Below are positions 1 to 64,000 of a stretch of DNA of 64,000 bases, in pieces. The first letter of the stretch is position 1, and every line of letters starts with the position of its first letter. The translations under genes and the position numbers were made by a program. The DNA comes from a virus. The notes below the pieces were generated by a model. That model ran no database searches, had not been told where the DNA came from, and saw nothing but the letters and a program-made list of their open reading frames with translations. The stretch lies in IMG/VR virus record IMGVR_UViG_3300037465_000316. One strand, written 5' to 3'.

Positions 1-75
1 ATCCCGAATATCTGCATCATGGTTGATGCCCCCAATCACCTATATGTGACTAAAGATTACATTGTCACCCATAAC
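1..75 (+). other. Intein C-terminal blocks F/G (class 3-like)
   Basis: ICIMVDAPNHLYVTKDYIVTHN|T: HN followed by Thr+1, with the block-F Cys and block-G Thr of the class 3 WCT triplet. Confidence 0.85.
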
Positions 76-2007
76 ACATATATGTTCGTAAAACTGGTTC
101 GCCATCTTTACGCCCATCATAGCCAGACGCTGCGTGTAATTGTCCTGGCTCACCGCCAGGAGCTAATCAACCAGCCTCGTAAAGCCTTTGTCGAAGAGTT
201 CAAGAAAGAGATTCTTGAACGAAGCATAAAGGTGGGGATGGTCGGCGGTTTTGGTGGAAGGACACATACCGACTACAACGCCAATATCATCTGTGCCTCG
301 ATTCAGAGCCTGGTCAGGAATGGCGCGCCGAGTGACCACCTACTCAATATCCTAAAATCCGGCCCAATTCAGTACATCATCTACGATGAAGTTCATCACT
401 GCGAAGCGCCCACCTTTAAGATTCCGGTCGAGACAATGGAGGAGAGGGCAAGAGACGCTGGCATGATTTTGAAGCTGCTTGGTGTCACCGCAACCCCGGA
501 GCGGGGAGACGGTCTATCGCTAGGGCAAACCTTCCCCGCTATAAAAGAACGTGATGAGTTCACCTACTACTATCCCTATAAAAAAGCGCGGGCAGATAAA
601 GTAGTCTGTCCGGTTGATCCCTACGTAATGGAGACGGGTATTGACCTATCGGGCATCCGGCTTAATAAACACGGCGAGGTATCTGAAAAGCGATTTACCG
701 AGCTGTGGGAGGCAGGCAATTGGGCAGACCTGATGATTGAGGGCTGGCGGCAGCGTGGGGGCCAGGAGATTCCTACGGTTGCCTTCATGCCCTCAGTGGA
801 AATCTCGGCCAGCTTCATCAAACACCTGGGCGAGAAGCATGGCATTGAGGGTGGTCATATCTCTGCGCCAGGAGAGGCCAAGACGAAGGGCTGCTGGCGC
901 TGGTCAAACGTCACACAGCAGATGATTCGTGTAGAACGCAGCGAATTGTTGAAGCTCTACGAGCAAGGCAAGATCAATTTCATCTCTAACGTTAATATCC
1001 TGACCGAAGGGTGGGATGCTCCCCGGACCAAACTCCTTCTACTCTGCCGGCCCACAGAATCACCAGGAACATACATCCAGATGGTTGGCCGGGCGACCCG
1101 GCCCTGGCCGGGTCCATACGTCAATGGGGAAAGGGCAATCCTGCTTCATGTGGGATTCGAGGGTCATCACTTTGTTGAGACAAACTCCATCGGTGATGTG
1201 GTTCCACAAGAGGCCAAAGAGGAAGTTGAGGAGCTGCTTGATAAAATCTCAATAGCTCAACCAGCCACCATTGTCTGTAACGAATGTGGCAATCCTCTTC
1301 AACCGGACCCAAATCGAAAGCTACACCTTTGGTGCAGTCACTGCCAAATGAGCTTTGGGCCGAAAGGAACAAATCCTGACGACTTTCTTGACCTAATTGA
1401 CACCTCAAAACCGTCAGGCAAGGGAGTGCATTTCCGCTCCATCGAATTAATGGCCAAGGCCAAGGTTCAATGGATAAAGGAAAAGGGAATCATGTCGGTT
1501 TACCTGGGCGTCGCCGGCGCTGAGGATAAGCTCCCTGGGGAGTTTGGCAAGTTTAGGCTCGACCTTGGCCAGAGACGATTCCTGGCCTGTAAAGCCGAGC
1601 GCAGCCTAGTGATCATCGCACCTGGCCATTGTCCGAAGGTAGGAGATGAGGGCTTCGCCCTCATTGGTGTGTACCGGACGGTCAAGTCCTCGACCTATAT
1701 TAGAACAGGTCAATTCGGGGGATATCACAAATACGAATTTCACCCCTATGACTACGAAGTTCTCAAGATAGGTGAGCTGGATACCGTTCTGGACCGGTCT
1801 GACATGATCATTAATGAGCTGCATGACCCACTCTTGTCCGAAAAAGACAAAGGCTGGCGAGCAGAGCCGGCTACGACAAAACAGATTGAGGCGCTTAGAA
1901 CTGTAGGCTATGAGCCTGTGCCTGGAATCAAGAAAGGAGATGCCTCAAACATACAAAGTTTCAAATACGCTCAATTCTACTTGAGACGCAAAGGGGTCAT
2001 TGATTGA
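1..2007 (+). CDS. SF2 (DEAD/DEAH-type) helicase, 5'-partial, with the C-terminal end of an intein at Walker A and a Zn-ribbon
   Basis: Frame open from base 1. Motifs VLAHRQEL (Ia), YDEVHH (II), VTATPER (III), NVNILTEGWDAP (V), YIQMVGRATR (VI); CNECG...CSHC. Confidence 0.9.
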   Translation: MPNICIMVDAPNHLYVTKDYIVTHNTYMFVKLVRHLYAHHSQTLRVIVLAHRQELINQPRKAFVEEFKKEILERSIKVGMVGGFGGRTHTDYNANIICASIQSLVRNGAPSDHLLNILKSGPIQYIIYDEVHHCEAPTFKIPVETMEERARDAGMILKLLGVTATPERGDGLSLGQTFPAIKERDEFTYYYPYKKARADKVVCPVDPYVMETGIDLSGIRLNKHGEVSEKRFTELWEAGNWADLMIEGWRQRGGQEIPTVAFMPSVEISASFIKHLGEKHGIEGGHISAPGEAKTKGCWRWSNVTQQMIRVERSELLKLYEQGKINFISNVNILTEGWDAPRTKLLLLCRPTESPGTYIQMVGRATRPWPGPYVNGERAILLHVGFEGHHFVETNSIGDVVPQEAKEEVEELLDKISIAQPATIVCNECGNPLQPDPNRKLHLWCSHCQMSFGPKGTNPDDFLDLIDTSKPSGKGVHFRSIELMAKAKVQWIKEKGIMSVYLGVAGAEDKLPGEFGKFRLDLGQRRFLACKAERSLVIIAPGHCPKVGDEGFALIGVYRTVKSSTYIRTGQFGGYHKYEFHPYDYEVLKIGELDTVLDRSDMIINELHDPLLSEKDKGWRAEPATTKQIEALRTVGYEPVPGIKKGDASNIQSFKYAQFYLRRKGVID

Positions 2008-2357
2008 TGTTCCAAAACATTCCCACCTTCGCCATGTTCCATCCCGTAAAAGTCTACAGGTTGGAAACTCCTGTTTGCTTTATTAGCAATAAACCATTTC
2101 CACTTTTCTTGGAGATCCACAATGAGATTGGTCACAAGGAAGTGTGGGAGCTTGATGTACCACTGCTTGAGAAAAGCTCAATTAAAGACTTTCTAGAAGA
2201 ACCGTTCAATGGCCCATACATCAAGGTGTGCTTTTATTGCTCCGAATGGGCTGGAGCAGACAAGGAGGAACTAGAAACCAAGATTATTCAACTCAAAAAT
2301 AGTACCCTGATAACATTACTCCCTATTTGGCACAACAAATCGCCGGGTCGCTCTTGA
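2007..2357 (+). CDS. hypothetical protein
   Basis: ORF coupled to the helicase stop; no motif recognised. Confidence 0.65.
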   Translation: MFQNIPTFAMFHPVKVYRLETPVCFISNKPFPLFLEIHNEIGHKEVWELDVPLLEKSSIKDFLEEPFNGPYIKVCFYCSEWAGADKEELETKIIQLKNSTLITLLPIWHNKSPGRS

Positions 2358-2402
2358 CAAGATTTGGTAAGCTGGTTAAGATAATAGTGATTATTTAATC
2401 AC
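2354..2402 (+). promoter_or_regulatory. sigma70-like promoter followed by a palindromic operator
   Basis: TTGACA(2354-2359)-17 nt-TAAGAT(2377-2382); GTGATTATTTAATCAC at 2387-2402. Confidence 0.8.
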
Positions 2403-2418
2403 TATTGAGGGGGACATT

Positions 2419-2646
2419 ATGGTTAATTTAATCATCTCCATTCTTATCTATCTATCAAAGTTATTTTTAAGCAGTCGGCAATCACCACAGCCAAAAATTA
2501 TTTCTTCAGCTTCATACAGAGTGCTTCCAGATCGTGAAAAAGAAATTGACCACAAACCAGAGCCAGCATACCTCCCCTACATCGCCAAATGGCTCGGAGG
2601 AGTCGTCAGCGGAAACCGGGTCGTCTACGCTCTGTCCACAGTGTAG
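2419..2646 (+). CDS. small hypothetical protein with hydrophobic N-terminus
   Basis: GAGGGGG RBS before ATG, directly after the promoter; overlaps the next ORF. Confidence 0.5.
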   Translation: MVNLIISILIYLSKLFLSSRQSPQPKIISSASYRVLPDREKEIDHKPEPAYLPYIAKWLGGVVSGNRVVYALSTV

Positions 2647-2881
2647 GCGATGTGGTGTTCGAGGCGATCCGGTTCAGTTTAGAGTTCTTTCAGAGAGACT
2701 GTGCGTTACCGTAGGTGGTCAGTTCGTCATCGTCCGTGAGTATGAATGTCTCGATAGACAGGCTTGCACGGACAGGCTTGAGGAACAAGTTGCCTGTCTG
2801 AAAGAATCTGACTTAATCAAACTCTATAAAAAAAACATACGACCTAGAAAGAGGTTATACAACAAACGATGGCCTATATAG
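2534..2881 (+). CDS. hypothetical Cys-rich (possible Zn-binding) protein; start uncertain
   Basis: CPQCRRCG and ECLDRQAC; overlaps 2419-2646. Confidence 0.5.
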   Translation: MKKKLTTNQSQHTSPTSPNGSEESSAETGSSTLCPQCRRCGVRGDPVQFRVLSERLCVTVGGQFVIVREYECLDRQACTDRLEEQVACLKESDLIKLYKKNIRPRKRLYNKRWPI

Positions 2882-3171
2882 ACACATCAATACAACCTAT
2901 CGAAATTACAATCTCACAGGAAAGCCTGTCGGCGGTCACTGAAGATGGTGGGGTTCAGACCGCGAATTGGGTACGAATGTCTATTCCCATTAGGCTCGAA
3001 CCTGGAGATCATGAATCGGGTGAGGACACTGATGAAGTCACCCGGACTGCAATCAAATCGGCGTGCAACTGGTTAAGCTCCTTAATCATTGAGTGCATTG
3101 AGGAACATCGCCAGCGCCTCAACGAGAAGGTGTACGAGATCAACAGTAGTAATAGTGAGGTGGAAATATAA
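2869..3171 (+). CDS. hypothetical protein
   Basis: 100-aa ORF in operon order. Confidence 0.65.
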   Translation: MAYIDTSIQPIEITISQESLSAVTEDGGVQTANWVRMSIPIRLEPGDHESGEDTDEVTRTAIKSACNWLSSLIIECIEEHRQRLNEKVYEINSSNSEVEI

Positions 3172-3172
3172 A

Positions 3173-4291
3173 ATGGCATTCAAATCATTCAAGGAAGTTA
3201 AAAAGGTTAATGCGTTACTTGGTGAGCCACTGCTGGTCTGGTTGTCGGCGCCAGCAGCTACCGGGAAGAGCACTCTCACTCTCGACTTCTTCCGAACCCT
3301 GTGTGTGAACGGGAGCATTGGGATTCTTATCCCGATGGATCACCGGCCTGCCATTTTCGAGGAATTGTTTGAGAAAGAGGGAGTGCCTGTTTATCCTGTA
3401 GACCCGGACCCAACCAAGTGGAACAACGAAGATGCAATCCTTAAGGCGCTGCGAACCAATTTACCCGGCTCCGGGGCAAATGCCGTTGCCTGGGATAGCG
3501 TCACACCACGATTTCGGGAGATCATTGCCGAGGCTCAGACTGTGGCAGAATTGACGCCAGAGGAGCGCAAGGCATTGACCGGCAACTCCAATAAAATCAG
3601 TGCTTATCAACCGAAAGCTCTATTCATGGAGAAGGTTGCTGCTGTGGCAACCTATGGGCTTAATACCATCTGGATCAGCCATGAGCATGAAGGCAAGGAT
3701 AAAGACGCCAAAGACGTAATGAAGACCTCTATTACCAACACGGAGATTAAGAAGTTCCGACGGAACTTGAATCTGCATCTCCGTACCGGGGTTGAGGGTG
3801 GCCGCTACTACGTCGAGATCGTGTGGGCCCGGGACCGGCAAGCACTGGCTGGAAAAAAGCTGTACGACGAACAGGGCTTGTTCAAGGGGATGTGGAATCG
3901 CATCATTGCCGAGTTCTCTGACGCGCCTGTGGTCCTGTGGGACCAAGTAAAATACTGGTCATCACCTGATGATGCCATCACCGCGGCAATGGAGCAATTT
4001 GTTATCGGGCCGAATGGGGAGCAAATTCTGCCGTTCAATGAAATGAACCATGCCGAGAATGCGTACAATAAACTAAAGAAGGAGGTAGTTCTTCCCTTGA
4101 TGACACCCGCGTGGAAGTCCAAGAATGCCAAAAACCCCCACGCAGCTGCCGAACTCATGGCTACCCACTGGAAGGCCGAGGTCGAGAAGCGGCTGCAAGC
4201 CCGGCTGCTTGAGGCCACCGGCGAACAACTTGAGCCAGCCGAACCTCCTGCTGAAGAACCTGCCGAGCAGCAGCCTGAGTTTACCTTTTAA
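3173..4291 (+). CDS. AAA-family ATPase, Sak4/AAA_24-like recombination protein
   Basis: Walker A APAATGKS, Walker B AWDSVT, WISHE; ATG at 3173 follows GAGGTG RBS and the upstream stop. Confidence 0.7.
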   Translation: MAFKSFKEVKKVNALLGEPLLVWLSAPAATGKSTLTLDFFRTLCVNGSIGILIPMDHRPAIFEELFEKEGVPVYPVDPDPTKWNNEDAILKALRTNLPGSGANAVAWDSVTPRFREIIAEAQTVAELTPEERKALTGNSNKISAYQPKALFMEKVAAVATYGLNTIWISHEHEGKDKDAKDVMKTSITNTEIKKFRRNLNLHLRTGVEGGRYYVEIVWARDRQALAGKKLYDEQGLFKGMWNRIIAEFSDAPVVLWDQVKYWSSPDDAITAAMEQFVIGPNGEQILPFNEMNHAENAYNKLKKEVVLPLMTPAWKSKNAKNPHAAAELMATHWKAEVEKRLQARLLEATGEQLEPAEPPAEEPAEQQPEFTF

Positions 4292-4316
4292 TTTACCCTG
4301 GGGTAAATACACCCCT

Positions 4317-4359
4317 AAATAAAAATCGGCCGGGGAAGTTCCCCGGCCGATTTTTATTT
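4317..4359. terminator. bidirectional intrinsic terminator
   Basis: Perfect 21-bp inverted repeat AAATAAAAATCGGCCGGGGAA-G-TTCCCCGGCCGATTTTTATTT between convergent genes. Confidence 0.9.
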
Positions 4360-4892
4360 CATACAGGCCAGCTCAAGCCATCAAGAACAGCTTGTACTTC
4401 CTGAGTGGTTGAAGCTTCATCCACCGCTGTTTTAGCAATGATGTACGTTGCCTCAATAGCGTCCGATCCGGCAAGCCACAGGTTGCCCTGGGCTATGATG
4501 AGATCAGCCATTTGCTCATTTGTGATCTTGCGTGCCTGAGCTTCCAGCACAAAAGGGAATGGCGCATCCGGGTCGTTCAAGTCCCTCCAGCGTTGGGCCT
4601 GCATCATTTTCCCGCTATACACCAGCTCTTGAAATTCGGCCTTCGTTAGACCAAGTCTCACGCGAGCCTGGCCACGCTGATTATTAATCTGCGCTAAGGC
4701 TGCGGCTTTGGCTCGATCAAGCTCGCCAGCCTCGTAAGCTTCGACTATCTGCTCTAGGTTTTGGGAGGGAATATCTGCCGGCCACAAAACAAACATTTTG
4801 CCACCCTTGTTAATTACCTCAATTAAGCCTTTCTCCATCTGTTCTGGATAAAGCTCATACAGTGCTGCACCTAATTTGGTCATATCTGGCAT
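4359..4892 (-). CDS. tail fibre assembly/chaperone-like protein
   Basis: Follows the fibre gene; ..QAQRW...DAPFPFVLEAQARKITNEQMADLII.. pattern typical of fibre-adjacent proteins. Confidence 0.6.
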   Translation of the reverse strand: MPDMTKLGAALYELYPEQMEKGLIEVINKGGKMFVLWPADIPSQNLEQIVEAYEAGELDRAKAAALAQINNQRGQARVRLGLTKAEFQELVYSGKMMQAQRWRDLNDPDAPFPFVLEAQARKITNEQMADLIIAQGNLWLAGSDAIEATYIIAKTAVDEASTTQEVQAVLDGLSWPV

Positions 4893-4902
4893 AAAATATC
4901 TC

Positions 4903-6705
4903 CTATGGATTACCTAGATAATAAACATGGGCATGGGTATAAGTCCCCGAACCATCTACATCCTTGTTTACCTCATTATTATGCTGAACAAAAAATTCAA
5001 TATAGTCCGTAGTTCCATTCATGCTTAAAACATCAAAGGTGGGGACTACGGCTACAGATACAGCAGCATCAAATGTTAAACGAAAGACCGAATTAGAAGT
5101 CGCCCCATTCTTTCCTATCCGGGCTTCAACATAACTCCCGGCTAATTGGCTATTTACTCTGACTTGAAGATATACAGCATACTTCCCGGCTCTGGTCGGA
5201 GTATATCGGTAAGTGCCTGTGTTATAAGCACCCATAGTATCGAAATCTTCGACATCGAATTGAATCTGAGTGATAGTTACTGTAGGAATGTTTGTTTGGT
5301 CCGCCGACCTCCGTACTCGTAGTACGGCTTGCTGATTCAGGACGAATGTTCGGACTGCCTTCTCGGTCGGCACGGCGATATCGCTGTTTCCGGCTAATGT
5401 GCCATCCGAAGAAAATTCATTTATGCTCACGCCTTGTTCAAGCAGCAAACCACCATTATCAATAATTACTCGGTCAGCACCACCAGTATCAAACCTGATG
5501 GTATCGTCGCCCGAAGCAAGAATCCTTGTGTCTGCGTCTTCGTCCAGATAGAGGCTGACAGATACCAGCTGCATATCGCCATTTGTGGCTCTGAAAATAG
5601 TTCCCAGAACCAGTCCACCAATCCCCTCAATAATGTTGATTGGTACTGTTACTATATGAGGTCCTGATAATAGTATTGCACTTCCCAATCCCAGAGCCTG
5701 GAATGAGCCATCCTCGGCATACCGGCCACCAAGGATATAGATGGTGCTGCTATCATTATTGTTGACTATATTACCAATCAAGCCCTCGCAGTAGTTTAGA
5801 TAGGCTTTAGTACCACCTGTGAGAGTGAATAAATCCGAACCAAAACCGAAAGCCTTCCAGGAGCAGAAATCAAATATAATATCTCCGTCAGAGGCCATCA
5901 CGTCACCACCATCGGTACGTTCGATGGTTATTCCCTTGAAGGTAGAATTTGCTGCTCCACTGCCAATTGTTAGTATATTCGTGGAGAATTGAATAAAGGT
6001 GGTTTCTTTGGATGACCCTATCCAGTGGAGCTGCTTGGTGAGAGTTAAGGTTGTAAGTATATGAGCGCCTGCTCCAAGCAGGACTTCCTGACCCGCCGAA
6101 GCCGCTGCGTAGGCAGCCTCGATATCATTATAAATCGTGCCATTCACTGAAGCTTTGCTGGGTGGGGGATAGGCTAGACCACTCCCAAGTGAGATTTGTA
6201 GAGTTTCGTTTCCGCCATCATTCAATTCAGTAATGACGACGGGTGAAACTGCGGCCAGCTTGTTCAAAAGATAGTTGGGAGCAATGTCATTGCTGCTGAC
6301 CTTGACCTTATTTAGCTCCAAAGTCTGCCAGTCAACTCCAACTCCTGGAATAAAGACCAATGCCTTTTCTTCATCCGGGGGCGGCAGTAAAACGGTATTG
6401 CCGGTGTTAGTCCATATTGGAATTTCGCCGGTGGGATAGCCGTAATCCTCATCACAGGGATTGAGATTAGGTGACCACCGGATGCTGGTGATTCGCTCAA
6501 CCCAGGGGTTACTTCTGGCTGACTCCAGGATAGACCAGGTAATTCCATCTCCCGAGCCGAGCACCATCTCTTCGGCCAGATCAGGCTCATCTTTGCCCAG
6601 GGCAAAAATATCACTAACCGGGATGTAGGCGAAAGCGTCCGGGGTAGCCAGGCCGAAGGGGAGTTCACTTAATTCAACACCATCTTCTAGAAATTTAATT
6701 GCCAT
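4903..6705 (-). CDS. tail fibre / receptor-binding protein (beta-helix-like middle, C1q-like C-terminal head)
   Basis: IEAAYAAASAGQEVLLGAG beta-helix start; QFDVEDFDTMGAYNTGTYRYTPTRAGKY C1q-like motif; last large tail gene. Confidence 0.75.
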   Translation of the reverse strand: MAIKFLEDGVELSELPFGLATPDAFAYIPVSDIFALGKDEPDLAEEMVLGSGDGITWSILESARSNPWVERITSIRWSPNLNPCDEDYGYPTGEIPIWTNTGNTVLLPPPDEEKALVFIPGVGVDWQTLELNKVKVSSNDIAPNYLLNKLAAVSPVVITELNDGGNETLQISLGSGLAYPPPSKASVNGTIYNDIEAAYAAASAGQEVLLGAGAHILTTLTLTKQLHWIGSSKETTFIQFSTNILTIGSGAANSTFKGITIERTDGGDVMASDGDIIFDFCSWKAFGFGSDLFTLTGGTKAYLNYCEGLIGNIVNNNDSSTIYILGGRYAEDGSFQALGLGSAILLSGPHIVTVPINIIEGIGGLVLGTIFRATNGDMQLVSVSLYLDEDADTRILASGDDTIRFDTGGADRVIIDNGGLLLEQGVSINEFSSDGTLAGNSDIAVPTEKAVRTFVLNQQAVLRVRRSADQTNIPTVTITQIQFDVEDFDTMGAYNTGTYRYTPTRAGKYAVYLQVRVNSQLAGSYVEARIGKNGATSNSVFRLTFDAAVSVAVVPTFDVLSMNGTTDYIEFFVQHNNEVNKDVDGSGTYTHAHVYYLGNP

Positions 6706-7867
6706 CGTCTAACGCCGCATAAAGTTTGTTTCTGGCCAGGCGCAAGCCAGATATGTGGCCCGGCCCCCAATCATCGGTGGTGGCAACAATCTCCCAGGTG
6801 TCACCATCATCCTCACTCTTAGCCACAAGGATTGGTGGTAATATATCTCCACCACCAGATGGAAAATTTTCTTCTATGGGAGTTGGCTTACCGTACCAGA
6901 TGAGTGCTCCATCTCGACTCGTGCGAACAAAGGTATCGCCATTGTCGAGTCGAATACATTGCCGAATCTGGCCTACTGATGAAATGCCCTGGATAACCAG
7001 ATCGGGATCATCCCACTGGTCTACATCATTGAACCAGTAGTAAATATAGGCTTCAGTCCCAATTTGCTTGTACCCAACCGGATATGGCATGTTGATTTCC
7101 CTGATTGGAACTATGGCCGAATCGGTGGGGGTACTCCAGTTGGTTAGATCGGTTGAGTATTGATAGGTAGAACCATTCAGACGCCAGTGAAAACGGCTAT
7201 CTGAAAAGAGGTACATCTCAGGATTAGAAACCGCCAGGCGTGTCAGGACTCCCCCATGCCAGCGGCCCAAAAAGATATCTGAGCCAAAGTAATCCTCTTC
7301 AAAGCGAGCCACTTCATTCCAGATAGAATCAAGAGAATGGTAGAGCCTGCCTCTACTGGTACGAATCAGCTCCGTATCTTCGTCGCTCTGGTCTGGCGAA
7401 AAAGGGGGATCGACTTCCGACCAGGTGATACCGTCACCAGAAACAAAGAGCCGATTGTTCGAAGGTATAGTACCCCCAAATATGCCCTGAATATAGAAGC
7501 CTATCCCAGTTTGATTAACGAGTAATCCGCTAGCCGTTCGATCAGCACCTTGCGTTACATCAATCACAACTGACCATGTTTCGAGATCAAGATCATATCG
7601 TTCAACCTTGATTTGTGATTCAAAGTCAGGCGCAACTGGCAAGCTTTGAACATACCAGATATAGATGGCATTGTTGAAAAAGACAATATCCTGACTGACC
7701 TGCCATGCTCCTCGATCATTATCAATATCGAGAAGCTCAGTCTGAGTCATAGTGCCTTCTTCGTAACGAATCACCTTCCAGGAAGTGCCATTAAGAATGT
7801 AAAAGTAAGTGCCATCGGTTGTGGCAAAGTCGGAAGGGAAGTCATTTCTAAAGTTCCAAGTAGCCAT
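6695..7867 (-). CDS. minor tail protein (propeller-like, Trp-rich repeats)
   Basis: Tail-module position; SGDGITWS and SEDDGDTWE Asp-box-like motifs. Confidence 0.6.
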   Translation of the reverse strand: MATWNFRNDFPSDFATTDGTYFYILNGTSWKVIRYEEGTMTQTELLDIDNDRGAWQVSQDIVFFNNAIYIWYVQSLPVAPDFESQIKVERYDLDLETWSVVIDVTQGADRTASGLLVNQTGIGFYIQGIFGGTIPSNNRLFVSGDGITWSEVDPPFSPDQSDEDTELIRTSRGRLYHSLDSIWNEVARFEEDYFGSDIFLGRWHGGVLTRLAVSNPEMYLFSDSRFHWRLNGSTYQYSTDLTNWSTPTDSAIVPIREINMPYPVGYKQIGTEAYIYYWFNDVDQWDDPDLVIQGISSVGQIRQCIRLDNGDTFVRTSRDGALIWYGKPTPIEENFPSGGGDILPPILVAKSEDDGDTWEIVATTDDWGPGHISGLRLARNKLYAALDDGN

Positions 7868-7869
7868 TA

Positions 7870-9054
7870 TTAAGGTATCTCCCAAAAATTGCCAGCAACA
7901 TGCCAAACATCAGTGCCTGGATCAGCGACTGGAAAAAGATAGCGTGTTCTATTTTCAACTTGGGTTAAGCTCGCCTCCCCAAAGTCAAATTCAACCAGGA
8001 ATGAGAAGGGGGCAAGTGTCCAACGTTGCAGCTTTAGCCGGTTGATACCACCTTTACGTTGCCATAAAGTCACGAACAAATATGTACTATTCATATCGGC
8101 CCAAATAGGCATAAGCTCATCCTGGCTATCAGATCGGAGAATACACTCCGTCCAGAGGCCGCCATTATCCAGAGTTAGCCACATCGAGCCGCGTTGAAGC
8201 GGCCCAGCCGCTTCCCATTTCCCCAGGGTAACAATAAAGCTGTCATTACCCAAGACCTGGATGAAGCTGACATCATCAATCGTAGGTGGAGTTCCATCAC
8301 CCCAGGTATTGGCGACCGCTCCAGGTGGTATATCAAGCCAATTGGCGCCGTTGCTCAGGGATTTTTGAACTATACCATCACTCACCCTCCAACGGGTGTA
8401 ACTGACCGGCGTAATATGGCCGTGGTGGTAATCATCCCCAAAAGTGATGATAGGCATGCCGAGCAGATACTCTGGATCAGTTACCCAGGCGGACAGTTCC
8501 CCCACCTCGACGCCAGAAATCGCTCGGACCGCAAAGTAGACACGGGGTGGCGTACCAGTATCGAAAGCGATTTGATGCTCGCGGTAACTGGTTTCGGCAA
8601 TTTGGGTTGGCCCAATTCCATCAGGGTTAGTAGCCCAGAATATCTGATAACTGGTAGCTCCGGGGACTTCTGACCAGCGAATTGTCCATTCGCTGTCCGG
8701 ACAGGATGCGTCGGCGCTCGCGTAGCTGGGAGGCTTGGGAATATTAGTTCCCTGGCCAGCCACATCAGTGCAATTGAATTGAGGCAGAATGTCGGTCAGA
8801 ATGAACCGCTGCTTATTCTGGCTGCCATCACGTTCATAACGGCTGCTGATCTTACAGAACAGACCGGGCCGAAGAGTTTTTCTATTTTGCCTGATAAGGT
8901 CGGGTATGAGTACGTCTCTCAGCACTCGCCGAGGCGAGCCGGCCAGCCTGACATGAACGTGATCGTCGAATACGGCTGTAATAACTCCGTCGTAAGCGTG
9001 GTCGCCGGGCGGCCGGGTGAGTTGGTCTACATACTCGAACTTTGTTCTCTTCAT
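7870..9054 (-). CDS. minor tail protein with fibronectin type III-like domain
   Basis: IRWSEVPGATSYQIFW...YFAVRAISG..GELS FN3 pattern; Asp-box-like motifs. Confidence 0.65.
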   Translation of the reverse strand: MKRTKFEYVDQLTRPPGDHAYDGVITAVFDDHVHVRLAGSPRRVLRDVLIPDLIRQNRKTLRPGLFCKISSRYERDGSQNKQRFILTDILPQFNCTDVAGQGTNIPKPPSYASADASCPDSEWTIRWSEVPGATSYQIFWATNPDGIGPTQIAETSYREHQIAFDTGTPPRVYFAVRAISGVEVGELSAWVTDPEYLLGMPIITFGDDYHHGHITPVSYTRWRVSDGIVQKSLSNGANWLDIPPGAVANTWGDGTPPTIDDVSFIQVLGNDSFIVTLGKWEAAGPLQRGSMWLTLDNGGLWTECILRSDSQDELMPIWADMNSTYLFVTLWQRKGGINRLKLQRWTLAPFSFLVEFDFGEASLTQVENRTRYLFPVADPGTDVWHVAGNFWEIP

Positions 9055-9647
9055 CTTACAGGCCAGTTCATTTGATGCACCAGGTCAATATAACCTATCT
9101 TGGCCAAGACATCAGCCAGGTGGTCAATTGAATATGGGTGCAGCTTCTTCTCTATACGAGGCAGATTCTTGGTGAGCCAATCACTCATGTCCCACGAGCC
9201 GGTGTAAGCTCGGCTTGCGCCCCACCAATCCGCAACCATTTCGCGGACATAGATTTCGGGCATGGGAATAATTCCATTGATAACATCCCGACTACCCTGG
9301 GGAGTGTAACCATCTGAGAATATCCAATACTCTGGATGGTGGGGATTATGGCCAATATGATGCTTCCATGCACGTGCAAAGCCATCTGGATCGCCGCCGC
9401 CATGAAAATGCCTGGCGTAGTAAGGAAACTCTTCCGGGCTGAACTTCGATAGGTCGTGAGCAGCGAGCTGGATAACCGGCAAACCACCAATTCTCAAACC
9501 GGCCTCAAACACATAAAATTTATGCCAGTGAAGCGACTCTAAATACTCAATCTCGGCTCGATATCTGGCCAGATCGTCTATTGGCTCTGTCCTTTTCTCG
9601 CTGGAGGCTTCTAGAGATTTTTCGTTTGGGTCTTGCATGGATGTCAA
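9051..9647 (-). CDS. DUF5662-like HD-type protein
   Basis: HKFYV...HDLSKFSPEEF...AWKHH..HNPHHPEYW...MPEIYVREMVADWWGAS. Confidence 0.75.
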   Translation of the reverse strand: MTSMQDPNEKSLEASSEKRTEPIDDLARYRAEIEYLESLHWHKFYVFEAGLRIGGLPVIQLAAHDLSKFSPEEFPYYARHFHGGGDPDGFARAWKHHIGHNPHHPEYWIFSDGYTPQGSRDVINGIIPMPEIYVREMVADWWGASRAYTGSWDMSDWLTKNLPRIEKKLHPYSIDHLADVLAKIGYIDLVHQMNWPVR

Positions 9648-9764
9648 TTCTCCTTCCGAGTATCCACTCAGAGAACCCTATCGCCACATGATGATTTGCC
9701 CAGGCTCTCTTTCGGTAGGCTCGGTACTCAAAATAGATTTTTAATAGATTAATGATTTCAGTAA

Positions 9765-12700
9765 TCATAGGATATACTGCTGCCTCGTTGAAGTCTGCAT
9801 TTCGGCCTGGTGCTTATCCAGGTCGAAACTAATAACTATATCATCTACCATGTAAGTTCCATTGACCTCCTGCTGAGTGATGATAATATTGGTTTGATCT
9901 TCTGGTTCGAGTCGCACATCGGGCGGGCTGGTAAATGTGGCCTGCACCATCTGCTCGGCTATCTCCTGAAGAATGAGCCTGGCCTCGCGGTAACAGGCTT
10001 CCACGGTCATCAAATTTGGATTGTTCACCTGGGTGTAACGCCTGCCCCTGGCCATCAGATTGGAGTTGGCGTAAGTAGCTCTCTGAGATGCTCCTAAAAC
10101 CTCGACTGCCGAATAGAATTGATCCGACTGTTCATATTGGTTCTGAAGCAGATTATTCTCGAAAGAGGGGCCAATATCGTGGTTCTTGAAGTAGCTGATC
10201 AGGAGCTTACCGTAGGGCCGCCACACCCCCTTGATGTGGCGATGGCCGATACCCGCCTTAATAGCCCCCATCATATCCTGGCCGGGATCCAGGGTTGCAT
10301 TCTCGAAAATTTCGTGCAGTTCTGGCAGACGGATATTGGTGAAGGTGGCGTTTTCATTGTTGGCATACAGGCCAAAATACTGGCCAAGCTCTTCATCGAG
10401 GTGGAAGTGGCCGACATAGTTACCCTCTACCCACATTGAGTAAAGGTCATTTCTTAGCGAAACTCTGACCCGATAAGGCGTATTAGGTTTAATCTGAAAG
10501 GGGCAGGGGGAGTAGTCTCGCACGTCGGCAACCTCGTTACCATCCTCATAACGCCGGAAGACTACATAGCAGTTCAGGGTCTTATCACCATTCTTATAAG
10601 TGGAGTTGGCTACAATCCCAAACAAAACGCAGTCGGCGAGCGGATCACCATTAGTAACGGCACGGACAAAGACGCCTGCCTCACCGCCATCGTCGCTAAT
10701 CTCCACGGTAAAATCGAGGCAGGGGTTCTCAACCGGATAGTTGATGCCGGTGTAAAGGGTGTTTGCATTGACCACGACTGGACCGGCCACATTTACGTCT
10801 GACCGAAACTCGGTTTCGGTCAGACCCTGCCATGCGTAATGAGTGGCCAGTTCTTCCAGATTCATATCACGCACACCGTCTGTGGCTTCGATATCCCAAA
10901 AGTCACAAACGTTGTCGGTCTGGTCAATATAGTTTCGGCCAGGCCAAAGAGTGTCCCACTGAATACCAGAGTGGCCTCGCGCAACCAGCCCCACCCGGCC
11001 TGCACCATTATGGCCGGAGTTATGGCTAAAGGCATGTCGCCAGAGAGTTCGCGGATTGTTCCCCTCCCAATACGGCCGGTAAAAGCAGTGGATGACCCCA
11101 CCTAGCACTTGCAGCTTCATTTCAGCTGCCTTACCGGGGGTCAGGCCGGTGGCGTCTGTATGGGCAATTGCCTGGTGAATCCAGCGGTTGTTGCTCTGCC
11201 AGTCTGGGTCGCCGTCATCAAAGTCAGACAGCATCAGGTAGAGTTTGTTACGCCCCACCGGAAACTCACCATAGTCCGGCCTGTCATGTACCAGCGTTCC
11301 CCAATATGCGCCGGCGCGATCTCCCAAGTGTGAACCTCGATTGCTGTCATCTTCACCGAGGCCAAAGTCAGAATTGGCTTCCCAACAAAAGATGTATTTT
11401 TTGCCAGCCACATCGTCGGAGTAATCTCCCTGTACAGCCCGGCAGATGAGGCCAACCATAGTACTCCCTTGAGGGACATAGTTCCAGCAATCGGGATCAG
11501 GACAATCAGCCCCCGGAGGCATACCACAGTCGTCACTAAACCACTTAATGTAGTCAATCAAGCCGTTGGTGCGATGAATCTGTGTTGAGACAGCACAGCC
11601 GCTGTTGGCCCTGAAACTGAAATTGCCATAATTGATGTCATCCCCAAACCGGACTGCCGCCTGAATTGCTGCGTCAATATGTGGCTCAAGTGTGACCCAG
11701 GCAATATCATTAAAAAACGTTCCCCGTTTGTAGTCCTTACGAGGATCAGCCACTTCACCCGGCCCACCGTACTGGCCAGGCTTGAGGTTCACTGACCCAC
11801 CGCCTGTCATGGCCCAGGGAAAAGCTTCCATCCGGTAGACCAGGATAGAAGCAAGGTGGTCATAGACGCCGGTGAAAAACTTCTCTGGCCAGTTGGCTTT
11901 CCTGAGCAGCCACCACCCCTTGTGATACGCAACATTTGCGGGATGCTGAACTGTCGCGCCGCTGACATCGAGAAGGGGGCCAAGTTCGCAGGGTGTCCCT
12001 TCGGGACCGATGGTGATGGTTTTCATGGGCAGAATATCCTCGATCGCTTCTGCCCTGGTATACATCAAGTGAAATTCCGCCCTCGCCGTTAGAGGGCCTT
12101 TATGATATCGCTGTGCCTGATTGATGGTTATTTGGGACAAGTCAATGATGCCCTGACCGATCTGAATTGTTTCCCCAGGGTAGCCATAAAATGCTCGAAC
12201 AAGCTGGCCCTCTCTCAGAAACGTCTCAAATCGGCCAGAGCCTTTAATAAGACCGGTCTTGATCGCCATTGACCAACGATTGCTGCGGCTTACCTGGTAG
12301 TTATTGGTCACAAGCTCCATATTGAGCTTGTAGGTGTCGGGAACATCACAAAGGAGGTTCGCGGGGTCAGATGCGAGAATAGCCGAGTGACCTACAGCAC
12401 AGAGTAATTTGACGCCGGCATGATTGATACTGAGTACCCTGGTCGCTGCCAGCTCGACCGGGTCACCAAGATATTGAAATTGGGTTATGTTTCGGCCATC
12501 AGCCGAAATCAGGGCGTAAACTGTTTCCAGATTGCGGTGGATGTTCTCAAAGCCTGAGACTTGCTCGAAGTCAGCAGGCTCTGCCAACCGTACCCAGGAT
12601 ATGATATGCCGGCCATCACTCTCTGGTGATGATGCTACAAACGTGTTGAGCCAAAGTTGATTCTGGTCGTCATAGTCAGCCTCATCGTTGTAGAATGACC

Positions 12701-13601
12701 GTTCCCAAAGGCCATTGTCTCGGTGGTAAAGAAATCCCGCTACACCCTGAGTATGAGTTTTGTATGCCAGGTGCATATAGAATCGCAGTCCTAGCACAAT
12801 CAGGACGGTGTCATCATCAACATTAATGACACCGATTCCCCCGGTTGGCCGGAAGCCCCACTGTTCGACAATGCCGGCGCTGCCAGAGTCATAATCCTGG
12901 TTATCTCTGACCAGGCCGGCGTCGGCGTGAGTGTGAAAGAGAAAACTATCCTCAATTTGCCAGCCGGCATTATAGAAAGCCCGGTAGACTTTGGAGCCAT
13001 AAACCGCCTTTTGCCAGGGAGCATAGTTGATCTCAACCAGGACACGCCTGACAAAGAATAGTTCATCAGGCCGGCAGGCAGCCAGGATGCAGCTCGTAAG
13101 GTAATTGTCGTCCGTGGTGAATGAAATAATGGTGGCGCTGGCAATTTGCAGGCCATTGTAGTCAAAATCATAATGCTTTATATCACCTGCAGCAGTAAAG
13201 GTGAACAGGCGAAAGAGGGTATTAGCCTCATCCCAGACAGCATCTAAAGCTCCGCCATGCTCTGATCCACTATTATTTGTCCAGTTAGGGCGCATGAAGC
13301 CGGTGATACCTGTGGCATTAAAGAGAGCCTCCCAGGTTGCAGGATTTTCAAGATTGCTCCCTTTGATGACGGCAATCTCCAATTCGCCAGTAGCTGTAAT
13401 TCTGGCCCTGAACAAAATATCGTTGCCAGCCCCATCGCCATCTGTGGCGACACAGGCGGCATGGCCGCAAGCAAAATCTGGTCCGGTATGGGCCTGAGCT
13501 TCGTCCCAATCTGGTAAGAACCGCTCGACTGTCAGACCGGCGCGAGGTTGGCGAACAAGGGAATCCATTTCGCCGGTGAGTCCGGGTGAAACCTGGATCA
13601 T
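9765..13601 (-). CDS. large tail tip/hub protein (1278 aa)
   Basis: Directly after the distal-tail-like gene; C-terminal hub-like segment (..PPDVRLEPED...YMVDDIVISFD); beta-rich insertions. Confidence 0.7.
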   Translation of the reverse strand: MIQVSPGLTGEMDSLVRQPRAGLTVERFLPDWDEAQAHTGPDFACGHAACVATDGDGAGNDILFRARITATGELEIAVIKGSNLENPATWEALFNATGITGFMRPNWTNNSGSEHGGALDAVWDEANTLFRLFTFTAAGDIKHYDFDYNGLQIASATIISFTTDDNYLTSCILAACRPDELFFVRRVLVEINYAPWQKAVYGSKVYRAFYNAGWQIEDSFLFHTHADAGLVRDNQDYDSGSAGIVEQWGFRPTGGIGVINVDDDTVLIVLGLRFYMHLAYKTHTQGVAGFLYHRDNGLWERSFYNDEADYDDQNQLWLNTFVASSPESDGRHIISWVRLAEPADFEQVSGFENIHRNLETVYALISADGRNITQFQYLGDPVELAATRVLSINHAGVKLLCAVGHSAILASDPANLLCDVPDTYKLNMELVTNNYQVSRSNRWSMAIKTGLIKGSGRFETFLREGQLVRAFYGYPGETIQIGQGIIDLSQITINQAQRYHKGPLTARAEFHLMYTRAEAIEDILPMKTITIGPEGTPCELGPLLDVSGATVQHPANVAYHKGWWLLRKANWPEKFFTGVYDHLASILVYRMEAFPWAMTGGGSVNLKPGQYGGPGEVADPRKDYKRGTFFNDIAWVTLEPHIDAAIQAAVRFGDDINYGNFSFRANSGCAVSTQIHRTNGLIDYIKWFSDDCGMPPGADCPDPDCWNYVPQGSTMVGLICRAVQGDYSDDVAGKKYIFCWEANSDFGLGEDDSNRGSHLGDRAGAYWGTLVHDRPDYGEFPVGRNKLYLMLSDFDDGDPDWQSNNRWIHQAIAHTDATGLTPGKAAEMKLQVLGGVIHCFYRPYWEGNNPRTLWRHAFSHNSGHNGAGRVGLVARGHSGIQWDTLWPGRNYIDQTDNVCDFWDIEATDGVRDMNLEELATHYAWQGLTETEFRSDVNVAGPVVVNANTLYTGINYPVENPCLDFTVEISDDGGEAGVFVRAVTNGDPLADCVLFGIVANSTYKNGDKTLNCYVVFRRYEDGNEVADVRDYSPCPFQIKPNTPYRVRVSLRNDLYSMWVEGNYVGHFHLDEELGQYFGLYANNENATFTNIRLPELHEIFENATLDPGQDMMGAIKAGIGHRHIKGVWRPYGKLLISYFKNHDIGPSFENNLLQNQYEQSDQFYSAVEVLGASQRATYANSNLMARGRRYTQVNNPNLMTVEACYREARLILQEIAEQMVQATFTSPPDVRLEPEDQTNIIITQQEVNGTYMVDDIVISFDLDKHQAEMQTSTRQQYIL

Positions 13602-14023
13602 TAGACCTCCTGGAAAATCTTTATAAGGGTCACATCAATGTAATCAACCCCATAGCAGTGGCCCTCGATGTTCGCCCCCGTCCGGGGGATTCTGACTATC
13701 GGCACACCCTCAATCCCTACTACGTGGGTTTGGGTGTCGTCATGCTCGGTGAAGTTGACGTAGGGTAAACGATAAGCCGTAAGCAAGTCCTCAAAAACCC
13801 CGAAGGAGCTATCCGGCCAGGGGGTAGTTTGAAAGACACGAAGGGTCATTCTCCAACTACGGGGGTAACGAGTTTCAACAGTAAAGTCCTGAATGATACT
13901 CAGGCCGGTCAGGCCGACATCATACGTTTTGGGATGCTCAAAGGCGGGTTGAAATGACCCCTCACCGGCGTCCCGAACTTTATATTTTTTGCCGTTTAAC
14001 ACAATGTAATCATGAAAGGCCAT
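13601..14023 (-). CDS. distal tail (Dit)-like protein
   Basis: 140-aa gene between the TMP and the large tail protein. Confidence 0.55.
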   Translation of the reverse strand: MAFHDYIVLNGKKYKVRDAGEGSFQPAFEHPKTYDVGLTGLSIIQDFTVETRYPRSWRMTLRVFQTTPWPDSSFGVFEDLLTAYRLPYVNFTEHDDTQTHVVGIEGVPIVRIPRTGANIEGHCYGVDYIDVTLIKIFQEV

Positions 14024-14032
14024 AGCGTCACC

Positions 14033-14064
14033 ATCCTATCAAAATCCGAGGACAAACTCAATAG
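14033..14064 (-). promoter_or_regulatory. late-class promoter for tail tip genes
   Basis: Minus strand CTATTGAGTTTG (-35 TTGAGT)-17 nt-TAGGAT. Confidence 0.7.
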
Positions 14065-14067
14065 AAA

Positions 14068-14097
14068 TTGACCTTTTCTAAAGAGTCGTGATAGTAT
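14068..14097 (+). promoter_or_regulatory. promoter of the counter-oriented membrane gene
   Basis: TTGACC-18 nt-TAGTAT with extended TGn. Confidence 0.6.
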
Positions 14098-14119
14098 GGA
14101 CTCAGGAGGATGTCATAAT

Positions 14120-14332
14120 ATGTTGATCATGGTCTTTGGAGGAATCATTCTTCTGATATTTTTAGGGTACGTTGTTAGTGAGGCCATTCAACAGATGAAC
14201 CGTGCGCCGAAGGTGGCAGTAAAGCCGTTTGGGAAGGATAGACCAGGAATGGTCATTATCTTGCTTTTGGCAATAATAGGCGCATTACTGTTCATACCCG
14301 TTGTAGGATTTATCTCCTGGTTACTGTCATAG
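14120..14332 (+). CDS. small two-TM membrane protein (moron-like)
   Basis: AGGAGG RBS; two hydrophobic segments; opposite strand inside the tail operon. Confidence 0.7.
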   Translation: MLIMVFGGIILLIFLGYVVSEAIQQMNRAPKVAVKPFGKDRPGMVIILLLAIIGALLFIPVVGFISWLLS

Positions 14333-17300
14333 TTATTTATAACCCTGGTCGAAATCCTCGACGTGAAGAAACCCATCGGCCTTAAGTGCCTCGGTGTCAA
14401 CTACGATCTTTGCTCCAGATTGAAGAGCGTTAGCAATTACACTAAGAAGATTCAACATCTTTTCTTCAGTTTGGCTACCGCCCTCCTTCAGCACCAGTGC
14501 GCCATGAGAGGGAACGACATACTCTTCCTGGCCATGTTCTGACAACATGGCAAACGTTGGTCGGCGAGTTGATCCACCCTCGGCCATCATGTGAGCGCCG
14601 AACTGATTAGGCCGGGAAGACGACGAAGGACGATCAGGCATATTCCTGGAGATAGAGCCTAAGTGCTCGGCCATCTTGGCCAGCTCTCTATTCCACTCTT
14701 TTGTGGTAGCCAGGCCAAGCTGCTGAGTGGCATTATAAAGCTGCTGCGCTTTTTGAAGCTCGCGCTGCCAACCGAGCATTTTCTCATCCTCGACCGCTCG
14801 GGCCTTGGCCAGTTGGAGAGAATCTTTTTGGCGTTGAAGATTGGCCAGGGCCATTTCAAGCTCAAGATTATGGCGGTCTTCGAGCAATGGGGTTTCACGC
14901 TCGTAGTTTTCTAGCCAGGCTTTATGACGGTCAGACATGAGTTGCATCTGTTCTTGAGCGAAAGCTCTCTGCTTTTCCCGGTCTTGTTCCTGAAGCTCCA
15001 TAATCTGTTGCTGATATTCAAATGACCCCTCCATCTGCTCACGCTGCAAGGGTCGAGCGATTCCCCATCGCTCGCGGTCGGTAGCCAAATCTTCTTTTTG
15101 CCACTCGTACTGCTGTTCGGCCCTGCCTTCCTCTCTACTCATCTGGCTGCGTTGGAGGTTAGCCATAATGGTGGCTCGCTCCATTTGCCTTTTGATGTCC
15201 AGGCGCTGCCGGCCAGTGGCGTAGCGCAAAGACCGCTCCATATCTTCCTGCTGCCAGCCTTGCTGCATCTCAAAGGTTTCACGCTTATAGCCAAAGTCCT
15301 CGACCTGCCAGGCGCGAGTAGTTTCCATGCGGGATTCTTGCTTGTCGAAGTCCTGCTCACGCCACTGAGTTTGAAGATCAAAGAGCTTGAGGTTAATTTC
15401 CCAATTGCGCTTGAAATTAGTTTCTTGAAGCCTGGCGTATTCGTCTTGTTTGTCCAGATTCCACTGCATCTGTTGCATGGTCAGGTCATGTTGGCGGTTC
15501 TGGAAGCCGAAGTCTTTTTCTCGCATATCCATGCGGAGGTCCCAGAACTGTTCTTCCAGGTCGAGACGTTGTTCGGCCCAATCAATCTCCTGTTGCTGGT
15601 AGGAGAATGACCTGCTTAAATCCTCGCCTCGGCGCCGATCCTCAATCTGCCTCGTTTCACGCTCGTAACGAGGTCGCCAGGGTTCGGCCTGGTCCATCAG
15701 GGCTAACTCTGGCGTGCCGGCTGCGTAAGCCTGCTGGGAGTAATCATAGGCGTTCCCCAGGGTAATTTGGCTTAGATAGCGCTGGGCTTGGTACTGGCCC
15801 TTGTCACGCATGATCTGGTCGTAGGTCTTGGTAATGCCGGTGACATTTCCAAATAGGCCGGTTGCCTGAACGCTGCCACTGACTGCCTGCATTGAGGACA
15901 TCAGGCTTTCAATTTCGGAGATGCTTCTGACCCCGGAGAACATTTCTAGAATCTGGTTGGTCATCGGGCTGCGAAAGCCCACCCCGGCAGCTTTGGGTGC
16001 TTGACCGATGTACTTAACAAGCTGCTCAGGCTCCATGCCAGCATCGAGAGCCATTTGAGCGATGTTGGTTATATTCCGACGCGCCGGGCCGGAAATGATG
16101 TCTTTAGCCCCTGCTCCAGTAACCTCGGCATATTCCCGGATGATCTCACCGGCCTGTTCAACTGTGACCCGGCCACCCAACTCCCTTTTGAAATCCTCAC
16201 GGATGTTGGTGATCTCTTTAGCAAGGTCAGCCTCTCTTGTACCTCGCCTGGCTTCTAAAACGTCTCTTGATTCCCGATAGCGTTTTTCCTCCGGGGACAG
16301 GGCTTCTTCTATAGGTGGTTGGCCTGACCATCTACGGGCTATCTCTTCATTAGTTCCCTGACCCCACCCAAGCCAGCCCAGGGCAGTGCCGACTGGATTT
16401 CTCATGCCCATGACTTTGGCATTGACCAGTGTATCCAGCCCAAACCCGGCAACATCTTTATACATCCCAAAGGTATCGGCAACCGATTGACCAGAATAGT
16501 CTACCTGGTTGAACTGGCGTGGGTCAATACCCATCATCCGCATTAAGGGAGAGGCTGCGCCCATTGTGGCAAAGTCCATTATACCTCTAAGGGGGACGTT
16601 GTTCATAAAGCCATTCTGCCTGGCCAGCTCATACACTCCAGTCGCTGCTGCGCCGCCAATAAAAGGCGCGGCCAACAAGCCTGCTCCGCCCAGGGCGCTA
16701 CCGCTACCCAAAAGGCCAAGACCTTGTTGAGCGAGGCCAAACATACCGAATTTATTGGCCAGGAAGCCGGCTGTGCCGAGGCCAACGCCATAAGTGCCAA
16801 GTTTCCCCAGGGTAGGCGCAAACTGTTCGCTCTCGGCCATTTTCTGACCGATCCAGTCTACCCAGGGTGAGACAGCTTCGTTTACTCCCTTGCCCACGCC
16901 AATGGTAAAATCTCCCATTGTGGCACGCTGCCGCTGGACAGCGGCAATATCTGGCCCAACTCCACCCATGCCGAGAGCAAATTCCATTCGGCCTCGACTC
17001 ATCTCCGACGACAGGAATCCTTCGCGGGCCCGGGCGAGCGGCTGGCCTAGCATATAGTAACCCTGCGCCAACGCTTGTGATTCGTAAAACAAGCGTTGGG
17101 GATTGAACTGCCTGCCAAACCATCCCTGCATACGGTCCATAATGGTTTGAGGTTGTCTGCCCATCGAACGAGGCGTTCCACCTGCTGACGTGGATAGAAG
17201 CGCCTGAAGCTGGTCTATCTCAGCTTCTCTAGCCCCTAAAGCCTGCTTTCTGCCAGTGATACGCCGGTTATACTCATCCATCTGTTCGCGCACAGGTAAC

Positions 17301-20300
17301 TGCTCAGAGGCTGCAGCAAGCCTGGCCAGGCCAACCTTGCCTTGCTTCTGAGTTTCCAATGTGTCATACCGAGTCTTGAGGTTAGCGTAAATCTTCTCAT
17401 CCTCAGAGATTCGCTCCTTGATGGTTGCTGTCTGGTTCTTGAGAGCTTCGACATGCTCTTGAACCTCTGGCTTGAGCAGGCTGATTTGGTCTTTTAGCTC
17501 GGCCATCCGGGTAACGAGGGGATCAAGTTCCTTATGAATATTTTTGGCTTCACCCATCCGGCCCTGAGCTAGAGCCTCATCATACTGTCTCTTTCGAGGT
17601 ACATACTGCTGGTATAATTCTCGCCGCTGCTGTGCCAGGCCAGCGATTTCTGTGGCGGTAGCCTGTGCATCTACATCAATACCACGACGATCACGCCGGC
17701 CAGCATCCAGAGCCACCTGTCGAGAGATGATATCCATCATCCCACGATCTAACCTGGACAGGGTGAACCGATGCTTCTCGGCCTGTATATCCTCACGCCT
17801 TGCGCCAACCGGCCGGGCGCCGATCTCGGCAGCCATCTGGTAGACGCTGCCCTCGGTAGCACCTACCTTATTCGTCAGTGGATCCCGGAGAGGTTGAAGC
17901 AACCTCTCTGTGGAGCTATAAACACGGCGAGCGATTTGAGCCTCGACCGAAGTAACATCCTGGGGCCGGCCCTCCCTGAACTTCTGTAAAGCAGACTTCT
18001 CTCTTTCCGTGATGGTTTCATCTGCTTCTCTTTGCTGTAGGTTGAACCTGATTTGGGTCTTTCTGGCACGTTCATTTTGCTCAACTACGCTATGATAAGT
18101 GGCCGTGGCTGATTTCAGAACGTCGGTAAATTCGCCCTGAGTATCCTTGAGAGTGCCACCAGACTCATACAGAGTCTTGATCTGGGCAGCGTAATTCTCC
18201 ATTTCGCGGGCCAATATAGCATACTGTTGCTCCAGCTTGGAGGTAAAAGGTTTGGTAAATGATTTAATCTCAGTCTGTTTGTAGACTGTACTCCCAGCTC
18301 GAACCCCACCGCCGTTCACTTCGCCGGTTTCGAGATCAACATACTCTCTGCCACTGGTTTGCAGCTTCCGGCTAAGAGCATCTAACCCGGCTTTCATGGC
18401 CTGCACCTGGGGACTATCGAACTGCTCCATATATTTGCCCCTGGCGCGAGCACCGGCTTCGGTTGGGTCGTCCTTCATCATCCCAAGACGTTCAGCACGG
18501 TAATATTCCTCATCAATAATGTCACCCTCAGCGAAGTAACGCCTGCTCCCTTTATCTCTACCTCTCCCCAGGGTAGAAGGGTCAAATTCGAGAGTGCCCC
18601 GGCCACTAGCTTGGACTTTGCTTTCGGGGACAATGAACTCCTTGCCAGCTTCGCCACCAACCATCTTGCGACCATCGGTGGTGCGACCAAACACTGTTGG
18701 ACGCTCCATAATGCCACCCTCGGCAAATGGCAAAACCTCCTCTTCTTTCTTGGTAGGCTTCTGATAGGGCTTATCAAATTCCTCGACCATCTTGCGCTCT
18801 TCATAAGTGTAAGCAGGTTTGGGAGTTAGGTTTAATTCCTGAAATCTTCGACCCCTGGCCAGCTTCTGACCTGACTGCCGGAGGGGTGAGCCTGACCGGG
18901 CCACAGCGCCCATAATGCCGGAGATGACATCAAACTCGTCTTGAGTTCCTTCCATGACGCCGAGGCGAGGCGCAATCTTTTCAAGAAGATCGGCAATAGA
19001 CTGCTGATTTCTTATATTCAATTGTTGAGCGGCTTGAATCTCTGCTTCAGTCAGGTCTGACCGCTGTTTCCGCATGTTCGCCAGAACCTGAAGCTGTTTG
19101 GGTGATAATGTCCTACCGGCTGCTTCCTGCTGCTGTAGCGAGGCTCTAAAGAGCGCCCAACTATTGTTTCCATGAGAGGCTTGTACTTCGAGGAACTTGG
19201 CCCGGTCCTCGGCTGAAAGCAGGTCTATATTTTGAGTCAGGGCTTCATGGTATGCCTTAATAGCCGGGTCTTTATTAGTCTTGGTAAAGTCCGGGCTTGC
19301 GGCCTTGCTCTTGAAGTCTCGAATATTTTTCAGGACATTGGCATGAGCAAAGCCTTTGAGGATGATCGGCATAGCTCCGGCCCATTCACTATTAGCATCT
19401 CCCATTCTGGCCAGGATGGACTCCAGATATTCCTGGCCCTGTTTGAATGGGTCTTGACCGGGCTGAATCTCCGTGCCACGAGCCTTTGCCGTGAAAGGAT
19501 CAAACGAACTCAAGAAGTTGACCAGGTCGGACATTGGCTCACCCTCTTGATAGGCTTTCTGGTCTATCAGAGGCTGGAAGTATTTAGCTGAGGCTTTACC
19601 AACGGCTCGCTTATCTGCGAAGTGGGGAAGGATACGGCGGAACAGATTATAAACTGTGCCAGTCTGGGCTTTTAGGGCCTGAGATTCAGCCTGCGAGAAT
19701 TGTTCTATAGTCTTTTGGTCGTAAGCTCCCTTGAAGTCTCTGAACTTACTCTCCATAGCCCCCTGGCCCAACTTCTCACGGTAGTCCTGGTACTCACCGG
19801 CAGGGTGGTTTTCAGCCAGTGTACGAATAAGCCCCGGAGTGGATGTTTTGAAGAGGTTAGAAGCGGTCAGATTGCCTCCAACCCGACTAACCATTGTAGA
19901 TGCAGCCAGGCGAGCCCGGTCCGAATCGTTGTCACCTCCCTGGGCCATCGCGAAAAGAGGATTGAAGTAGGGTGTCCTGGATGTGCCAAAGTCAACAGCG
20001 GACCCACGCTCCTTCATTATCCCTGGGGAGACGACATTAAGGACGATTCCATACTGTCGAGTGGGATCAGCGACCGGCGTCCGGCCACCTGTAACACGCA
20101 GCTCACCGGCATTGGCCAGGCGGTCTATCTCGGCCCGGCCCTCATCGGTTCGCCAGTCCACACTAGCTTTGTGGAGGCCAAAGATATCTGAGATGGCCTT
20201 GTAGGAAAAGCCCACCTCGTTGCTTCCCAACTCATCGAGCGAAAGATATACGCTCTCAACACCCCGCTTGGTACGTTGACTGAGCCAGGCTTTACGAGCG

Positions 20301-22936
20301 CCCTCGCCCTCAAGGATGCCAGCCTGCCTTGTAGCCAGCTCCTTAAATTTCTCTTTGGCGGTCGCCATCTTGCCGAGGCCAATCTTGCGTTGTGGCCCAT
20401 CAGGGTTGTGGTAGGCCCTGGATATACCTGAGACAGCCATCCAGAGAGCTTCCTCAGCTTCCTGCTTGAGTGCGCTAATCTGTTTGTTAGTGTCTTTATC
20501 GAGGTAGCCAAATCGCTCCATTAAGGCAGGAGAAGAAATATATTGGTCGCCAAGTTTATAGATGACATCATCACCGAACATATCTTCCAGCGCCTTCGCG
20601 CCGGCAGTCCGGTTGAATTTACTCATCCAGTATTCTTGTTGGCCAAGTTGATCTTTCTTGATATTTTCGGTCAGGGATTCGAGGTTTTCTCTTTTCCTGG
20701 TAAATAGCTCGACGGCCATCTCCCGGTCCTGGAGCAGTTGTTCCAGGTCAACAATACGATTCTCCGGGCGAATGTCTATGCCCTGGTTGAGTAAAGACGC
20801 CTCGGCCAGAGCATTATAGGGCTGCCGGTACTTCTTGCCTTCCCTCGCCATTTTGTCCCAAAGCCGGCCCATACCCATATCACGGAAGATTTCACCTTCC
20901 TCGAAGCTAAAGGCCACTGATTGCTGATTGGATGACTCACGTACCAGCTTCGCCCCAAACGGCAGGAGGTATGCCTCCTGTTCCATGACGGCTCGATGCA
21001 GGTGCTCACCACCCGTTGTCTTGCCAATCGGCCGGTGAGATAGAATCCGGCCAGCTTTAGAGAGTTGGTGAAGCCGCGCCCCGGTCATTGTTTGGGCCAT
21101 CGGCACTCTAACCCTATGGGCGTCCAGGTACTTCTGATAAACCGCATTGGCTTTATCAAAGCCTTCTACGGTTGAAATACGGTCCGGTAATGGTTCGCCA
21201 TGAACGGACATCCAGTAGGATTCTAATTCTTCGCGGGGCATGAAATTGAGAACATTGGCCATAAACTGCCGCGAGCTAGATGGAGCGTTACCCATAAAAG
21301 CCACCGGAAAGCCGGTCTGCTCCCCGGAGAGCAACCCACGCATGTGACCGGCGAGAGCCTTTATGCCACCATATTTGAGCGCAGCGCCGCCACCGACTGA
21401 GGTTTCACGATGGCCTTGAAGCTGCATGTACTGGTCGGAATAACCCTCTTTGTTCATGGCCTCGGTGATGCTGTAGCCGGTGATAATGGCTCTCTGGAAG
21501 TTGTCAATGATGTCATGTCCTCCATGACCTTCGTAAGCGGTCAGTTTCTGACCCGGCCCCACCATCATCTCGGTAGACCGGGCGCCGGCAATAATCTGCT
21601 TCCGGGTATTTTTGAGCATAGCATCCCGCTGCCGGTTGAGTGAGGCCGAGCCAAGATTCATCTTTTTGAGCCGGGCCTCTTCCTGAAGCAAAGCTGGATC
21701 AGCCAGGCCGAGCTTTTTAATAATATGGCGTTCATCCATGCCACGAGGGATTTTGATACGATAATCCTCTGGCTTATCCTCAAAGCGTTCCATGATGTAT
21801 CTGGCGACTTTGGGATCAATAAAGCCCTGGCCTTCGGCCAGTGTATGGTGGGAGAAAAATAGTCCAGGGAGAGGAACGGCAGTATCGCCAAATTGCTGGC
21901 TGCCCCAAAGGAGATTAGCGCGAGCTTCCGGTAGAGGCTTGCCCGACCTCGCGCCAAAGGGGGAATATTCTCGCATGTGCAGCTTGGGGCGTTTGGCCGC
22001 AGCCTTCATGATTTTCTTGAGACCACCTCCCTCACCCAAATGAAGGAGATCGCCCTCCGAAATGTAGCCTGGGATTTGCTTCAGCGCCTCAAATGAGATG
22101 CGAGTGCCTTTAGCCGAAACCCCGGCCATTGCCTCCTCTACATCGCTGGGGACCGTTACACCTGGATCGTAATAGTCCCTGACCGAGCGAACTTCCTTGG
22201 TGCGTCCTGCCTCGCTGCGGTAGGCCAGGCTGGGGTCAATCATGTTCCAGCGTTTGGAGTCGGAGAAATTTAGCTCCTGGATAACAGACCGCTGACCTTG
22301 TGTGTCAAACTGCTTTTGCAGGGCCCCCATGATCATACCCTCAAGGTCAGGCAACTCGCGGTCAGTGTGTTTGGATTTAATGACGTGGGATGACCCAGAG
22401 CCAACCACGCCAACAGTTAGGTTGTTATCAACTACACCAATCTTGAAGGGTGGCCCAACGGGAGATTCCTGGCCATTTATGCGCTGCATGGGCCGGACGA
22501 TGACATGCCCGCCAAAAATATCAGGCTGGAACTCCTGCTTGACAAAGAATTGTTGCTTCAGGTTGGGATGTGGGTCAACCCTCTGTTTATTGTAACCTTT
22601 AGCAACCTTGAGAACCGTGTTGACCACGCGCATCAGGTTTTGGTTCTCAAGGTTGCCTTCCCGTTGAAGTGATTGGGTGGTATAACCACTTCTCTGAGCA
22701 GCAGTATAAGGGTCTTGCCGGTACTGCCTGGCTAAATGGGCTGGATAGCCCATATCTCGCTGGAGCGCCGGCGAGGCCATGAGTTGTTTCTGCTCACGGT
22801 CAATTTTTCTTAAATCCTGGGTAACATCTCCTAAAACACCGGCCATCTCCTGGCCAAGTGATTGGGATGGCGTTGGAACTGTACTCCCTTTGAACTGCTT
22901 ATATAGGTCTTGAAGATCGTCGGGTATGCTTGGCAT
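14333..22936 (-). CDS. tape measure protein with N-terminal RNA-polymerase-like (double-psi barrel) region
   Basis: Follows frameshifted chaperones; long coiled-coil with W/F periodicity; two AEGG..PT..GE.G.E..VP motifs; N-half carries EGQGFID, KYGGIKA, GRTP, GGDNDSD, QPLIDQK. Start placed at MPSIPDD. Confidence 0.85.
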   Translation of the reverse strand: MPSIPDDLQDLYKQFKGSTVPTPSQSLGQEMAGVLGDVTQDLRKIDREQKQLMASPALQRDMGYPAHLARQYRQDPYTAAQRSGYTTQSLQREGNLENQNLMRVVNTVLKVAKGYNKQRVDPHPNLKQQFFVKQEFQPDIFGGHVIVRPMQRINGQESPVGPPFKIGVVDNNLTVGVVGSGSSHVIKSKHTDRELPDLEGMIMGALQKQFDTQGQRSVIQELNFSDSKRWNMIDPSLAYRSEAGRTKEVRSVRDYYDPGVTVPSDVEEAMAGVSAKGTRISFEALKQIPGYISEGDLLHLGEGGGLKKIMKAAAKRPKLHMREYSPFGARSGKPLPEARANLLWGSQQFGDTAVPLPGLFFSHHTLAEGQGFIDPKVARYIMERFEDKPEDYRIKIPRGMDERHIIKKLGLADPALLQEEARLKKMNLGSASLNRQRDAMLKNTRKQIIAGARSTEMMVGPGQKLTAYEGHGGHDIIDNFQRAIITGYSITEAMNKEGYSDQYMQLQGHRETSVGGGAALKYGGIKALAGHMRGLLSGEQTGFPVAFMGNAPSSSRQFMANVLNFMPREELESYWMSVHGEPLPDRISTVEGFDKANAVYQKYLDAHRVRVPMAQTMTGARLHQLSKAGRILSHRPIGKTTGGEHLHRAVMEQEAYLLPFGAKLVRESSNQQSVAFSFEEGEIFRDMGMGRLWDKMAREGKKYRQPYNALAEASLLNQGIDIRPENRIVDLEQLLQDREMAVELFTRKRENLESLTENIKKDQLGQQEYWMSKFNRTAGAKALEDMFGDDVIYKLGDQYISSPALMERFGYLDKDTNKQISALKQEAEEALWMAVSGISRAYHNPDGPQRKIGLGKMATAKEKFKELATRQAGILEGEGARKAWLSQRTKRGVESVYLSLDELGSNEVGFSYKAISDIFGLHKASVDWRTDEGRAEIDRLANAGELRVTGGRTPVADPTRQYGIVLNVVSPGIMKERGSAVDFGTSRTPYFNPLFAMAQGGDNDSDRARLAASTMVSRVGGNLTASNLFKTSTPGLIRTLAENHPAGEYQDYREKLGQGAMESKFRDFKGAYDQKTIEQFSQAESQALKAQTGTVYNLFRRILPHFADKRAVGKASAKYFQPLIDQKAYQEGEPMSDLVNFLSSFDPFTAKARGTEIQPGQDPFKQGQEYLESILARMGDANSEWAGAMPIILKGFAHANVLKNIRDFKSKAASPDFTKTNKDPAIKAYHEALTQNIDLLSAEDRAKFLEVQASHGNNSWALFRASLQQQEAAGRTLSPKQLQVLANMRKQRSDLTEAEIQAAQQLNIRNQQSIADLLEKIAPRLGVMEGTQDEFDVISGIMGAVARSGSPLRQSGQKLARGRRFQELNLTPKPAYTYEERKMVEEFDKPYQKPTKKEEEVLPFAEGGIMERPTVFGRTTDGRKMVGGEAGKEFIVPESKVQASGRGTLEFDPSTLGRGRDKGSRRYFAEGDIIDEEYYRAERLGMMKDDPTEAGARARGKYMEQFDSPQVQAMKAGLDALSRKLQTSGREYVDLETGEVNGGGVRAGSTVYKQTEIKSFTKPFTSKLEQQYAILAREMENYAAQIKTLYESGGTLKDTQGEFTDVLKSATATYHSVVEQNERARKTQIRFNLQQREADETITEREKSALQKFREGRPQDVTSVEAQIARRVYSSTERLLQPLRDPLTNKVGATEGSVYQMAAEIGARPVGARREDIQAEKHRFTLSRLDRGMMDIISRQVALDAGRRDRRGIDVDAQATATEIAGLAQQRRELYQQYVPRKRQYDEALAQGRMGEAKNIHKELDPLVTRMAELKDQISLLKPEVQEHVEALKNQTATIKERISEDEKIYANLKTRYDTLETQKQGKVGLARLAAASEQLPVREQMDEYNRRITGRKQALGAREAEIDQLQALLSTSAGGTPRSMGRQPQTIMDRMQGWFGRQFNPQRLFYESQALAQGYYMLGQPLARAREGFLSSEMSRGRMEFALGMGGVGPDIAAVQRQRATMGDFTIGVGKGVNEAVSPWVDWIGQKMAESEQFAPTLGKLGTYGVGLGTAGFLANKFGMFGLAQQGLGLLGSGSALGGAGLLAAPFIGGAAATGVYELARQNGFMNNVPLRGIMDFATMGAASPLMRMMGIDPRQFNQVDYSGQSVADTFGMYKDVAGFGLDTLVNAKVMGMRNPVGTALGWLGWGQGTNEEIARRWSGQPPIEEALSPEEKRYRESRDVLEARRGTREADLAKEITNIREDFKRELGGRVTVEQAGEIIREYAEVTGAGAKDIISGPARRNITNIAQMALDAGMEPEQLVKYIGQAPKAAGVGFRSPMTNQILEMFSGVRSISEIESLMSSMQAVSGSVQATGLFGNVTGITKTYDQIMRDKGQYQAQRYLSQITLGNAYDYSQQAYAAGTPELALMDQAEPWRPRYERETRQIEDRRRGEDLSRSFSYQQQEIDWAEQRLDLEEQFWDLRMDMREKDFGFQNRQHDLTMQQMQWNLDKQDEYARLQETNFKRNWEINLKLFDLQTQWREQDFDKQESRMETTRAWQVEDFGYKRETFEMQQGWQQEDMERSLRYATGRQRLDIKRQMERATIMANLQRSQMSREEGRAEQQYEWQKEDLATDRERWGIARPLQREQMEGSFEYQQQIMELQEQDREKQRAFAQEQMQLMSDRHKAWLENYERETPLLEDRHNLELEMALANLQRQKDSLQLAKARAVEDEKMLGWQRELQKAQQLYNATQQLGLATTKEWNRELAKMAEHLGSISRNMPDRPSSSSRPNQFGAHMMAEGGSTRRPTFAMLSEHGQEEYVVPSHGALVLKEGGSQTEEKMLNLLSVIANALQSGAKIVVDTEALKADGFLHVEDFDQGYK

Positions 22937-23312
22937 GTTCTTCCTGTAGCCTCTTATTTGCTTCAGCGACCCTATTTTTCTCACGTTGCCACTTTATTCG
23001 CTCATCATCAATGATATCGAAGCAAAGCATGAGAATATGAGGCTGGTCGAGCAGTCCACCCGCGAGCGGGCTGACTCTATATCGCTCAAACTCAGCCTTG
23101 AGGGTCACTTCATAAGGCGCAGGGAGAATCTTTTTCGGCTTAGGCGCTTCCAGAAGGCCGGCGCGTTGTTTGACAATTTGGAGAGGGTCGTAGGGTTGTT
23201 CTTCTTCGTCCGGCGTTCTAAGAAACTCTCTAATTTGTTCAGCGAACTCTTTTAGAGCTTCGTTGAAGAGGGTTGCGATTCGGTAGCCGGCTCGCCGGCA
23301 GCGTCTTCCCCC
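22899..23312 (-). CDS. tail assembly chaperone extension (gpT-like) reached by -1 frameshift
   Basis: -1 frame open 23327 to 22899 with no good start; PLAGGLLDQP motif; G GGG GAA at 23312-23306. Confidence 0.75.
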   Translation of the reverse strand, partial: GGRRCRRAGYRIATLFNEALKEFAEQIREFLRTPDEEEQPYDPLQIVKQRAGLLEAPKPKKILPAPYEVTLKAEFERYRVSPLAGGLLDQPHILMLCFDIIDDERIKWQREKNRVAEANKRLQEEHAKHTRRSSRPI

Positions 23313-23764
23313 TCCGTTAGAGCTTCTTCATCTTCATTTTCATCTGAAACGCCGAACCCCCAAGTGGGGTTGAGTAAGAGGCATTTATTATAGATAGCCT
23401 CTGCCCATTCGGGAGGTAGTTGGCCCCACTTTTCCATGAACTGATCGAAGGTCAGCTGGATTTTTCCATTCTTAAGTGGAAATAAGGGAGTCTTGCCATC
23501 GAACATGGTTATATTACACGAGGTCATAGTTAGCCAGGTGTCTACAGCCATGCGCTTTGCAAATGGTGTAAGTTCTTCAGCGACCGAGAAACCATCCTCC
23601 CCCTCCCACTTCCGGGTGACCGGCCGGGAGAGCATCTCTTGACGTTTCAGCGCATCGCCCTGGGTAGCCTGGCGAATTGTAACGATAAGAGGGTCTTCTT
23701 TGGAAAGGCTGGGACCCTCAATAATCTTGAACTCTCTTTGAAGTGGAACTATTAAACTTGGCAT
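23252..23764 (-). CDS. tail assembly chaperone (gpG-like)
   Basis: Upstream of the TMP; GGAG RBS before ATG 23764. The longer TTG start lies inside the promoter. Confidence 0.8.
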   Translation of the reverse strand: MPSLIVPLQREFKIIEGPSLSKEDPLIVTIRQATQGDALKRQEMLSRPVTRKWEGEDGFSVAEELTPFAKRMAVDTWLTMTSCNITMFDGKTPLFPLKNGKIQLTFDQFMEKWGQLPPEWAEAIYNKCLLLNPTWGFGVSDENEDEEALTEGEDAAGEPATESQPSSTKL

Positions 23765-23807
23765 CAGGGAATCTCCTTGATTAACTAATTTTTGATAGAT
23801 TGGCTCA

Positions 23808-23839
23808 AGGCTATCAAAAAATCGAGGCAAACTCAATAG
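23808..23839 (-). promoter_or_regulatory. late-class promoter for chaperone-TMP
   Basis: CTATTGAGTTTG-...; TTGAGT-17 nt-TAGCCT. Confidence 0.7.
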
Positions 23840-23851
23840 TTTTGAGATTCA

Positions 23852-23879
23852 AAAAGCCCTCTAATCTCAGAGGGCTTTT
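23852..23879. terminator. intrinsic terminator
   Basis: AAAAGCCCTCT-6 nt-AGAGGGCTTTT. Confidence 0.85.
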
Positions 23880-23903
23880 CTACACTTTTTCCCTGGGGTA
23901 AAA

Positions 23904-24554
23904 TTATTTCACCGCGCAGGTGACTGAACCGCTCCCGTGGGCAACAACATAGTAAGTGCCTGGTGGAACGCTTGGCACGGTGCTATCCAGAGAAAAAGAC
24001 CCGACTTTAGTTACAGTCCCGCCTCCTAACGAAGCTGTAACGGTTGCGGTCGTCGCCACACAGGTGGCCTGCAAAGTATCTACCTGGTTGGTGAAAGTAA
24101 CAGTATAAACCTCACCATTTGAGAAGCCATAACCAGAGACATTGAGAGGCGCACCCGCTGTGCCACTGGCGGCGCTTGTCACCAACGCCGGCTTCAAGCT
24201 CGCAGTGTAACTGGAGTTTGCAGAATTGTTATCGTTTTTGGCCTTAACGGTCACATTCCCGAATAAAATGGAGCGAGGTATCTGGATACTCGACGTAAAC
24301 ACCCCACTTCCATTTGCCGGACCTCTGGCCATCCGCACGTTATTAAGTTGAATCTCAACCGTCTCCCCGGCTGCGAAACCAGAGGCGGTAAAAACGTGCG
24401 TCTCAATGGGCTTGATAGTCACCGGGCCGGTGATCGCTGCGGCTGTAACCTCGAACTGCTGCGCCGGCTGCGCCTGGACCTCCGGGAGCATCCATAATGC
24501 ACCCGTAATCATCCCCAGCGCCAGTATAAGTGTGGTTAATAGTTTTTTGAACAT
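23904..24554 (-). CDS. secreted protein with signal peptide and two Ig-like repeats
   Basis: MFKKLLTTLILALGMITGALW..VQA signal; repeats ASGFAAGETV..G.F..SIQIP..G and GYGFSNGEVY..GSF...VP..PGTY. Confidence 0.7.
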   Translation of the reverse strand: MFKKLLTTLILALGMITGALWMLPEVQAQPAQQFEVTAAAITGPVTIKPIETHVFTASGFAAGETVEIQLNNVRMARGPANGSGVFTSSIQIPRSILFGNVTVKAKNDNNSANSSYTASLKPALVTSAASGTAGAPLNVSGYGFSNGEVYTVTFTNQVDTLQATCVATTATVTASLGGGTVTKVGSFSLDSTVPSVPPGTYYVVAHGSGSVTCAVK

Positions 24555-24602
24555 GAAAGTCTCCTTAAACTAATGAATAAATGGCGGCTCAGGTTTCAGA
24601 AC

Positions 24603-25688
24603 TTAGGCTACGGGCATCGGGTAAGATGCTTGAGCATTACTCAGGATAAACTTGAAATAGTCCTCGGCCAGCGTTGAATCTGCCTCGACAGCAACCCCGG
24701 TTACGTTCATCATTAGTAATTCATCTCCACTGAGCTGGATAGGGTCATATCGCCAATCAACCTTTGGAGCTTCGATACGAAACGTCCAGGGGAATGGGAC
24801 TGCATCACTGATATCGCAGGGTGATTCAACCTCAAGCTGTAAATCTGTATATTCACAACATGGTCGGAAGTCCAGAGTGGCCGGATCGCCGCCATTGATG
24901 ATGAACCTATATAAGTCAGGGTTATCCCACTTATAGGTAAACTCGATGGTCAGACTACGCTGCCGAGTAGTGAAATCCTCCGGGAAGTAACTCCCAATTA
25001 CCCGCTCTTCCTGGGGAGTGGACGTGTTGTTATTTAGCGTCACCCTGGCGTTTGTAGCTGGCAGAGGCACACCCCCACCAAAGACCCAATTGGGCAGTAG
25101 TAGACCACTACCCTTCATCACCATAGGCACAGAGTCGTAATTCTCCGTAACATCTGCCCAGGCGAATAGATCGGGGGCGTTATCGAATAAGAACTCCCTG
25201 CCGAGAATTTGAAGATCAGTAGATAGTGGTCCCACTTGGGGGTAGTTAATAACCATCGTCGGGATAATACAGTCTTTTCCCGTTTCGCCGAGGTCCTTAG
25301 TAGTGTCCCGGCCGGGAATCACCCGCCGAAATCCCATGAACGGGATAAAGATAGCATTACCCGGTTTTTGGGTAAATGTGTGGGTGAAGCCAGTAGTCGC
25401 ATTGGCGACACTGGAGCAGTTACCCGCAGCTCCGAGCAAAAGCCAGCCAAAGTCTCCCTCTAGCCGGGGCTGAAGGCTAACCCGGCCTCCGAACCCGGCC
25501 CCGGTCTTATATGCCCCTGTTGGGTTATTAATCCCCGAAATCTCCGGGGGCGCTACTTCTTTCTGAACATCTGGCCCGTATCCGGCAAACAAGGCTTTGT
25601 GGCGATACCAGGTCCCTACCGGCTGGCCCTTCTCACCATTCGCCTGTATCCCGAATCCGAACAGTCCTGCTTGTGCTGTTACAGACAT
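24603..25688 (-). CDS. major tail tube protein
   Basis: 361 aa, beta-rich, between neck genes and chaperones; FTHTFTQ motif. Confidence 0.75.
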   Translation of the reverse strand: MSVTAQAGLFGFGIQANGEKGQPVGTWYRHKALFAGYGPDVQKEVAPPEISGINNPTGAYKTGAGFGGRVSLQPRLEGDFGWLLLGAAGNCSSVANATTGFTHTFTQKPGNAIFIPFMGFRRVIPGRDTTKDLGETGKDCIIPTMVINYPQVGPLSTDLQILGREFLFDNAPDLFAWADVTENYDSVPMVMKGSGLLLPNWVFGGGVPLPATNARVTLNNNTSTPQEERVIGSYFPEDFTTRQRSLTIEFTYKWDNPDLYRFIINGGDPATLDFRPCCEYTDLQLEVESPCDISDAVPFPWTFRIEAPKVDWRYDPIQLSGDELLMMNVTGVAVEADSTLAEDYFKFILSNAQASYPMPVA

Positions 25689-25694
25689 GTTTAG

Positions 25695-25725
25695 ATCTCC
25701 CTTTAATTATGAGGCTCAGGGAGAT
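25695..25725 (-). promoter_or_regulatory. SD-sequestering hairpin in the tail tube leader
   Basis: mRNA AUCUCCC-UGAGCCUCAUAAUUAAA-GGGAGAU, then 6 nt to AUG. Confidence 0.7.
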
Positions 25726-25732
25726 TTTTTTG

Positions 25733-26509
25733 TCAGACAGTAACCCTTGAGAATCTGACCTCAAGTTTTCTGATTTTGACCATGCTTTCTTCAGATACAC
25801 GCCGGGCGAATTTGGCGTTAAACTGTTTGAGCTGGTCGAGTCGGCGCCCGTCTCGTTGAAGATAAGCCACCGCGTCAGCCCAGGTTTTGGGTGATGCTTT
25901 GGCATCCACGAGTTGGACGCCAGACGCCGGACTCAGAGAATAATAACCGCCAATGTTAGTGGCCAGCACCGCAGCGCCGGCATACATCACAGAAAGCGGA
26001 TATGCGACAGAGTTGATCGAGTTTGGTATGCTCGGCAAAAGAAGAATGTCGCACCTGGCCGCAAAGTCGTCAAAGTCGAGAGCAATTTCACACTCAAGAC
26101 CGTCAATTGGCTCACCATAGATCAAGAAGATTTCCTTAAGGCGCTTGAGCATTTGCCTATTGCCAAAGTTGTTTAGATTCATGTCGGCTGTGTGATTAAG
26201 CAGACCGACCCGGATCGACTCATTTTGAACAGATAACTTTCGGCTGTGCCCAAACGGAGCCGAAAAAGCCAATGTGCCGCTGTAACGGCGAACAATAGAC
26301 ACCATCTGCTCAGTGTCACAGACTACCGCGTCAGCAGTACGAATCAGTTGACGCATAGCATCTGTGTTTGGATGGTAGGCTCTGGTATGATTCATGATGT
26401 CAAGCGTCAAGTCTACCACCAATGGTTGAGGCAAACTACCACTTACCTCGATGGGGTCGAATAGGGGATTTATACTTGTGCCCTCGTAAAGCATGCTTCT
26501 GACATTCAT
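25733..26509 (-). CDS. GT-B (family 4-like) glycosyltransferase
   Basis: LIRTADAVVCDT; CDILLLPS...LSVMYAGAAVLATNIGG nucleotide-sugar-binding signature. Confidence 0.65.
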   Translation of the reverse strand: MNVRSMLYEGTSINPLFDPIEVSGSLPQPLVVDLTLDIMNHTRAYHPNTDAMRQLIRTADAVVCDTEQMVSIVRRYSGTLAFSAPFGHSRKLSVQNESIRVGLLNHTADMNLNNFGNRQMLKRLKEIFLIYGEPIDGLECEIALDFDDFAARCDILLLPSIPNSINSVAYPLSVMYAGAAVLATNIGGYYSLSPASGVQLVDAKASPKTWADAVAYLQRDGRRLDQLKQFNAKFARRVSEESMVKIRKLEVRFSRVTV

Positions 26510-26527
26510 AATGATTTTCTCCTTGAG

Positions 26528-27103
26528 CTAAACTTCCAAAAAGGCTTCAAATTGAAGCCACATTTTACCCCGGTAAAGAGTTTCATCCCTAGACCCCCTG
26601 GGCAACATCCGCGTTGCCTTAACTGCATTAGACCCACGAACCAGGTGAAAACCTAGATCGTCTTTTTGTCGCAACTTGGCCAGCTTCCCTTTTCGCACAT
26701 CGGATTCTCGGACAATAGCTGCATGAATCCGTCTCAGAATAAGTTGTGATGTAACAAGCGACTGATCCCTATTAGCCCCCCGCTGCTTAAAGAAGAACGT
26801 GAAATCAACCGTATATCTGAGATTGAAATATTGGCCAAGACCCATCTCGATGTACTTGGCGCTATCATATTGGTTGTACTGTGCGCCAGGACTGGCAATT
26901 TCGGCATCGCGCCAACCATCCTCATCAGCCGGATCGTTGGGAGAAACAGAGGCGCTCAACGGAACGTCTGCAAACTCCTCCGATTTTGGCCGAATCTCAA
27001 CCAGGTCAAGCCGCGAAGAGTCTTCCCTGGGGAGGCCTGTATAAGTCTCATGGATAATATCCAGAACTGTATACATGAGATTGACGCTTAAAAGATTGGT
27101 CAC
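26528..27103 (-). CDS. neck / tail terminator-like protein
   Basis: Synteny between the adaptor and the tail tube. Confidence 0.55.
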   Translation of the reverse strand: MTNLLSVNLMYTVLDIIHETYTGLPREDSSRLDLVEIRPKSEEFADVPLSASVSPNDPADEDGWRDAEIASPGAQYNQYDSAKYIEMGLGQYFNLRYTVDFTFFFKQRGANRDQSLVTSQLILRRIHAAIVRESDVRKGKLAKLRQKDDLGFHLVRGSNAVKATRMLPRGSRDETLYRGKMWLQFEAFLEV

Positions 27104-27720
27104 TGAAAATCACCATCATCATTGCTATGAGTATTCACAATCTCGTAAAACCTGTCCCTTATCAACTCAGCGACTGCCGTAAAGGGGTTATGGGTTGGGT
27201 TGCCTGGCGCATCCTCCGGGGAAACAAACTTTCGATATCTCGCGTCAGTAATTGCTTCCCTGGTGATCGCTTGCAAACAGACATATAAGGCGCAGGCTTC
27301 ATGCGCCCACATTGGTACATGGACCGGGCTATCTTCGGCCCGGATGGATGGAAAATAGGCATCATAGATAAGATACCATTCAGCCGGAATAGGGCCGGCG
27401 ATGATAATCTTTTCCTCGATGACATAAAAGCCCTGTGCCCCACATGCAGCCATTTCCATATTGATGCGGGGCATAGCCTGGCTATTGTGAAAAATCCCCC
27501 TGACTCTGTAAAAGCAGTCAGGAGCATCAATTTCGCAGCCATCATCATACTTATAAATCCGGTGACGTTGCTGAGGTTTCATTGTGGCCAGGCGGATCTG
27601 GCCATTGTTCCACCAATTAACAACGTCACCGGGATCATATCTAGGTGTAGAGCCTTCTGGCACTTCATCATTGAGCAGAGTCAGCACCATAGGCTCTATC
27701 TCTTTCCACTTCGGAAGCAT
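27100..27720 (-). CDS. head-tail adaptor-like protein
   Basis: Directly after the capsid gene; VVNWWNNGQIRLA and HVPMWAHEACALYVC adaptor-like pattern. Confidence 0.6.
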   Translation of the reverse strand: MLPKWKEIEPMVLTLLNDEVPEGSTPRYDPGDVVNWWNNGQIRLATMKPQQRHRIYKYDDGCEIDAPDCFYRVRGIFHNSQAMPRINMEMAACGAQGFYVIEEKIIIAGPIPAEWYLIYDAYFPSIRAEDSPVHVPMWAHEACALYVCLQAITREAITDARYRKFVSPEDAPGNPTHNPFTAVAELIRDRFYEIVNTHSNDDGDFQ

Positions 27721-27732
27721 GATTGCTCCTAA

Positions 27733-29199
27733 TTACATTGCTGTGCCAGTACCCCAAGTGGGCGGCGTGCCACCGTGAAAGATAATGTGATGAAATTCGG
27801 GCATGAAGAGCTGGTATTTGAACCGGCCCTTCCAGATAAATCTGTAGATCGCCCTGGCATCATCAATTGGTGGCATCGGATAGGCCATGATTGGATCGGC
27901 CACACCATTGACCACGCTTGGACCACCAATGTAGAGCGTTACGTGAATGTGGACACCTTTTGTCACAAAGTCGCCGGCGTTAAACTCACTAAACAGCGGT
28001 TTGTCGAAGGTTATCTTGTTGCCATCCTTACCCACGATACGTCGAACGCGAGCAGTAGCCTCACGATAGTCCACCCCGTCAGGAGTAGAAACGCCAAACT
28101 CGTCGGTCGTGGTCTGGTGAATGGTGACCAAATCATTGACCGCGAACCCACTAGCGTCATCTACCTCAATCCAATGCTCAACGTTATTCTGCTGGCCGAC
28201 TTTGTAAACCTTATCAACTAAGTCAGGCGACCCACCATCACCTGGGCCATAATCCATCTGCAGGACGCCCCGGTGAATTACATCGCCACAGTTCCAGAGA
28301 ACATTGCGCCGGCTATTGATGAACCGGGTATTGGCCCACATGCCCACTTCGTACCGCATCAAGAGCTGCGGGTTGCCGTACAGGTTCGCCTCACGCCATT
28401 GGGTGTTGGCCGCTGCAATTACGGCGTTGATAGCCGATGGAGTTGTGATAGAGAACAGAGTCCCCTGCACCCCATTGGGGTTCGCAGCAAAGGGGATGTC
28501 CTCATAGGACAAATCCATCCAGACATCTCGGCCAAGATTTACATTGAACACGTCAGTGTTCAGAATGCCGGTGAACTGTGGTTTGCCGGAAGCATGGCCA
28601 TGACTAACATTGCCACCGGCGATTGTATGGAATCGCGGTCCCTCAAGAAAAGCATTTCGCGCAAGAATGTCGAGAGCAATCGTCATACTCTCTCCGAGCA
28701 TCGTTCGGGCCAGATTGACCAGTCCGGGTGTTCCCCGAAACAAGTATGCTTGTACCTGGTCGTCGTACTCGTGTAGAGCGACCTTATCTGCATAATCAGC
28801 AAACACGATGGTCTTTTCAAACGTATCCGTGTAATTGCTAGAAAACCAGATCTGTCGCCGACCGACTTCCCCATAATTCGGCTCCATCGCAAAGACACCC
28901 TTGAAGGTCATACTTTCGCCTATACTGCCGTTAGGGTTACGCATGGCGATTTGGGTGGGCACAAGAGCGCGGTAAACGCTGTCTAGCCGAAACTTCTCCA
29001 ATAGAGCCAACTGAACGGGAATATCGCGCAGACTTTCGATCTGATACCACATATTGTCCGAGTATAAACCCGGACCCTGAGCCGCATTCAACGGGTTGAC
29101 CAGGGTCAGCGGCTCCTGAGAGCCATGTTCTAGCCTGGTCGAGTATGCGTGCGAGGACGCTGCCGTCCCCGTACCTGGATAAACAAAATTTACTGGCAT
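27733..29199 (-). CDS. major capsid protein (N4-gp56-like)
   Basis: 488 aa after the scaffold; LGESMTIALDILARNAF, ITTP..I..V, YEVGMWANTRFI, YIGG motifs. Confidence 0.85.
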   Translation of the reverse strand: MPVNFVYPGTGTAASSHAYSTRLEHGSQEPLTLVNPLNAAQGPGLYSDNMWYQIESLRDIPVQLALLEKFRLDSVYRALVPTQIAMRNPNGSIGESMTFKGVFAMEPNYGEVGRRQIWFSSNYTDTFEKTIVFADYADKVALHEYDDQVQAYLFRGTPGLVNLARTMLGESMTIALDILARNAFLEGPRFHTIAGGNVSHGHASGKPQFTGILNTDVFNVNLGRDVWMDLSYEDIPFAANPNGVQGTLFSITTPSAINAVIAAANTQWREANLYGNPQLLMRYEVGMWANTRFINSRRNVLWNCGDVIHRGVLQMDYGPGDGGSPDLVDKVYKVGQQNNVEHWIEVDDASGFAVNDLVTIHQTTTDEFGVSTPDGVDYREATARVRRIVGKDGNKITFDKPLFSEFNAGDFVTKGVHIHVTLYIGGPSVVNGVADPIMAYPMPPIDDARAIYRFIWKGRFKYQLFMPEFHHIIFHGGTPPTWGTGTAM

Positions 29200-29202
29200 T
29201 TT

Positions 29203-29241
29203 ATATTTACTCCTTATGAATTAGGCTCAGGGAGTAAATAT
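29203..29241 (-). promoter_or_regulatory. SD-sequestering hairpin in the capsid leader
   Basis: mRNA AUAUUUACUCC-CUGAGCCUAAUUCAUAA-GGAGUAAAUAU, then 3 nt to AUG. Confidence 0.75.
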
Positions 29242-29251
29242 TTTCCCAAAG

Positions 29252-29941
29252 TTAGGCCGGCTGGTTCGCAGCTCCTTGTTGCTGCATGATGTAGTCCATC
29301 AATTGATTAGCTTCCTGCTGAAACTGAGGTATACCGGCGATCTGTTGAAGCCTGGCATGGGCCTCCTGGATAGATTTTGGGCCAACTGAAGCAGGAGAGC
29401 CACCAGAACCGGCCGGAGGTTGGCCGCCGCCACGAAGCAGGTTAATCATTTGGTCAGAGTGACCCTTTAACCCCTTTGCCATCGCATCGAGGATGGTTTT
29501 TTGCTCATCCGGTGTATTAGCAACTCGGATACCATTGACCATACCAATTAAACCGTGATAATCCGGGTTTCCGGCAATGGCCCTGTAAAGCTCAAGTTCG
29601 CGCTGGGTCTGCCCAAAATCGGTAGTGAGCTTGCCGTGCTGTTCATTAAGCTGCTGGTACTGAGTTGACCAGTTGGTCGCTTCTCCATTTTTGGCTTCAA
29701 GAGCTTTCTGAGCATCGGCGAGCTGCTTCTCAAAAGTGGTCAGCTTTTCATTAGCCTGCTTGTTCGCGGTGGTTAATCCACCGGCCTGGCCTTCCAACTC
29801 CTTGATTCGATTTCGAGCAGTTTCAAGTTCCTGGCCGGCTTTGGTAAGCTGCTCGGTCAAAGTGGTCACTTTGTTAGTCAGGGCAGATAAGCCTGCACCC
29901 TGTTGTTCTCCCTGGGGAGAAGAATCGGTTTGAGTAGTCAT
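29252..29941 (-). CDS. capsid scaffolding protein
   Basis: Coiled-coil with Gly/Pro-rich linker, between portal and capsid; GGAGG RBS before ATG 29941. Confidence 0.75.
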   Translation of the reverse strand: MTTQTDSSPQGEQQGAGLSALTNKVTTLTEQLTKAGQELETARNRIKELEGQAGGLTTANKQANEKLTTFEKQLADAQKALEAKNGEATNWSTQYQQLNEQHGKLTTDFGQTQRELELYRAIAGNPDYHGLIGMVNGIRVANTPDEQKTILDAMAKGLKGHSDQMINLLRGGGQPPAGSGGSPASVGPKSIQEAHARLQQIAGIPQFQQEANQLMDYIMQQQGAANQPA

Positions 29942-29951
29942 AATAAACCTC

Positions 29952-30176
29952 CTAAGTTTGATTACGGGCAATACTGGCATTTGCCCAAAACATGGCTTCT
30001 TCTAATTTGGTTATAGCCAAAGATTTCTCTCGGCTACTTGGACACACAATATTAAGTAACTCGGCCAACTGTTTGCAGCCAGCCATGACTGCTTCCATAT
30101 CATTTACCTGATCCCGAGAGACAGGCCGGTATTTGAAATTGGCCTCGATCTCAAATTCATAACTGCGCTGCGTCAT
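29952..30176 (-). CDS. acb2: Acb2/Tad1-like cyclic-nucleotide sponge (anti-defence)
   Basis: NFKY...CPSSREKSLAITKLEEAMFWANASIAR matches the Acb2/Vs.4 family signature. Confidence 0.8.
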   Translation of the reverse strand: MTQRSYEFEIEANFKYRPVSRDQVNDMEAVMAGCKQLAELLNIVCPSSREKSLAITKLEEAMFWANASIARNQT

Positions 30177-31873
30177 TGATCCTCCCCTTTTGCCCGGCCA
30201 CCAGCAGCTTGCGCCCTATTTGTCCGATCAGATGGCGGCTTGTTTTTTGCCTTCTCCTCTTCTTTAACGGCGATAGTTCGCTCATTAAGGGGTGCTTGTT
30301 CCTCCATTCGTTTGGTAGCCTCTTCGGCCAGCTTCTGGCGATGTTTGTCAATTCGATTAAGTTCCTCTTCCAATTCGTCAGAACCATCCAGCCTGCGGAT
30401 TGCTGTCTCTGGCGAGATAAGCTCAACCGAAATTCTCTGAACAATCTCATTGACTAAATCGGCCCGGTCGTCGGGAAGCATCGGCGGCCAGTGGGTTTTT
30501 TGGCCTACCAGAACGGTTTCAATCATCTCCGGGTTAACTGCGTCTATCCCAAGAGAGGCTACCCCGTTGATATTTGAACCAAGCTGGCGTTTGCTGTAAG
30601 CAATCACGAAGGCAATATAGTTCAAATACTTGAGGCCGGTGCTAAAGCTCTTGCGGTAACGTATACCAACGTTTGTGGCCGGCCACATCATATATTTGAG
30701 GGTAAGGGCGCTGCGGATACTGGCATCAGTTCGGCCAAAGGCAACATCCGGCATGTTGGAATGTTCTCTCGTCATACGTATCATCTCCTCTGTTACGAGG
30801 TCAATCATAGGGTCAGTCAGTTCAGCGCCCTCCAGTCTGCCAACCTCCGGGGTGTCCTGGCCATGCTGGTTCATCCCTAAGTCTATAAATTCTGATCTAC
30901 TCTTCTTATCAAGGCCCTGGATACCTTTCATGCGGTTTCTGACCCAGGGCTGCTGATGCATGGCATCAGCAAGCCCCTCACCCAAATCAGCCAAGCCATT
31001 ATTGATTTCATTTTGGGGTCCGATTAGACCGGGCACCAGGCTGTCGCCATAAAAGTCACCGGCGCGAAGCCTCGGAATGTAAATGTATGGTATGACCTTA
31101 TGGCCCAAAACAGGATCAAGAAATGGGTTCTCTCCTGCCATTTCTGTCCCATCGGGCCACCGCCCAATCTGTTGGTCAATCTTGATAAAATATTCAGATT
31201 CGTCCCAATGCTCATGTACCGAGACGTAATCCGGTTGACCAGGGACTTCTGCTGTAATGCCAGAATTACCAAATAGATCAATCCTGTATCTGGCTACCGC
31301 TGTAGGTTTGGGGATTTGGTGGTAAACATCCATGCTTACCAGTCTGTTGTAGTCATTGCCATCCCAGACCGGGAAACATGCGCGGGGGTCAATAGAGAAG
31401 TAGCGAATCGGCCACTTCTTTCTGAGAGGAGTCCAGGCTACGTGCCAATAGCACCCGCCGAAAACTTGTTGAAAGAGACTTTGTTCAAGCAAAGTCTCAT
31501 CTCCATTGTTAATAGACCAAAGCATATTCGATGCTTTGGTAACTTTATTGGCTGTGTCTTTATCTATTGCTGGATTATTTCTGACGCCGAATTGGATAAT
31601 GCTATTGTCGTCAGAAAACTGCCCAAGAAGAACAGCGGCGTGGTTGATGACGGTTGAGCGAACAATGTTCAGTTTAACCGGATATAGCTCAACACCGTTT
31701 TTCTTCTTGTTCAGAACATAGCCCTTGTAATACGACCACATCTGGTCATAATGAGCAGTCTGTTCAGACCAGGCTATGTTGGGATAATCTTCCGGTGTAA
31801 GCCGAAGAGGATTATCTGCAAAAACGGATAAAGGAACCGCCAGATTTGATGGTGAAGACAGTAGTCCAGCCAT
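30173..31873 (-). CDS. portal protein (SPP1 gp6-like)
   Basis: 566 aa after terminase; IPYIYIP, QNEINNGLAD, IRSALTLKYM motifs. Confidence 0.85.
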   Translation of the reverse strand: MAGLLSSPSNLAVPLSVFADNPLRLTPEDYPNIAWSEQTAHYDQMWSYYKGYVLNKKKNGVELYPVKLNIVRSTVINHAAVLLGQFSDDNSIIQFGVRNNPAIDKDTANKVTKASNMLWSINNGDETLLEQSLFQQVFGGCYWHVAWTPLRKKWPIRYFSIDPRACFPVWDGNDYNRLVSMDVYHQIPKPTAVARYRIDLFGNSGITAEVPGQPDYVSVHEHWDESEYFIKIDQQIGRWPDGTEMAGENPFLDPVLGHKVIPYIYIPRLRAGDFYGDSLVPGLIGPQNEINNGLADLGEGLADAMHQQPWVRNRMKGIQGLDKKSRSEFIDLGMNQHGQDTPEVGRLEGAELTDPMIDLVTEEMIRMTREHSNMPDVAFGRTDASIRSALTLKYMMWPATNVGIRYRKSFSTGLKYLNYIAFVIAYSKRQLGSNINGVASLGIDAVNPEMIETVLVGQKTHWPPMLPDDRADLVNEIVQRISVELISPETAIRRLDGSDELEEELNRIDKHRQKLAEEATKRMEEQAPLNERTIAVKEEEKAKNKPPSDRTNRAQAAGGRAKGEDQ

Positions 31874-31882
31874 AGTGTGGCT

Positions 31883-31911
31883 AGACTATCAAATTTTGCA
31901 ATCAAACTCAA
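31883..31911 (-). promoter_or_regulatory. late-class promoter for portal
   Basis: TTGAGTTTG (-35)-17 nt-TAGTCT. Confidence 0.65.
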
Positions 31912-31988
31912 GGACTTGAGTAAAAAATTTTGCAAAACCAGCCGGAATTATAGCAGAAAACCTCAATTTAGTACCAGGTACTTTTGCC

Positions 31989-33596
31989 TTATTCTTGTTG
32001 CATAAGTTGCATTAGTTCCTGAATTTGCCAGAACCCGTCATCAGTTGGGTTGCGGCGCTCAGTAACAACTGAGCCTCGTGTCTCACGCGCAGAAACCAGG
32101 TGGACAGGGTCCTCCGGCTCATGTTGTTTTGAATAATTTTCCCAAAGAGGGCCACGCAGATACCATGATGACATCATGATGACTGCGACAATATCCTGTG
32201 GCAGCTTTCCCTGGGGAGTATCTTCAGCAAGATTGTAGCGAATAAGTTGGCTGCGGATTCCGAGAATGTAGGGCCACTTAAATTGCCGGCGCTGCACCTG
32301 CTGCACCGCAGCAACCAGCATGCCCTTCTTCTGACCACTAAAGTCCATTCCAGTGGCCCAAATTCCCATATTCAGCAGAATCTGCTCATCCCAAAGTTTT
32401 TGAGTGCCGGTTGAATCAATTAGGGAGTCAATTGGCCTATAAGTCTCCCAGGCATACTTGTAAGCCAACTTGAAGGGGTCATAGCTGCCGTTGCCATAAA
32501 TCCATTTGAAATAAACCAGTGTGGCCGGCTTATCGGGAAATTCAGTGATGTCCCAGACTATCACCACGCCGGCATTTCGGTGAGGCGGATTACCCTGGCC
32601 GGGGTCGCCAACTAAGAGGTATTGGCGACCGCCACGGGCCTCTGAGGGCATCTCGAAGTGAACGCAGCCTGCTCCAGATGCTTCCTCAACACGCCAATCA
32701 GGGGTAGGGATTTCCTTTTCAAGCAGGTGGTACTGCGCCCATCGCAGCATCTCAAAGTCCTCGCAGCCGGATACAGCGTCTATATTGAAAACTTCTCCTC
32801 GACCTTCCGGCTTATCCCCATCGAGCATTTGCCCCCACTGATCTTCAGGGATAACGAGCTTGTAATTCTCGATATCCTCGGTGCTGAGATTATCGCTGGA
32901 CTTTACCTGCATGGACAGAAAGTTCTTCTGGTCACGAATCATTCGATCCATGCGTTCCCATAACCAGGGTGGGGCAAAGTCATAGTTGGCTGTGATGACC
33001 GACTGGCGCTTGAGACGATTCCTGAACCCTCCCTGGGGAACAGGGACATTCCCGCGCATCCGGGTGACCATCATGGTCATAAGCCACTGGCCGTCAAGCA
33101 AAACGCCGGCTTCGTCCAGGTTCATGGCGTCGCCCTCCCACCCCTGGATTCTTTCGGCGCTGTCGGCTGCCGACATGAAGTGGAGTTGGCTTTCGCCAAT
33201 GTAGTCTGATTTCAGAACTATGAGAGGATATGGACGCTCGATATATTTGGAGATGAATCGCTCAAATGGCCGGTCCGCAGCTTCTCGGAGGATTGCCTCA
33301 TACATCAATTTACTTTGCCACCCGGTCGGCGCAAGGTTCATAAATGAGAATCGGGGTGTTGTGGCAGCCCAGGTCGCGTAAGAGATCCCCGCGCCCACCG
33401 TCTTTCCACTCCCCGTCCCACCAATAACCGTAATCTGTCTCTGGCTAGCGTGGTGTAAATACCATTGCCAGGGGCGCAGCTCACGGCCACCGAAGTAATA
33501 AGATGTGAACCAATTGACTCCAACGCCATCGCCAGGATTCTTAGCCCGGCGAAATATCTCTTTATCGCCGGCAGTTAGACGATAAATCTTGGCCAT
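31989..33596 (-). CDS. terL: terminase large subunit
   Basis: Walker A GGTGSGKT, Walker B NLDEAG, TAN motif III, nuclease VGDPG and DSTG...D. Confidence 0.9.
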   Translation of the reverse strand: MAKIYRLTAGDKEIFRRAKNPGDGVGVNWFTSYYFGGRELRPWQWYLHHASQRQITVIGGTGSGKTVGAGISYATWAATTPRFSFMNLAPTGWQSKLMYEAILREAADRPFERFISKYIERPYPLIVLKSDYIGESQLHFMSAADSAERIQGWEGDAMNLDEAGVLLDGQWLMTMMVTRMRGNVPVPQGGFRNRLKRQSVITANYDFAPPWLWERMDRMIRDQKNFLSMQVKSSDNLSTEDIENYKLVIPEDQWGQMLDGDKPEGRGEVFNIDAVSGCEDFEMLRWAQYHLLEKEIPTPDWRVEEASGAGCVHFEMPSEARGGRQYLLVGDPGQGNPPHRNAGVVIVWDITEFPDKPATLVYFKWIYGNGSYDPFKLAYKYAWETYRPIDSLIDSTGTQKLWDEQILLNMGIWATGMDFSGQKKGMLVAAVQQVQRRQFKWPYILGIRSQLIRYNLAEDTPQGKLPQDIVAVIMMSSWYLRGPLWENYSKQHEPEDPVHLVSARETRGSVVTERRNPTDDGFWQIQELMQLMQQE

Positions 33597-33597
33597 T

Positions 33598-34026
33598 CTA
33601 CAACCAAATGCGGCGCATATTATGCTGGGAACCAGCCATTTCCCCTTTAGGAAGCAGGTAAAAGATAGGGGAAATGAGGTTAGAGACTTGAGAACGAATT
33701 GAGGCTACCAGAGGATAGGAGATAGCCTCAATATGGACCGGCCAATTCGCCTTATCAAAAACCTGTTGGCAGGTAAAATGCGACTTTGCACGAACAATAC
33801 CAACTACAGCCTTTTGTTCCTCAGTCTCATGACCAACGCGAGCAACCAGGTGAAGTTGATATTGTTCGCCAGATCGCCAGATAAGCGGGACAATATGATC
33901 TATTGCCAGGTGGTTATCCGCCTTAAGCGGAACTCCGTTAAACAATTCCACTACGGCTATTTGCTTACATCGAACTCCCACCTGACTAACAAAATTATTT
34001 GCCAGAGTCTGGACGCTCACGGGCAA
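33598..34026 (-). CDS. hypothetical protein
   Basis: Coupled ORF upstream of terL; no motif recognised. Confidence 0.55.
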   Translation of the reverse strand: MPVSVQTLANNFVSQVGVRCKQIAVVELFNGVPLKADNHLAIDHIVPLIWRSGEQYQLHLVARVGHETEEQKAVVGIVRAKSHFTCQQVFDKANWPVHIEAISYPLVASIRSQVSNLISPIFYLLPKGEMAGSQHNMRRIWL

Positions 34027-34402
34027 TCTGCTTTCGTTTTTGTTTAGGAGCTACAACATGCACGTTTGGCTCCACAGCCTCAACCTCAAGCCCGGCCGGA
34101 GTATGTTCCTCGATATAAGCGCCAACAGCATCTTCAATGGCTTTTTGGTCATTACCCTGGGGAGGTTCTTCAACCAGGCCAAGCTCTAAATCTATTGCGG
34201 TCAGTTCTGTTTGAATCCTATCCAGCTCCGCGATAAGCTTATTGCGTTTGGCGGTCAGGGTCGTCGTTCGTGCATCTCCAGCCCAGATAGTGCCATCGGC
34301 AAGCCTGTCGCCAGGTTGTAGCCGACGACGCTCAACTCTGCCCCGTGTGGTCATTGTAGAGGCGTATGCCTCCATACCATGTTCTCTGCGACGATTAGCC
34401 AT
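33995..34402 (-). CDS. hypothetical protein (position compatible with small terminase)
   Basis: ATG overlaps the upstream stop; basic N-terminus and a coiled coil. Confidence 0.55.
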   Translation of the reverse strand: MANRRREHGMEAYASTMTTRGRVERRRLQPGDRLADGTIWAGDARTTTLTAKRNKLIAELDRIQTELTAIDLELGLVEEPPQGNDQKAIEDAVGAYIEEHTPAGLEVEAVEPNVHVVAPKQKRKQIARERPDSGK

Positions 34403-34815
34403 TAGCGGTCCCCCCAAATAACAAATTTAACTGAGCCGGTTCTGGTATCATCGCGGGTAATCTCGATGATATTCAAGTCACATTGGGCCAGAGAGAAATT
34501 ACCCTCGGCCACCTTGATTACATCATCCTGACTGTCGAACCGCAGCTCAACGTTGATGTCGTTTTCTAGAGCCAGGCCGCGAATGCTAGATAGGCCGATC
34601 ACCATTGGATCTAAGATGGGAGTATTCCCCGGCCCACCCGTACCCAGGTTAGTTCCCTTGACACAGATCGTCACCTTCTGCGTCGTATTATCCAGCCAAT
34701 AGCTGCCCTCAACCTTATCATCAACTTCATATTCCGCATTAAAAGTACGATCAACAATGGTGTTACCCCCCTCGGTAATATTAATAGAGGTTTCCACCGT
34801 CACAATAGTCGCCAT
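34402..34815 (-). CDS. hypothetical protein, first gene of the late operon
   Basis: GGAG RBS; downstream of the minus-strand promoter. Confidence 0.7.
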   Translation of the reverse strand: MATIVTVETSINITEGGNTIVDRTFNAEYEVDDKVEGSYWLDNTTQKVTICVKGTNLGTGGPGNTPILDPMVIGLSSIRGLALENDINVELRFDSQDDVIKVAEGNFSLAQCDLNIIEITRDDTRTGSVKFVIWGDR

Positions 34816-34846
34816 TAAGCAAACTCCTTTCGTACAGCTAACCCAG

Positions 34847-34951
34847 GGGATTAAATAATCACCCAGAGACTACCAAACTAGCATATCAAAGTCAAGGGAT
34901 TGACACAAATTCAATTCAATGTTACAATTTGTATAGTGATTAAATAATCAC
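34847..34951. promoter_or_regulatory. divergent promoters, each followed by a GTGATT-N4-AATCAC-type operator
   Basis: Minus: TTGACT-17-TAGTCT, operator 34847-34862. Plus: TTGACA(34900)-17-TACAAT(34923), operator 34936-34951. Confidence 0.8.
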
Positions 34952-35061
34952 TCTTAAGGAGAATGAGGATTGCTACTTTCGGATGTTATCGCCGTAGGCA
35001 ATGCTGTTTATCCCGGCCATGCTGAATATTTAGTTAGAGAAGCTATGGAGGCACTAGGATA

Positions 35062-35505
35062 ATGTTCTGGAAGGTTGTCTACTCACCCGATGGTGAGAAA
35101 CTGACCAGCTTCCTCCACATAATGGGGGCCGGCCTCGGCCTCCATTATCTCCCTGGGGAAATCGTAAGGCCATCTATTGGCCCAATTTACGCATGGTCGG
35201 ACCTTTCGGCAGCAGCAGAGTTTGTAGCCCAGATAGCCGCCGATGCTCGACCCTTCTATCAGCTTTGGGAAGCCGAGGGCCGGCTGCATCAGGGCTACCT
35301 GGGCGTCAGTTATAACATTGCTCTTAAGCATCTCTCACGAGAATCTGCTCAAAAATTCTGGAGCAAGCTCGATGAACTGGGTAACGGCACAGAGGCTAAC
35401 CCTGACCTCGATGCTTATCTCAAAGAAAAATCGCAGGGTCTGGTCATGACAGAATATTTCACAAAGGCGCTGGAATGGATAAAACTCACCAGAAAGCTTC
35501 AATAA
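35062..35505 (+). CDS. hypothetical protein
   Basis: GGAGG RBS; 147 aa. Confidence 0.65.
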   Translation: MFWKVVYSPDGEKLTSFLHIMGAGLGLHYLPGEIVRPSIGPIYAWSDLSAAAEFVAQIAADARPFYQLWEAEGRLHQGYLGVSYNIALKHLSRESAQKFWSKLDELGNGTEANPDLDAYLKEKSQGLVMTEYFTKALEWIKLTRKLQ

Positions 35506-36446
35506 AACCAAAACGAAAAAACCTACTCCGTTACTATGGGTCAAAGTACAACATTGCCCCCTGGATTCTCTCTTTTGTTACCCAGCACATTTGCTATGTC
35601 GAAACTCATTTCGGTGGCGGAAGCGTGTTCTTTCGCAAAAAACCCTCTAAACTGGAAATTATCAACGATATTTCCAGGGATGTGGTCAACTTTTTTTATG
35701 TGGTACGTGACCATCTGGACGAATTTATCAGAGTGGTTGAACTCACACCTTATGCTCGTGATGAGATGGAATTGACCAACTTAACGGTCAAGAATCCACC
35801 CAAATGGGTCTGGAACTCAGATACCTTCCGATTTGAACCGGAAGGGATATCCCCGATAGAACTGGCCAGGCGTTTCTATGTTCGCAGCCGGCAGGGTAGA
35901 ACCGGCAATACATCAGCCTGGCGCACCACCTGGCGACCGGACCATAATGGCAAGCGAACAAAATCCTTGCTTCAGGAGTTTAACGAGGTTGACCACATAT
36001 ATGCCTGCTGCAACATGCTCAAGATGGCTCAAATAGAGAACACTGACGCCCTGGACGTTATCAGGCGTTATGATGAGCCGGAAACGTTCTTCTACCTTGA
36101 CCCACCTTACCTGCATGAAACTCGTGGCTCCAACTGGACTTACGCCTACCAGCATGAAATGAGCCGCGATGATCATGCGGCGCTGGCCGAGCGCCTGAAT
36201 AGAATCAACGGAATGGCAATTATTTCAGGTTATCCTTCAGCGTTCTATAAAGAGCTTTACGAGGACCGGGCATGGCATCTTGAAACAACTACGACCCGTG
36301 ACAATCTTGGCCAAGAGAAAACGGAGGCTGTCTGGATCAACCCCAAAACCTGGGACAGATACCAGGTTGAAAAGAGCAAAAAAAGAAAGGCCAAACAAAT
36401 TAGCTTATTAGGAGATGACGATGAAGAATTACTTATTCGTGGTTGA
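35475..36446 (+). CDS. DNA adenine methyltransferase (D12/Dam class)
   Basis: RYYGSK, YVETHFGGGSV, INDIS, FYLDPPY. Confidence 0.9.
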   Translation: MDKTHQKASIKPKRKNLLRYYGSKYNIAPWILSFVTQHICYVETHFGGGSVFFRKKPSKLEIINDISRDVVNFFYVVRDHLDEFIRVVELTPYARDEMELTNLTVKNPPKWVWNSDTFRFEPEGISPIELARRFYVRSRQGRTGNTSAWRTTWRPDHNGKRTKSLLQEFNEVDHIYACCNMLKMAQIENTDALDVIRRYDEPETFFYLDPPYLHETRGSNWTYAYQHEMSRDDHAALAERLNRINGMAIISGYPSAFYKELYEDRAWHLETTTTRDNLGQEKTEAVWINPKTWDRYQVEKSKKRKAKQISLLGDDDEELLIRG

Positions 36447-36633
36447 AGTTGAGGTCACCAGGACATACAAAATACCTGTCAATGTGACCGCCGAGCAGGA
36501 CTTGGTGGCAGCTGAGGCGCTGGCCGAGGAGTTTGCTCTACAGAAGGTCGGTGAAATCAATGATCCTTCACTCTTTAGCCTTGAAGTAACCGAGACCACC
36601 CTTCAATCAATTAAGGAGGCCCAATTAGACTAA
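36415..36633 (+). CDS. hypothetical protein
   Basis: 72-aa acidic ORF with RBS. Confidence 0.6.
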   Translation: MTMKNYLFVVEVEVTRTYKIPVNVTAEQDLVAAEALAEEFALQKVGEINDPSLFSLEVTETTLQSIKEAQLD

Positions 36634-36669
36634 AGGACTCTTTAGTCTAATTGGGTCAAAGGAGGCAAA

Positions 36670-36894
36670 ATGACTGATATAACCGATCCAGTGACCACGA
36701 CTAGCTTGGTTGATTTGATTACTAGGCAGGTGGTGGCCAAAACCGGAAAACCAATAGAGTCGCCAGAATCTCAGGAACTTCTAAAAAAGATTTACCTTAC
36801 TATGACCCGCGCCATTTTACGGCAGGTAATTGCTAATTATATATCCGTGAGAACCGACCCCAATACACAAATATTATGGCGAAGAATAAAATAG
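36670..36894 (+). CDS. hypothetical protein
   Basis: GGAGG RBS; 74 aa. Confidence 0.6.
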   Translation: MTDITDPVTTTSLVDLITRQVVAKTGKPIESPESQELLKKIYLTMTRAILRQVIANYISVRTDPNTQILWRRIK

Positions 36895-36933
36895 CCGGTT
36901 TTTCTACACGAAATAACTATACGAAGGTGAATT

Positions 36934-37297
36934 ATGGTTAGCAGAAAGACAAGAATGCCACTGGCCGAGGCCATGAGGGTCATCGAGCACTGCATGCGAG
37001 TTCTCGAACCGGCCTGTGAACGCATAGAATATACTGGCAGCGCCAGGCGCAAACGGCCGGAGGTCGGAGACGCGGAGATAATCTGCATCTCCAAGACGCA
37101 ACCCAATTTGTTTGGGGAGGAGGGTTACTCTTGCACAATACGCGCGTGGCCGAAACCCAAATATAACCGAAGAAATAGCCGATGTCATTATAATGATGTT
37201 CCAACTACGCCCTATCTTTGGTGCAGAAGCAGTAGATACAGTGATTCAGCAGAAACTGAACCGCCTGGAAGGAAGGTTGAATGAAGAACATCATTGA
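36934..37297 (+). pseudogene. out-of-frame fusion of a PolX-like N-terminus and a MazG-like C-terminus
   Basis: Frame A: IEYTGSARRKRPEVGDAEIIC..QPNLFG, then nonsense-like sequence. Frame B: YARGRNPNITEEIADVIIMMFQL..F....V...I.QKLNRL with no proper start. Confidence 0.65.
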
Positions 37298-38201
37298 CCA
37301 ATACAAAGCTGCCCTGAACGGCTCACCTACCAATGAGACTTACAAGGCGAGTCTGGTCGCCTTAGAACAATTCTATCAAGACCGGGATGGCTTTCAGGTT
37401 GAGGATATCTCAGAGTATCATCAGTATCTGCTTGAACAAGAGTACTCAGATAATACAGCCCGGCTCTATACCTCGGTCATGAGAAAATTGCTGAAATGGT
37501 CTGTGGTGAAAGAGTTACTAAACGCTAACGATGTGGTCAGGGCTGAAGCATACTATGATACCATTGGCCAGCAGCGAAGCGGCTTTAAGCGCCGGCAGAT
37601 CAATGAAGACGACATCAAAAAACTGTCCGGATTCTTTGAACCCTCTAATCCCGACGACCTTATCTATATGAGGAACCGGGCGCTAGTCAGACTTTTACTT
37701 GGGACCGGGCTGCGAATTACCGAGGCATTGAACCTCGACCGGCAACCATTTGATGAATTCTTCGGCAATTGGAATGGACGTAGAGAGTTAGTTTTGCCCA
37801 TTCTGGGCAAGGGTAAGAAGATCAGGGACATGATCATACTCCCTGAATATCTTAAACCTATTCAAGAATACCTCTCTCTGCGAACCGACCGCTATCCGGC
37901 CCTATTTTGCTCACACGCGAACCGCGCTGGGGAAGATGGCAGAATTAGCCGGAAAACCGCCTATAAGGTTTTTCAGGATGTAGCCGAGCTTCTTAACCTA
38001 AAGAGCTTCATCTCGCCACATGCATTGCGACATTTCTTCTCTGAAACCTTAATGGAGCGGGGAATGGCCTTAGAAGATTTGCAAGACTTATTAGGCCATG
38101 CCAACCCTGCCACAACCAAGCGCTCCTACGCGGGAGTGGCCAAAACTAAACGATTAGCCAGAATCCGCAGACAATTCGAGGAGGGCCATGAAGAAGATTA
38201 G
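37281..38201 (+). CDS. tyrosine recombinase (XerC/D-like)
   Basis: RNRAL..LLLGTGLRITEAL, GKGKKIR, HALRH, LGHANPATTKRSY catalytic residues. Confidence 0.9.
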   Translation: MKNIIDQYKAALNGSPTNETYKASLVALEQFYQDRDGFQVEDISEYHQYLLEQEYSDNTARLYTSVMRKLLKWSVVKELLNANDVVRAEAYYDTIGQQRSGFKRRQINEDDIKKLSGFFEPSNPDDLIYMRNRALVRLLLGTGLRITEALNLDRQPFDEFFGNWNGRRELVLPILGKGKKIRDMIILPEYLKPIQEYLSLRTDRYPALFCSHANRAGEDGRISRKTAYKVFQDVAELLNLKSFISPHALRHFFSETLMERGMALEDLQDLLGHANPATTKRSYAGVAKTKRLARIRRQFEEGHEED

Positions 38202-38391
38202 TGGGTTTATAATGCTCTGTCGTCTCGATACTGAAGCAAATTGGAGGGAAGTCGCCAACCCACTTGATAGCGATCTTAGAGCTGCCTATTCGATACTCGG
38301 CAATAGATTCAATGAATATGTTGAGTGGCTAAACTGTGGTGTAGTTTACCGGGTTATAAGAAATAAAGACCTGGGCAAATATTCTTTATAA
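38188..38391 (+). CDS. hypothetical protein
   Basis: Coupled small ORF. Confidence 0.55.
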   Translation: MKKISGFIMLCRLDTEANWREVANPLDSDLRAAYSILGNRFNEYVEWLNCGVVYRVIRNKDLGKYSL

Positions 38392-38403
38392 GGAGCATGA
38401 TGA

Positions 38404-38835
38404 ATGACCGACAAACTACAAGGGCCTTGCCCTCACAAACTTAATGATACTTGCAACTGTTGGGGGCAGAGTGCTCGCGGCCCGATGGTTTGCAATTGGC
38501 TCGATTTGGATCAAATCAAGCACTCTTGTAACCGTTTCTACATCATGTCTGCCCTCCGAGATATTGCCCCCAACTTATGGGAGCCTAATGGCGTTTGCTG
38601 TGAAGCGTGGCGCTATCTAGCTCTAAAGTGCATGGAAAATTCTGGTTTTGTGATGGGCGCATTTGATATTTGTATCAGGCCAAATGATGGCAAGACCGTG
38701 TGGAGAAACTTCGAGCGAGTGCGTTTCGAGTTTTGCCCCTTCTGCGGCCACCATGCTATCCCATCGCCGGAAAAGCTGAGGAAAATGTGGGATCTCGAAA
38801 GGAATCGTAAACTTTTATTTTACACAGAAAGGTGA
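38404..38835 (+). CDS. Cys-rich hypothetical protein
   Basis: Multiple Cys, including CCEAW and FCPFCG. Confidence 0.6.
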   Translation: MTDKLQGPCPHKLNDTCNCWGQSARGPMVCNWLDLDQIKHSCNRFYIMSALRDIAPNLWEPNGVCCEAWRYLALKCMENSGFVMGAFDICIRPNDGKTVWRNFERVRFEFCPFCGHHAIPSPEKLRKMWDLERNRKLLFYTER

Positions 38836-38847
38836 TTATTTAATCAG
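38832..38847. promoter_or_regulatory. operator copy ahead of the DUF6884-TGT genes
   Basis: GTGATTATTTAATCAG, 15/16 match to the palindrome, 2 nt before ATG 38850. Confidence 0.6.
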
Positions 38848-38849
38848 TT

Positions 38850-39308
38850 ATGGATAAAGCACTTATCATTTCATGCTCCGGCAAAAAATGCCTCGATAGA
38901 GGAGCGGCCATTAATCTCTATGATGGCAACATGTTCCACATTCTGAGACGCTGGAAGCCACGTGTGGATGTGTTCATTCTCTCAGCCAAATATGGGTTGA
39001 TTCCAGCCCATAAGGAGATTGAGGCTTACGACCTGACCATAGATCGCAGCACCTTGACTATTGCTGACATTAGCCGGCAGTGGAAAGAGTTGGAACTGTC
39101 AAACTATAAGAAAATCTATATCTGCATGAGTGAGTCTTATACCTCAGTCTTGGTCCCAACAATCCATGACTACCTGGGAGGCTTAAAGGCAGTATGCCTT
39201 ATAGGAGACGGTAAGGGTATCGGTGTCAAAATGGCGTTTCTCAAGAAGTTCTGCCTCAGAAACCAGAATACCCTGACAGTTCCAGCCTGGCATAAGGTAG
39301 TTAAATGA
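38850..39308 (+). CDS. DUF6884-like protein
   Basis: LIISCSGKK...A..LYDG......DVFILSAKYGLI.....IEAYDLT. Confidence 0.75.
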   Translation: MDKALIISCSGKKCLDRGAAINLYDGNMFHILRRWKPRVDVFILSAKYGLIPAHKEIEAYDLTIDRSTLTIADISRQWKELELSNYKKIYICMSESYTSVLVPTIHDYLGGLKAVCLIGDGKGIGVKMAFLKKFCLRNQNTLTVPAWHKVVK

Positions 39309-40663
39309 GTTATTTGGGCATTGCTGGAACGGATGAGAATCGCCGGATCGAGCAGGCCATGATCGGCATCGCCGGAGATACCAAACGAGGCAATATCAAG
39401 GCGGCCCATCTGGGAATTGCTGGAAATGGCAGCGTTCCTCACTCAGCCGTTGGAATTGCCGGTGAGGTCAAAGGCCAAACCGAAACAGGTGTGAATGGCG
39501 CCTTCGGGATAAGTGGCATTAATTGTCACAGCACCATCGGCCACCAGCTCAGGTTACGAGATGATGAACTTAGCCTGGTTTCCAGGCAAAGTTACCGCTT
39601 GGGCGACCGGGCTGTAAGAGAGTCATGGCGCCGAGGGATTTGGTTTGCGGACTTCACCTACCTGGTTAGCCCATTTGCCGGCAGTAACGGCCGGGGAAAC
39701 CTGGCCTGGCGCGAGGGCCGGGAACAGATTTTTAGTGTTGATAACCGTATCATGCCCGTTTACCTCGATTCCTGTGGGTTCAGACGGGTGATTACAGAAA
39801 CAGCGCCCGAATGGGCCAAGCCTTTCGAAGTGTACCCGCGAGCCATCGAGATCATTAATCCTGATGGCTATGCTACCTGGGATAATCCCAAAGACCGCGC
39901 AGAAACCATGAAATACACTCAGGAAATGATGCGGCTTTACCCTGGGGATACACGAATGTGGCCGGTTTACTCGGTCCGGTGGGCCTGGGATGACAAGGCC
40001 CATCTCAAATACAGCCAATTACCAGGTTGGCGCAGCGATTCACTTAGCTACCTGATTCCAGAAACACGTACCCAAAAACTATTCTCTGCTGACACAAAGG
40101 AACTGTGGGCCCGGCAGGCTATTGCTAACGCCCTGGAAATGGCCAAGGATCCCCATCTTCGATGGATGGTAGATGAGTTTGGGAAAGTCATGATCGGGGG
40201 TATGGTCAAAGGCCCATGTCCCCGCGATGCTCGACACCTCTTTGTGGCTGCTCTTTGCAAAATCTTCCCTGAAGCAAATTTCTGGCTGCTTGGCCAGGCT
40301 AATTTCAAGGTCATCAATGGCCTGGGCAAGCTCGGACTCCTGGATAGAGTGTGGTGCGACGGTACATGGTGGATCAAGGACGCCACCTGTGAGAGGTTCG
40401 CATACGTAGAAAACGGGCTGATAACCATGCTCTCATTCGAGATGCCGAGGTTTCGGGGGAAGCGAGATAAGAGTAAGAAACGGCAAACCTTCTTCACTTT
40501 GACGGAAATGATGGCGGCCAACATCCGTAGTTTGCTGGCCGCCTATGAGGGTCTGTGGGAATGGCCGCCACCTGAGCCGTTACCTGTTGACCTGATAGAT
40601 ATAAATCAAGTGATTGAGCTTAAAGACAGATACAGGCATGCTCAACTGGAATTAGGATTGTAA
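39305..40663 (+). CDS. TGT-fold (DpdA/queuine tRNA-ribosyltransferase-like) base-exchange protein with N-terminal GIAG repeats
   Basis: YLDSCGF, ATWDNP, MWPVY, MIGGMV, FWLLG, CDGTWW in TGT motif order. Confidence 0.7.
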   Translation: MSYLGIAGTDENRRIEQAMIGIAGDTKRGNIKAAHLGIAGNGSVPHSAVGIAGEVKGQTETGVNGAFGISGINCHSTIGHQLRLRDDELSLVSRQSYRLGDRAVRESWRRGIWFADFTYLVSPFAGSNGRGNLAWREGREQIFSVDNRIMPVYLDSCGFRRVITETAPEWAKPFEVYPRAIEIINPDGYATWDNPKDRAETMKYTQEMMRLYPGDTRMWPVYSVRWAWDDKAHLKYSQLPGWRSDSLSYLIPETRTQKLFSADTKELWARQAIANALEMAKDPHLRWMVDEFGKVMIGGMVKGPCPRDARHLFVAALCKIFPEANFWLLGQANFKVINGLGKLGLLDRVWCDGTWWIKDATCERFAYVENGLITMLSFEMPRFRGKRDKSKKRQTFFTLTEMMAANIRSLLAAYEGLWEWPPPEPLPVDLIDINQVIELKDRYRHAQLELGL

Positions 40664-40681
40664 CTTTAGAAAGGACAAATT

Positions 40682-41122
40682 ATGCCGCCGAATGAGTTAA
40701 AAGTTCTCTCGATGTGGGAGCCGTGGGCCAGCCTGGTCGCCGGGGGCTATAAGAGATTCGAGACTCGATCATGGGCTACGAGTTATCGTGGGCCTGTGGT
40801 CATCCACGCCACGAAGATGGTTGATGAAGCCTTCTTTGCGAATGTGTTTACCTGGATGGCCTTGATGGACTATTGCTCCCCCAAACAGTTGCCCCTGGGC
40901 TGCGCCATTGCCATTGTTGACCTGATGTGCATCCACGAAGCCGATGCGGTTCGAGATAAGATCAGTTGGCGGGAACTACACTTCGGCAACTATGAATCTG
41001 GCCGAAAGATTTGGGAGTTTCAGAACGTGCGACGGCTACCTGAGCCGGTCCCAATGCGTGGTCATCAGTGGTTGTTTAGTATCAGTCGAAATCAGTATCC
41101 TCAGATTTGGGAGTCTCTGTAA
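40682..41122 (+). CDS. ASCH domain protein
   Basis: LSMWEPWASLVAGGYKRFETRSW...RGPVVIHA...GCAIAIVDL...P.PMRG.QWLF. Confidence 0.9.
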   Translation: MPPNELKVLSMWEPWASLVAGGYKRFETRSWATSYRGPVVIHATKMVDEAFFANVFTWMALMDYCSPKQLPLGCAIAIVDLMCIHEADAVRDKISWRELHFGNYESGRKIWEFQNVRRLPEPVPMRGHQWLFSISRNQYPQIWESL

Positions 41123-41718
41123 TGCCGGCTAACTGGCTTGGTATGAAGGAGGTGCCAAGGCCAGCGGAGGAGGGTGATTTCTACCCTACTCCGCCTGGTG
41201 CGACTCTCGCTCTACTACAAAAAGAGGATTTTCCCGGTCCAATTTGGGAGCCGGCCTGCGGCGCCGGTGATATCAGTAAGGTTGTAGAAGAGGCTGGGTA
41301 TAGAGTTGTTAGTAGTGACTTCTTTGACCGTGGTTACGGTATGCCAGGCATTGACTATTTCTCAGTGACTGCGCTTCCGCTCGGCTGCCGGTCAATCAAC
41401 TCGGCCGGGACCAAAATGACAACCACAGACTGGATCAGGCACACCACCTACCTTGCTGGCCTAAAGAAAATGGCCTTGTTCATGAAAACAACTGCTCTGG
41501 CCGGAAAAAGTCGCAGCCTGGCCCTGGCAAAAACAGGGTTCTGCCGCCTGCTTCAGTTTAGGGGCAGGATTAAATGCAAGCAGGGGGAATTGGCCGGTAA
41601 AGAGGATAACTCGGCCATGATGGAGTTCGCCTGGTTCATCTTCGAGCCGGGCTTTACCGGCGAACCCACCATCAGGTGGATTGATGAAATCAACTATGCT
41701 CAACCGGAGTTACTATGA
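41122..41718 (+). CDS. SAM-dependent DNA methyltransferase-like protein with degenerate catalytic motif
   Basis: DFYPTP, IWEPACGAGDI, V.SSD...GYG; no NPPY/F. Confidence 0.7.
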   Translation: MPANWLGMKEVPRPAEEGDFYPTPPGATLALLQKEDFPGPIWEPACGAGDISKVVEEAGYRVVSSDFFDRGYGMPGIDYFSVTALPLGCRSINSAGTKMTTTDWIRHTTYLAGLKKMALFMKTTALAGKSRSLALAKTGFCRLLQFRGRIKCKQGELAGKEDNSAMMEFAWFIFEPGFTGEPTIRWIDEINYAQPELL

Positions 41719-42143
41719 GAACGCCAAAGTACAAGATCGGTGACTTTATCTACTTCACCTATTTCCCCAGGGAGGAAGCAAACAAGGAAACAGGTGAGGT
41801 CACACTTACTTCCCCAGAGTATCCGGGTCGTATCTATGGGATTGCCCACAGCTTTCCATCTTATGGCCCCTCGGTTTGCAGGGATGGAGATGGCAATATC
41901 GTTGAATACAACGCCAATGAACTCCGCTTCGAGGATGGCTCGATTATACCCCGAATTTTTACCAAGAGTGAGCATGGCTATTTCTTTTACGCGGTTGAGT
42001 TTGACCTGGAAGCCATAGCCATACTTGAGCTTCCCCAATTGGTAAGAACTATTAAGACAGCGGATGGTCGGAAAATTGAGGTGATTTCCAGAAACGACAT
42101 CATCAGAGAGGAGCAGATCACTGGAGAAGGGGTAGAGTTTTAA
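41715..42143 (+). CDS. hypothetical protein
   Basis: ATGA-coupled ORF. Confidence 0.6.
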   Translation: MRTPKYKIGDFIYFTYFPREEANKETGEVTLTSPEYPGRIYGIAHSFPSYGPSVCRDGDGNIVEYNANELRFEDGSIIPRIFTKSEHGYFFYAVEFDLEAIAILELPQLVRTIKTADGRKIEVISRNDIIREEQITGEGVEF

Positions 42144-42571
42144 TGAATCCCCTTGAACTTGAACTGCTAGAAACCGCATACGGTGACTACCGTTTCAGAA
42201 CCGCAAAACAGATTCGGGATTGGGTTCTGATGCACCTGCAATATGAATACCAGAACGGCGCCCTTTCTGAAACCGCGCACCTGTACTATCACACCATCTC
42301 CCACGAAAAGCTGCGTAAGATTGCTCCTAAAGTAGAGGCGGCAGCCCTGCGACTTGGCCATGACTTAGATGTTGGTGATATGAAAGAGGAGTGGGTAGCA
42401 GCCAGTGCCCTGGCAGTTCTGAGATTCTTCCATCACCCCCAGGTTCTGCATGTCAACGAAAAAACCTTCACTCTGGCCGCTGTTGAGAAGTGGCTGGAGC
42501 AAAGAGAGACTCGCGTGGATAAGAAACCCTCTGCGAGTGATGTAATCATTCAACAAATCAAGATGTTTTAA
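42143..42571 (+). CDS. hypothetical protein
   Basis: TAATG-coupled ORF. Confidence 0.6.
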   Translation: MNPLELELLETAYGDYRFRTAKQIRDWVLMHLQYEYQNGALSETAHLYYHTISHEKLRKIAPKVEAAALRLGHDLDVGDMKEEWVAASALAVLRFFHHPQVLHVNEKTFTLAAVEKWLEQRETRVDKKPSASDVIIQQIKMF

Positions 42572-42587
42572 GAAAGGAATTTTTATC

Positions 42588-43061
42588 ATGTCAGAAGTAG
42601 TAAAAATCTTAATGGGCCATGACAGCCCGGAAACAGCCCTCATTATCTCTGACTACCCAACCGGGCGCATGGAGCGTTGCGTCAAACGTGTTTGGGTCGA
42701 TCAAAATCCCAAACACGGCCAGCGCTGCGTCTATCAGACCAGCCAGCCAAAAAGCTGGATGATGATGAATGGTTGGAAAGAAGGCGACGCCATTCCTGAG
42801 CACTGGTGGCGAGCGCGGAAGGCTTCAACCTACAGCGGCCTTATTGTCATGTACCTGGATGAAAATGGCTATCAGCAGTTTGCCGCTCTCCACTGGTACG
42901 AGACGCGAGAGAAAATAGAGGCCTTCGAAGCCCGGTTCAAAGAATACTTTGAGGCCAACGAGTATGCGCGGAAGTTTGCAGAAGAGGCCAAGAAGTTTGC
43001 TGACAAACGCAAGGCATATTGGAGCAAGGCCACCTTTACCACGGTGACTCATGACGCCTAA
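42588..43061 (+). CDS. hypothetical phage protein
   Basis: AGGA RBS; DYP.GR..RC.KR.W...G.R..YQT..PK pattern. Confidence 0.65.
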   Translation: MSEVVKILMGHDSPETALIISDYPTGRMERCVKRVWVDQNPKHGQRCVYQTSQPKSWMMMNGWKEGDAIPEHWWRARKASTYSGLIVMYLDENGYQQFAALHWYETREKIEAFEARFKEYFEANEYARKFAEEAKKFADKRKAYWSKATFTTVTHDA

Positions 43062-43449
43062 GTTCACCATCCTTGAGGCCACGAAAGGCAGCAAGGTTCT
43101 TTACCTTATCGGCGCCGATCCTGGTGAAAGTGTCAGGGCCCTGGATGATTTCCAGATCGCTTTAGGAGCACTGGCCAAGCGCAAACAGGCTCTGAGAGAA
43201 CACCGGCTCGACCAGATTCGCGCTGCGCGAGTTTACCAGTTGGTCGAGGCTGCGGGTGAGCTTCAGCCAATATGCCGGCGTTTTGGTTACGATTCTCACG
43301 TGCAGCTTTTCTTCAGGATGGCTTACCTGGGCCTTGCGCGCTCTTTCGATTACATCAGTGAGGCTCTGGATATCCCTGAAGAGAAGCTCATGGAGCTAAT
43401 GCTCTGGCTTGAACGCGAGCTGGGTATTGCCGATGAGGACGGAAATTAA
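43051..43449 (+). CDS. hypothetical protein
   Basis: Coupled ORF, 132 aa. Confidence 0.6.
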   Translation: MTPKFTILEATKGSKVLYLIGADPGESVRALDDFQIALGALAKRKQALREHRLDQIRAARVYQLVEAAGELQPICRRFGYDSHVQLFFRMAYLGLARSFDYISEALDIPEEKLMELMLWLERELGIADEDGN

Positions 43450-44176
43450 ATTCTTTGAGGCAACTGAGGAGGGTGAGAAGGAGGCCATTGACCTCTTTCT
43501 CACCCGTTATCATACCCGGCAGCGGGGTAGCACGGTTGGTTATCGTGCTTACTTTGCCGCAGTGACTGACGACGACCGGCCGCTTTTAGAGCGTCTTGTC
43601 GCTGTGGCCAAGTTCTGCCCGCTCCACACGCCGGCAGCGGCTAACTTTTTCTATGGCAAACCCGGAGGCGAGAAGCATGTCTACACCCTCCAGCGACTGT
43701 GCGCCTATCATCCCCCGACAAACCTCCTTAGCAAGTTCCTGGGGTGGTGTCTGAAGCAGATAGATAAGGACAAGCAGATTCACTATATCGCCACCTACGC
43801 GGCGACCGACAGCTTCCGGCCCGATGGCCGGCCACATGATGGCGGTATTTACCGGGCCTGTAACTTCATCTACTGCGGGATGACTAATCCCAAGAAGAAG
43901 GTTGAGGCATTTGTTCTGAATGGTGAGCGTCATAGCGTCCGCAAAGGAGGTAAGACTCTCCGAATAAAGGACATCCCTCCGGGGGCAAGGCTCATCCGAT
44001 CCAGCCCGATGCACCGATACTGCATTGCAATCGGCAGCCCGTTCGAGAAGGCTTTTCGCCAGGCAGACCTGCGGCGCAGAATGGCTAAATATCAATTCAA
44101 GGCTGTTTATCAGCCTAGACTACTGTTTAAGAAAGGATTTATTCTATGCCTATTGAGATTTTGGCGGCTAAAGTAG
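43433..44176 (+). CDS. Mom-like (GNAT-fold) DNA base-modification protein
   Basis: YTLQRLC...NLLSKFLGWCLK....IATYA......HDGGIYRACNFIYCG matches Mu Mom-family motifs. Confidence 0.75.
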   Translation: MRTEIKFFEATEEGEKEAIDLFLTRYHTRQRGSTVGYRAYFAAVTDDDRPLLERLVAVAKFCPLHTPAAANFFYGKPGGEKHVYTLQRLCAYHPPTNLLSKFLGWCLKQIDKDKQIHYIATYAATDSFRPDGRPHDGGIYRACNFIYCGMTNPKKKVEAFVLNGERHSVRKGGKTLRIKDIPPGARLIRSSPMHRYCIAIGSPFEKAFRQADLRRRMAKYQFKAVYQPRLLFKKGFILCLLRFWRLK

Positions 44177-44715
44177 ATTGGGGCTGCGGCCATGATGGTT
44201 GGCCAGAGTTACAAGTGCTGGTTTCCGGTCTGCCCAGCCACCATGAACTGGTCTACACCCGCCACCCTAATCACTCATTTTACTATGCTGAGGTTGGCGG
44301 CTATGTTAGCTTTTTCGCTGCCGGTGAAGGTCCCAATGGCGAGGGTTATGGTGGTCGGCGCTTCACCTTGAAGCTGAAGGAGCATCCACCCGCATATGTT
44401 GTTGACTACATGGCAACGAACCGCCGAGATCCCGCTACACACTATAACCCTGAAACCAGGACTGTAACTCTCATTGGCCTCTGGTCGGGTTCAACTCACG
44501 ATGTCCATGAACTTGGGTTTGGTCCGTGTTTTAGCTGCGATATCACAGACGATGCCATGGTCAAGCTGGTCAAGGTCAATGGTTACGATCATGGCCGAGA
44601 AAGGGGAGTATATTCCTGGCACGTCGCCCATCTGCGCTTCCCTCACGATGAGGTCACTCAGAAACAGCCGATGGACTGGTACAACGAGCTAAAGATGGGC
44701 AGGAGGGAGAGATGA
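44146..44715 (+). CDS. hypothetical protein
   Basis: 189-aa coupled ORF. Confidence 0.6.
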   Translation: MPIEILAAKVDWGCGHDGWPELQVLVSGLPSHHELVYTRHPNHSFYYAEVGGYVSFFAAGEGPNGEGYGGRRFTLKLKEHPPAYVVDYMATNRRDPATHYNPETRTVTLIGLWSGSTHDVHELGFGPCFSCDITDDAMVKLVKVNGYDHGRERGVYSWHVAHLRFPHDEVTQKQPMDWYNELKMGRRER

Positions 44716-44812
44716 AGTCTGAAATCAGCCTGCTGCAGATTGAATTACACCGCTTTTCGCCGGGAGTTTACCAGAGAAAATACCTGCCTTACCATATTCA
44801 GTCAATCTTAAA

Positions 44813-45661
44813 ATGAAACGCGCACTCTCAGATAAAGAAACACGCCGGCGCGCCCTGGGCCATTCCCTTCGTCGCGCCGGCTGCTCACCACTACAAATCC
44901 TGGCCTATCTCCTGGCCGACACCCTGGATATCCCTGGGGAGGAAGCCCTCATCAAGATAATGACGATCATCTCAGCCTGGCAAGACCACCCCGACTACGA
45001 TTACTTTTATCAGGCTCACTATGGGAGGCACAAGGTCAAAGAGGAGCCTCTTTCGGCGCTGGCCCTGGGAGTTTTTGAACATGAACCCAATCAGAAGGGG
45101 CAGGCCGAGAGCTATGTCATTACCTCGGTAAGAGAGATACTAAACCACGTGGAGTGGGGTGAGCGTTCCCTGGGGAAATTCATTGATATTCGTCCCTTCC
45201 CCCACGATCTCCATGTTGAGCCGGGCATGACCATCCGGGTATCTTACCTCTCCTTCTCGCTTAAAGGAAGCGGTAGAGCTTTTCAGGCCCGAATGAGGCT
45301 AAAGAAACTACTGCCGGATGAGCTTAAACACCTGGTAAAACTTGCTCGCAGCTTCAACCGCAAGTCACTTGGAAAATTAAAGACCATTAAAGGCTACACA
45401 CGTAAGAAGGCGGCCTTCTTTGGTGAACATGTATCTCAAGAAGAAATTGACCACCTGAAAGAGATTCTGGTGGACTACACGCAATTTTGGGATGCAGCCA
45501 CCGGCAAGATGCACCCTAATGATGCCCCCTCAATCTTCAAGGTACATCAGATGGATTTCTTCAACCAAGTGGGGGAAAATGCCACTATCCACTTCGGCCA
45601 GAGAGAAGCCGATGAGTATAGCAAACCCTACCGAATATCAAGCCCCTCTTTGAGCCTCTGA
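44813..45661 (+). CDS. hypothetical protein
   Basis: 282 aa; no motif recognised. Confidence 0.65.
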   Translation: MKRALSDKETRRRALGHSLRRAGCSPLQILAYLLADTLDIPGEEALIKIMTIISAWQDHPDYDYFYQAHYGRHKVKEEPLSALALGVFEHEPNQKGQAESYVITSVREILNHVEWGERSLGKFIDIRPFPHDLHVEPGMTIRVSYLSFSLKGSGRAFQARMRLKKLLPDELKHLVKLARSFNRKSLGKLKTIKGYTRKKAAFFGEHVSQEEIDHLKEILVDYTQFWDAATGKMHPNDAPSIFKVHQMDFFNQVGENATIHFGQREADEYSKPYRISSPSLSL

Positions 45662-45724
45662 GGCCCTACTCTTAATCACCACTCTAACACTACAACCCAA
45701 AAATTCTACAAAAAGGACTCCGTC

Positions 45725-45826
45725 ATGATCACCACCTTCGTTATTGGCGTTGTTGCCTGCGCCGCCATTGGGGTAATTACATACCTGGCTATCTCTGCCG
45801 GAAGCGATTACCTTAATCGTAAATAG
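45725..45826 (+). CDS. 33-aa single-TM peptide
   Basis: AAAGGA RBS; MITTFVIGVVACAAIGVITYLAISAGSDYLNRK. Confidence 0.5.
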   Translation: MITTFVIGVVACAAIGVITYLAISAGSDYLNRK

Positions 45827-45938
45827 GGCGATTTAATCACCTTCCCTGGGGAGAACCTGGGGTGTGTGGAGAGGGGTATCGTTCGCACTAAAGTGCTCAC
45901 TGTGAACTACCCCCCTGCCACGTTGATTTCAAAAACCA

Positions 45939-46230
45939 CCCCCCTATCCCCCCTCCCCCCCTGCCATCCCGCTCGGCTGCGCCCCGCTCGGCGCTGGCTT
46001 CGCTTCGCTCGCCAGTTAGCCATCGCGGGCGGCCTCGCTTTCACCAGAAAGAAAATACTCACTAAAAGCCGGGTTTTGGCAAGCCCTTATCCAAAAACAT
46101 GTTTCAAGAGACAACTCTATCGGCTGCCATTCGGCCCTTCGCTTCGCTTCGGGCCAACGCTGCCGCGCCTGGCTTGTTGACGCCTCCTGCTGCCTGCCCT
46201 TTGGGGTGGGCTTTCTCTTTTTTAGTGAGA
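45939..46230. repeat. low-complexity non-coding region: C-tracts, GCTTCGC hairpins, CTCACTAAAA/TTTTAGTGAG inverted pair
   Basis: C6-TAT-C6-T-C7 at 45939-45961; CTTCGCTTCGCT twice (about 45998 and 46137). Confidence 0.6.
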
Positions 46231-46281
46231 TTTTTTTTATTTTTTATCTTTATTTCTGGTGCTTAAAGGAGGCACGTCATC

Positions 46282-46371
46282 ATGAAAGCTATCGTTGCTC
46301 TGTTAATCTGCGTTGTTGTTATGGTTGGCGCTCATCTCGGTGGTTGGGTCAACCTGGCTAATCTGTTCTAG
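46282..46371 (+). CDS. 29-aa hydrophobic peptide
   Basis: AAAGGAGG RBS; MKAIVALLICVVVMVGAHLGGWVNLANLF. Confidence 0.55.
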   Translation: MKAIVALLICVVVMVGAHLGGWVNLANLF

Positions 46372-46385
46372 GGGAGTACTACACA

Positions 46386-46706
46386 ATGAAGATCACTTAT
46401 GTAGTTGCCCATAAGCAGAATGGTCGTATTACCTCAGTGCAGTACGGGGAGCAGGCCGAGGCCAAACCCTTTGATAGCAGCATTGAACTCGCCACTATCA
46501 AAGGGCTGGATATGGTCAGTACTGGCCCTAAGCACGCCATCTTCAAGTCTCCAGACCAAACCCCTGGCAAATACGCCAGGGTCAAGGAATGGGTCAAGAC
46601 CAACGAGGTCTACAAGGGCCAGCCAGTCTATGTGAATGAGCGTGGCATTAAGGCCATCCGGCATCCATTACCCCAGGGTAAAGCCTGGTGGGAGGCGGTG
46701 CGCTAA
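46386..46706 (+). CDS. hypothetical protein
   Basis: GGGGAG RBS; 106 aa. Confidence 0.65.
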   Translation: MKITYVVAHKQNGRITSVQYGEQAEAKPFDSSIELATIKGLDMVSTGPKHAIFKSPDQTPGKYARVKEWVKTNEVYKGQPVYVNERGIKAIRHPLPQGKAWWEAVR

Positions 46707-47062
46707 TGGTACAACCCCAATGGGACTTGGTTATCTGCTGCCGGGTGATGCTCACGAGTACCGGCAATGACCCAATCCTCTGGGTAAAGGACGGGGATAA
46801 GCCAATAGAGCATTTCCCGCCCGGCCCTGACAGGCCACACCTACAGGATAAGCACATCCAGGAGATGGTGGCCGAGATGCAGCCAAGCCCACACACAGAG
46901 AAGCGTCAGGGGATGATTGTGTACCGCTATAAGCGGATTGGCCGAGAGCCTGACTACCACAGGGCTAACTACGAGGGAGACTGCCCTGAGAGTGGTATGA
47001 GGGTGGCTAACCCTGACAAAGAGGCCGTAAGGCGCAATATGGAACGGTGGGCAAATGCGTGA
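46706..47062 (+). CDS. hypothetical protein
   Basis: TAATG-coupled ORF. Confidence 0.55.
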   Translation: MVQPQWDLVICCRVMLTSTGNDPILWVKDGDKPIEHFPPGPDRPHLQDKHIQEMVAEMQPSPHTEKRQGMIVYRYKRIGREPDYHRANYEGDCPESGMRVANPDKEAVRRNMERWANA

Positions 47063-47097
47063 CCGCATAAAGAAGGCCCACACCCCCTATAGAGGAC

Positions 47098-47164
47098 AGC
47101 CCTCTTCCTACATCTTTGAGTGATTAAAGGTGTAAGAAGGGGGCTTTTTTGATGAGGTTTTTTC
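47098..47164 (+). terminator. intrinsic terminator (long hairpin)
   Basis: AGCCC-TCTTCCTACATCTTT...AAAGGTGTAAGAAG-GGGCT followed by a T run. Confidence 0.7.
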
Positions 47165-47191
47165 TAATTATCTATATATCGAGGAGGAATT

Positions 47192-47404
47192 GTGATACAC
47201 AAACACACAATCACAGTGGTTAGTGGTAATGGCCAGGTCAACACCATACAGGAGAATAGCCTTATGGTAGAGGACAGGGTCGGCCAGGTGATGGTGAATA
47301 GCCAGGCTCAGATGGTCACGGTCAAAGGGCCTGACCAGAAGGTAGAGGCTATCTACTTCCGTAGGGGCAGCACCTGGGGCAAGGTAGATTGTGGCAGATG
47401 CTAG
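47192..47404 (+). CDS. hypothetical protein
   Basis: GAGGAGG RBS before GTG. Confidence 0.55.
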   Translation: MIHKHTITVVSGNGQVNTIQENSLMVEDRVGQVMVNSQAQMVTVKGPDQKVEAIYFRRGSTWGKVDCGRC

Positions 47405-47472
47405 GGACAATCCCGTGAAAGCCGGGATCAGGCGAGAGCCTGCTCCGCTCAAATCTGAAAGGAGACTGCGCG

Positions 47473-47838
47473 ATGGTTCGTAGGGATGATGGTTCTGTAG
47501 ATGTCGGTCGAGGGACAATCTACGGCAATCCGGTCAAGATAGGCCGAGTGTGTCCGGTCTGTGGTGACACACACAACAGTCCAGGCTCGACACTGGACTG
47601 TTACAAAAAGTATTTGTTCGCTCGTATCTGTGGCGATCCGGCGAAGGCAAAGTGGGGTGAGCAGATTGCCCTGAGAGGCAGTGTAAGGCTTCGGCCCGGC
47701 AACTTCGCTGACCAACTGATGAAACTCCTGGACGAAGAGCTGTTTTGTCCAGGATGTGGCATCGGCTTACCCACCTGCCATGCCCGGATCATCGAGCGAG
47801 CAATAGACTGGTTAAAACAGGTGCAGTCACAGCCTTAG
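47473..47838 (+). CDS. DUF4326-like protein
   Basis: VDVGRGTIYGNPVKIG...YKKYL...LFCPGCG...CHA.II. Confidence 0.75.
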   Translation: MVRRDDGSVDVGRGTIYGNPVKIGRVCPVCGDTHNSPGSTLDCYKKYLFARICGDPAKAKWGEQIALRGSVRLRPGNFADQLMKLLDEELFCPGCGIGLPTCHARIIERAIDWLKQVQSQP

Positions 47839-47860
47839 AGTGTGGCTCTATCAATTCATC

Positions 47861-47891
47861 AAGCCCCAGGGAAGTCCCTTGGGGCTTTTTT
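47861..47891 (+). terminator. intrinsic terminator
   Basis: AAGCCCCAGGGA-AG-TCCCTTGGGGC followed by T6. Confidence 0.75.
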
Positions 47892-47917
47892 ATTTCACCT
47901 TGAAAGGACGGACTCAA

Positions 47918-48034
47918 ATGTTATTCATTCTCAAATCTCTCTTAAACAATGTTCGCAGTTGGACCTGTCGCTGTGGGGCGACCAATAGCGATATCGCTCA
48001 TGACCGTTGCCAATTCTGTGGGGAGAGCCGCTAA
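47918..48034 (+). CDS. small Zn-ribbon peptide
   Basis: WTCRCGATN...RCQFCG. Confidence 0.5.
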   Translation: MLFILKSLLNNVRSWTCRCGATNSDIAHDRCQFCGESR

Positions 48035-48225
48035 TGCTAGAGGATTTATTCACCCCGGAATTGATGGCGAAGTTAAGCCAGGTAGAGCAGAAGCTAGTGG
48101 CCGATGTAATTAGCCACGAGAAGGAGTTCCAACGACCACTGCCGGCCAAATCCTTCTTCAAATCCCTCTGTCTCAAGCTCTACCGCAAGGCTTTACCCCA
48201 GGGAAAGGAGGAAGTCCGACGATGA
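48034..48225 (+). CDS. hypothetical protein
   Basis: TAATG-coupled ORF. Confidence 0.5.
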   Translation: MLEDLFTPELMAKLSQVEQKLVADVISHEKEFQRPLPAKSFFKSLCLKLYRKALPQGKEEVRR

Positions 48226-48329
48226 GTGGCAAAGCCTGGTTCTGGGCACTCGTTCTGTCAGTGATAGCTTGGGTAATCATCACCTTAGTTATCTTTGGAA
48301 TCATCCTCTTAATAAGTGGTTGTTGTTAA
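48222..48329 (+). CDS. 35-aa single-TM peptide
   Basis: GGAGG RBS; hydrophobic segment. Confidence 0.5.
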   Translation: MSGKAWFWALVLSVIAWVIITLVIFGIILLISGCC

Positions 48330-48401
48330 ACCAATTGGGGGCCGTTTGACCCCCAATTGGTCAAAATTAGCCAGAATCGGACATTGAAAGGAGCGTAACC
48401 T

Positions 48402-51206
48402 ATGAGAAAGACAACAATCTTCCGCTACGTACTTCAAGCAGCCGGACTAGCCCCGGAGATGCGCGGCCACCGGCACATGAGCGAAGACGCCGCCAATTTC
48501 ACCACGAAGAATCAACCTGGCCTGACCTTTCTGAAGGTTGATGTGAAAAGCAATTTCAAGAGCCTCGACGCTGAGAATATGCTTACAACCTGGCCGGTGC
48601 TGGACAAAGAAGGCAAGAATACCGGCGCCGAGGCGATCTACTGCGGGCACGGAAGTTCGGTTAAGCACGGCTATGTTTATTTCCTGGTCGTTCGGAGAGA
48701 CGGTCAGGAGATAGTTGAGGCCACAGACTACCTGGTGAAAGCCTGGGAGATGTTAGGTATCAGCGAGAACCTCTACCGTTTCGGTGCTCACCTGATGCCC
48801 AAGACAATGGCTTCTCTAACCATGAACGGAGCTAAGGTGATGGGTGTGCCTGATGGCTCAATCCTGTACTGCTCGGATGGTAAGAAGTCCTTGTTCCGAG
48901 ATGGGCACGGCGTCATCAATAAGAGCCTGAAAGCCCCCCTGATGAAGCAGAAGCCGCGAGTGTTTCAGTTCAAGGATGGCAGTCTATTGACCCCGACAGT
49001 CTTTAGCCAACTTGACTTCAGTCAGGCGGTTGCCGATGAACTTCTAGAGGGCTTCGAGAAGCGCAGCAAGGCGCTGACTTCTGAATCCTACTTCAAGTTC
49101 GTGCAGGCCAGCCGCTTTGGAAACGAGCGGGGTGAAAACCTGATAGGTAAATCCATCTTTGCTGATGTGGCGATGATGGAAGAAGTTATGGCCGAGATTG
49201 CCCGAAGGGGAATCAACGGCGAGGTTCAGAACTTACTCGCCCGACACCCAGCCTTCTCACCACGCCTGGCCAAAGGGTTGGCGAGAGATATGTATAAGGT
49301 GGCGACCACCGGAGGACTGAAAGGTACGTACTACAAGATAGCCCCCTGCCCAAGTCTCCCTGGGGAAACCGAGCCGGTTATCATTCGCAAATCCAACAAA
49401 ACCGGCAAGGCCCTGGTCATTCGCTACCCGGTGAGCGACAGCAAATCAGTGCTGGCCGCAACCTCGAAAGAGGACCGACTAGACTTCAAGGGCGAGATGG
49501 TGCAGCTCCGGGTTACGACGAAGAATCTAACCTGGTCGGCCAAAGGCACAGCCACCTTCCGAAACCTCGAAAGCGCGTACATCATCACCCCGGACGGAGA
49601 GCGAATCGAAGTACCATCTGACGCAGCCTACATTTGGGGCAGCGAGGATCAGAAAATGCCCTGCAAACCCAACCTGATGGAAGTCATCACCGAGGATATT
49701 GAGGTGATGATAACCGAATGGTATCGGCCGGCAGATGTGGCTCTAATGCCCTGTGGCTATGTGGATGGCGTTTATCACGAAGAGCTTGACCACGCCCACA
49801 GCCAGAACGCCGATTTTGATGGCGATGGGGTTGTAGTCAGTTGGGTAGGCAATCGGCCAAATCTCTGGCAAGCCTTCAAAGCCCTCAACGGGACCGAGTT
49901 GGCTGTGGCCAAGATGAAGAAGTCAAAGACGCCTTTGGTCAAGTTCAGCAACCTCAACGAGTTCCAGGCCAACAGCACGACCGTCTATCAAATGATCGGG
50001 CGCTCGATTGCGGATTACGTTGGCCAGGTCACAAACCTGATGCAGCGTTATCTGCTCTACAGCCCTGCCCAGCGCGAAAAACTGGCACAGGCCAGGTTCA
50101 ATATGAGCCGGCTCGAACTTGAGGCTGAGTTTGCTTTCTACCTACAACTGGCCGTTGACCTGTTCAAGTTCAACGATAGCGAGCTGGTGGAAAAGCTGGC
50201 CCGGTTCATTGCTCACGTCGAGGCCGTTTTCAGGCTGGAAGCCTCGTTGTTCAATGAGGGCGATGGCCTGGGCAAAATCAAAATGGGACACGTCGGCAAA
50301 GACAAGAACCAGGCTAACCTGGGGAAAGGTTATATGTGGTTCACAAACCACATTCCAGAGGTAGATGAGTTTGCCGGTTGCGATGGATTCATTCCCTCTC
50401 TGATGCGCCAGACGCTGGCCAGGGACGAAAGCGGCAATTTCGTCCTATGGGGTGCTGAGATTGCCAACAAGGGAATCTTGCCCAATGCCACGTACCAGGT
50501 GTGGGTAGCACCGACAAACCAGCGCGCCCTGAAGCTAGCCGGTGAGATCAAAGAACGCTACGGCAAGGAGGCTTACGGCCTCGCTGTTGGCTACGAGGTC
50601 GAATCAGGCAACGGTGAAGATGTGCTAAAGAGTGAGTGGCTGGACTTCATCACCGAGTTTCGGGCTGAGATAGTCGAGCAGGCCAGGCGTGAGCGTATCA
50701 GCCTGCAAGACCTGTTCGACGCTCTATGGTTTAGCTATACGAATAAACCTGACCAGCAAGGCGACCAATCAATGCCGATCCTGCTCCTACCGGAACAGTT
50801 CTTCGGGATGGTCGAGCGACTGATCAAGGACGAGTTCGGCCAGTGGGTTCATCCTGACCTGAAAGGCAAACTCATTGATAAAACCCAGTGGCTGCCGCTG
50901 CTAAATATCTCGCAGCAGTGGGTCAACTATCCAGAGTCGCCATTGGTCAAGGGGTTGGACGGTAAGGCCATCGTGGTTGAAGCCCAATGCCACGAAGTGG
51001 TTCGTTCAGGCCAGAAGAGAGTAGTCAGTGTGGTAATTCCAGAGGATGATGCTTACGAGGCTCATCTGAGAGAAGCCAAAGGGTTGCCGCTGGGCAGCCT
51101 GGGCTACACATTAACCACCTACGAGGGTAAGTTCAAGGCTATGTTCAGATGGACGCCGGGAAAAACCAACGGCGGCACAATGAATGTGGCTCTAATTCCA
51201 GCTTAA
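48402..51206 (+). CDS. single-subunit double-psi beta-barrel RNA polymerase (YonO / cellular RdRP-like)
   Basis: DGHGVI (48900), IRYP (49422), QLR..KG (49503-49547), NADFDGD (49806-49826), VGQVTN, QLAVDLFK. Confidence 0.9.
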   Translation: MRKTTIFRYVLQAAGLAPEMRGHRHMSEDAANFTTKNQPGLTFLKVDVKSNFKSLDAENMLTTWPVLDKEGKNTGAEAIYCGHGSSVKHGYVYFLVVRRDGQEIVEATDYLVKAWEMLGISENLYRFGAHLMPKTMASLTMNGAKVMGVPDGSILYCSDGKKSLFRDGHGVINKSLKAPLMKQKPRVFQFKDGSLLTPTVFSQLDFSQAVADELLEGFEKRSKALTSESYFKFVQASRFGNERGENLIGKSIFADVAMMEEVMAEIARRGINGEVQNLLARHPAFSPRLAKGLARDMYKVATTGGLKGTYYKIAPCPSLPGETEPVIIRKSNKTGKALVIRYPVSDSKSVLAATSKEDRLDFKGEMVQLRVTTKNLTWSAKGTATFRNLESAYIITPDGERIEVPSDAAYIWGSEDQKMPCKPNLMEVITEDIEVMITEWYRPADVALMPCGYVDGVYHEELDHAHSQNADFDGDGVVVSWVGNRPNLWQAFKALNGTELAVAKMKKSKTPLVKFSNLNEFQANSTTVYQMIGRSIADYVGQVTNLMQRYLLYSPAQREKLAQARFNMSRLELEAEFAFYLQLAVDLFKFNDSELVEKLARFIAHVEAVFRLEASLFNEGDGLGKIKMGHVGKDKNQANLGKGYMWFTNHIPEVDEFAGCDGFIPSLMRQTLARDESGNFVLWGAEIANKGILPNATYQVWVAPTNQRALKLAGEIKERYGKEAYGLAVGYEVESGNGEDVLKSEWLDFITEFRAEIVEQARRERISLQDLFDALWFSYTNKPDQQGDQSMPILLLPEQFFGMVERLIKDEFGQWVHPDLKGKLIDKTQWLPLLNISQQWVNYPESPLVKGLDGKAIVVEAQCHEVVRSGQKRVVSVVIPEDDAYEAHLREAKGLPLGSLGYTLTTYEGKFKAMFRWTPGKTNGGTMNVALIPA

Positions 51207-51271
51207 TTAACCAAGTCTCCCTGGGGTAATTTACCCTGGGGAGACAATTTACTTTGAAAGGACAAAGCACG

Positions 51272-51640
51272 ATGAAAATCTACGTTGATGGGGGTTGCGC
51301 CCCCAATCCAGGTCCGGGTGGATGGGGATGGGTCACTGAGGACTCAACCAGGATGGCCTACGGCGGCCTGGAACACAGCACGAACAACTATATGGAACTG
51401 GTTGCCATCAAGGAAGCCCTGGACACCAATACCGGCAACGTGACGCTGCTGTGCGATAGCCAGTATGCAATAGCTGTCTGCACTCGTACTTGCCGCCCAG
51501 CTCCCGACCACGTTGACATTAAGTTTGAAATCATCAACTTGATGCAGGGCCGAGAAGTTATCTTCGAGAAGATTGAGTCGAAGAAGAACGAGGCTCACCC
51601 CCTGGTAGTGGCTGGCCGCCAGAAAGCAGCAAAGCGTTGA
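51272..51640 (+). CDS. rnhA: ribonuclease HI-like protein
   Basis: IYVDGGCAPNPGPGGWG, TNNYMEL.AI.EAL, CDSQY. Confidence 0.9.
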   Translation: MKIYVDGGCAPNPGPGGWGWVTEDSTRMAYGGLEHSTNNYMELVAIKEALDTNTGNVTLLCDSQYAIAVCTRTCRPAPDHVDIKFEIINLMQGREVIFEKIESKKNEAHPLVVAGRQKAAKR

Positions 51641-51646
51641 CCCTTA

Positions 51647-51688
51647 CTTACCTATCGTGCAGGTTGTACGATAGGTAAGCCCTTTTTC
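51647..51688 (+). terminator. intrinsic terminator
   Basis: CTTACCTATCGTGCA-GGT-TGTACGATAGGTAAG followed by CCCTTTTT. Confidence 0.75.
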
Positions 51689-51842
51689 TCGCCGCTTCGC
51701 GGCACATGATACGGCCTTCGGCCTGTGTAATTTTCTGGACTGAATCAGTCTACCGTTTTTCGTTTCAGGCAATCGGAGCTTGATTTCGAGGCAGCGGAGC
51801 TTAAATCAAAAGTCAAAATTCTTATAGGAAAGGAAACCTCTC

Positions 51843-52160
51843 ATGATCGCAACGACCGTTTTCAACACCGAAGCCAAGGCCATTTGGGATGGAGTCTCCG
51901 GGCGCGTCAGCAACAAGGGCCTGGAAAACCTGGCCACTCTCTTAGCCCCCCAAATCGAAGCCGGTGACGTGGCCAAGATCGAGGACCCCAACAAGACGGG
52001 TGTCTTTGAGGGCCTGGGCTGGCGGTTGGAAGTGCATGCGTTGGGTGGCAAATCTGCCCTCTTCCGCAGCTATGTCCTGACCTGCCCTGCCAACTTCGCC
52101 GCGCAGATGGAAACCGAGATCGGCAAGATCGAGGGTGTGCTGGTCAACGACCGCAGCTAA
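51843..52160 (+). CDS. hypothetical protein
   Basis: AAAGGA RBS; 105 aa. Confidence 0.65.
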   Translation: MIATTVFNTEAKAIWDGVSGRVSNKGLENLATLLAPQIEAGDVAKIEDPNKTGVFEGLGWRLEVHALGGKSALFRSYVLTCPANFAAQMETEIGKIEGVLVNDRS

Positions 52161-52212
52161 CCCCCTCGCCAGTTTTCACCCTGGGGAAAAATTTTTCCCC
52201 AGGGTAAAAGAC

Positions 52213-52258
52213 TTGACCCAAAAACCAAATAGCGTTATAATAGTGATTAAGTAATCAC
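52213..52258 (+). promoter_or_regulatory. strong sigma70-like promoter with operator
   Basis: TTGACC(52213)-17-TATAAT(52236); GTGATTAAGTAATCAC at 52243-52258. Confidence 0.85.
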
Positions 52259-52266
52259 CTTTTTAC

Positions 52267-52333
52267 GCCGCAGATAGTCCAAAGGTAGGGCGGCCCGTCG
52301 GGCAGGTTTGGGTTCAACCCCCAATCAGCGGCA
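52267..52333 (+). ncRNA. tRNA-like RNA with truncated anticodon arm
   Basis: Acceptor CCGCAGA/TCAGCGG; TA; D arm GTCC-AAAGGTA-GGGC; arm GCCC-GTC-GGGC; T arm TTGGG-TTCAACC-CCCAA. Confidence 0.7.
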
Positions 52334-52699
52334 TAGCTCAGGTAAGCCCCTGAGTGAATGTCCTCCTTTCAAACCCTCGCATGCCTTCACCGGCATGCGA
52401 GGACTTTTGGTAAGCCTCATCGTTTCAAAGAAGACGATCCGGTCGAGGATGCTGAAAGAAAGAAAAGGTACGATGAGCAAGACGTGGGGTATCCACGCCA
52501 GCAAGTAAGGGAGTCTCTGCCTGCGGGTGGGGGCGATGGAAGGCGGAACGCTGGCCCGGTATTGGCCGATATTGGGCGCAGTCAGAACGCATGGTGCCAA
52601 TGGGCAGGTGGGTGGCCCGGCCCCGAACCGTCAGCAGCACTAAGCAACTGTCGGAGCTTATAAAATCAAATCTCTTAGTGTGAAAGGAAAAAAACCAAC

Positions 52700-53101
52700 A
52701 TGTTCCAACAAACTCAAATCATTGGGAACCTGGGCGGCGACCCGGAGCTGCGTTATACGCCCTCCGGCCAGGCAGTTTGCAATTTCAGCGTTGCCACTAG
52801 CCGCAAATGGACCGACTCCAACACCGGCGAAGTCAACGAGAAAACTACTTGGTTTCGTGTAACCGCCTGGGGCAAGCTAGGTGAGGTCTGCAATACCTAC
52901 CTTACCAAAGGCCGGCAGGTCTTTGTCTCTGGCGAAGTCGAGGCCCAAGCCTGGTCAGACCGCGAAGGCAATCCCCGCGCAACTCTGGCCCTCACAGCTC
53001 GTGAGATCAAGTTCCTGGGCGGCAAGCGTGAGAATGGCAACGGTGGTGGTTACGAGGCAGCCGAAGAGTCGTCTGTGACCGAAGACGAAATCCCCTTCTA
53101 A
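52700..53101 (+). CDS. ssb: single-stranded DNA-binding protein
   Basis: IIGNLGGDPELRYTPSG.AVCNFSVA...TTWFRVTAWGK..KGRQV; acidic tail EDEIPF. Confidence 0.95.
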   Translation: MFQQTQIIGNLGGDPELRYTPSGQAVCNFSVATSRKWTDSNTGEVNEKTTWFRVTAWGKLGEVCNTYLTKGRQVFVSGEVEAQAWSDREGNPRATLALTAREIKFLGGKRENGNGGGYEAAEESSVTEDEIPF

Positions 53102-53130
53102 ACAAAACCAACCAATCAGCCAACTGAAAA

Positions 53131-53163
53131 GTGAACTCCCCCTATTCTCCTGGGGGAGTTCAC
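53131..53163. terminator. hairpin after ssb
   Basis: GTGAACTCCCCC-9 nt-GGGGGAGTTCAC; no clear U-tract. Confidence 0.5.
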
Positions 53164-53177
53164 CAGGAAATACCTTT

Positions 53178-53363
53178 ATGAAAATCAACAACTTAATCAC
53201 CGGAGCTTTAGCCAGCATGATCGGCTATTTGCCCCACCTACTGCGCCCGGAGCACACCAGCAAACACAGGAAAGGTCGTCGCCGCCCCAAGAATTGGGCA
53301 GCCAATCGCAAGATACGCCGGCAGATGGCCAAGGCCAGCCGTAAAATCAACCGTCAAAAATAG
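53178..53363 (+). CDS. small basic protein
   Basis: Arg/Lys-rich 61 aa. Confidence 0.55.
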   Translation: MKINNLITGALASMIGYLPHLLRPEHTSKHRKGRRRPKNWAANRKIRRQMAKASRKINRQK

Positions 53364-53414
53364 GCCGGAGCCTAAACTCCGGCCACTCTGAAGAAATAGA
53401 GAAAGGATTTTTTT

Positions 53415-53789
53415 ATGGACCACGAATATGAATGGGTCATCTTTGAAGCATTAGGCAAAAAGGTTTTTGCAGGCCGGTACTTCTTTGAAAATGGTCTGCA
53501 TAGGCTGGATGTGCCGATTCCTGGTGAAGAAAACAAGTTCAGAACGCACCGCTTTGGTGAGGGTGCGGTCTACTGCATCACCTCAGTGACTGAGGAATCA
53601 GCCAGAGCGGTGGCCGCGAGATGTTACGTCCCTGATCCGGTTCCCTGGGATGTAGTTAGGGATATTGAGAAGCAGGTGAAAGCGAATTTGATGTTGCAAT
53701 TACCTGCTCCAGATGACGACGGCGATTACGAAGAAGATTATGACGACGACTACGACGACTCAGACGAAACCGCAAATCCACAGGACTAA
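53415..53789 (+). CDS. hypothetical protein with acidic tail
   Basis: AAAGGA RBS; D/E-rich C-terminus. Confidence 0.65.
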   Translation: MDHEYEWVIFEALGKKVFAGRYFFENGLHRLDVPIPGEENKFRTHRFGEGAVYCITSVTEESARAVAARCYVPDPVPWDVVRDIEKQVKANLMLQLPAPDDDGDYEEDYDDDYDDSDETANPQD

Positions 53790-54062
53790 ATACTACCTGG
53801 TCAGGCTCCCCACCGATCATAAACCCGGAACAATGACTATTCTGATGTGGTGGGGAGAACACGATACTGCGACCAAGTGCGAGAAAAATACCTACTACGT
53901 CGCTGAGCGAAGTGAAACAAGGCTGCTCATGGAAAGGCGCAAATTCTTTCGTCACTGTTTAGCAGTCAAAGGCAAAAGGATTCTCAAGTACATGAACCGT
54001 TATGGTTTTGAACTCGCCCCACCTGCAAATATGTACGATGATTGGGAGCAGAGCGCCTTATA

Positions 54063-55109
54063 ATGACTGATAAAATCTATATCACTGCGACATTAGATAC
54101 GGTCTTGAAAGACGGAGCTACCCTCATTGCTTCTATTTCTGGTGGTAAAGATGGTCAGGCGATGGTTAACCAACTTGTGATTGAATACTATCACCGCCAC
54201 TGGACCGGGCCATTTTACTGCCTACACATGGACTTAGGCCGGTCGGAATGGTTGGAGACTCCTAACCAAGTAGCCAGAATCGCAGCTAATGCTGGACTCG
54301 AACTGGTCGTGCGTAAACGACCGCAGGGTGATTTAGTGCAGGAGATTGAGGATAGGATGCTTAAACTTACGGGCATCCCACCCTGGCCAAGACCCGACTT
54401 AAGGTTTTGTACCTCAGATCAAAAGCGCGATCAGGCTCAAAAAGAGCAGCGTAGCCCCAAGCCATTCTGGCCTTCCTCAGAAACACGATACTGCACCTCA
54501 GACCAAAAGCGCGATCAGGGAGCGAAAGAGATACGAGAGCCTAAGCCGTTCTGGCCTAGTCCTGATGCGCGATATTGCACTGCCCATCAGAAAACTAACC
54601 AGGGTGACAAAGAGACACGGCGACACCAAAATGTAGTCATCTCGGCTCAGGGCATTCGCGCTGAAGAATCGCGCAAGCGAGAAAAGAAAAAACCCCTCTC
54701 CATAAACCATCGAGTATGCTCCCAGGAGCGTATGGCCCTGGAATGGTATCCCATCTTCTATTGGAGCGAGGCCGAGGTCTACAGACGTTGTGGTCACTCC
54801 ATCGAGGAAAGGGACTATCGCCGGCAACTTTATCGAGAAGGCCAAATCGAGGAAGCCTTAGCCGACTGGAACATGCATCCTTGCTATATTTATGGCATGT
54901 CGAGGTGTTCTTGTGGCATCTGCATACTTAATAACCCCCATGATCGTATTATCGGCGTTCGATACAATAGATGGCTGGCCAAGCATTATAGCCAAATGGA
55001 GATTGAGTCAGGCTTTAGCTTCTGGCCAGACCAATCAATCACGGAAATTTTAACCGGCGAGCCACTCAAAAGAAAAAGTGACCAGCCAATTCAACTTTAT
55101 CTAATATGA
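54063..55109 (+). CDS. PAPS-reductase-family (DndC-like PP-loop) protein with a triplicated Cys motif
   Basis: SISGGKDG PP-loop, HMDLGRSEW, GIRAEESRKR, RCSCGIC; three WP...R(F/Y)CT repeats. Confidence 0.8.
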   Translation: MTDKIYITATLDTVLKDGATLIASISGGKDGQAMVNQLVIEYYHRHWTGPFYCLHMDLGRSEWLETPNQVARIAANAGLELVVRKRPQGDLVQEIEDRMLKLTGIPPWPRPDLRFCTSDQKRDQAQKEQRSPKPFWPSSETRYCTSDQKRDQGAKEIREPKPFWPSPDARYCTAHQKTNQGDKETRRHQNVVISAQGIRAEESRKREKKKPLSINHRVCSQERMALEWYPIFYWSEAEVYRRCGHSIEERDYRRQLYREGQIEEALADWNMHPCYIYGMSRCSCGICILNNPHDRIIGVRYNRWLAKHYSQMEIESGFSFWPDQSITEILTGEPLKRKSDQPIQLYLI

Positions 55110-55393
55110 AAAGGAGAAATAAGTTTATGGATGAAATAGTGACTGCCCGTTATACCAATTGCGGAAACGGTGACTTCGGTGGATTCTCACTGGTCGTCGT
55201 ATTGGTCATCAACAAAAGACCTGACGGTGGCCTACGCGACTGGACAGCCTATTGGGGAGCTACGCCTTCAATGGGTTGGACTGAGGCCGAAACGGTCAAG
55301 TGGGTGGCCGAAAATGGTAACAAGCTCTCCACCAGAGATGCAAAGCACTTCTCTCAAGGTGAAGACCTGCCAATGAGCCACTACCGGGAGTAG
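55106..55393 (+). CDS. hypothetical protein
   Basis: Coupled ORF. Confidence 0.55.
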   Translation: MKRRNKFMDEIVTARYTNCGNGDFGGFSLVVVLVINKRPDGGLRDWTAYWGATPSMGWTEAETVKWVAENGNKLSTRDAKHFSQGEDLPMSHYRE

Positions 55394-55396
55394 ATC

Positions 55397-55867
55397 ATGC
55401 AGCTCTATGTACTGGACTGGTTTGCAAACTACTTACAGGACAGCCTGCTCGAAAGCGAGATAAATCACCTAGTTGAAAATGTAACACCTGAGACAGTTAT
55501 TGAAGTCCAGGTCAAAGTGGATGAACTCTACCAACTCATAGCTGATATTCGTAGCAATATGAATTTCCGACATAAAAATAACGGGTTTGAAACTCCACTA
55601 TTTGACATGGACTCTCTGAAAACCGAGCGACGGGAGATGTTCAACCAGATCATGTCGCTCAAGAAAACCTGGACCACACCAGAGTTATGGGAACTCTGTA
55701 GGGCTAATACTGGCCGGACTGTTACAGTCAAAACCCTCGATGACCAAGCTACTCACAACTTCGTTCATGGCGGTTCGGGGTTTTATGAGAATGGATACCA
55801 CCTATACCAATACCAGTTTATAGTGTTCTACGAAAAGCGTCTTTGGGAAGTGGAGAAAATCACATGA
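55397..55867 (+). CDS. hypothetical protein
   Basis: 156 aa. Confidence 0.6.
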   Translation: MQLYVLDWFANYLQDSLLESEINHLVENVTPETVIEVQVKVDELYQLIADIRSNMNFRHKNNGFETPLFDMDSLKTERREMFNQIMSLKKTWTTPELWELCRANTGRTVTVKTLDDQATHNFVHGGSGFYENGYHLYQYQFIVFYEKRLWEVEKIT

Positions 55868-56055
55868 CACTCAAAGTCTCGCTAATCTACCAGATCACCG
55901 AGGAAGATATAAAAGGTTCTCTTATCCTCAATAAAGGTGATATCGGCAAGTGGTGTTACCTGCTCAATGGTCACTACCGTATCTGTAACAGTAAGGAGGA
56001 GGCAGAGCAGGAAGAGCAGAAACTGCAAGCCAAAATTCCAGCCAGTGGACGATAA
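55864..56055 (+). CDS. hypothetical protein
   Basis: ATGA-coupled ORF. Confidence 0.5.
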   Translation: MTLKVSLIYQITEEDIKGSLILNKGDIGKWCYLLNGHYRICNSKEEAEQEEQKLQAKIPASGR

Positions 56056-56216
56056 AGAACCGAAGAATATCGAATCTTATATCTACGAATTAAAGCTGGC
56101 CCAGCCAACCATTGAGGCGTTCCTGGCTCGAATTTTCAAGATAGTCAGGAACGCAGAAAAGCTCGCCGGCTATTACCGGCATTTCTACAAATGCGGAATA
56201 TGGGAGGATAGCCCCT

Positions 56217-56429
56217 ATGAGTCAAACAGACCCAATAAGGAAATGGAATGAATTTGGCCAGGTCCTAAAAGCAAAGCGAGACACGGCATATTATCGCTGG
56301 CGCTTCTTGCAGGAGCACGGATTTGAAATGGAGGCCATAATCGTCCGGAGAATCTATGATATTTACGAGGACCTCCTGGTCACAATGAACGACTTTGAAA
56401 TAAAGCCCTCAGAAGAACCGCCCTTCTAA
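56217..56429 (+). CDS. hypothetical protein
   Basis: GGAGG RBS; 70 aa. Confidence 0.55.
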   Translation: MSQTDPIRKWNEFGQVLKAKRDTAYYRWRFLQEHGFEMEAIIVRRIYDIYEDLLVTMNDFEIKPSEEPPF

Positions 56430-56583
56430 CTGCCTTAAGGCAGCCTCGCCAGGGTGAGAAACCTGGCTTATACCTCTCGGTGTCTAACCGACAGTGCCAA
56501 CGGGAGGCGAAACCGGGGGCAAAACCGGAAGGCTAATGAAACCACCAAAAGAGTGACTACTACCCACAGAAAAGGACTTACCG

Positions 56584-56841
56584 ATGAGCAAGCACAAACG
56601 ATTTCTAGAAATCCTATATACTGACGCTGTACAGCCGACCGATCTGGAAATTATCACTCCGGCAAACTTCAAGACCCCCGGCCTGGCCAAGCTCAATAAA
56701 GCTACAGTGGGCCAGCCACATCCACTAGCGCCTAACTCTAATCCTCTGATTTCCATAACCGGAGCACAAATAGGCTTTGTGGCAGCCTCAAATTTGATTG
56801 AATCACCTTATAACATGACCTACTGGATCGAGGAGCAATGA
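56584..56841 (+). CDS. hypothetical protein
   Basis: AAAGGA RBS; coupled to the MTase. Confidence 0.55.
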   Translation: MSKHKRFLEILYTDAVQPTDLEIITPANFKTPGLAKLNKATVGQPHPLAPNSNPLISITGAQIGFVAASNLIESPYNMTYWIEEQ

Positions 56842-57377
56842 AGCAGGAACTCCAAGTCTTACTCAGCCATGAGTCGGTTGAGTGGTATACACCATCTGAA
56901 TACGTGGAACTCTGCCGGCAGGTAATGGGGGGAATTGACCTTGACCCGGCCAGCAGCGATATAGCTCAAACCATCGTCAGGGCCACCAGATACTACACCG
57001 TTGAGGATAACGGCCTGGCGCTGCCCTGGTGGGGGCGAGTATTCTTGAACCCACCATATTCTAAGATCGGAAAAGATAGTGCTCAAGAGGTTTGGGCTAA
57101 TAAGCTCATCAAAGAATATATCTTTGGTGGGGTTGACCAGGGTATTATGCTGGCCAAGGCTGCGCTTGGCTATGATTGGTTCAAGCGCGTCTGGATGCAA
57201 GCGGACTCAGTCTGCCTGGCTCATGATCTCATTGCCTTCAAGAAGCCAAGGGAAGTTACCGGCCTAAGTAACGGTCGGAAAAGCAGCAAAGCTAAACTTG
57301 GCTCGGCATTTTTCTACTTTGGAGAGAACAAAGAGAGGTTTAGAGAGGTTTTTGAGACGATAGGGTGGATTTACTGA
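56838..57377 (+). CDS. phage N6-adenine DNA methyltransferase
   Basis: EWYTP, IDLDPAS, NGL...WWGRVFLNPPYS. Confidence 0.9.
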   Translation: MKQELQVLLSHESVEWYTPSEYVELCRQVMGGIDLDPASSDIAQTIVRATRYYTVEDNGLALPWWGRVFLNPPYSKIGKDSAQEVWANKLIKEYIFGGVDQGIMLAKAALGYDWFKRVWMQADSVCLAHDLIAFKKPREVTGLSNGRKSSKAKLGSAFFYFGENKERFREVFETIGWIY

Positions 57378-57814
57378 CGGTCGCCACCGCGGCCGGATTT
57401 ACCACCAGAAGCCACAATCGTCGCATTAAGAAATCTCTCAAGAGCTTCCTCATAAGCGGCTCTCTGAGACTCGCTCACGGCGGTCAGAATCTTCTCATGA
57501 GCTTCGCGCTGCTCCTTCATCATCGTCATAATGAAGGTTTCGGCGCGAAGCCGCTCCTCACGAACAAACTGCCGCCACTTCTCCTCATTGGATACCCAAA
57601 ACCGCATAAGAACGCCGGCAAGAACGGCGCCGATGGCCACCAGAGGATACTGCGCCCAGGCGCTGGCAGGAATCAGTTCCTCGATTTGCAGAAACACTGT
57701 TCCGGCCAGGACCGAAAGTGAAGCCACGTCAACAAGGAGAATTTTCTTCGCGGCATGAGGGACCAGCAATCCCCACAGCACTGTAGGGATTGCTGAAATA
57801 GACAGAAGAAGCAT
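57371..57814 (-). CDS. membrane protein (holin/antiholin-like)
   Basis: Three hydrophobic segments and a charged C-terminus; coupled to the holin. Confidence 0.55.
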   Translation of the reverse strand: MLLLSISAIPTVLWGLLVPHAAKKILLVDVASLSVLAGTVFLQIEELIPASAWAQYPLVAIGAVLAGVLMRFWVSNEEKWRQFVREERLRAETFIMTMMKEQREAHEKILTAVSESQRAAYEEALERFLNATIVASGGKSGRGGDRQ

Positions 57815-58041
57815 TATTCAGGCTTGTGCAGCTCGGTGATAACCACAGGCTGCTTGGCATGGACCTTTGCAGCCTCCTTACCCCAATCGGCTGCGCCTTG
57901 GGCTATGATGTAGCCGGCCAACGGGCCAACGATAACCCCGACCGTAGCAGCATCAAGGCCATTCATGAAAGCAACCAGGGCAATAATGGACGATAGAATA
58001 GCGGCCAGCAGCTTCTTATAACCTTCAAGTTTTTCAATCAT
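57814..58041 (-). CDS. holin
   Basis: 75 aa, two TM segments, YIIAQGAADWGK. Confidence 0.65.
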   Translation of the reverse strand: MIEKLEGYKKLLAAILSSIIALVAFMNGLDAATVGVIVGPLAGYIIAQGAADWGKEAAKVHAKQPVVITELHKPE

Positions 58042-58077
58042 GAGAAATCTCCTTTGCTAAATAAATTTAATAAAAAC

Positions 58078-58725
58078 TTAGGCGAAAACGCCTAAGATCA
58101 TATTCCCCAGGGTAACATGTGCTTTCTCAAGCTCGACCGGACCAGATGAGCCATTGATGTCGAGCCACTGGACGCCCTTATTGAGCTGCTTCGCCGGGTC
58201 ACTTAGAGCGAAGTCATGCAGGGTGTAAACCACTGCATTGCCGGTGGTATGAATCTGGTAGGCATAGGCCAGCGATTCTAAGACAGTGCCTTTGTAAAGG
58301 CTCTTATTAGTAGGTACGGCCTTTTGTTGAATGATAATATTCTTCACGTCAGACCAACCAAACCGGAAATTATTGGTCAGGTGAGCCATAAAGGTGAGGT
58401 CGTTATCCAAGACTATGCCCTGACCGTCAGCGGGGTCGAGGCTGATGACATCAACAATATCAACGGCGCCTAAATTTTCCACATTTAGAAATTCCCGCTC
58501 TGGAACAATAGTAAACAATTCATTTACGGCCACCTGAGCCACATCAAAGGCCATGAGCGCAAAGACGAGGATATGCTTTAGTTTCCCCCTAAAAATCACC
58601 TCTGCATCCTGCACCCAGGCGGTAAGTGAAGTCCGGCCATTTGTTGGATCTCCTATCTCATCACTGGCGAAACTGATATTTTCCACGATGAGATAGTAAA
58701 GCTGTTCGAGTTTGCGACGATCCAT
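58078..58725 (-). CDS. hypothetical protein heading the lysis-like cassette
   Basis: AAAGGAG RBS before ATG 58725; no catalytic motif recognised. Confidence 0.6.
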   Translation of the reverse strand: MDRRKLEQLYYLIVENISFASDEIGDPTNGRTSLTAWVQDAEVIFRGKLKHILVFALMAFDVAQVAVNELFTIVPEREFLNVENLGAVDIVDVISLDPADGQGIVLDNDLTFMAHLTNNFRFGWSDVKNIIIQQKAVPTNKSLYKGTVLESLAYAYQIHTTGNAVVYTLHDFALSDPAKQLNKGVQWLDINGSSGPVELEKAHVTLGNMILGVFA

Positions 58726-58753
58726 AATTCTCCTTTGGCTCAAAGTTTTTCCT

Positions 58754-58822
58754 ACTTTAACGAATTTTAGACGCAAACTCAATAGAAAATCTATTGAGTT
58801 TGCTCCTGGAATTTGCTAACGT
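58754..58822. promoter_or_regulatory. back-to-back late-class promoters
   Basis: Inverted repeat GCAAACTCAATAG-AAAAT-CTATTGAGTTTGC (58773-58803); minus TTGAGT-17-TAAAGT; plus TTGAGT-17-TAACGT. Confidence 0.75.
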
Positions 58823-58828
58823 AGTTCC

Positions 58829-58948
58829 AGGCTCAGGGTGAATGGCTCGGCCAAGAAAACACCCGGCATGGATGACCGGGCTGGCCGAGCCTAAATTACT
58901 AAGGCGCTTCGCGCCTCTCAAAAGCGACCTCACCAGGTCGCTTTTTTT
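58829..58948 (+). ncRNA. candidate structured small RNA (~120 nt)
   Basis: Bounded by a promoter and terminator, no ORF. Stems GGCTCGGCCA/TGGCCGAGCC, CCCGG/CCGGG, AGGCGC/GCGCCT. Confidence 0.7.
58920..58948 (+). terminator. intrinsic terminator
   Basis: AAAAGCGACCT-CACC-AGGTCGC followed by T7. Confidence 0.85.
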
Positions 58949-58957
58949 GTTAAACTA

Positions 58958-58983
58958 TGATAAAATGGTGATTAAATAATCAC
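58958..58983 (+). promoter_or_regulatory. extended -10 promoter with operator
   Basis: TG-A-TAAAAT(58961); GTGATTAAATAATCAC at 58968-58983. Confidence 0.7.
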
Positions 58984-59004
58984 CTTTCTAACGGAAAGGA
59001 TACT

Positions 59005-59328
59005 ATGGCAGACCCTCGTTACAAAAATGGCGTATTCACCAATACAGCCAGAGCCAAAAAGGACGCGCAGCGTCAGCAGGCCAATGCACTTGAACAAGCT
59101 CATCCTCTGTGCCACGGCTGGACCGTAGCTTACACCCACCCAGAGCTTAAGAAAGTAGTGTACGAACAGGCCGGATATAAGCTCATGGCCTGGAATGAGT
59201 CCGATTGGATGCTCCAACCCCCTGGAGCAGAAGACCCCCTAATCCTCGAAGGTTACAACATCACAGAAATCACGGAGCTTATAAAAAATGGCACAACAAC
59301 AGAAGAAATTATCAGAAGAACAAATTGA
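59005..59328 (+). CDS. hypothetical protein
   Basis: AAAGGA RBS; 107 aa. Confidence 0.65.
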   Translation: MADPRYKNGVFTNTARAKKDAQRQQANALEQAHPLCHGWTVAYTHPELKKVVYEQAGYKLMAWNESDWMLQPPGAEDPLILEGYNITEITELIKNGTTTEEIIRRTN

Positions 59329-59587
59329 ACACCTACGAAAGATAGCCCCCCTCGGCGGCCAGGCGGTTTATAAGAAATACGGCTCGGATTATATGAGCGA
59401 AATCGGGGCGCGAGGCTACGAGACAACCGTTCAACGACACTTTGGCGGTGATTATGAGGCCGCCAATAGATGGCTTCATAAAACGGGAACTGCGGTGGTA
59501 GACGAATCACCCAACCCCCTCCACCGGCAAAAATTCTTTAGACCAGGACCACATCCAGCACACCAAGATGAGCAAGCACCTCTATAG
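59288..59587 (+). CDS. small protein with KGG/stress-induced-like motif
   Basis: GGQAVYKKYGSDYMSEIGARG. Confidence 0.55.
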   Translation: MAQQQKKLSEEQIEHLRKIAPLGGQAVYKKYGSDYMSEIGARGYETTVQRHFGGDYEAANRWLHKTGTAVVDESPNPLHRQKFFRPGPHPAHQDEQAPL

Positions 59588-60137
59588 TGTTTTATACGAC
59601 AAAAACAAAAAGCCGCGTTACATCCTACCCTGCGCGGCCTACGCCAAGAACAGGGCAGGAGATACTGTCTACTTCGAGATAGTCTCGAACGCAGTCCAGC
59701 CGGTCAATGCGTTTTGGGCTAACATTCGCTGTAACTGGCGAACGACCCAACTCACACCTACCTATATCGCCATCTACGACCAGGACCATAATAAGGAAGT
59801 TCTCTCCATTGTACCCAGGGAGAAACGCCATTACGGCGCTAAGAATGGTCACCACTTCATGATGCATGAAGGGTTCGACAAGCTGCACCTGGAATATCTT
59901 CTGGGGGGCAGCCCCACCGAACCGGCGCCGATGTTTGAAACGGCGCTGCGCCAGTATGTTGAAGCCCCATTTCTCTCAGCCTGGACACAAACACTATGGG
60001 AGGCTGGCATTAACCAGAAACTAATCACAGAACTCTCAGCAGTAGGTATGACCGGCTGGAGATTAAGCAAAATCGCTAAAGGTTGGCAGGAACTCATCAT
60101 CAATCTTAGAAATCAAGGAGAATTACAACATGGCTAG
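59568..60137 (+). CDS. hypothetical protein
   Basis: 189-aa coupled ORF. Confidence 0.65.
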   Translation: MSKHLYSVLYDKNKKPRYILPCAAYAKNRAGDTVYFEIVSNAVQPVNAFWANIRCNWRTTQLTPTYIAIYDQDHNKEVLSIVPREKRHYGAKNGHHFMMHEGFDKLHLEYLLGGSPTEPAPMFETALRQYVEAPFLSAWTQTLWEAGINQKLITELSAVGMTGWRLSKIAKGWQELIINLRNQGELQHG

Positions 60138-63100
60138 ACTGGCCAGCCAGGAGAAGGCGCTTCATGTGCCCACTCCACTAACCATCATTCAAAAGATTCG
60201 CAATCATCTGCGTGGATATGGATCAAGGGGAATCATCTTTGACCCCTGCCTCGGCACAGGCGCTGCGGCAATTACCCTGGGGAAACTCCTGGGGGAAAAC
60301 TGGCAGGTGTATGGGGTCGAGCTGGATATCCAGCGAGCCGAAGAAGCTCAGAATCTACTCGGTAAGGACCATGTCATCAACGACTCGTTTCAAAATGTCC
60401 ATGTCACCGGCAATTGTGACCTCTTGTTCCTAAATCCACCCTACGATGATGACAGGGGAGAGCGGATGGAGCTTCAATTCTTGCGCTGGAGCCACAAAAC
60501 TCTCAGGAATAAAGGTGTTCTGGTCTACATTGTCAAGGATAAATTTGTTGACCAGGGCCAATACTCCGAGAAAACTCTAAAGCTTCTCAGGTCATGTGGC
60601 TTCTCCGGCGTCAAGGTGTTCAAATTCACCGAACCTGAGTACAGCGACTATCAGCAAATTGTGCTACTGGCCAAGAAGCTGGAGCATGGATATATCTCTA
60701 ACGGTGACATGGCCATAAAGGGTGAGATTGGCTGGGTCCCGAGCGGATATAGCGACTACCAGTATGTGCAGTATCTCGACCTCCGGCCGGAGAGCCAAAA
60801 CGACAATGACATGCATCTGGCCAGAAAACCAGGGAAAGAGCAGATAGTCTCTTTGGTCGCCCAACAGAATTGGTCGGCCTTTGAAACCCTGATCGGCAGC
60901 CCGGAAGATGCAGCCCGGCTCAAGCCATTGACCAGGCTCAAGGATACTAACGCAGTCCTGGTAGCCTGCTCCGGTCTGCTCAATAACGCGGTGATTGATA
61001 ACCGGGTTATCAAGGGCAGCACCTTTATCTATAAGGCAGTTAAGGGGAAAGTGGACCGCGAGGACGGGGGTACGGAGTGGAAGGTAGTTGAGGAAACGCC
61101 TACACGGTTCACTATCCTGGACTTGGCCACCAATACGATTTCATCCATAGATGAAATAAATAACAGCGATGAATACACCAGCTTTCTGGTAGCTAATGCT
61201 CGCCAGTTTGTTGAAGCCTGCGTGACGAATTACCCCCCACTTTACCGGCCGGAGCGCCACCGGCTTAATTTCAATCATCTCAACCCACCCAAAAAGCTGC
61301 CTGGCCGCGAAGATGCTCGTGGAGCTTTGCCAGAGCAGGAAGAATTGATGTCCGCTGTTATAAGAGGTCTTAATGGCCATAAAATCATAAACATCATTGC
61401 CCAGATGGGGGTAGGAAAAGCACAACCTTTAAATGCCAAAATTCTAACTCCAAAGGGGTGGAAGTTGATGGGAGAAATCAAAGTGGGTGACAAAGTATGT
61501 ACTCCCGATGGAGAAAACTCCATCGTTATCGGTGTATTCCCTCAAGGAGAAAAGGACATCTATCGAGTGACATTCAATGATGGCAGTTCTACAGAATGCT
61601 GTGAGGATCACCTGTGGGCGGTCAATTCTCCCTGGCGCAACTGGATGAATATGCCTTATCAAGTAAAGCCACTAAAGAAGTTCATGAACAACTTGGCTCA
61701 CAAAAATGGAAACCGACAAGTATTCATCCCAATGACCAAACCGGTCGAGTTCGAGGAGGAACATGATTTACCATTAGACCCATATCTTTTGGGAGTCTTA
61801 CTTGGTGATGGTGGGTTAACAGCTAATATTCCTTATCTTTCTACAGCAGATCAAGAGATTCTTGATTCTGTAAAAGCGCTACTTCCCGAAGGAGTTGAAC
61901 CAAAGTATGCAGGAAAGTATGATTATCGTCTATCCAAATCAAATGGGAAAATAGGTCATGGTCATACAAATCCACTAACCGAAATACTGCGAGATTTAGA
62001 GTTGATGGGCAAAAGCTCATGTCGAAAATTTATACCTAATATCTATATATATTCTTCAGTTAAAGATCGAATAGCCCTGCTTCAAGGTCTAATGGATACT
62101 GACGGTCATGTGGGACATAATCCAAGAGGTAGCTCATCAATTCCCGAATTTTCTACATGTTCCAGTGAACTGGCAAAAAATGTTCAGGAATTGATACAAT
62201 CTTTGGGTGGAAAAGCTGTCATAGCTACCAAAAAAACTGCCAGACAACTATCCTATAGATTACATATCAGCCTACCTTATGGAATCAACCCATTCAGACT
62301 GAAACGTAAATCCGAGACCTTTATACCCAAAACCAAATATCAACCTGTTAGGTGTGTTGAGAAAGTTGAATATATTGGGCGCAAAGAAGCGCAATGTATC
62401 TTAATTGATCACCCTGACCACCTATACATCACGGATGATTACATCGTAACTCATAATACTCTTCAATCCATCGGCATTGCCTACACCTACCTGGTGCAAA
62501 AGAAGTGGTTCAACAAGAAAATAGTGGTTCTCATCCCCTCCACGCCGGCAGACCTGGCGAACAAATGGATAGGTGAAATCAAGACAGTTCTCAAAGATCA
62601 GTTCAAGGCCGGTCAAGTGTGGGCTGCTCAAGCCGAGACGATCACCGATATTCAAAAAGCCTTTACCCGGCCGGGTATTGGCTTCATCGTCATCCGAGAA
62701 TACTACGCGAAGGCTGATAGTCCTTGGCTAACCGTAAACGCGCCGGCGCGCCGGGAGAAGATCGAAACAGGTGTGAAGGTCAGAAACCCAGAGACAGGCC
62801 AATTCGAGGATGAAAGTATAATCGTCAAGATTCGCTACTGCCCTTCTTGTCTCCAGCCCCTGACAGAGCAAGAAAAGGATATCCTCGATACCAACTTTCT
62901 CAAAGAGAAAGAGGCTGAGAACGAGGGCAAGAATCGCTACTCGGCCACCGGCCGAAAAATGCTCACCTGTCAGGATGTATACGACGATGGCAATCTTATC
63001 AAGAAAGGTTGTGGTAATGCTTTCTACACAAAGCTAAGAGCCGACTCCCTGGGGAAATATCCCCTGGCCAGGTACATCCGAAACCACTATGCCAGGCAGT

Positions 63101-64000
63101 ATTTTCTCATCGAGGATGAGTGTTTTCCTGGAAACACTCTAGTAGAAACCATTAATGGCCCTATCCCGATCAAAGATGTAAAGGTAGGGGACTTGATTCT
63201 AACCGAGAAAGACGGGGAATTAACCTACCGAAAAGTAACCCGTACTTATATCCAACCAAAGCTCAAACCAATGGTTAAGGTTACTCACTCGCATGGGAGC
63301 TTCATCTGCACATGTGACCATAAGGTTTTTGTAAGTGACAAAAAAATCGAAGCTCGACATCTTAATACAGGAGATATACTGACCCATGCACAACCGACCG
63401 TGCAAAGTTTGCGGTTGGATAGTGCTGAGATTCTGGAACAGCGAAATCGAACGGGATCTCCCTGGGGTAATCTCAAAAATTCAAGAGTGTGTAAAGTCGA
63501 GAAAATCTCAATCACCGACGAACTAATTTATGACCTTGAAGTTGAAGATACCCATAGGTACTTTGCTAATGGTATCCTGGTTTCTAATTGCCATGAGTTC
63601 AAGGCCGGTAGCTCCAATCGCGGCTATGCAGCCCAAGACCTCATTTCGGCCTGCATCTGTGGCATCCAGATGACAGGAACTTTCTTTAACGGTAAAGCCT
63701 CCGGGGTTTTCTACATGCTTTACCGTTCCTCACCAACCTTTCGTCAGATGTATGCCCACAATGAGTTGGGCAAATTCGTGGATGTCTATGGCGTCAAGGA
63801 GCAGGTGTTTAAGGAAGTTCCAGTGCGAGATGGCGGCAGCGGCTACTCTGGCTACCGCCGAATCGAAGGAGCGCCTCGTGAGGCTCCCGGTCTGCACCCC
63901 AGCCTGGCCAGCCTGATTCTCCCAAACACTGTTTTCATGTCCAAGTATGATCTCGACTTTGACCTGGCTCCCTACTCAGAGCACACTCTGTACGTCAAGC
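60130..64000 (+). CDS. N6-MTase (DUF6094-like)-SF2 helicase fusion, 3'-partial, with two inteins
   Basis: MARLASQEK; FDPCLGTG; FLNPPY; QMGVGK|T; EDE|CH. In-frame at the positions I translated; no stop seen to base 64000. Confidence 0.85.
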   Translation, partial: MARLASQEKALHVPTPLTIIQKIRNHLRGYGSRGIIFDPCLGTGAAAITLGKLLGENWQVYGVELDIQRAEEAQNLLGKDHVINDSFQNVHVTGNCDLLFLNPPYDDDRGERMELQFLRWSHKTLRNKGVLVYIVKDKFVDQGQYSEKTLKLLRSCGFSGVKVFKFTEPEYSDYQQIVLLAKKLEHGYISNGDMAIKGEIGWVPSGYSDYQYVQYLDLRPESQNDNDMHLARKPGKEQIVSLVAQQNWSAFETLIGSPEDAARLKPLTRLKDTNAVLVACSGLLNNAVIDNRVIKGSTFIYKAVKGKVDREDGGTEWKVVEETPTRFTILDLATNTISSIDEINNSDEYTSFLVANARQFVEACVTNYPPLYRPERHRLNFNHLNPPKKLPGREDARGALPEQEELMSAVIRGLNGHKIINIIAQMGVGKAQPLNAKILTPKGWKLMGEIKVGDKVCTPDGENSIVIGVFPQGEKDIYRVTFNDGSSTECCEDHLWAVNSPWRNWMNMPYQVKPLKKFMNNLAHKNGNRQVFIPMTKPVEFEEEHDLPLDPYLLGVLLGDGGLTANIPYLSTADQEILDSVKALLPEGVEPKYAGKYDYRLSKSNGKIGHGHTNPLTEILRDLELMGKSSCRKFIPNIYIYSSVKDRIALLQGLMDTDGHVGHNPRGSSSIPEFSTCSSELAKNVQELIQSLGGKAVIATKKTARQLSYRLHISLPYGINPFRLKRKSETFIPKTKYQPVRCVEKVEYIGRKEAQCILIDHPDHLYITDDYIVTHNTLQSIGIAYTYLVQKKWFNKKIVVLIPSTPADLANKWIGEIKTVLKDQFKAGQVWAAQAETITDIQKAFTRPGIGFIVIREYYAKADSPWLTVNAPARREKIETGVKVRNPETGQFEDESIIVKIRYCPSCLQPLTEQEKDILDTNFLKEKEAENEGKNRYSATGRKMLTCQDVYDDGNLIKKGCGNAFYTKLRADSLGKYPLARYIRNHYARQYFLIEDECFPGNTLVETINGPIPIKDVKVGDLILTEKDGELTYRKVTRTYIQPKLKPMVKVTHSHGSFICTCDHKVFVSDKKIEARHLNTGDILTHAQPTVQSLRLDSAEILEQRNRTGSPWGNLKNSRVCKVEKISITDELIYDLEVEDTHRYFANGILVSNCHEFKAGSSNRGYAAQDLISACICGIQMTGTFFNGKASGVFYMLYRSSPTFRQMYAHNELGKFVDVYGVKEQVFKEVPVRDGGSGYSGYRRIEGAPREAPGLHPSLASLILPNTVFMSKYDLDFDLAPYSEHTLYVK
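61420..62457 (+). mobile_element. class 3-type intein with LAGLIDADG homing endonuclease
   Basis: Ala1 (AQPLNAKILTP); block B CCEDHLW; LLGVLLGDG and LQGLMDTDG; QCI...IVTHN|T. Confidence 0.9.
63121..63588 (+). mobile_element. mini-intein in Walker B
   Basis: CFPGNTLV...CTCDHKV...YDLEVEDTHRYFANGILVSN|C; 156 aa, no endonuclease motifs. Confidence 0.85.

Follow-up and report, generated by a model that had tools for sequence, protein, structure and literature searches.

The intergenic locus and its surroundings

Between the leftward 216-aa (lysis) gene and an operon transcribed to the right lies a divergent intergenic region of 276 nt, and within it an ORF-less unit of about 120 nt (58829-58948, plus strand) that combines a promoter, an unpaired 5' end AGGCUCAGGG, three stems and an intrinsic terminator (Table 1). 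All positions refer to the window, the whole 64,000-nt stretch of phage DNA that was analysed; the source record is 79.9 kb long in its public form and originates from a freshwater metagenome, the only runs with a DNA match being freshwater metagenome DNA. Because related prophages sit in Anaerolineales and Caldilineaceae MAGs, the host phylum is probably Chloroflexota. A blastn search of the locus against INPHARED gave no match, and the phage is without DNA relatives there.

The two structural genes of concern encode a major capsid protein (MCP) of the N4-gp56/DUF4043 type and a tail-tube protein (Phage_tube_2). The public gene call for the MCP is 439 aa long (P0001); given that homologs of 489-496 aa align along the full 488-aa ORF, the start codon of the record is probably too far downstream, and the leader hairpin described below lies before the long (488-aa) form. 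Elsewhere, the phage encodes a free-standing RNA-polymerase-like protein, as read by the earlier note on this DNA, and its plus-strand gene block contains a match to the twister-sister ribozyme. At least two intein-like insertions interrupt the ORF of a DUF6094 methylase-like/SNF2-type helicase gene, one of them splitting the Walker A motif between GVGK and THN; these insertions are absent from the relatives L005 and P0141, and L009 has a LAGLIDADG hit. In two relatives a small gene with an Acb2/Tad1-hairpin Pfam hit, which we take to mark the anti-CBASS/Thoeris sponge family, sits between the portal and scaffold genes (L001, 962-1189; L002, 4955-5185).

Table 1. Features of the small RNA locus, its predicted targets and other elements of the window
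Feature	Position	Strand	Details
216-aa (lysis) gene	58078-58728	-	left flank of the sRNA locus
Mirror promoter of 216-aa gene	58754-58782	-	TTGAGT-N17-TAAAGT, same class as the sRNA promoter
sRNA promoter	58794-58822	+	-35 TTGAGT 58794-58799, 17-nt spacer, -10 TAACGT 58817-58822, then N6
Predicted 5' end and seed AGGCUCAGGGUGA	58829-58841 (core 58829-58838)	+	unpaired in the fold; co-varies with leaders
Stem-loop 1 (SL1) core	58844-58891	+	10-bp outer stem, inner hairpin with loop GGCAUGGAUGA
Stem-loop 2	58903-58915	+	GGCGC-UUC-GCGCC; identical sequence in L005
Intrinsic terminator	58920-58948	+	11-bp stem, T7 run
Next-operon promoter	58958-58983	+	extended -10 TGATAAAAT 58958-58966, palindromic operator GTGATTAAATAATCAC 58968-58983
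Rightward operon	starts 59005	+	right flank of the sRNA locus
MCP gene, N4-gp56/DUF4043-type	27733-29199	-	
MCP leader hairpin	29204-29240	-	10-bp stem hiding GGAG; target CCCUGAGCCU 29223-29232; ATG 29199
Tail-tube gene, Phage_tube_2	24603-25688	-	
Tail-tube leader hairpin	25695-25725	-	8-bp stem hiding AGGGAG; target CCCUGAGCCU 25712-25721; ATG 25688
Partial target CCUGAGCC (8 nt)	24586-24593	-	Ig-gene leader; gene 216 aa, 23904-24554
RNA-polymerase-like protein	48402-51206		free-standing; from the earlier note
Twister-sister ribozyme match	47393-47461	+	39.3 bits vs Rfam gathering threshold 34, E = 3.8e-05
DUF6094 methylase-like/SNF2-type helicase gene	60130-63999	+	intein-like insertions

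Promoters and operator

The earlier note had placed the -10 element of a late-class promoter at 58817-58822, and it stands there, with a -35 element now read upstream of it. An extended form of the promoter motif, CTATTGAGTTTG-N-TAnnnT, occurs at only five sites in the window, namely 58794 on the plus strand and 58782, 31911, 23836 and 14061 on the minus strand. The copies at 31911, 23836 and 14061 lie inside the structural module, so that the motif is shared with structural-module and lysis promoters; the late-class label is reasonable on this ground, and the motif may represent a late promoter class.

The promoter of the next operon is different, and its layout is kept in L005 and L009. It carries the operator GTGATTA-NN-TAATCAC, of which the window holds six copies (2387, 34847, 34936, 38832, 52243 and 58968, plus strand) against 0.17 expected. 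The copies directly follow promoter -10 elements, and the operator recurs in L005, L009 and L126; it is probably a phage repressor site for early or middle promoters.

The small RNA unit

Directly after the -10 element and 6 nt, the sequence reads AGGCTCAGGGTGA at 58829-58841. We infer the transcript and its 5' end from this promoter geometry, which agrees with the start at 58829 that had been predicted. The unit was said to be bounded by a terminator, to lack an ORF and to form three stems, and this description holds: the 120-nt RNA has a predicted fold of -56.6 kcal/mol (z = -5.4), in which nt 1-8 are unpaired with P >= 0.95, leaving the proposed seed free. The loop of the inner hairpin of SL1 is also found in L095. 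Read on the opposite strand, the terminator has only 4 U past its stem. One ORF of 45 aa does fall within the unit (58842-58979), and it was rejected as a coding gene as it is not kept in homologs. A search of Rfam 15 with the unit returned nothing at gathering threshold, the best hit being isrD with 19.7 bits against a threshold of 37. The unit is intergenic and the mRNAs of its neighbours start outside it, which sets it apart from cis-antisense RNAs of the lambda OOP and P22 sar type, which overlap their target gene on the opposite strand.

Complementarity to the leaders of the virion genes

The window contains the exact 10-mer AGGCTCAGGG at three positions (58829, 29223 and 25712), against about 0.12 occurrences expected for one 10-mer. 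On the minus strand its complement, CCCUGAGCCU, lies at -33 to -24 from the ATG of both the MCP and the tail-tube genes, within the leader hairpins as the earlier note had reported. In each of these hairpins the SD is located in the 3' arm and the target at the junction of the 5' arm and the loop, such that both full targets consist of the last 2-4 nt of the anti-SD arm and the first 6-8 loop nt. The 8-nt match that had been noticed in the leader of the Ig gene is there as well (24586-24593); this leader carries the 8-mer CCTGAGCC, that is 8 of the 10 nt, with no clear SD hairpin, and the equivalent leader in L001 also carries CCTGAGCC. Both full sites fall inside intercistronic spacers of 44-52 nt that have no promoter-like elements, and they lie 29.6 kb and 33.1 kb from the sRNA, with no overlap.

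When the seed was paired with all 24 leaders of minus-strand genes, the three named leaders ranked on top, with duplex energies of -21.9 for the tube, -21.4 for the MCP and -17.6 for the Ig gene, and among these three only the MCP and tube leaders form clean local hairpins that sequester the SD. Shuffled leaders matched the 10-nt run in 0-3 of 2000 trials. A few coding-region sites across the whole window give duplex energies similar to those of the leaders; energy alone, therefore, cannot single out the leaders, and it is their position and conservation that do so.

Two further possibilities were considered and rejected. Read on the minus strand, the copy of the motif at the sRNA locus might act in cis in the mRNA of the 216-aa gene; this fails because the promoter of that gene starts downstream of the copy, which is therefore absent from that mRNA. 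A 14-mer complement on contig C106 of genome G002 is not in a gene leader. The leader of the 216-aa gene itself (58729-58745, minus strand) shows partial seed complementarity just upstream of its SD, UGAGCC, with equivalents in L005 (CCCUGGGCC) and L095 (GAACCC) and none in L007, L009 or class B (defined below); it may be a weak fourth target, or the match may be due to chance.

Conservation of the unit in related phages

Nine further syntenic units were found at loci of relatives, here given L-numbers: L005, L007, L009, L095 and L096-L100. The syntenic region was located through the 216-aa protein in L005/L006, L007/L008 and L009, whereas L095 was reached by walking along the 88.7-kb contig Ga0613794_000030, which also carries L004, and L096-L100 are five prophage copies in Anaerolineales and Caldilineaceae MAGs that came from a scan of species genomes. 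The related prophage loci (L096-L100 and L122-L125) belong to genomes G001-G003, two of which hold two copies each. One of their capsid genes, G003:C4:800283-801653, has an internal TAA.

The loci follow a common plan: the promoter has a 17-nt spacer, and a conserved block at the 5' end is followed by a structured, diverged body and a terminator with its U-run on the same strand. In 8 of the 10 units exactly 6 nt separate the end of the -10 element from the first seed purine; the layout TTGAGT-N17-TAnnnT-N6 is kept in L005 and L009, L095 has N9 before the seed, the promoter of L007 is ambiguous, and the class-B promoter is TAGTTT-N17-TAYGMT-N6. Across the nine further loci, conservation is confined to the spacing of the promoter and the first ~13-17 nt, the body diverging while keeping a long stem-loop and the terminator. 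Among the class-A homologs the seed is the sole conserved block, and the five class-B units are identical in their first 17 nt. Further, the closing stem in class B shows U.G/U-A exchanges and the terminator GC/AU exchanges, both of which fit this strand only. A conserved 5' end followed by a diverging structured body is the pattern typical of sRNAs with a 5' seed. The right-hand neighbourhood varies: a separate promoter with operator serves the next operon in the window, L005 and L009, and in L007, L095 and class B the SD of the next gene directly follows the unit (its terminator or SL1), so that in these three the RNA may be a terminated RNA derived from a leader.

The other partner is likewise kept. 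The MCP has many metagenomic homologs, and the leaders of four of these keep the hairpin and the junction motif with different stem sequences. Counting the prophages, the hairpin is retained with compensatory stem changes in L001, L002, L004, L126 and L122-L125, and in the capsid leaders of all lineages the complementary block lies at the junction of the 5' arm and the loop. Strong SD-sequestering leader hairpins also precede distant capsid genes of the N4-gp56 type (28-49% identity; L131, 5930-6003; L139, 4200-4280; and L141); these contigs are too short to show whether a matching RNA is encoded, so the lock may predate the sRNA family and reach beyond it.

Wider searches added no further units. 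IMG/VR was scanned with one capsid protein sequence and with the 216-aa protein, alone and as an alignment, and nothing was found; a capsid alignment run against IMG/VR gave fragments only, a pattern search in three of these records (19-32% complete) finding the leader itself and nothing else. A metagenome scan with the N-terminus of the DUF6094/helicase protein returned 80 distant loci (25-41% identity), none with the unit, and a search for the 216-aa protein in 401 Chloroflexota genomes found only the genome already known.

Co-variation of seed and leader

The seeds and leaders of these phages fall into three classes. In class A, the seed AGGCUCAGGG of the window, L005 and L009 (with G at position 1 in L007) corresponds to the leader motif CCCUGAGCC(U) of the window, L001, L002 and L126; within the window this pairing, AGGCUCAGGG with CCCUGAGCCU, is realised twice. 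In class A', the seed GGGUUCAGGG of L095 faces CCCUGAACCC in both the MCP and the tube leaders of L004, on the same contig at a distance of 32 kb. In class B, the seed GGGUUUUGUGGGAGC of Anaerolineales prophages faces GCUCCCACAAACCC in the MCP leaders, with pairs found within genomes (L096/L122, L098/L123 and L100/L124, three prophages in two Anaerolineales genomes) and 18-32 kb between sRNA and MCP leader. The further class-A pairs, L005/L001 and L009/L002, each combine different contigs that come from one sample or from sister samples. The leader motif varies slightly in L002 and L126, the A-to-G change in the L002 capsid leader giving a G.U pair.

Were the RNA to pair in trans, any change of the leader motif in a relative should be mirrored in its seed, and this held twice, on contig Ga0613794_000030 and in the three prophages. 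Both sides change at 5 of the 10 core positions (positions 1 and 4 between A and A', and 6-8 between A' and B), and in the aligned helices no pair is broken in the MCP leaders of any class. The class-B MCP leader forms a 12-bp hairpin that sequesters the SD, again with the motif at the arm/loop junction, and its duplex with the seed comprises 11-12 bp, a bulged U and then 3 bp; class B has a 1-nt bulge (UUUU against AAA) or a bulged C, and its sites differ by a central 1-nt indel. Such a bulge and the A-to-G (G.U) variant are the kind of change that RNA pairing tolerates. A cross-matrix of duplex energies is block-diagonal, with cognate pairs at -21 to -28 kcal/mol and non-cognate pairs at -12 to -19 kcal/mol, apart from combinations in which G.U pairs permit cross-pairing. 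Shuffled leaders rarely reach the cognate runs. The tube leaders of class B show no clear hairpin and no significant complementarity in the shuffle test, so a role of the tube as target may be confined to the clade of the window.

A predicted switch for virion protein synthesis

Taken together, the observations make a functional pairing of the sRNA seed with the leaders very probable from sequence comparison. That a trans-acting RNA of about 120 nt opens the leader hairpins and thereby activates translation of capsid and tube is a further step, which we prefer and regard as probable. A more far-reaching reading, with a probability of roughly 0.55, is that a clade of Chloroflexota (Anaerolineae-type) phages and prophages uses an sRNA from a late promoter as a natural, loop-initiated toehold trigger that unlocks the MCP and, in the window's clade, the tube, with seed and lock co-evolving into orthogonal pairs.

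The sRNA would be made from a promoter of the class found in the structural and lysis modules, and its single-stranded 5' end, AGGCUCAGGG, would first pair with the loop of the MCP and tail-tube leader hairpins and from there open 2-4 bp at the end of the anti-SD arm, or, in the related prophages, 5 nt of the arm by way of an SD-like GGGAGC in the sRNA. With the hairpin destabilised, the SD would be exposed and the most abundant virion proteins would be translated more strongly from the polycistronic late mRNA; the leader of the Ig-like gene would be a weaker target, as might that of the scaffold gene in some relatives. The pairing in vivo, the positive sign of the regulation and its timing are predictions.

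Folding calculations are partly in keeping with such a course of events. The predicted site of the seed is on the anti-SD side, away from the SD or AUG, and in class B its SD-like GGGAGC rivals the genuine SD in pairing with the anti-SD arm. When the target nt were blocked in constraint folding, the SD, almost never free otherwise (about 0), became unpaired in most leaders with a probability of 0.34-0.87; in the MCP leader of L004 SD exposure goes from 0.25 to 0.20 and nothing is gained. The cost of opening, 6-13 kcal/mol, is smaller than the gain of the duplex, 21-27 kcal/mol. Binding on the anti-SD side and predicted exposure of the SD therefore favour a loop-initiated strand invasion. For the capsid leader of the window, a plain cofold MFE keeps the hairpin, and no more than 2-4 nt of the anti-SD arm lie under the class-A seed; opening would consequently have to begin with binding in the loop, a step that such programs capture badly. 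That a conserved hairpin hides the SD of the proteins most needed is best understood if something opens it.

If true, the scheme adds a post-transcriptional layer to late gene control, explains the hidden SD of the genes needed in highest copy number, and constitutes the first sRNA circuit described for phages of Chloroflexota. Mutually orthogonal seed-lock pairs could also serve as a compatibility barrier to combining the regulatory module of one phage with the structural module of a relative, and the three naturally diverged pairs would be ready-made orthogonal riboregulators.

Alternative explanations

Chance complementarity of unrelated sequences might draw on the coding sites of the window that give similar duplex energies, yet three exact 10-mers against ~0.12 expected, and the recurrence of the relation with different sequences in independent lineages, effectively refute it. 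More serious is the proposal that the trans pairing is real and its outcome something other than activation, with a non-productive complex that delays or represses translation, or with RNase III-type guided processing of the late mRNA. All of the evidence on pairing and co-variation fits this equally well; the class-A seed meets mostly loop nt, the cofold MFE retains the capsid stem of the window, and RNase III cuts RNA duplexes, for which a perfect duplex of 10-14 bp is a plausible substrate. Repressors, however, usually bind the SD or AUG, whereas the site here, on the anti-SD side, precedes the SD by 5-10 nt or more; moreover, the GGGAGC of class B and the SD compete directly for the same arm, constraint folding points to an exposed SD, and a conserved SD-hiding hairpin on the most needed proteins is best explained by an opener. 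Repression or processing is accordingly judged unlikely as the outcome.

The two remaining proposals do without the trans pairing of RNAs. The motif of 10-14 bp might be a double-stranded DNA site for a co-evolving phage DNA-binding protein, either a late regulator or a stoperator-like factor, as all copies lie on the same DNA strand, a concerted change of all sites within a genome would be expected in this case too, and the phage evidently uses another DNA operator in six copies. Stoperators, as in mycobacteriophage L5, are nonetheless many (tens of) identical, asymmetric intergenic DNA sites in one orientation relative to transcription, and the motif has three exact copies and one partial intergenic copy; that at the sRNA is oriented opposite to its own transcription, and the class-B copies differ by an indel. 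Two of the sites fall in the short intercistronic spacers that lack promoter-like elements, the position is fixed to an RNA hairpin arm/loop junction and to the promoter +1 in every lineage, and the 1-nt indel of class B and the A-to-G change of L002 that keeps a G.U pair are tolerated by RNA and unlikely for a DNA site. With the conserved structured body and terminator also left unexplained, a DNA site is highly unlikely. A still fainter prospect is that the unit is only the 5' leader or attenuator of the operon starting at 59005, its terminator setting the read-through and the RNA having no role in trans, the motif in the virion gene leaders being read by an RNA-binding protein, as Com of phage Mu reads the mom leader. 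Protein activators that open SD hairpins do exist, Com and mom being the example, and in L007, L095 and class B the SD of the next gene comes after the terminator or SL1, so that read-through would be needed. In the window, L005 and L009, on the other hand, the next operon has its own promoter and operator, and nothing in this proposal explains why the capsid leader is matched exactly by the complementary first 10-14 nt of the unit, or why the two vary together. The two roles are non-exclusive.

Comparison with known systems

Known phage sRNAs act mostly on host genes, on lysis-lysogeny decisions or on immunity. The closest mechanistic precedents are the bacterial anti-antisense activators, such as DsrA, RprA and ArcZ on rpoS, GlmZ on glmS, and RNAIII on hla, with which the unit shares a trans RNA that has its own promoter and terminator and a conserved, single-stranded seed that would pair with the SD-sequestering strand and so release the RBS. 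It differs in being phage-encoded and aimed at the phage's own virion genes in a late operon, in a pairing that would start in the loop and cover part of the anti-SD arm, and in having no sequence or Rfam relation to them. The c4 RNA of P1/P7 and the CI RNA of P4 are immunity repressors processed from the operon they control; similarly to the unit, they are small RNAs that recognise short, repeated complementary sites in transcripts of their own phage, but they block translation or terminate transcription, whereas the unit is independent, with its own promoter at the seed and targets in another operon 30 kb away, and is predicted to activate late genes. The zinc-finger protein Com of phage Mu opens a hairpin in the mom leader that sequesters the SD and start; here too a late gene is locked by an SD hairpin, and a phage trans factor would bind beside or within its 5' side and open it, the difference being that Com is a protein and the candidate factor in the present case an RNA. 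Synthetic toehold switches likewise have an RBS-hiding hairpin that a trigger invades, and orthogonal sets of seeds and targets, compared with which the unit is natural, has a short invaded stretch and a function that is predicted only.

Among phage sRNAs, PreS (LPR1) of lambda raises translation of the host dnaN by exposing its RBS; its characterised targets are the host genes dnaN and alaS, it depends on Hfq in E. coli, and lambda targets were left for later (bioRxiv 10.1101/2024.10.31.621285). Both PreS and the unit are base-pairing phage sRNAs that raise (as predicted for the unit) the translation of one gene of an operon through exposure of the RBS, and they differ in that PreS targets host genes, whereas the predicted targets of the unit are the capsid and tail-tube mRNAs of Chloroflexota-type phages. 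IsrK of the Gifsy-1 prophage activates the prophage mRNA orf45, and then anrP and antQ (PMC12197685). Like the unit, it is encoded by the same element as the mRNA it acts on, whose translation it raises (as predicted for the unit), but IsrK acts on a neighbouring regulatory cassette and the unit would act on structural genes 30 kb away, and no multi-target seed with co-varying leaders is reported for IsrK. None of the phage sRNAs listed in a 2025 review (PMC12197685) acts on the synthesis of capsid or tail. The earlier note knew of no described equivalent, and with neither a match in Rfam nor a counterpart in that review, a phage-made RNA switch for virion protein synthesis, as predicted here from sequence, has not been described before. 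The mechanism belongs to a known type, and the novelty lies in its targets (the major virion proteins of the phage itself), in the host group and in pairs of seed and lock that co-evolve.
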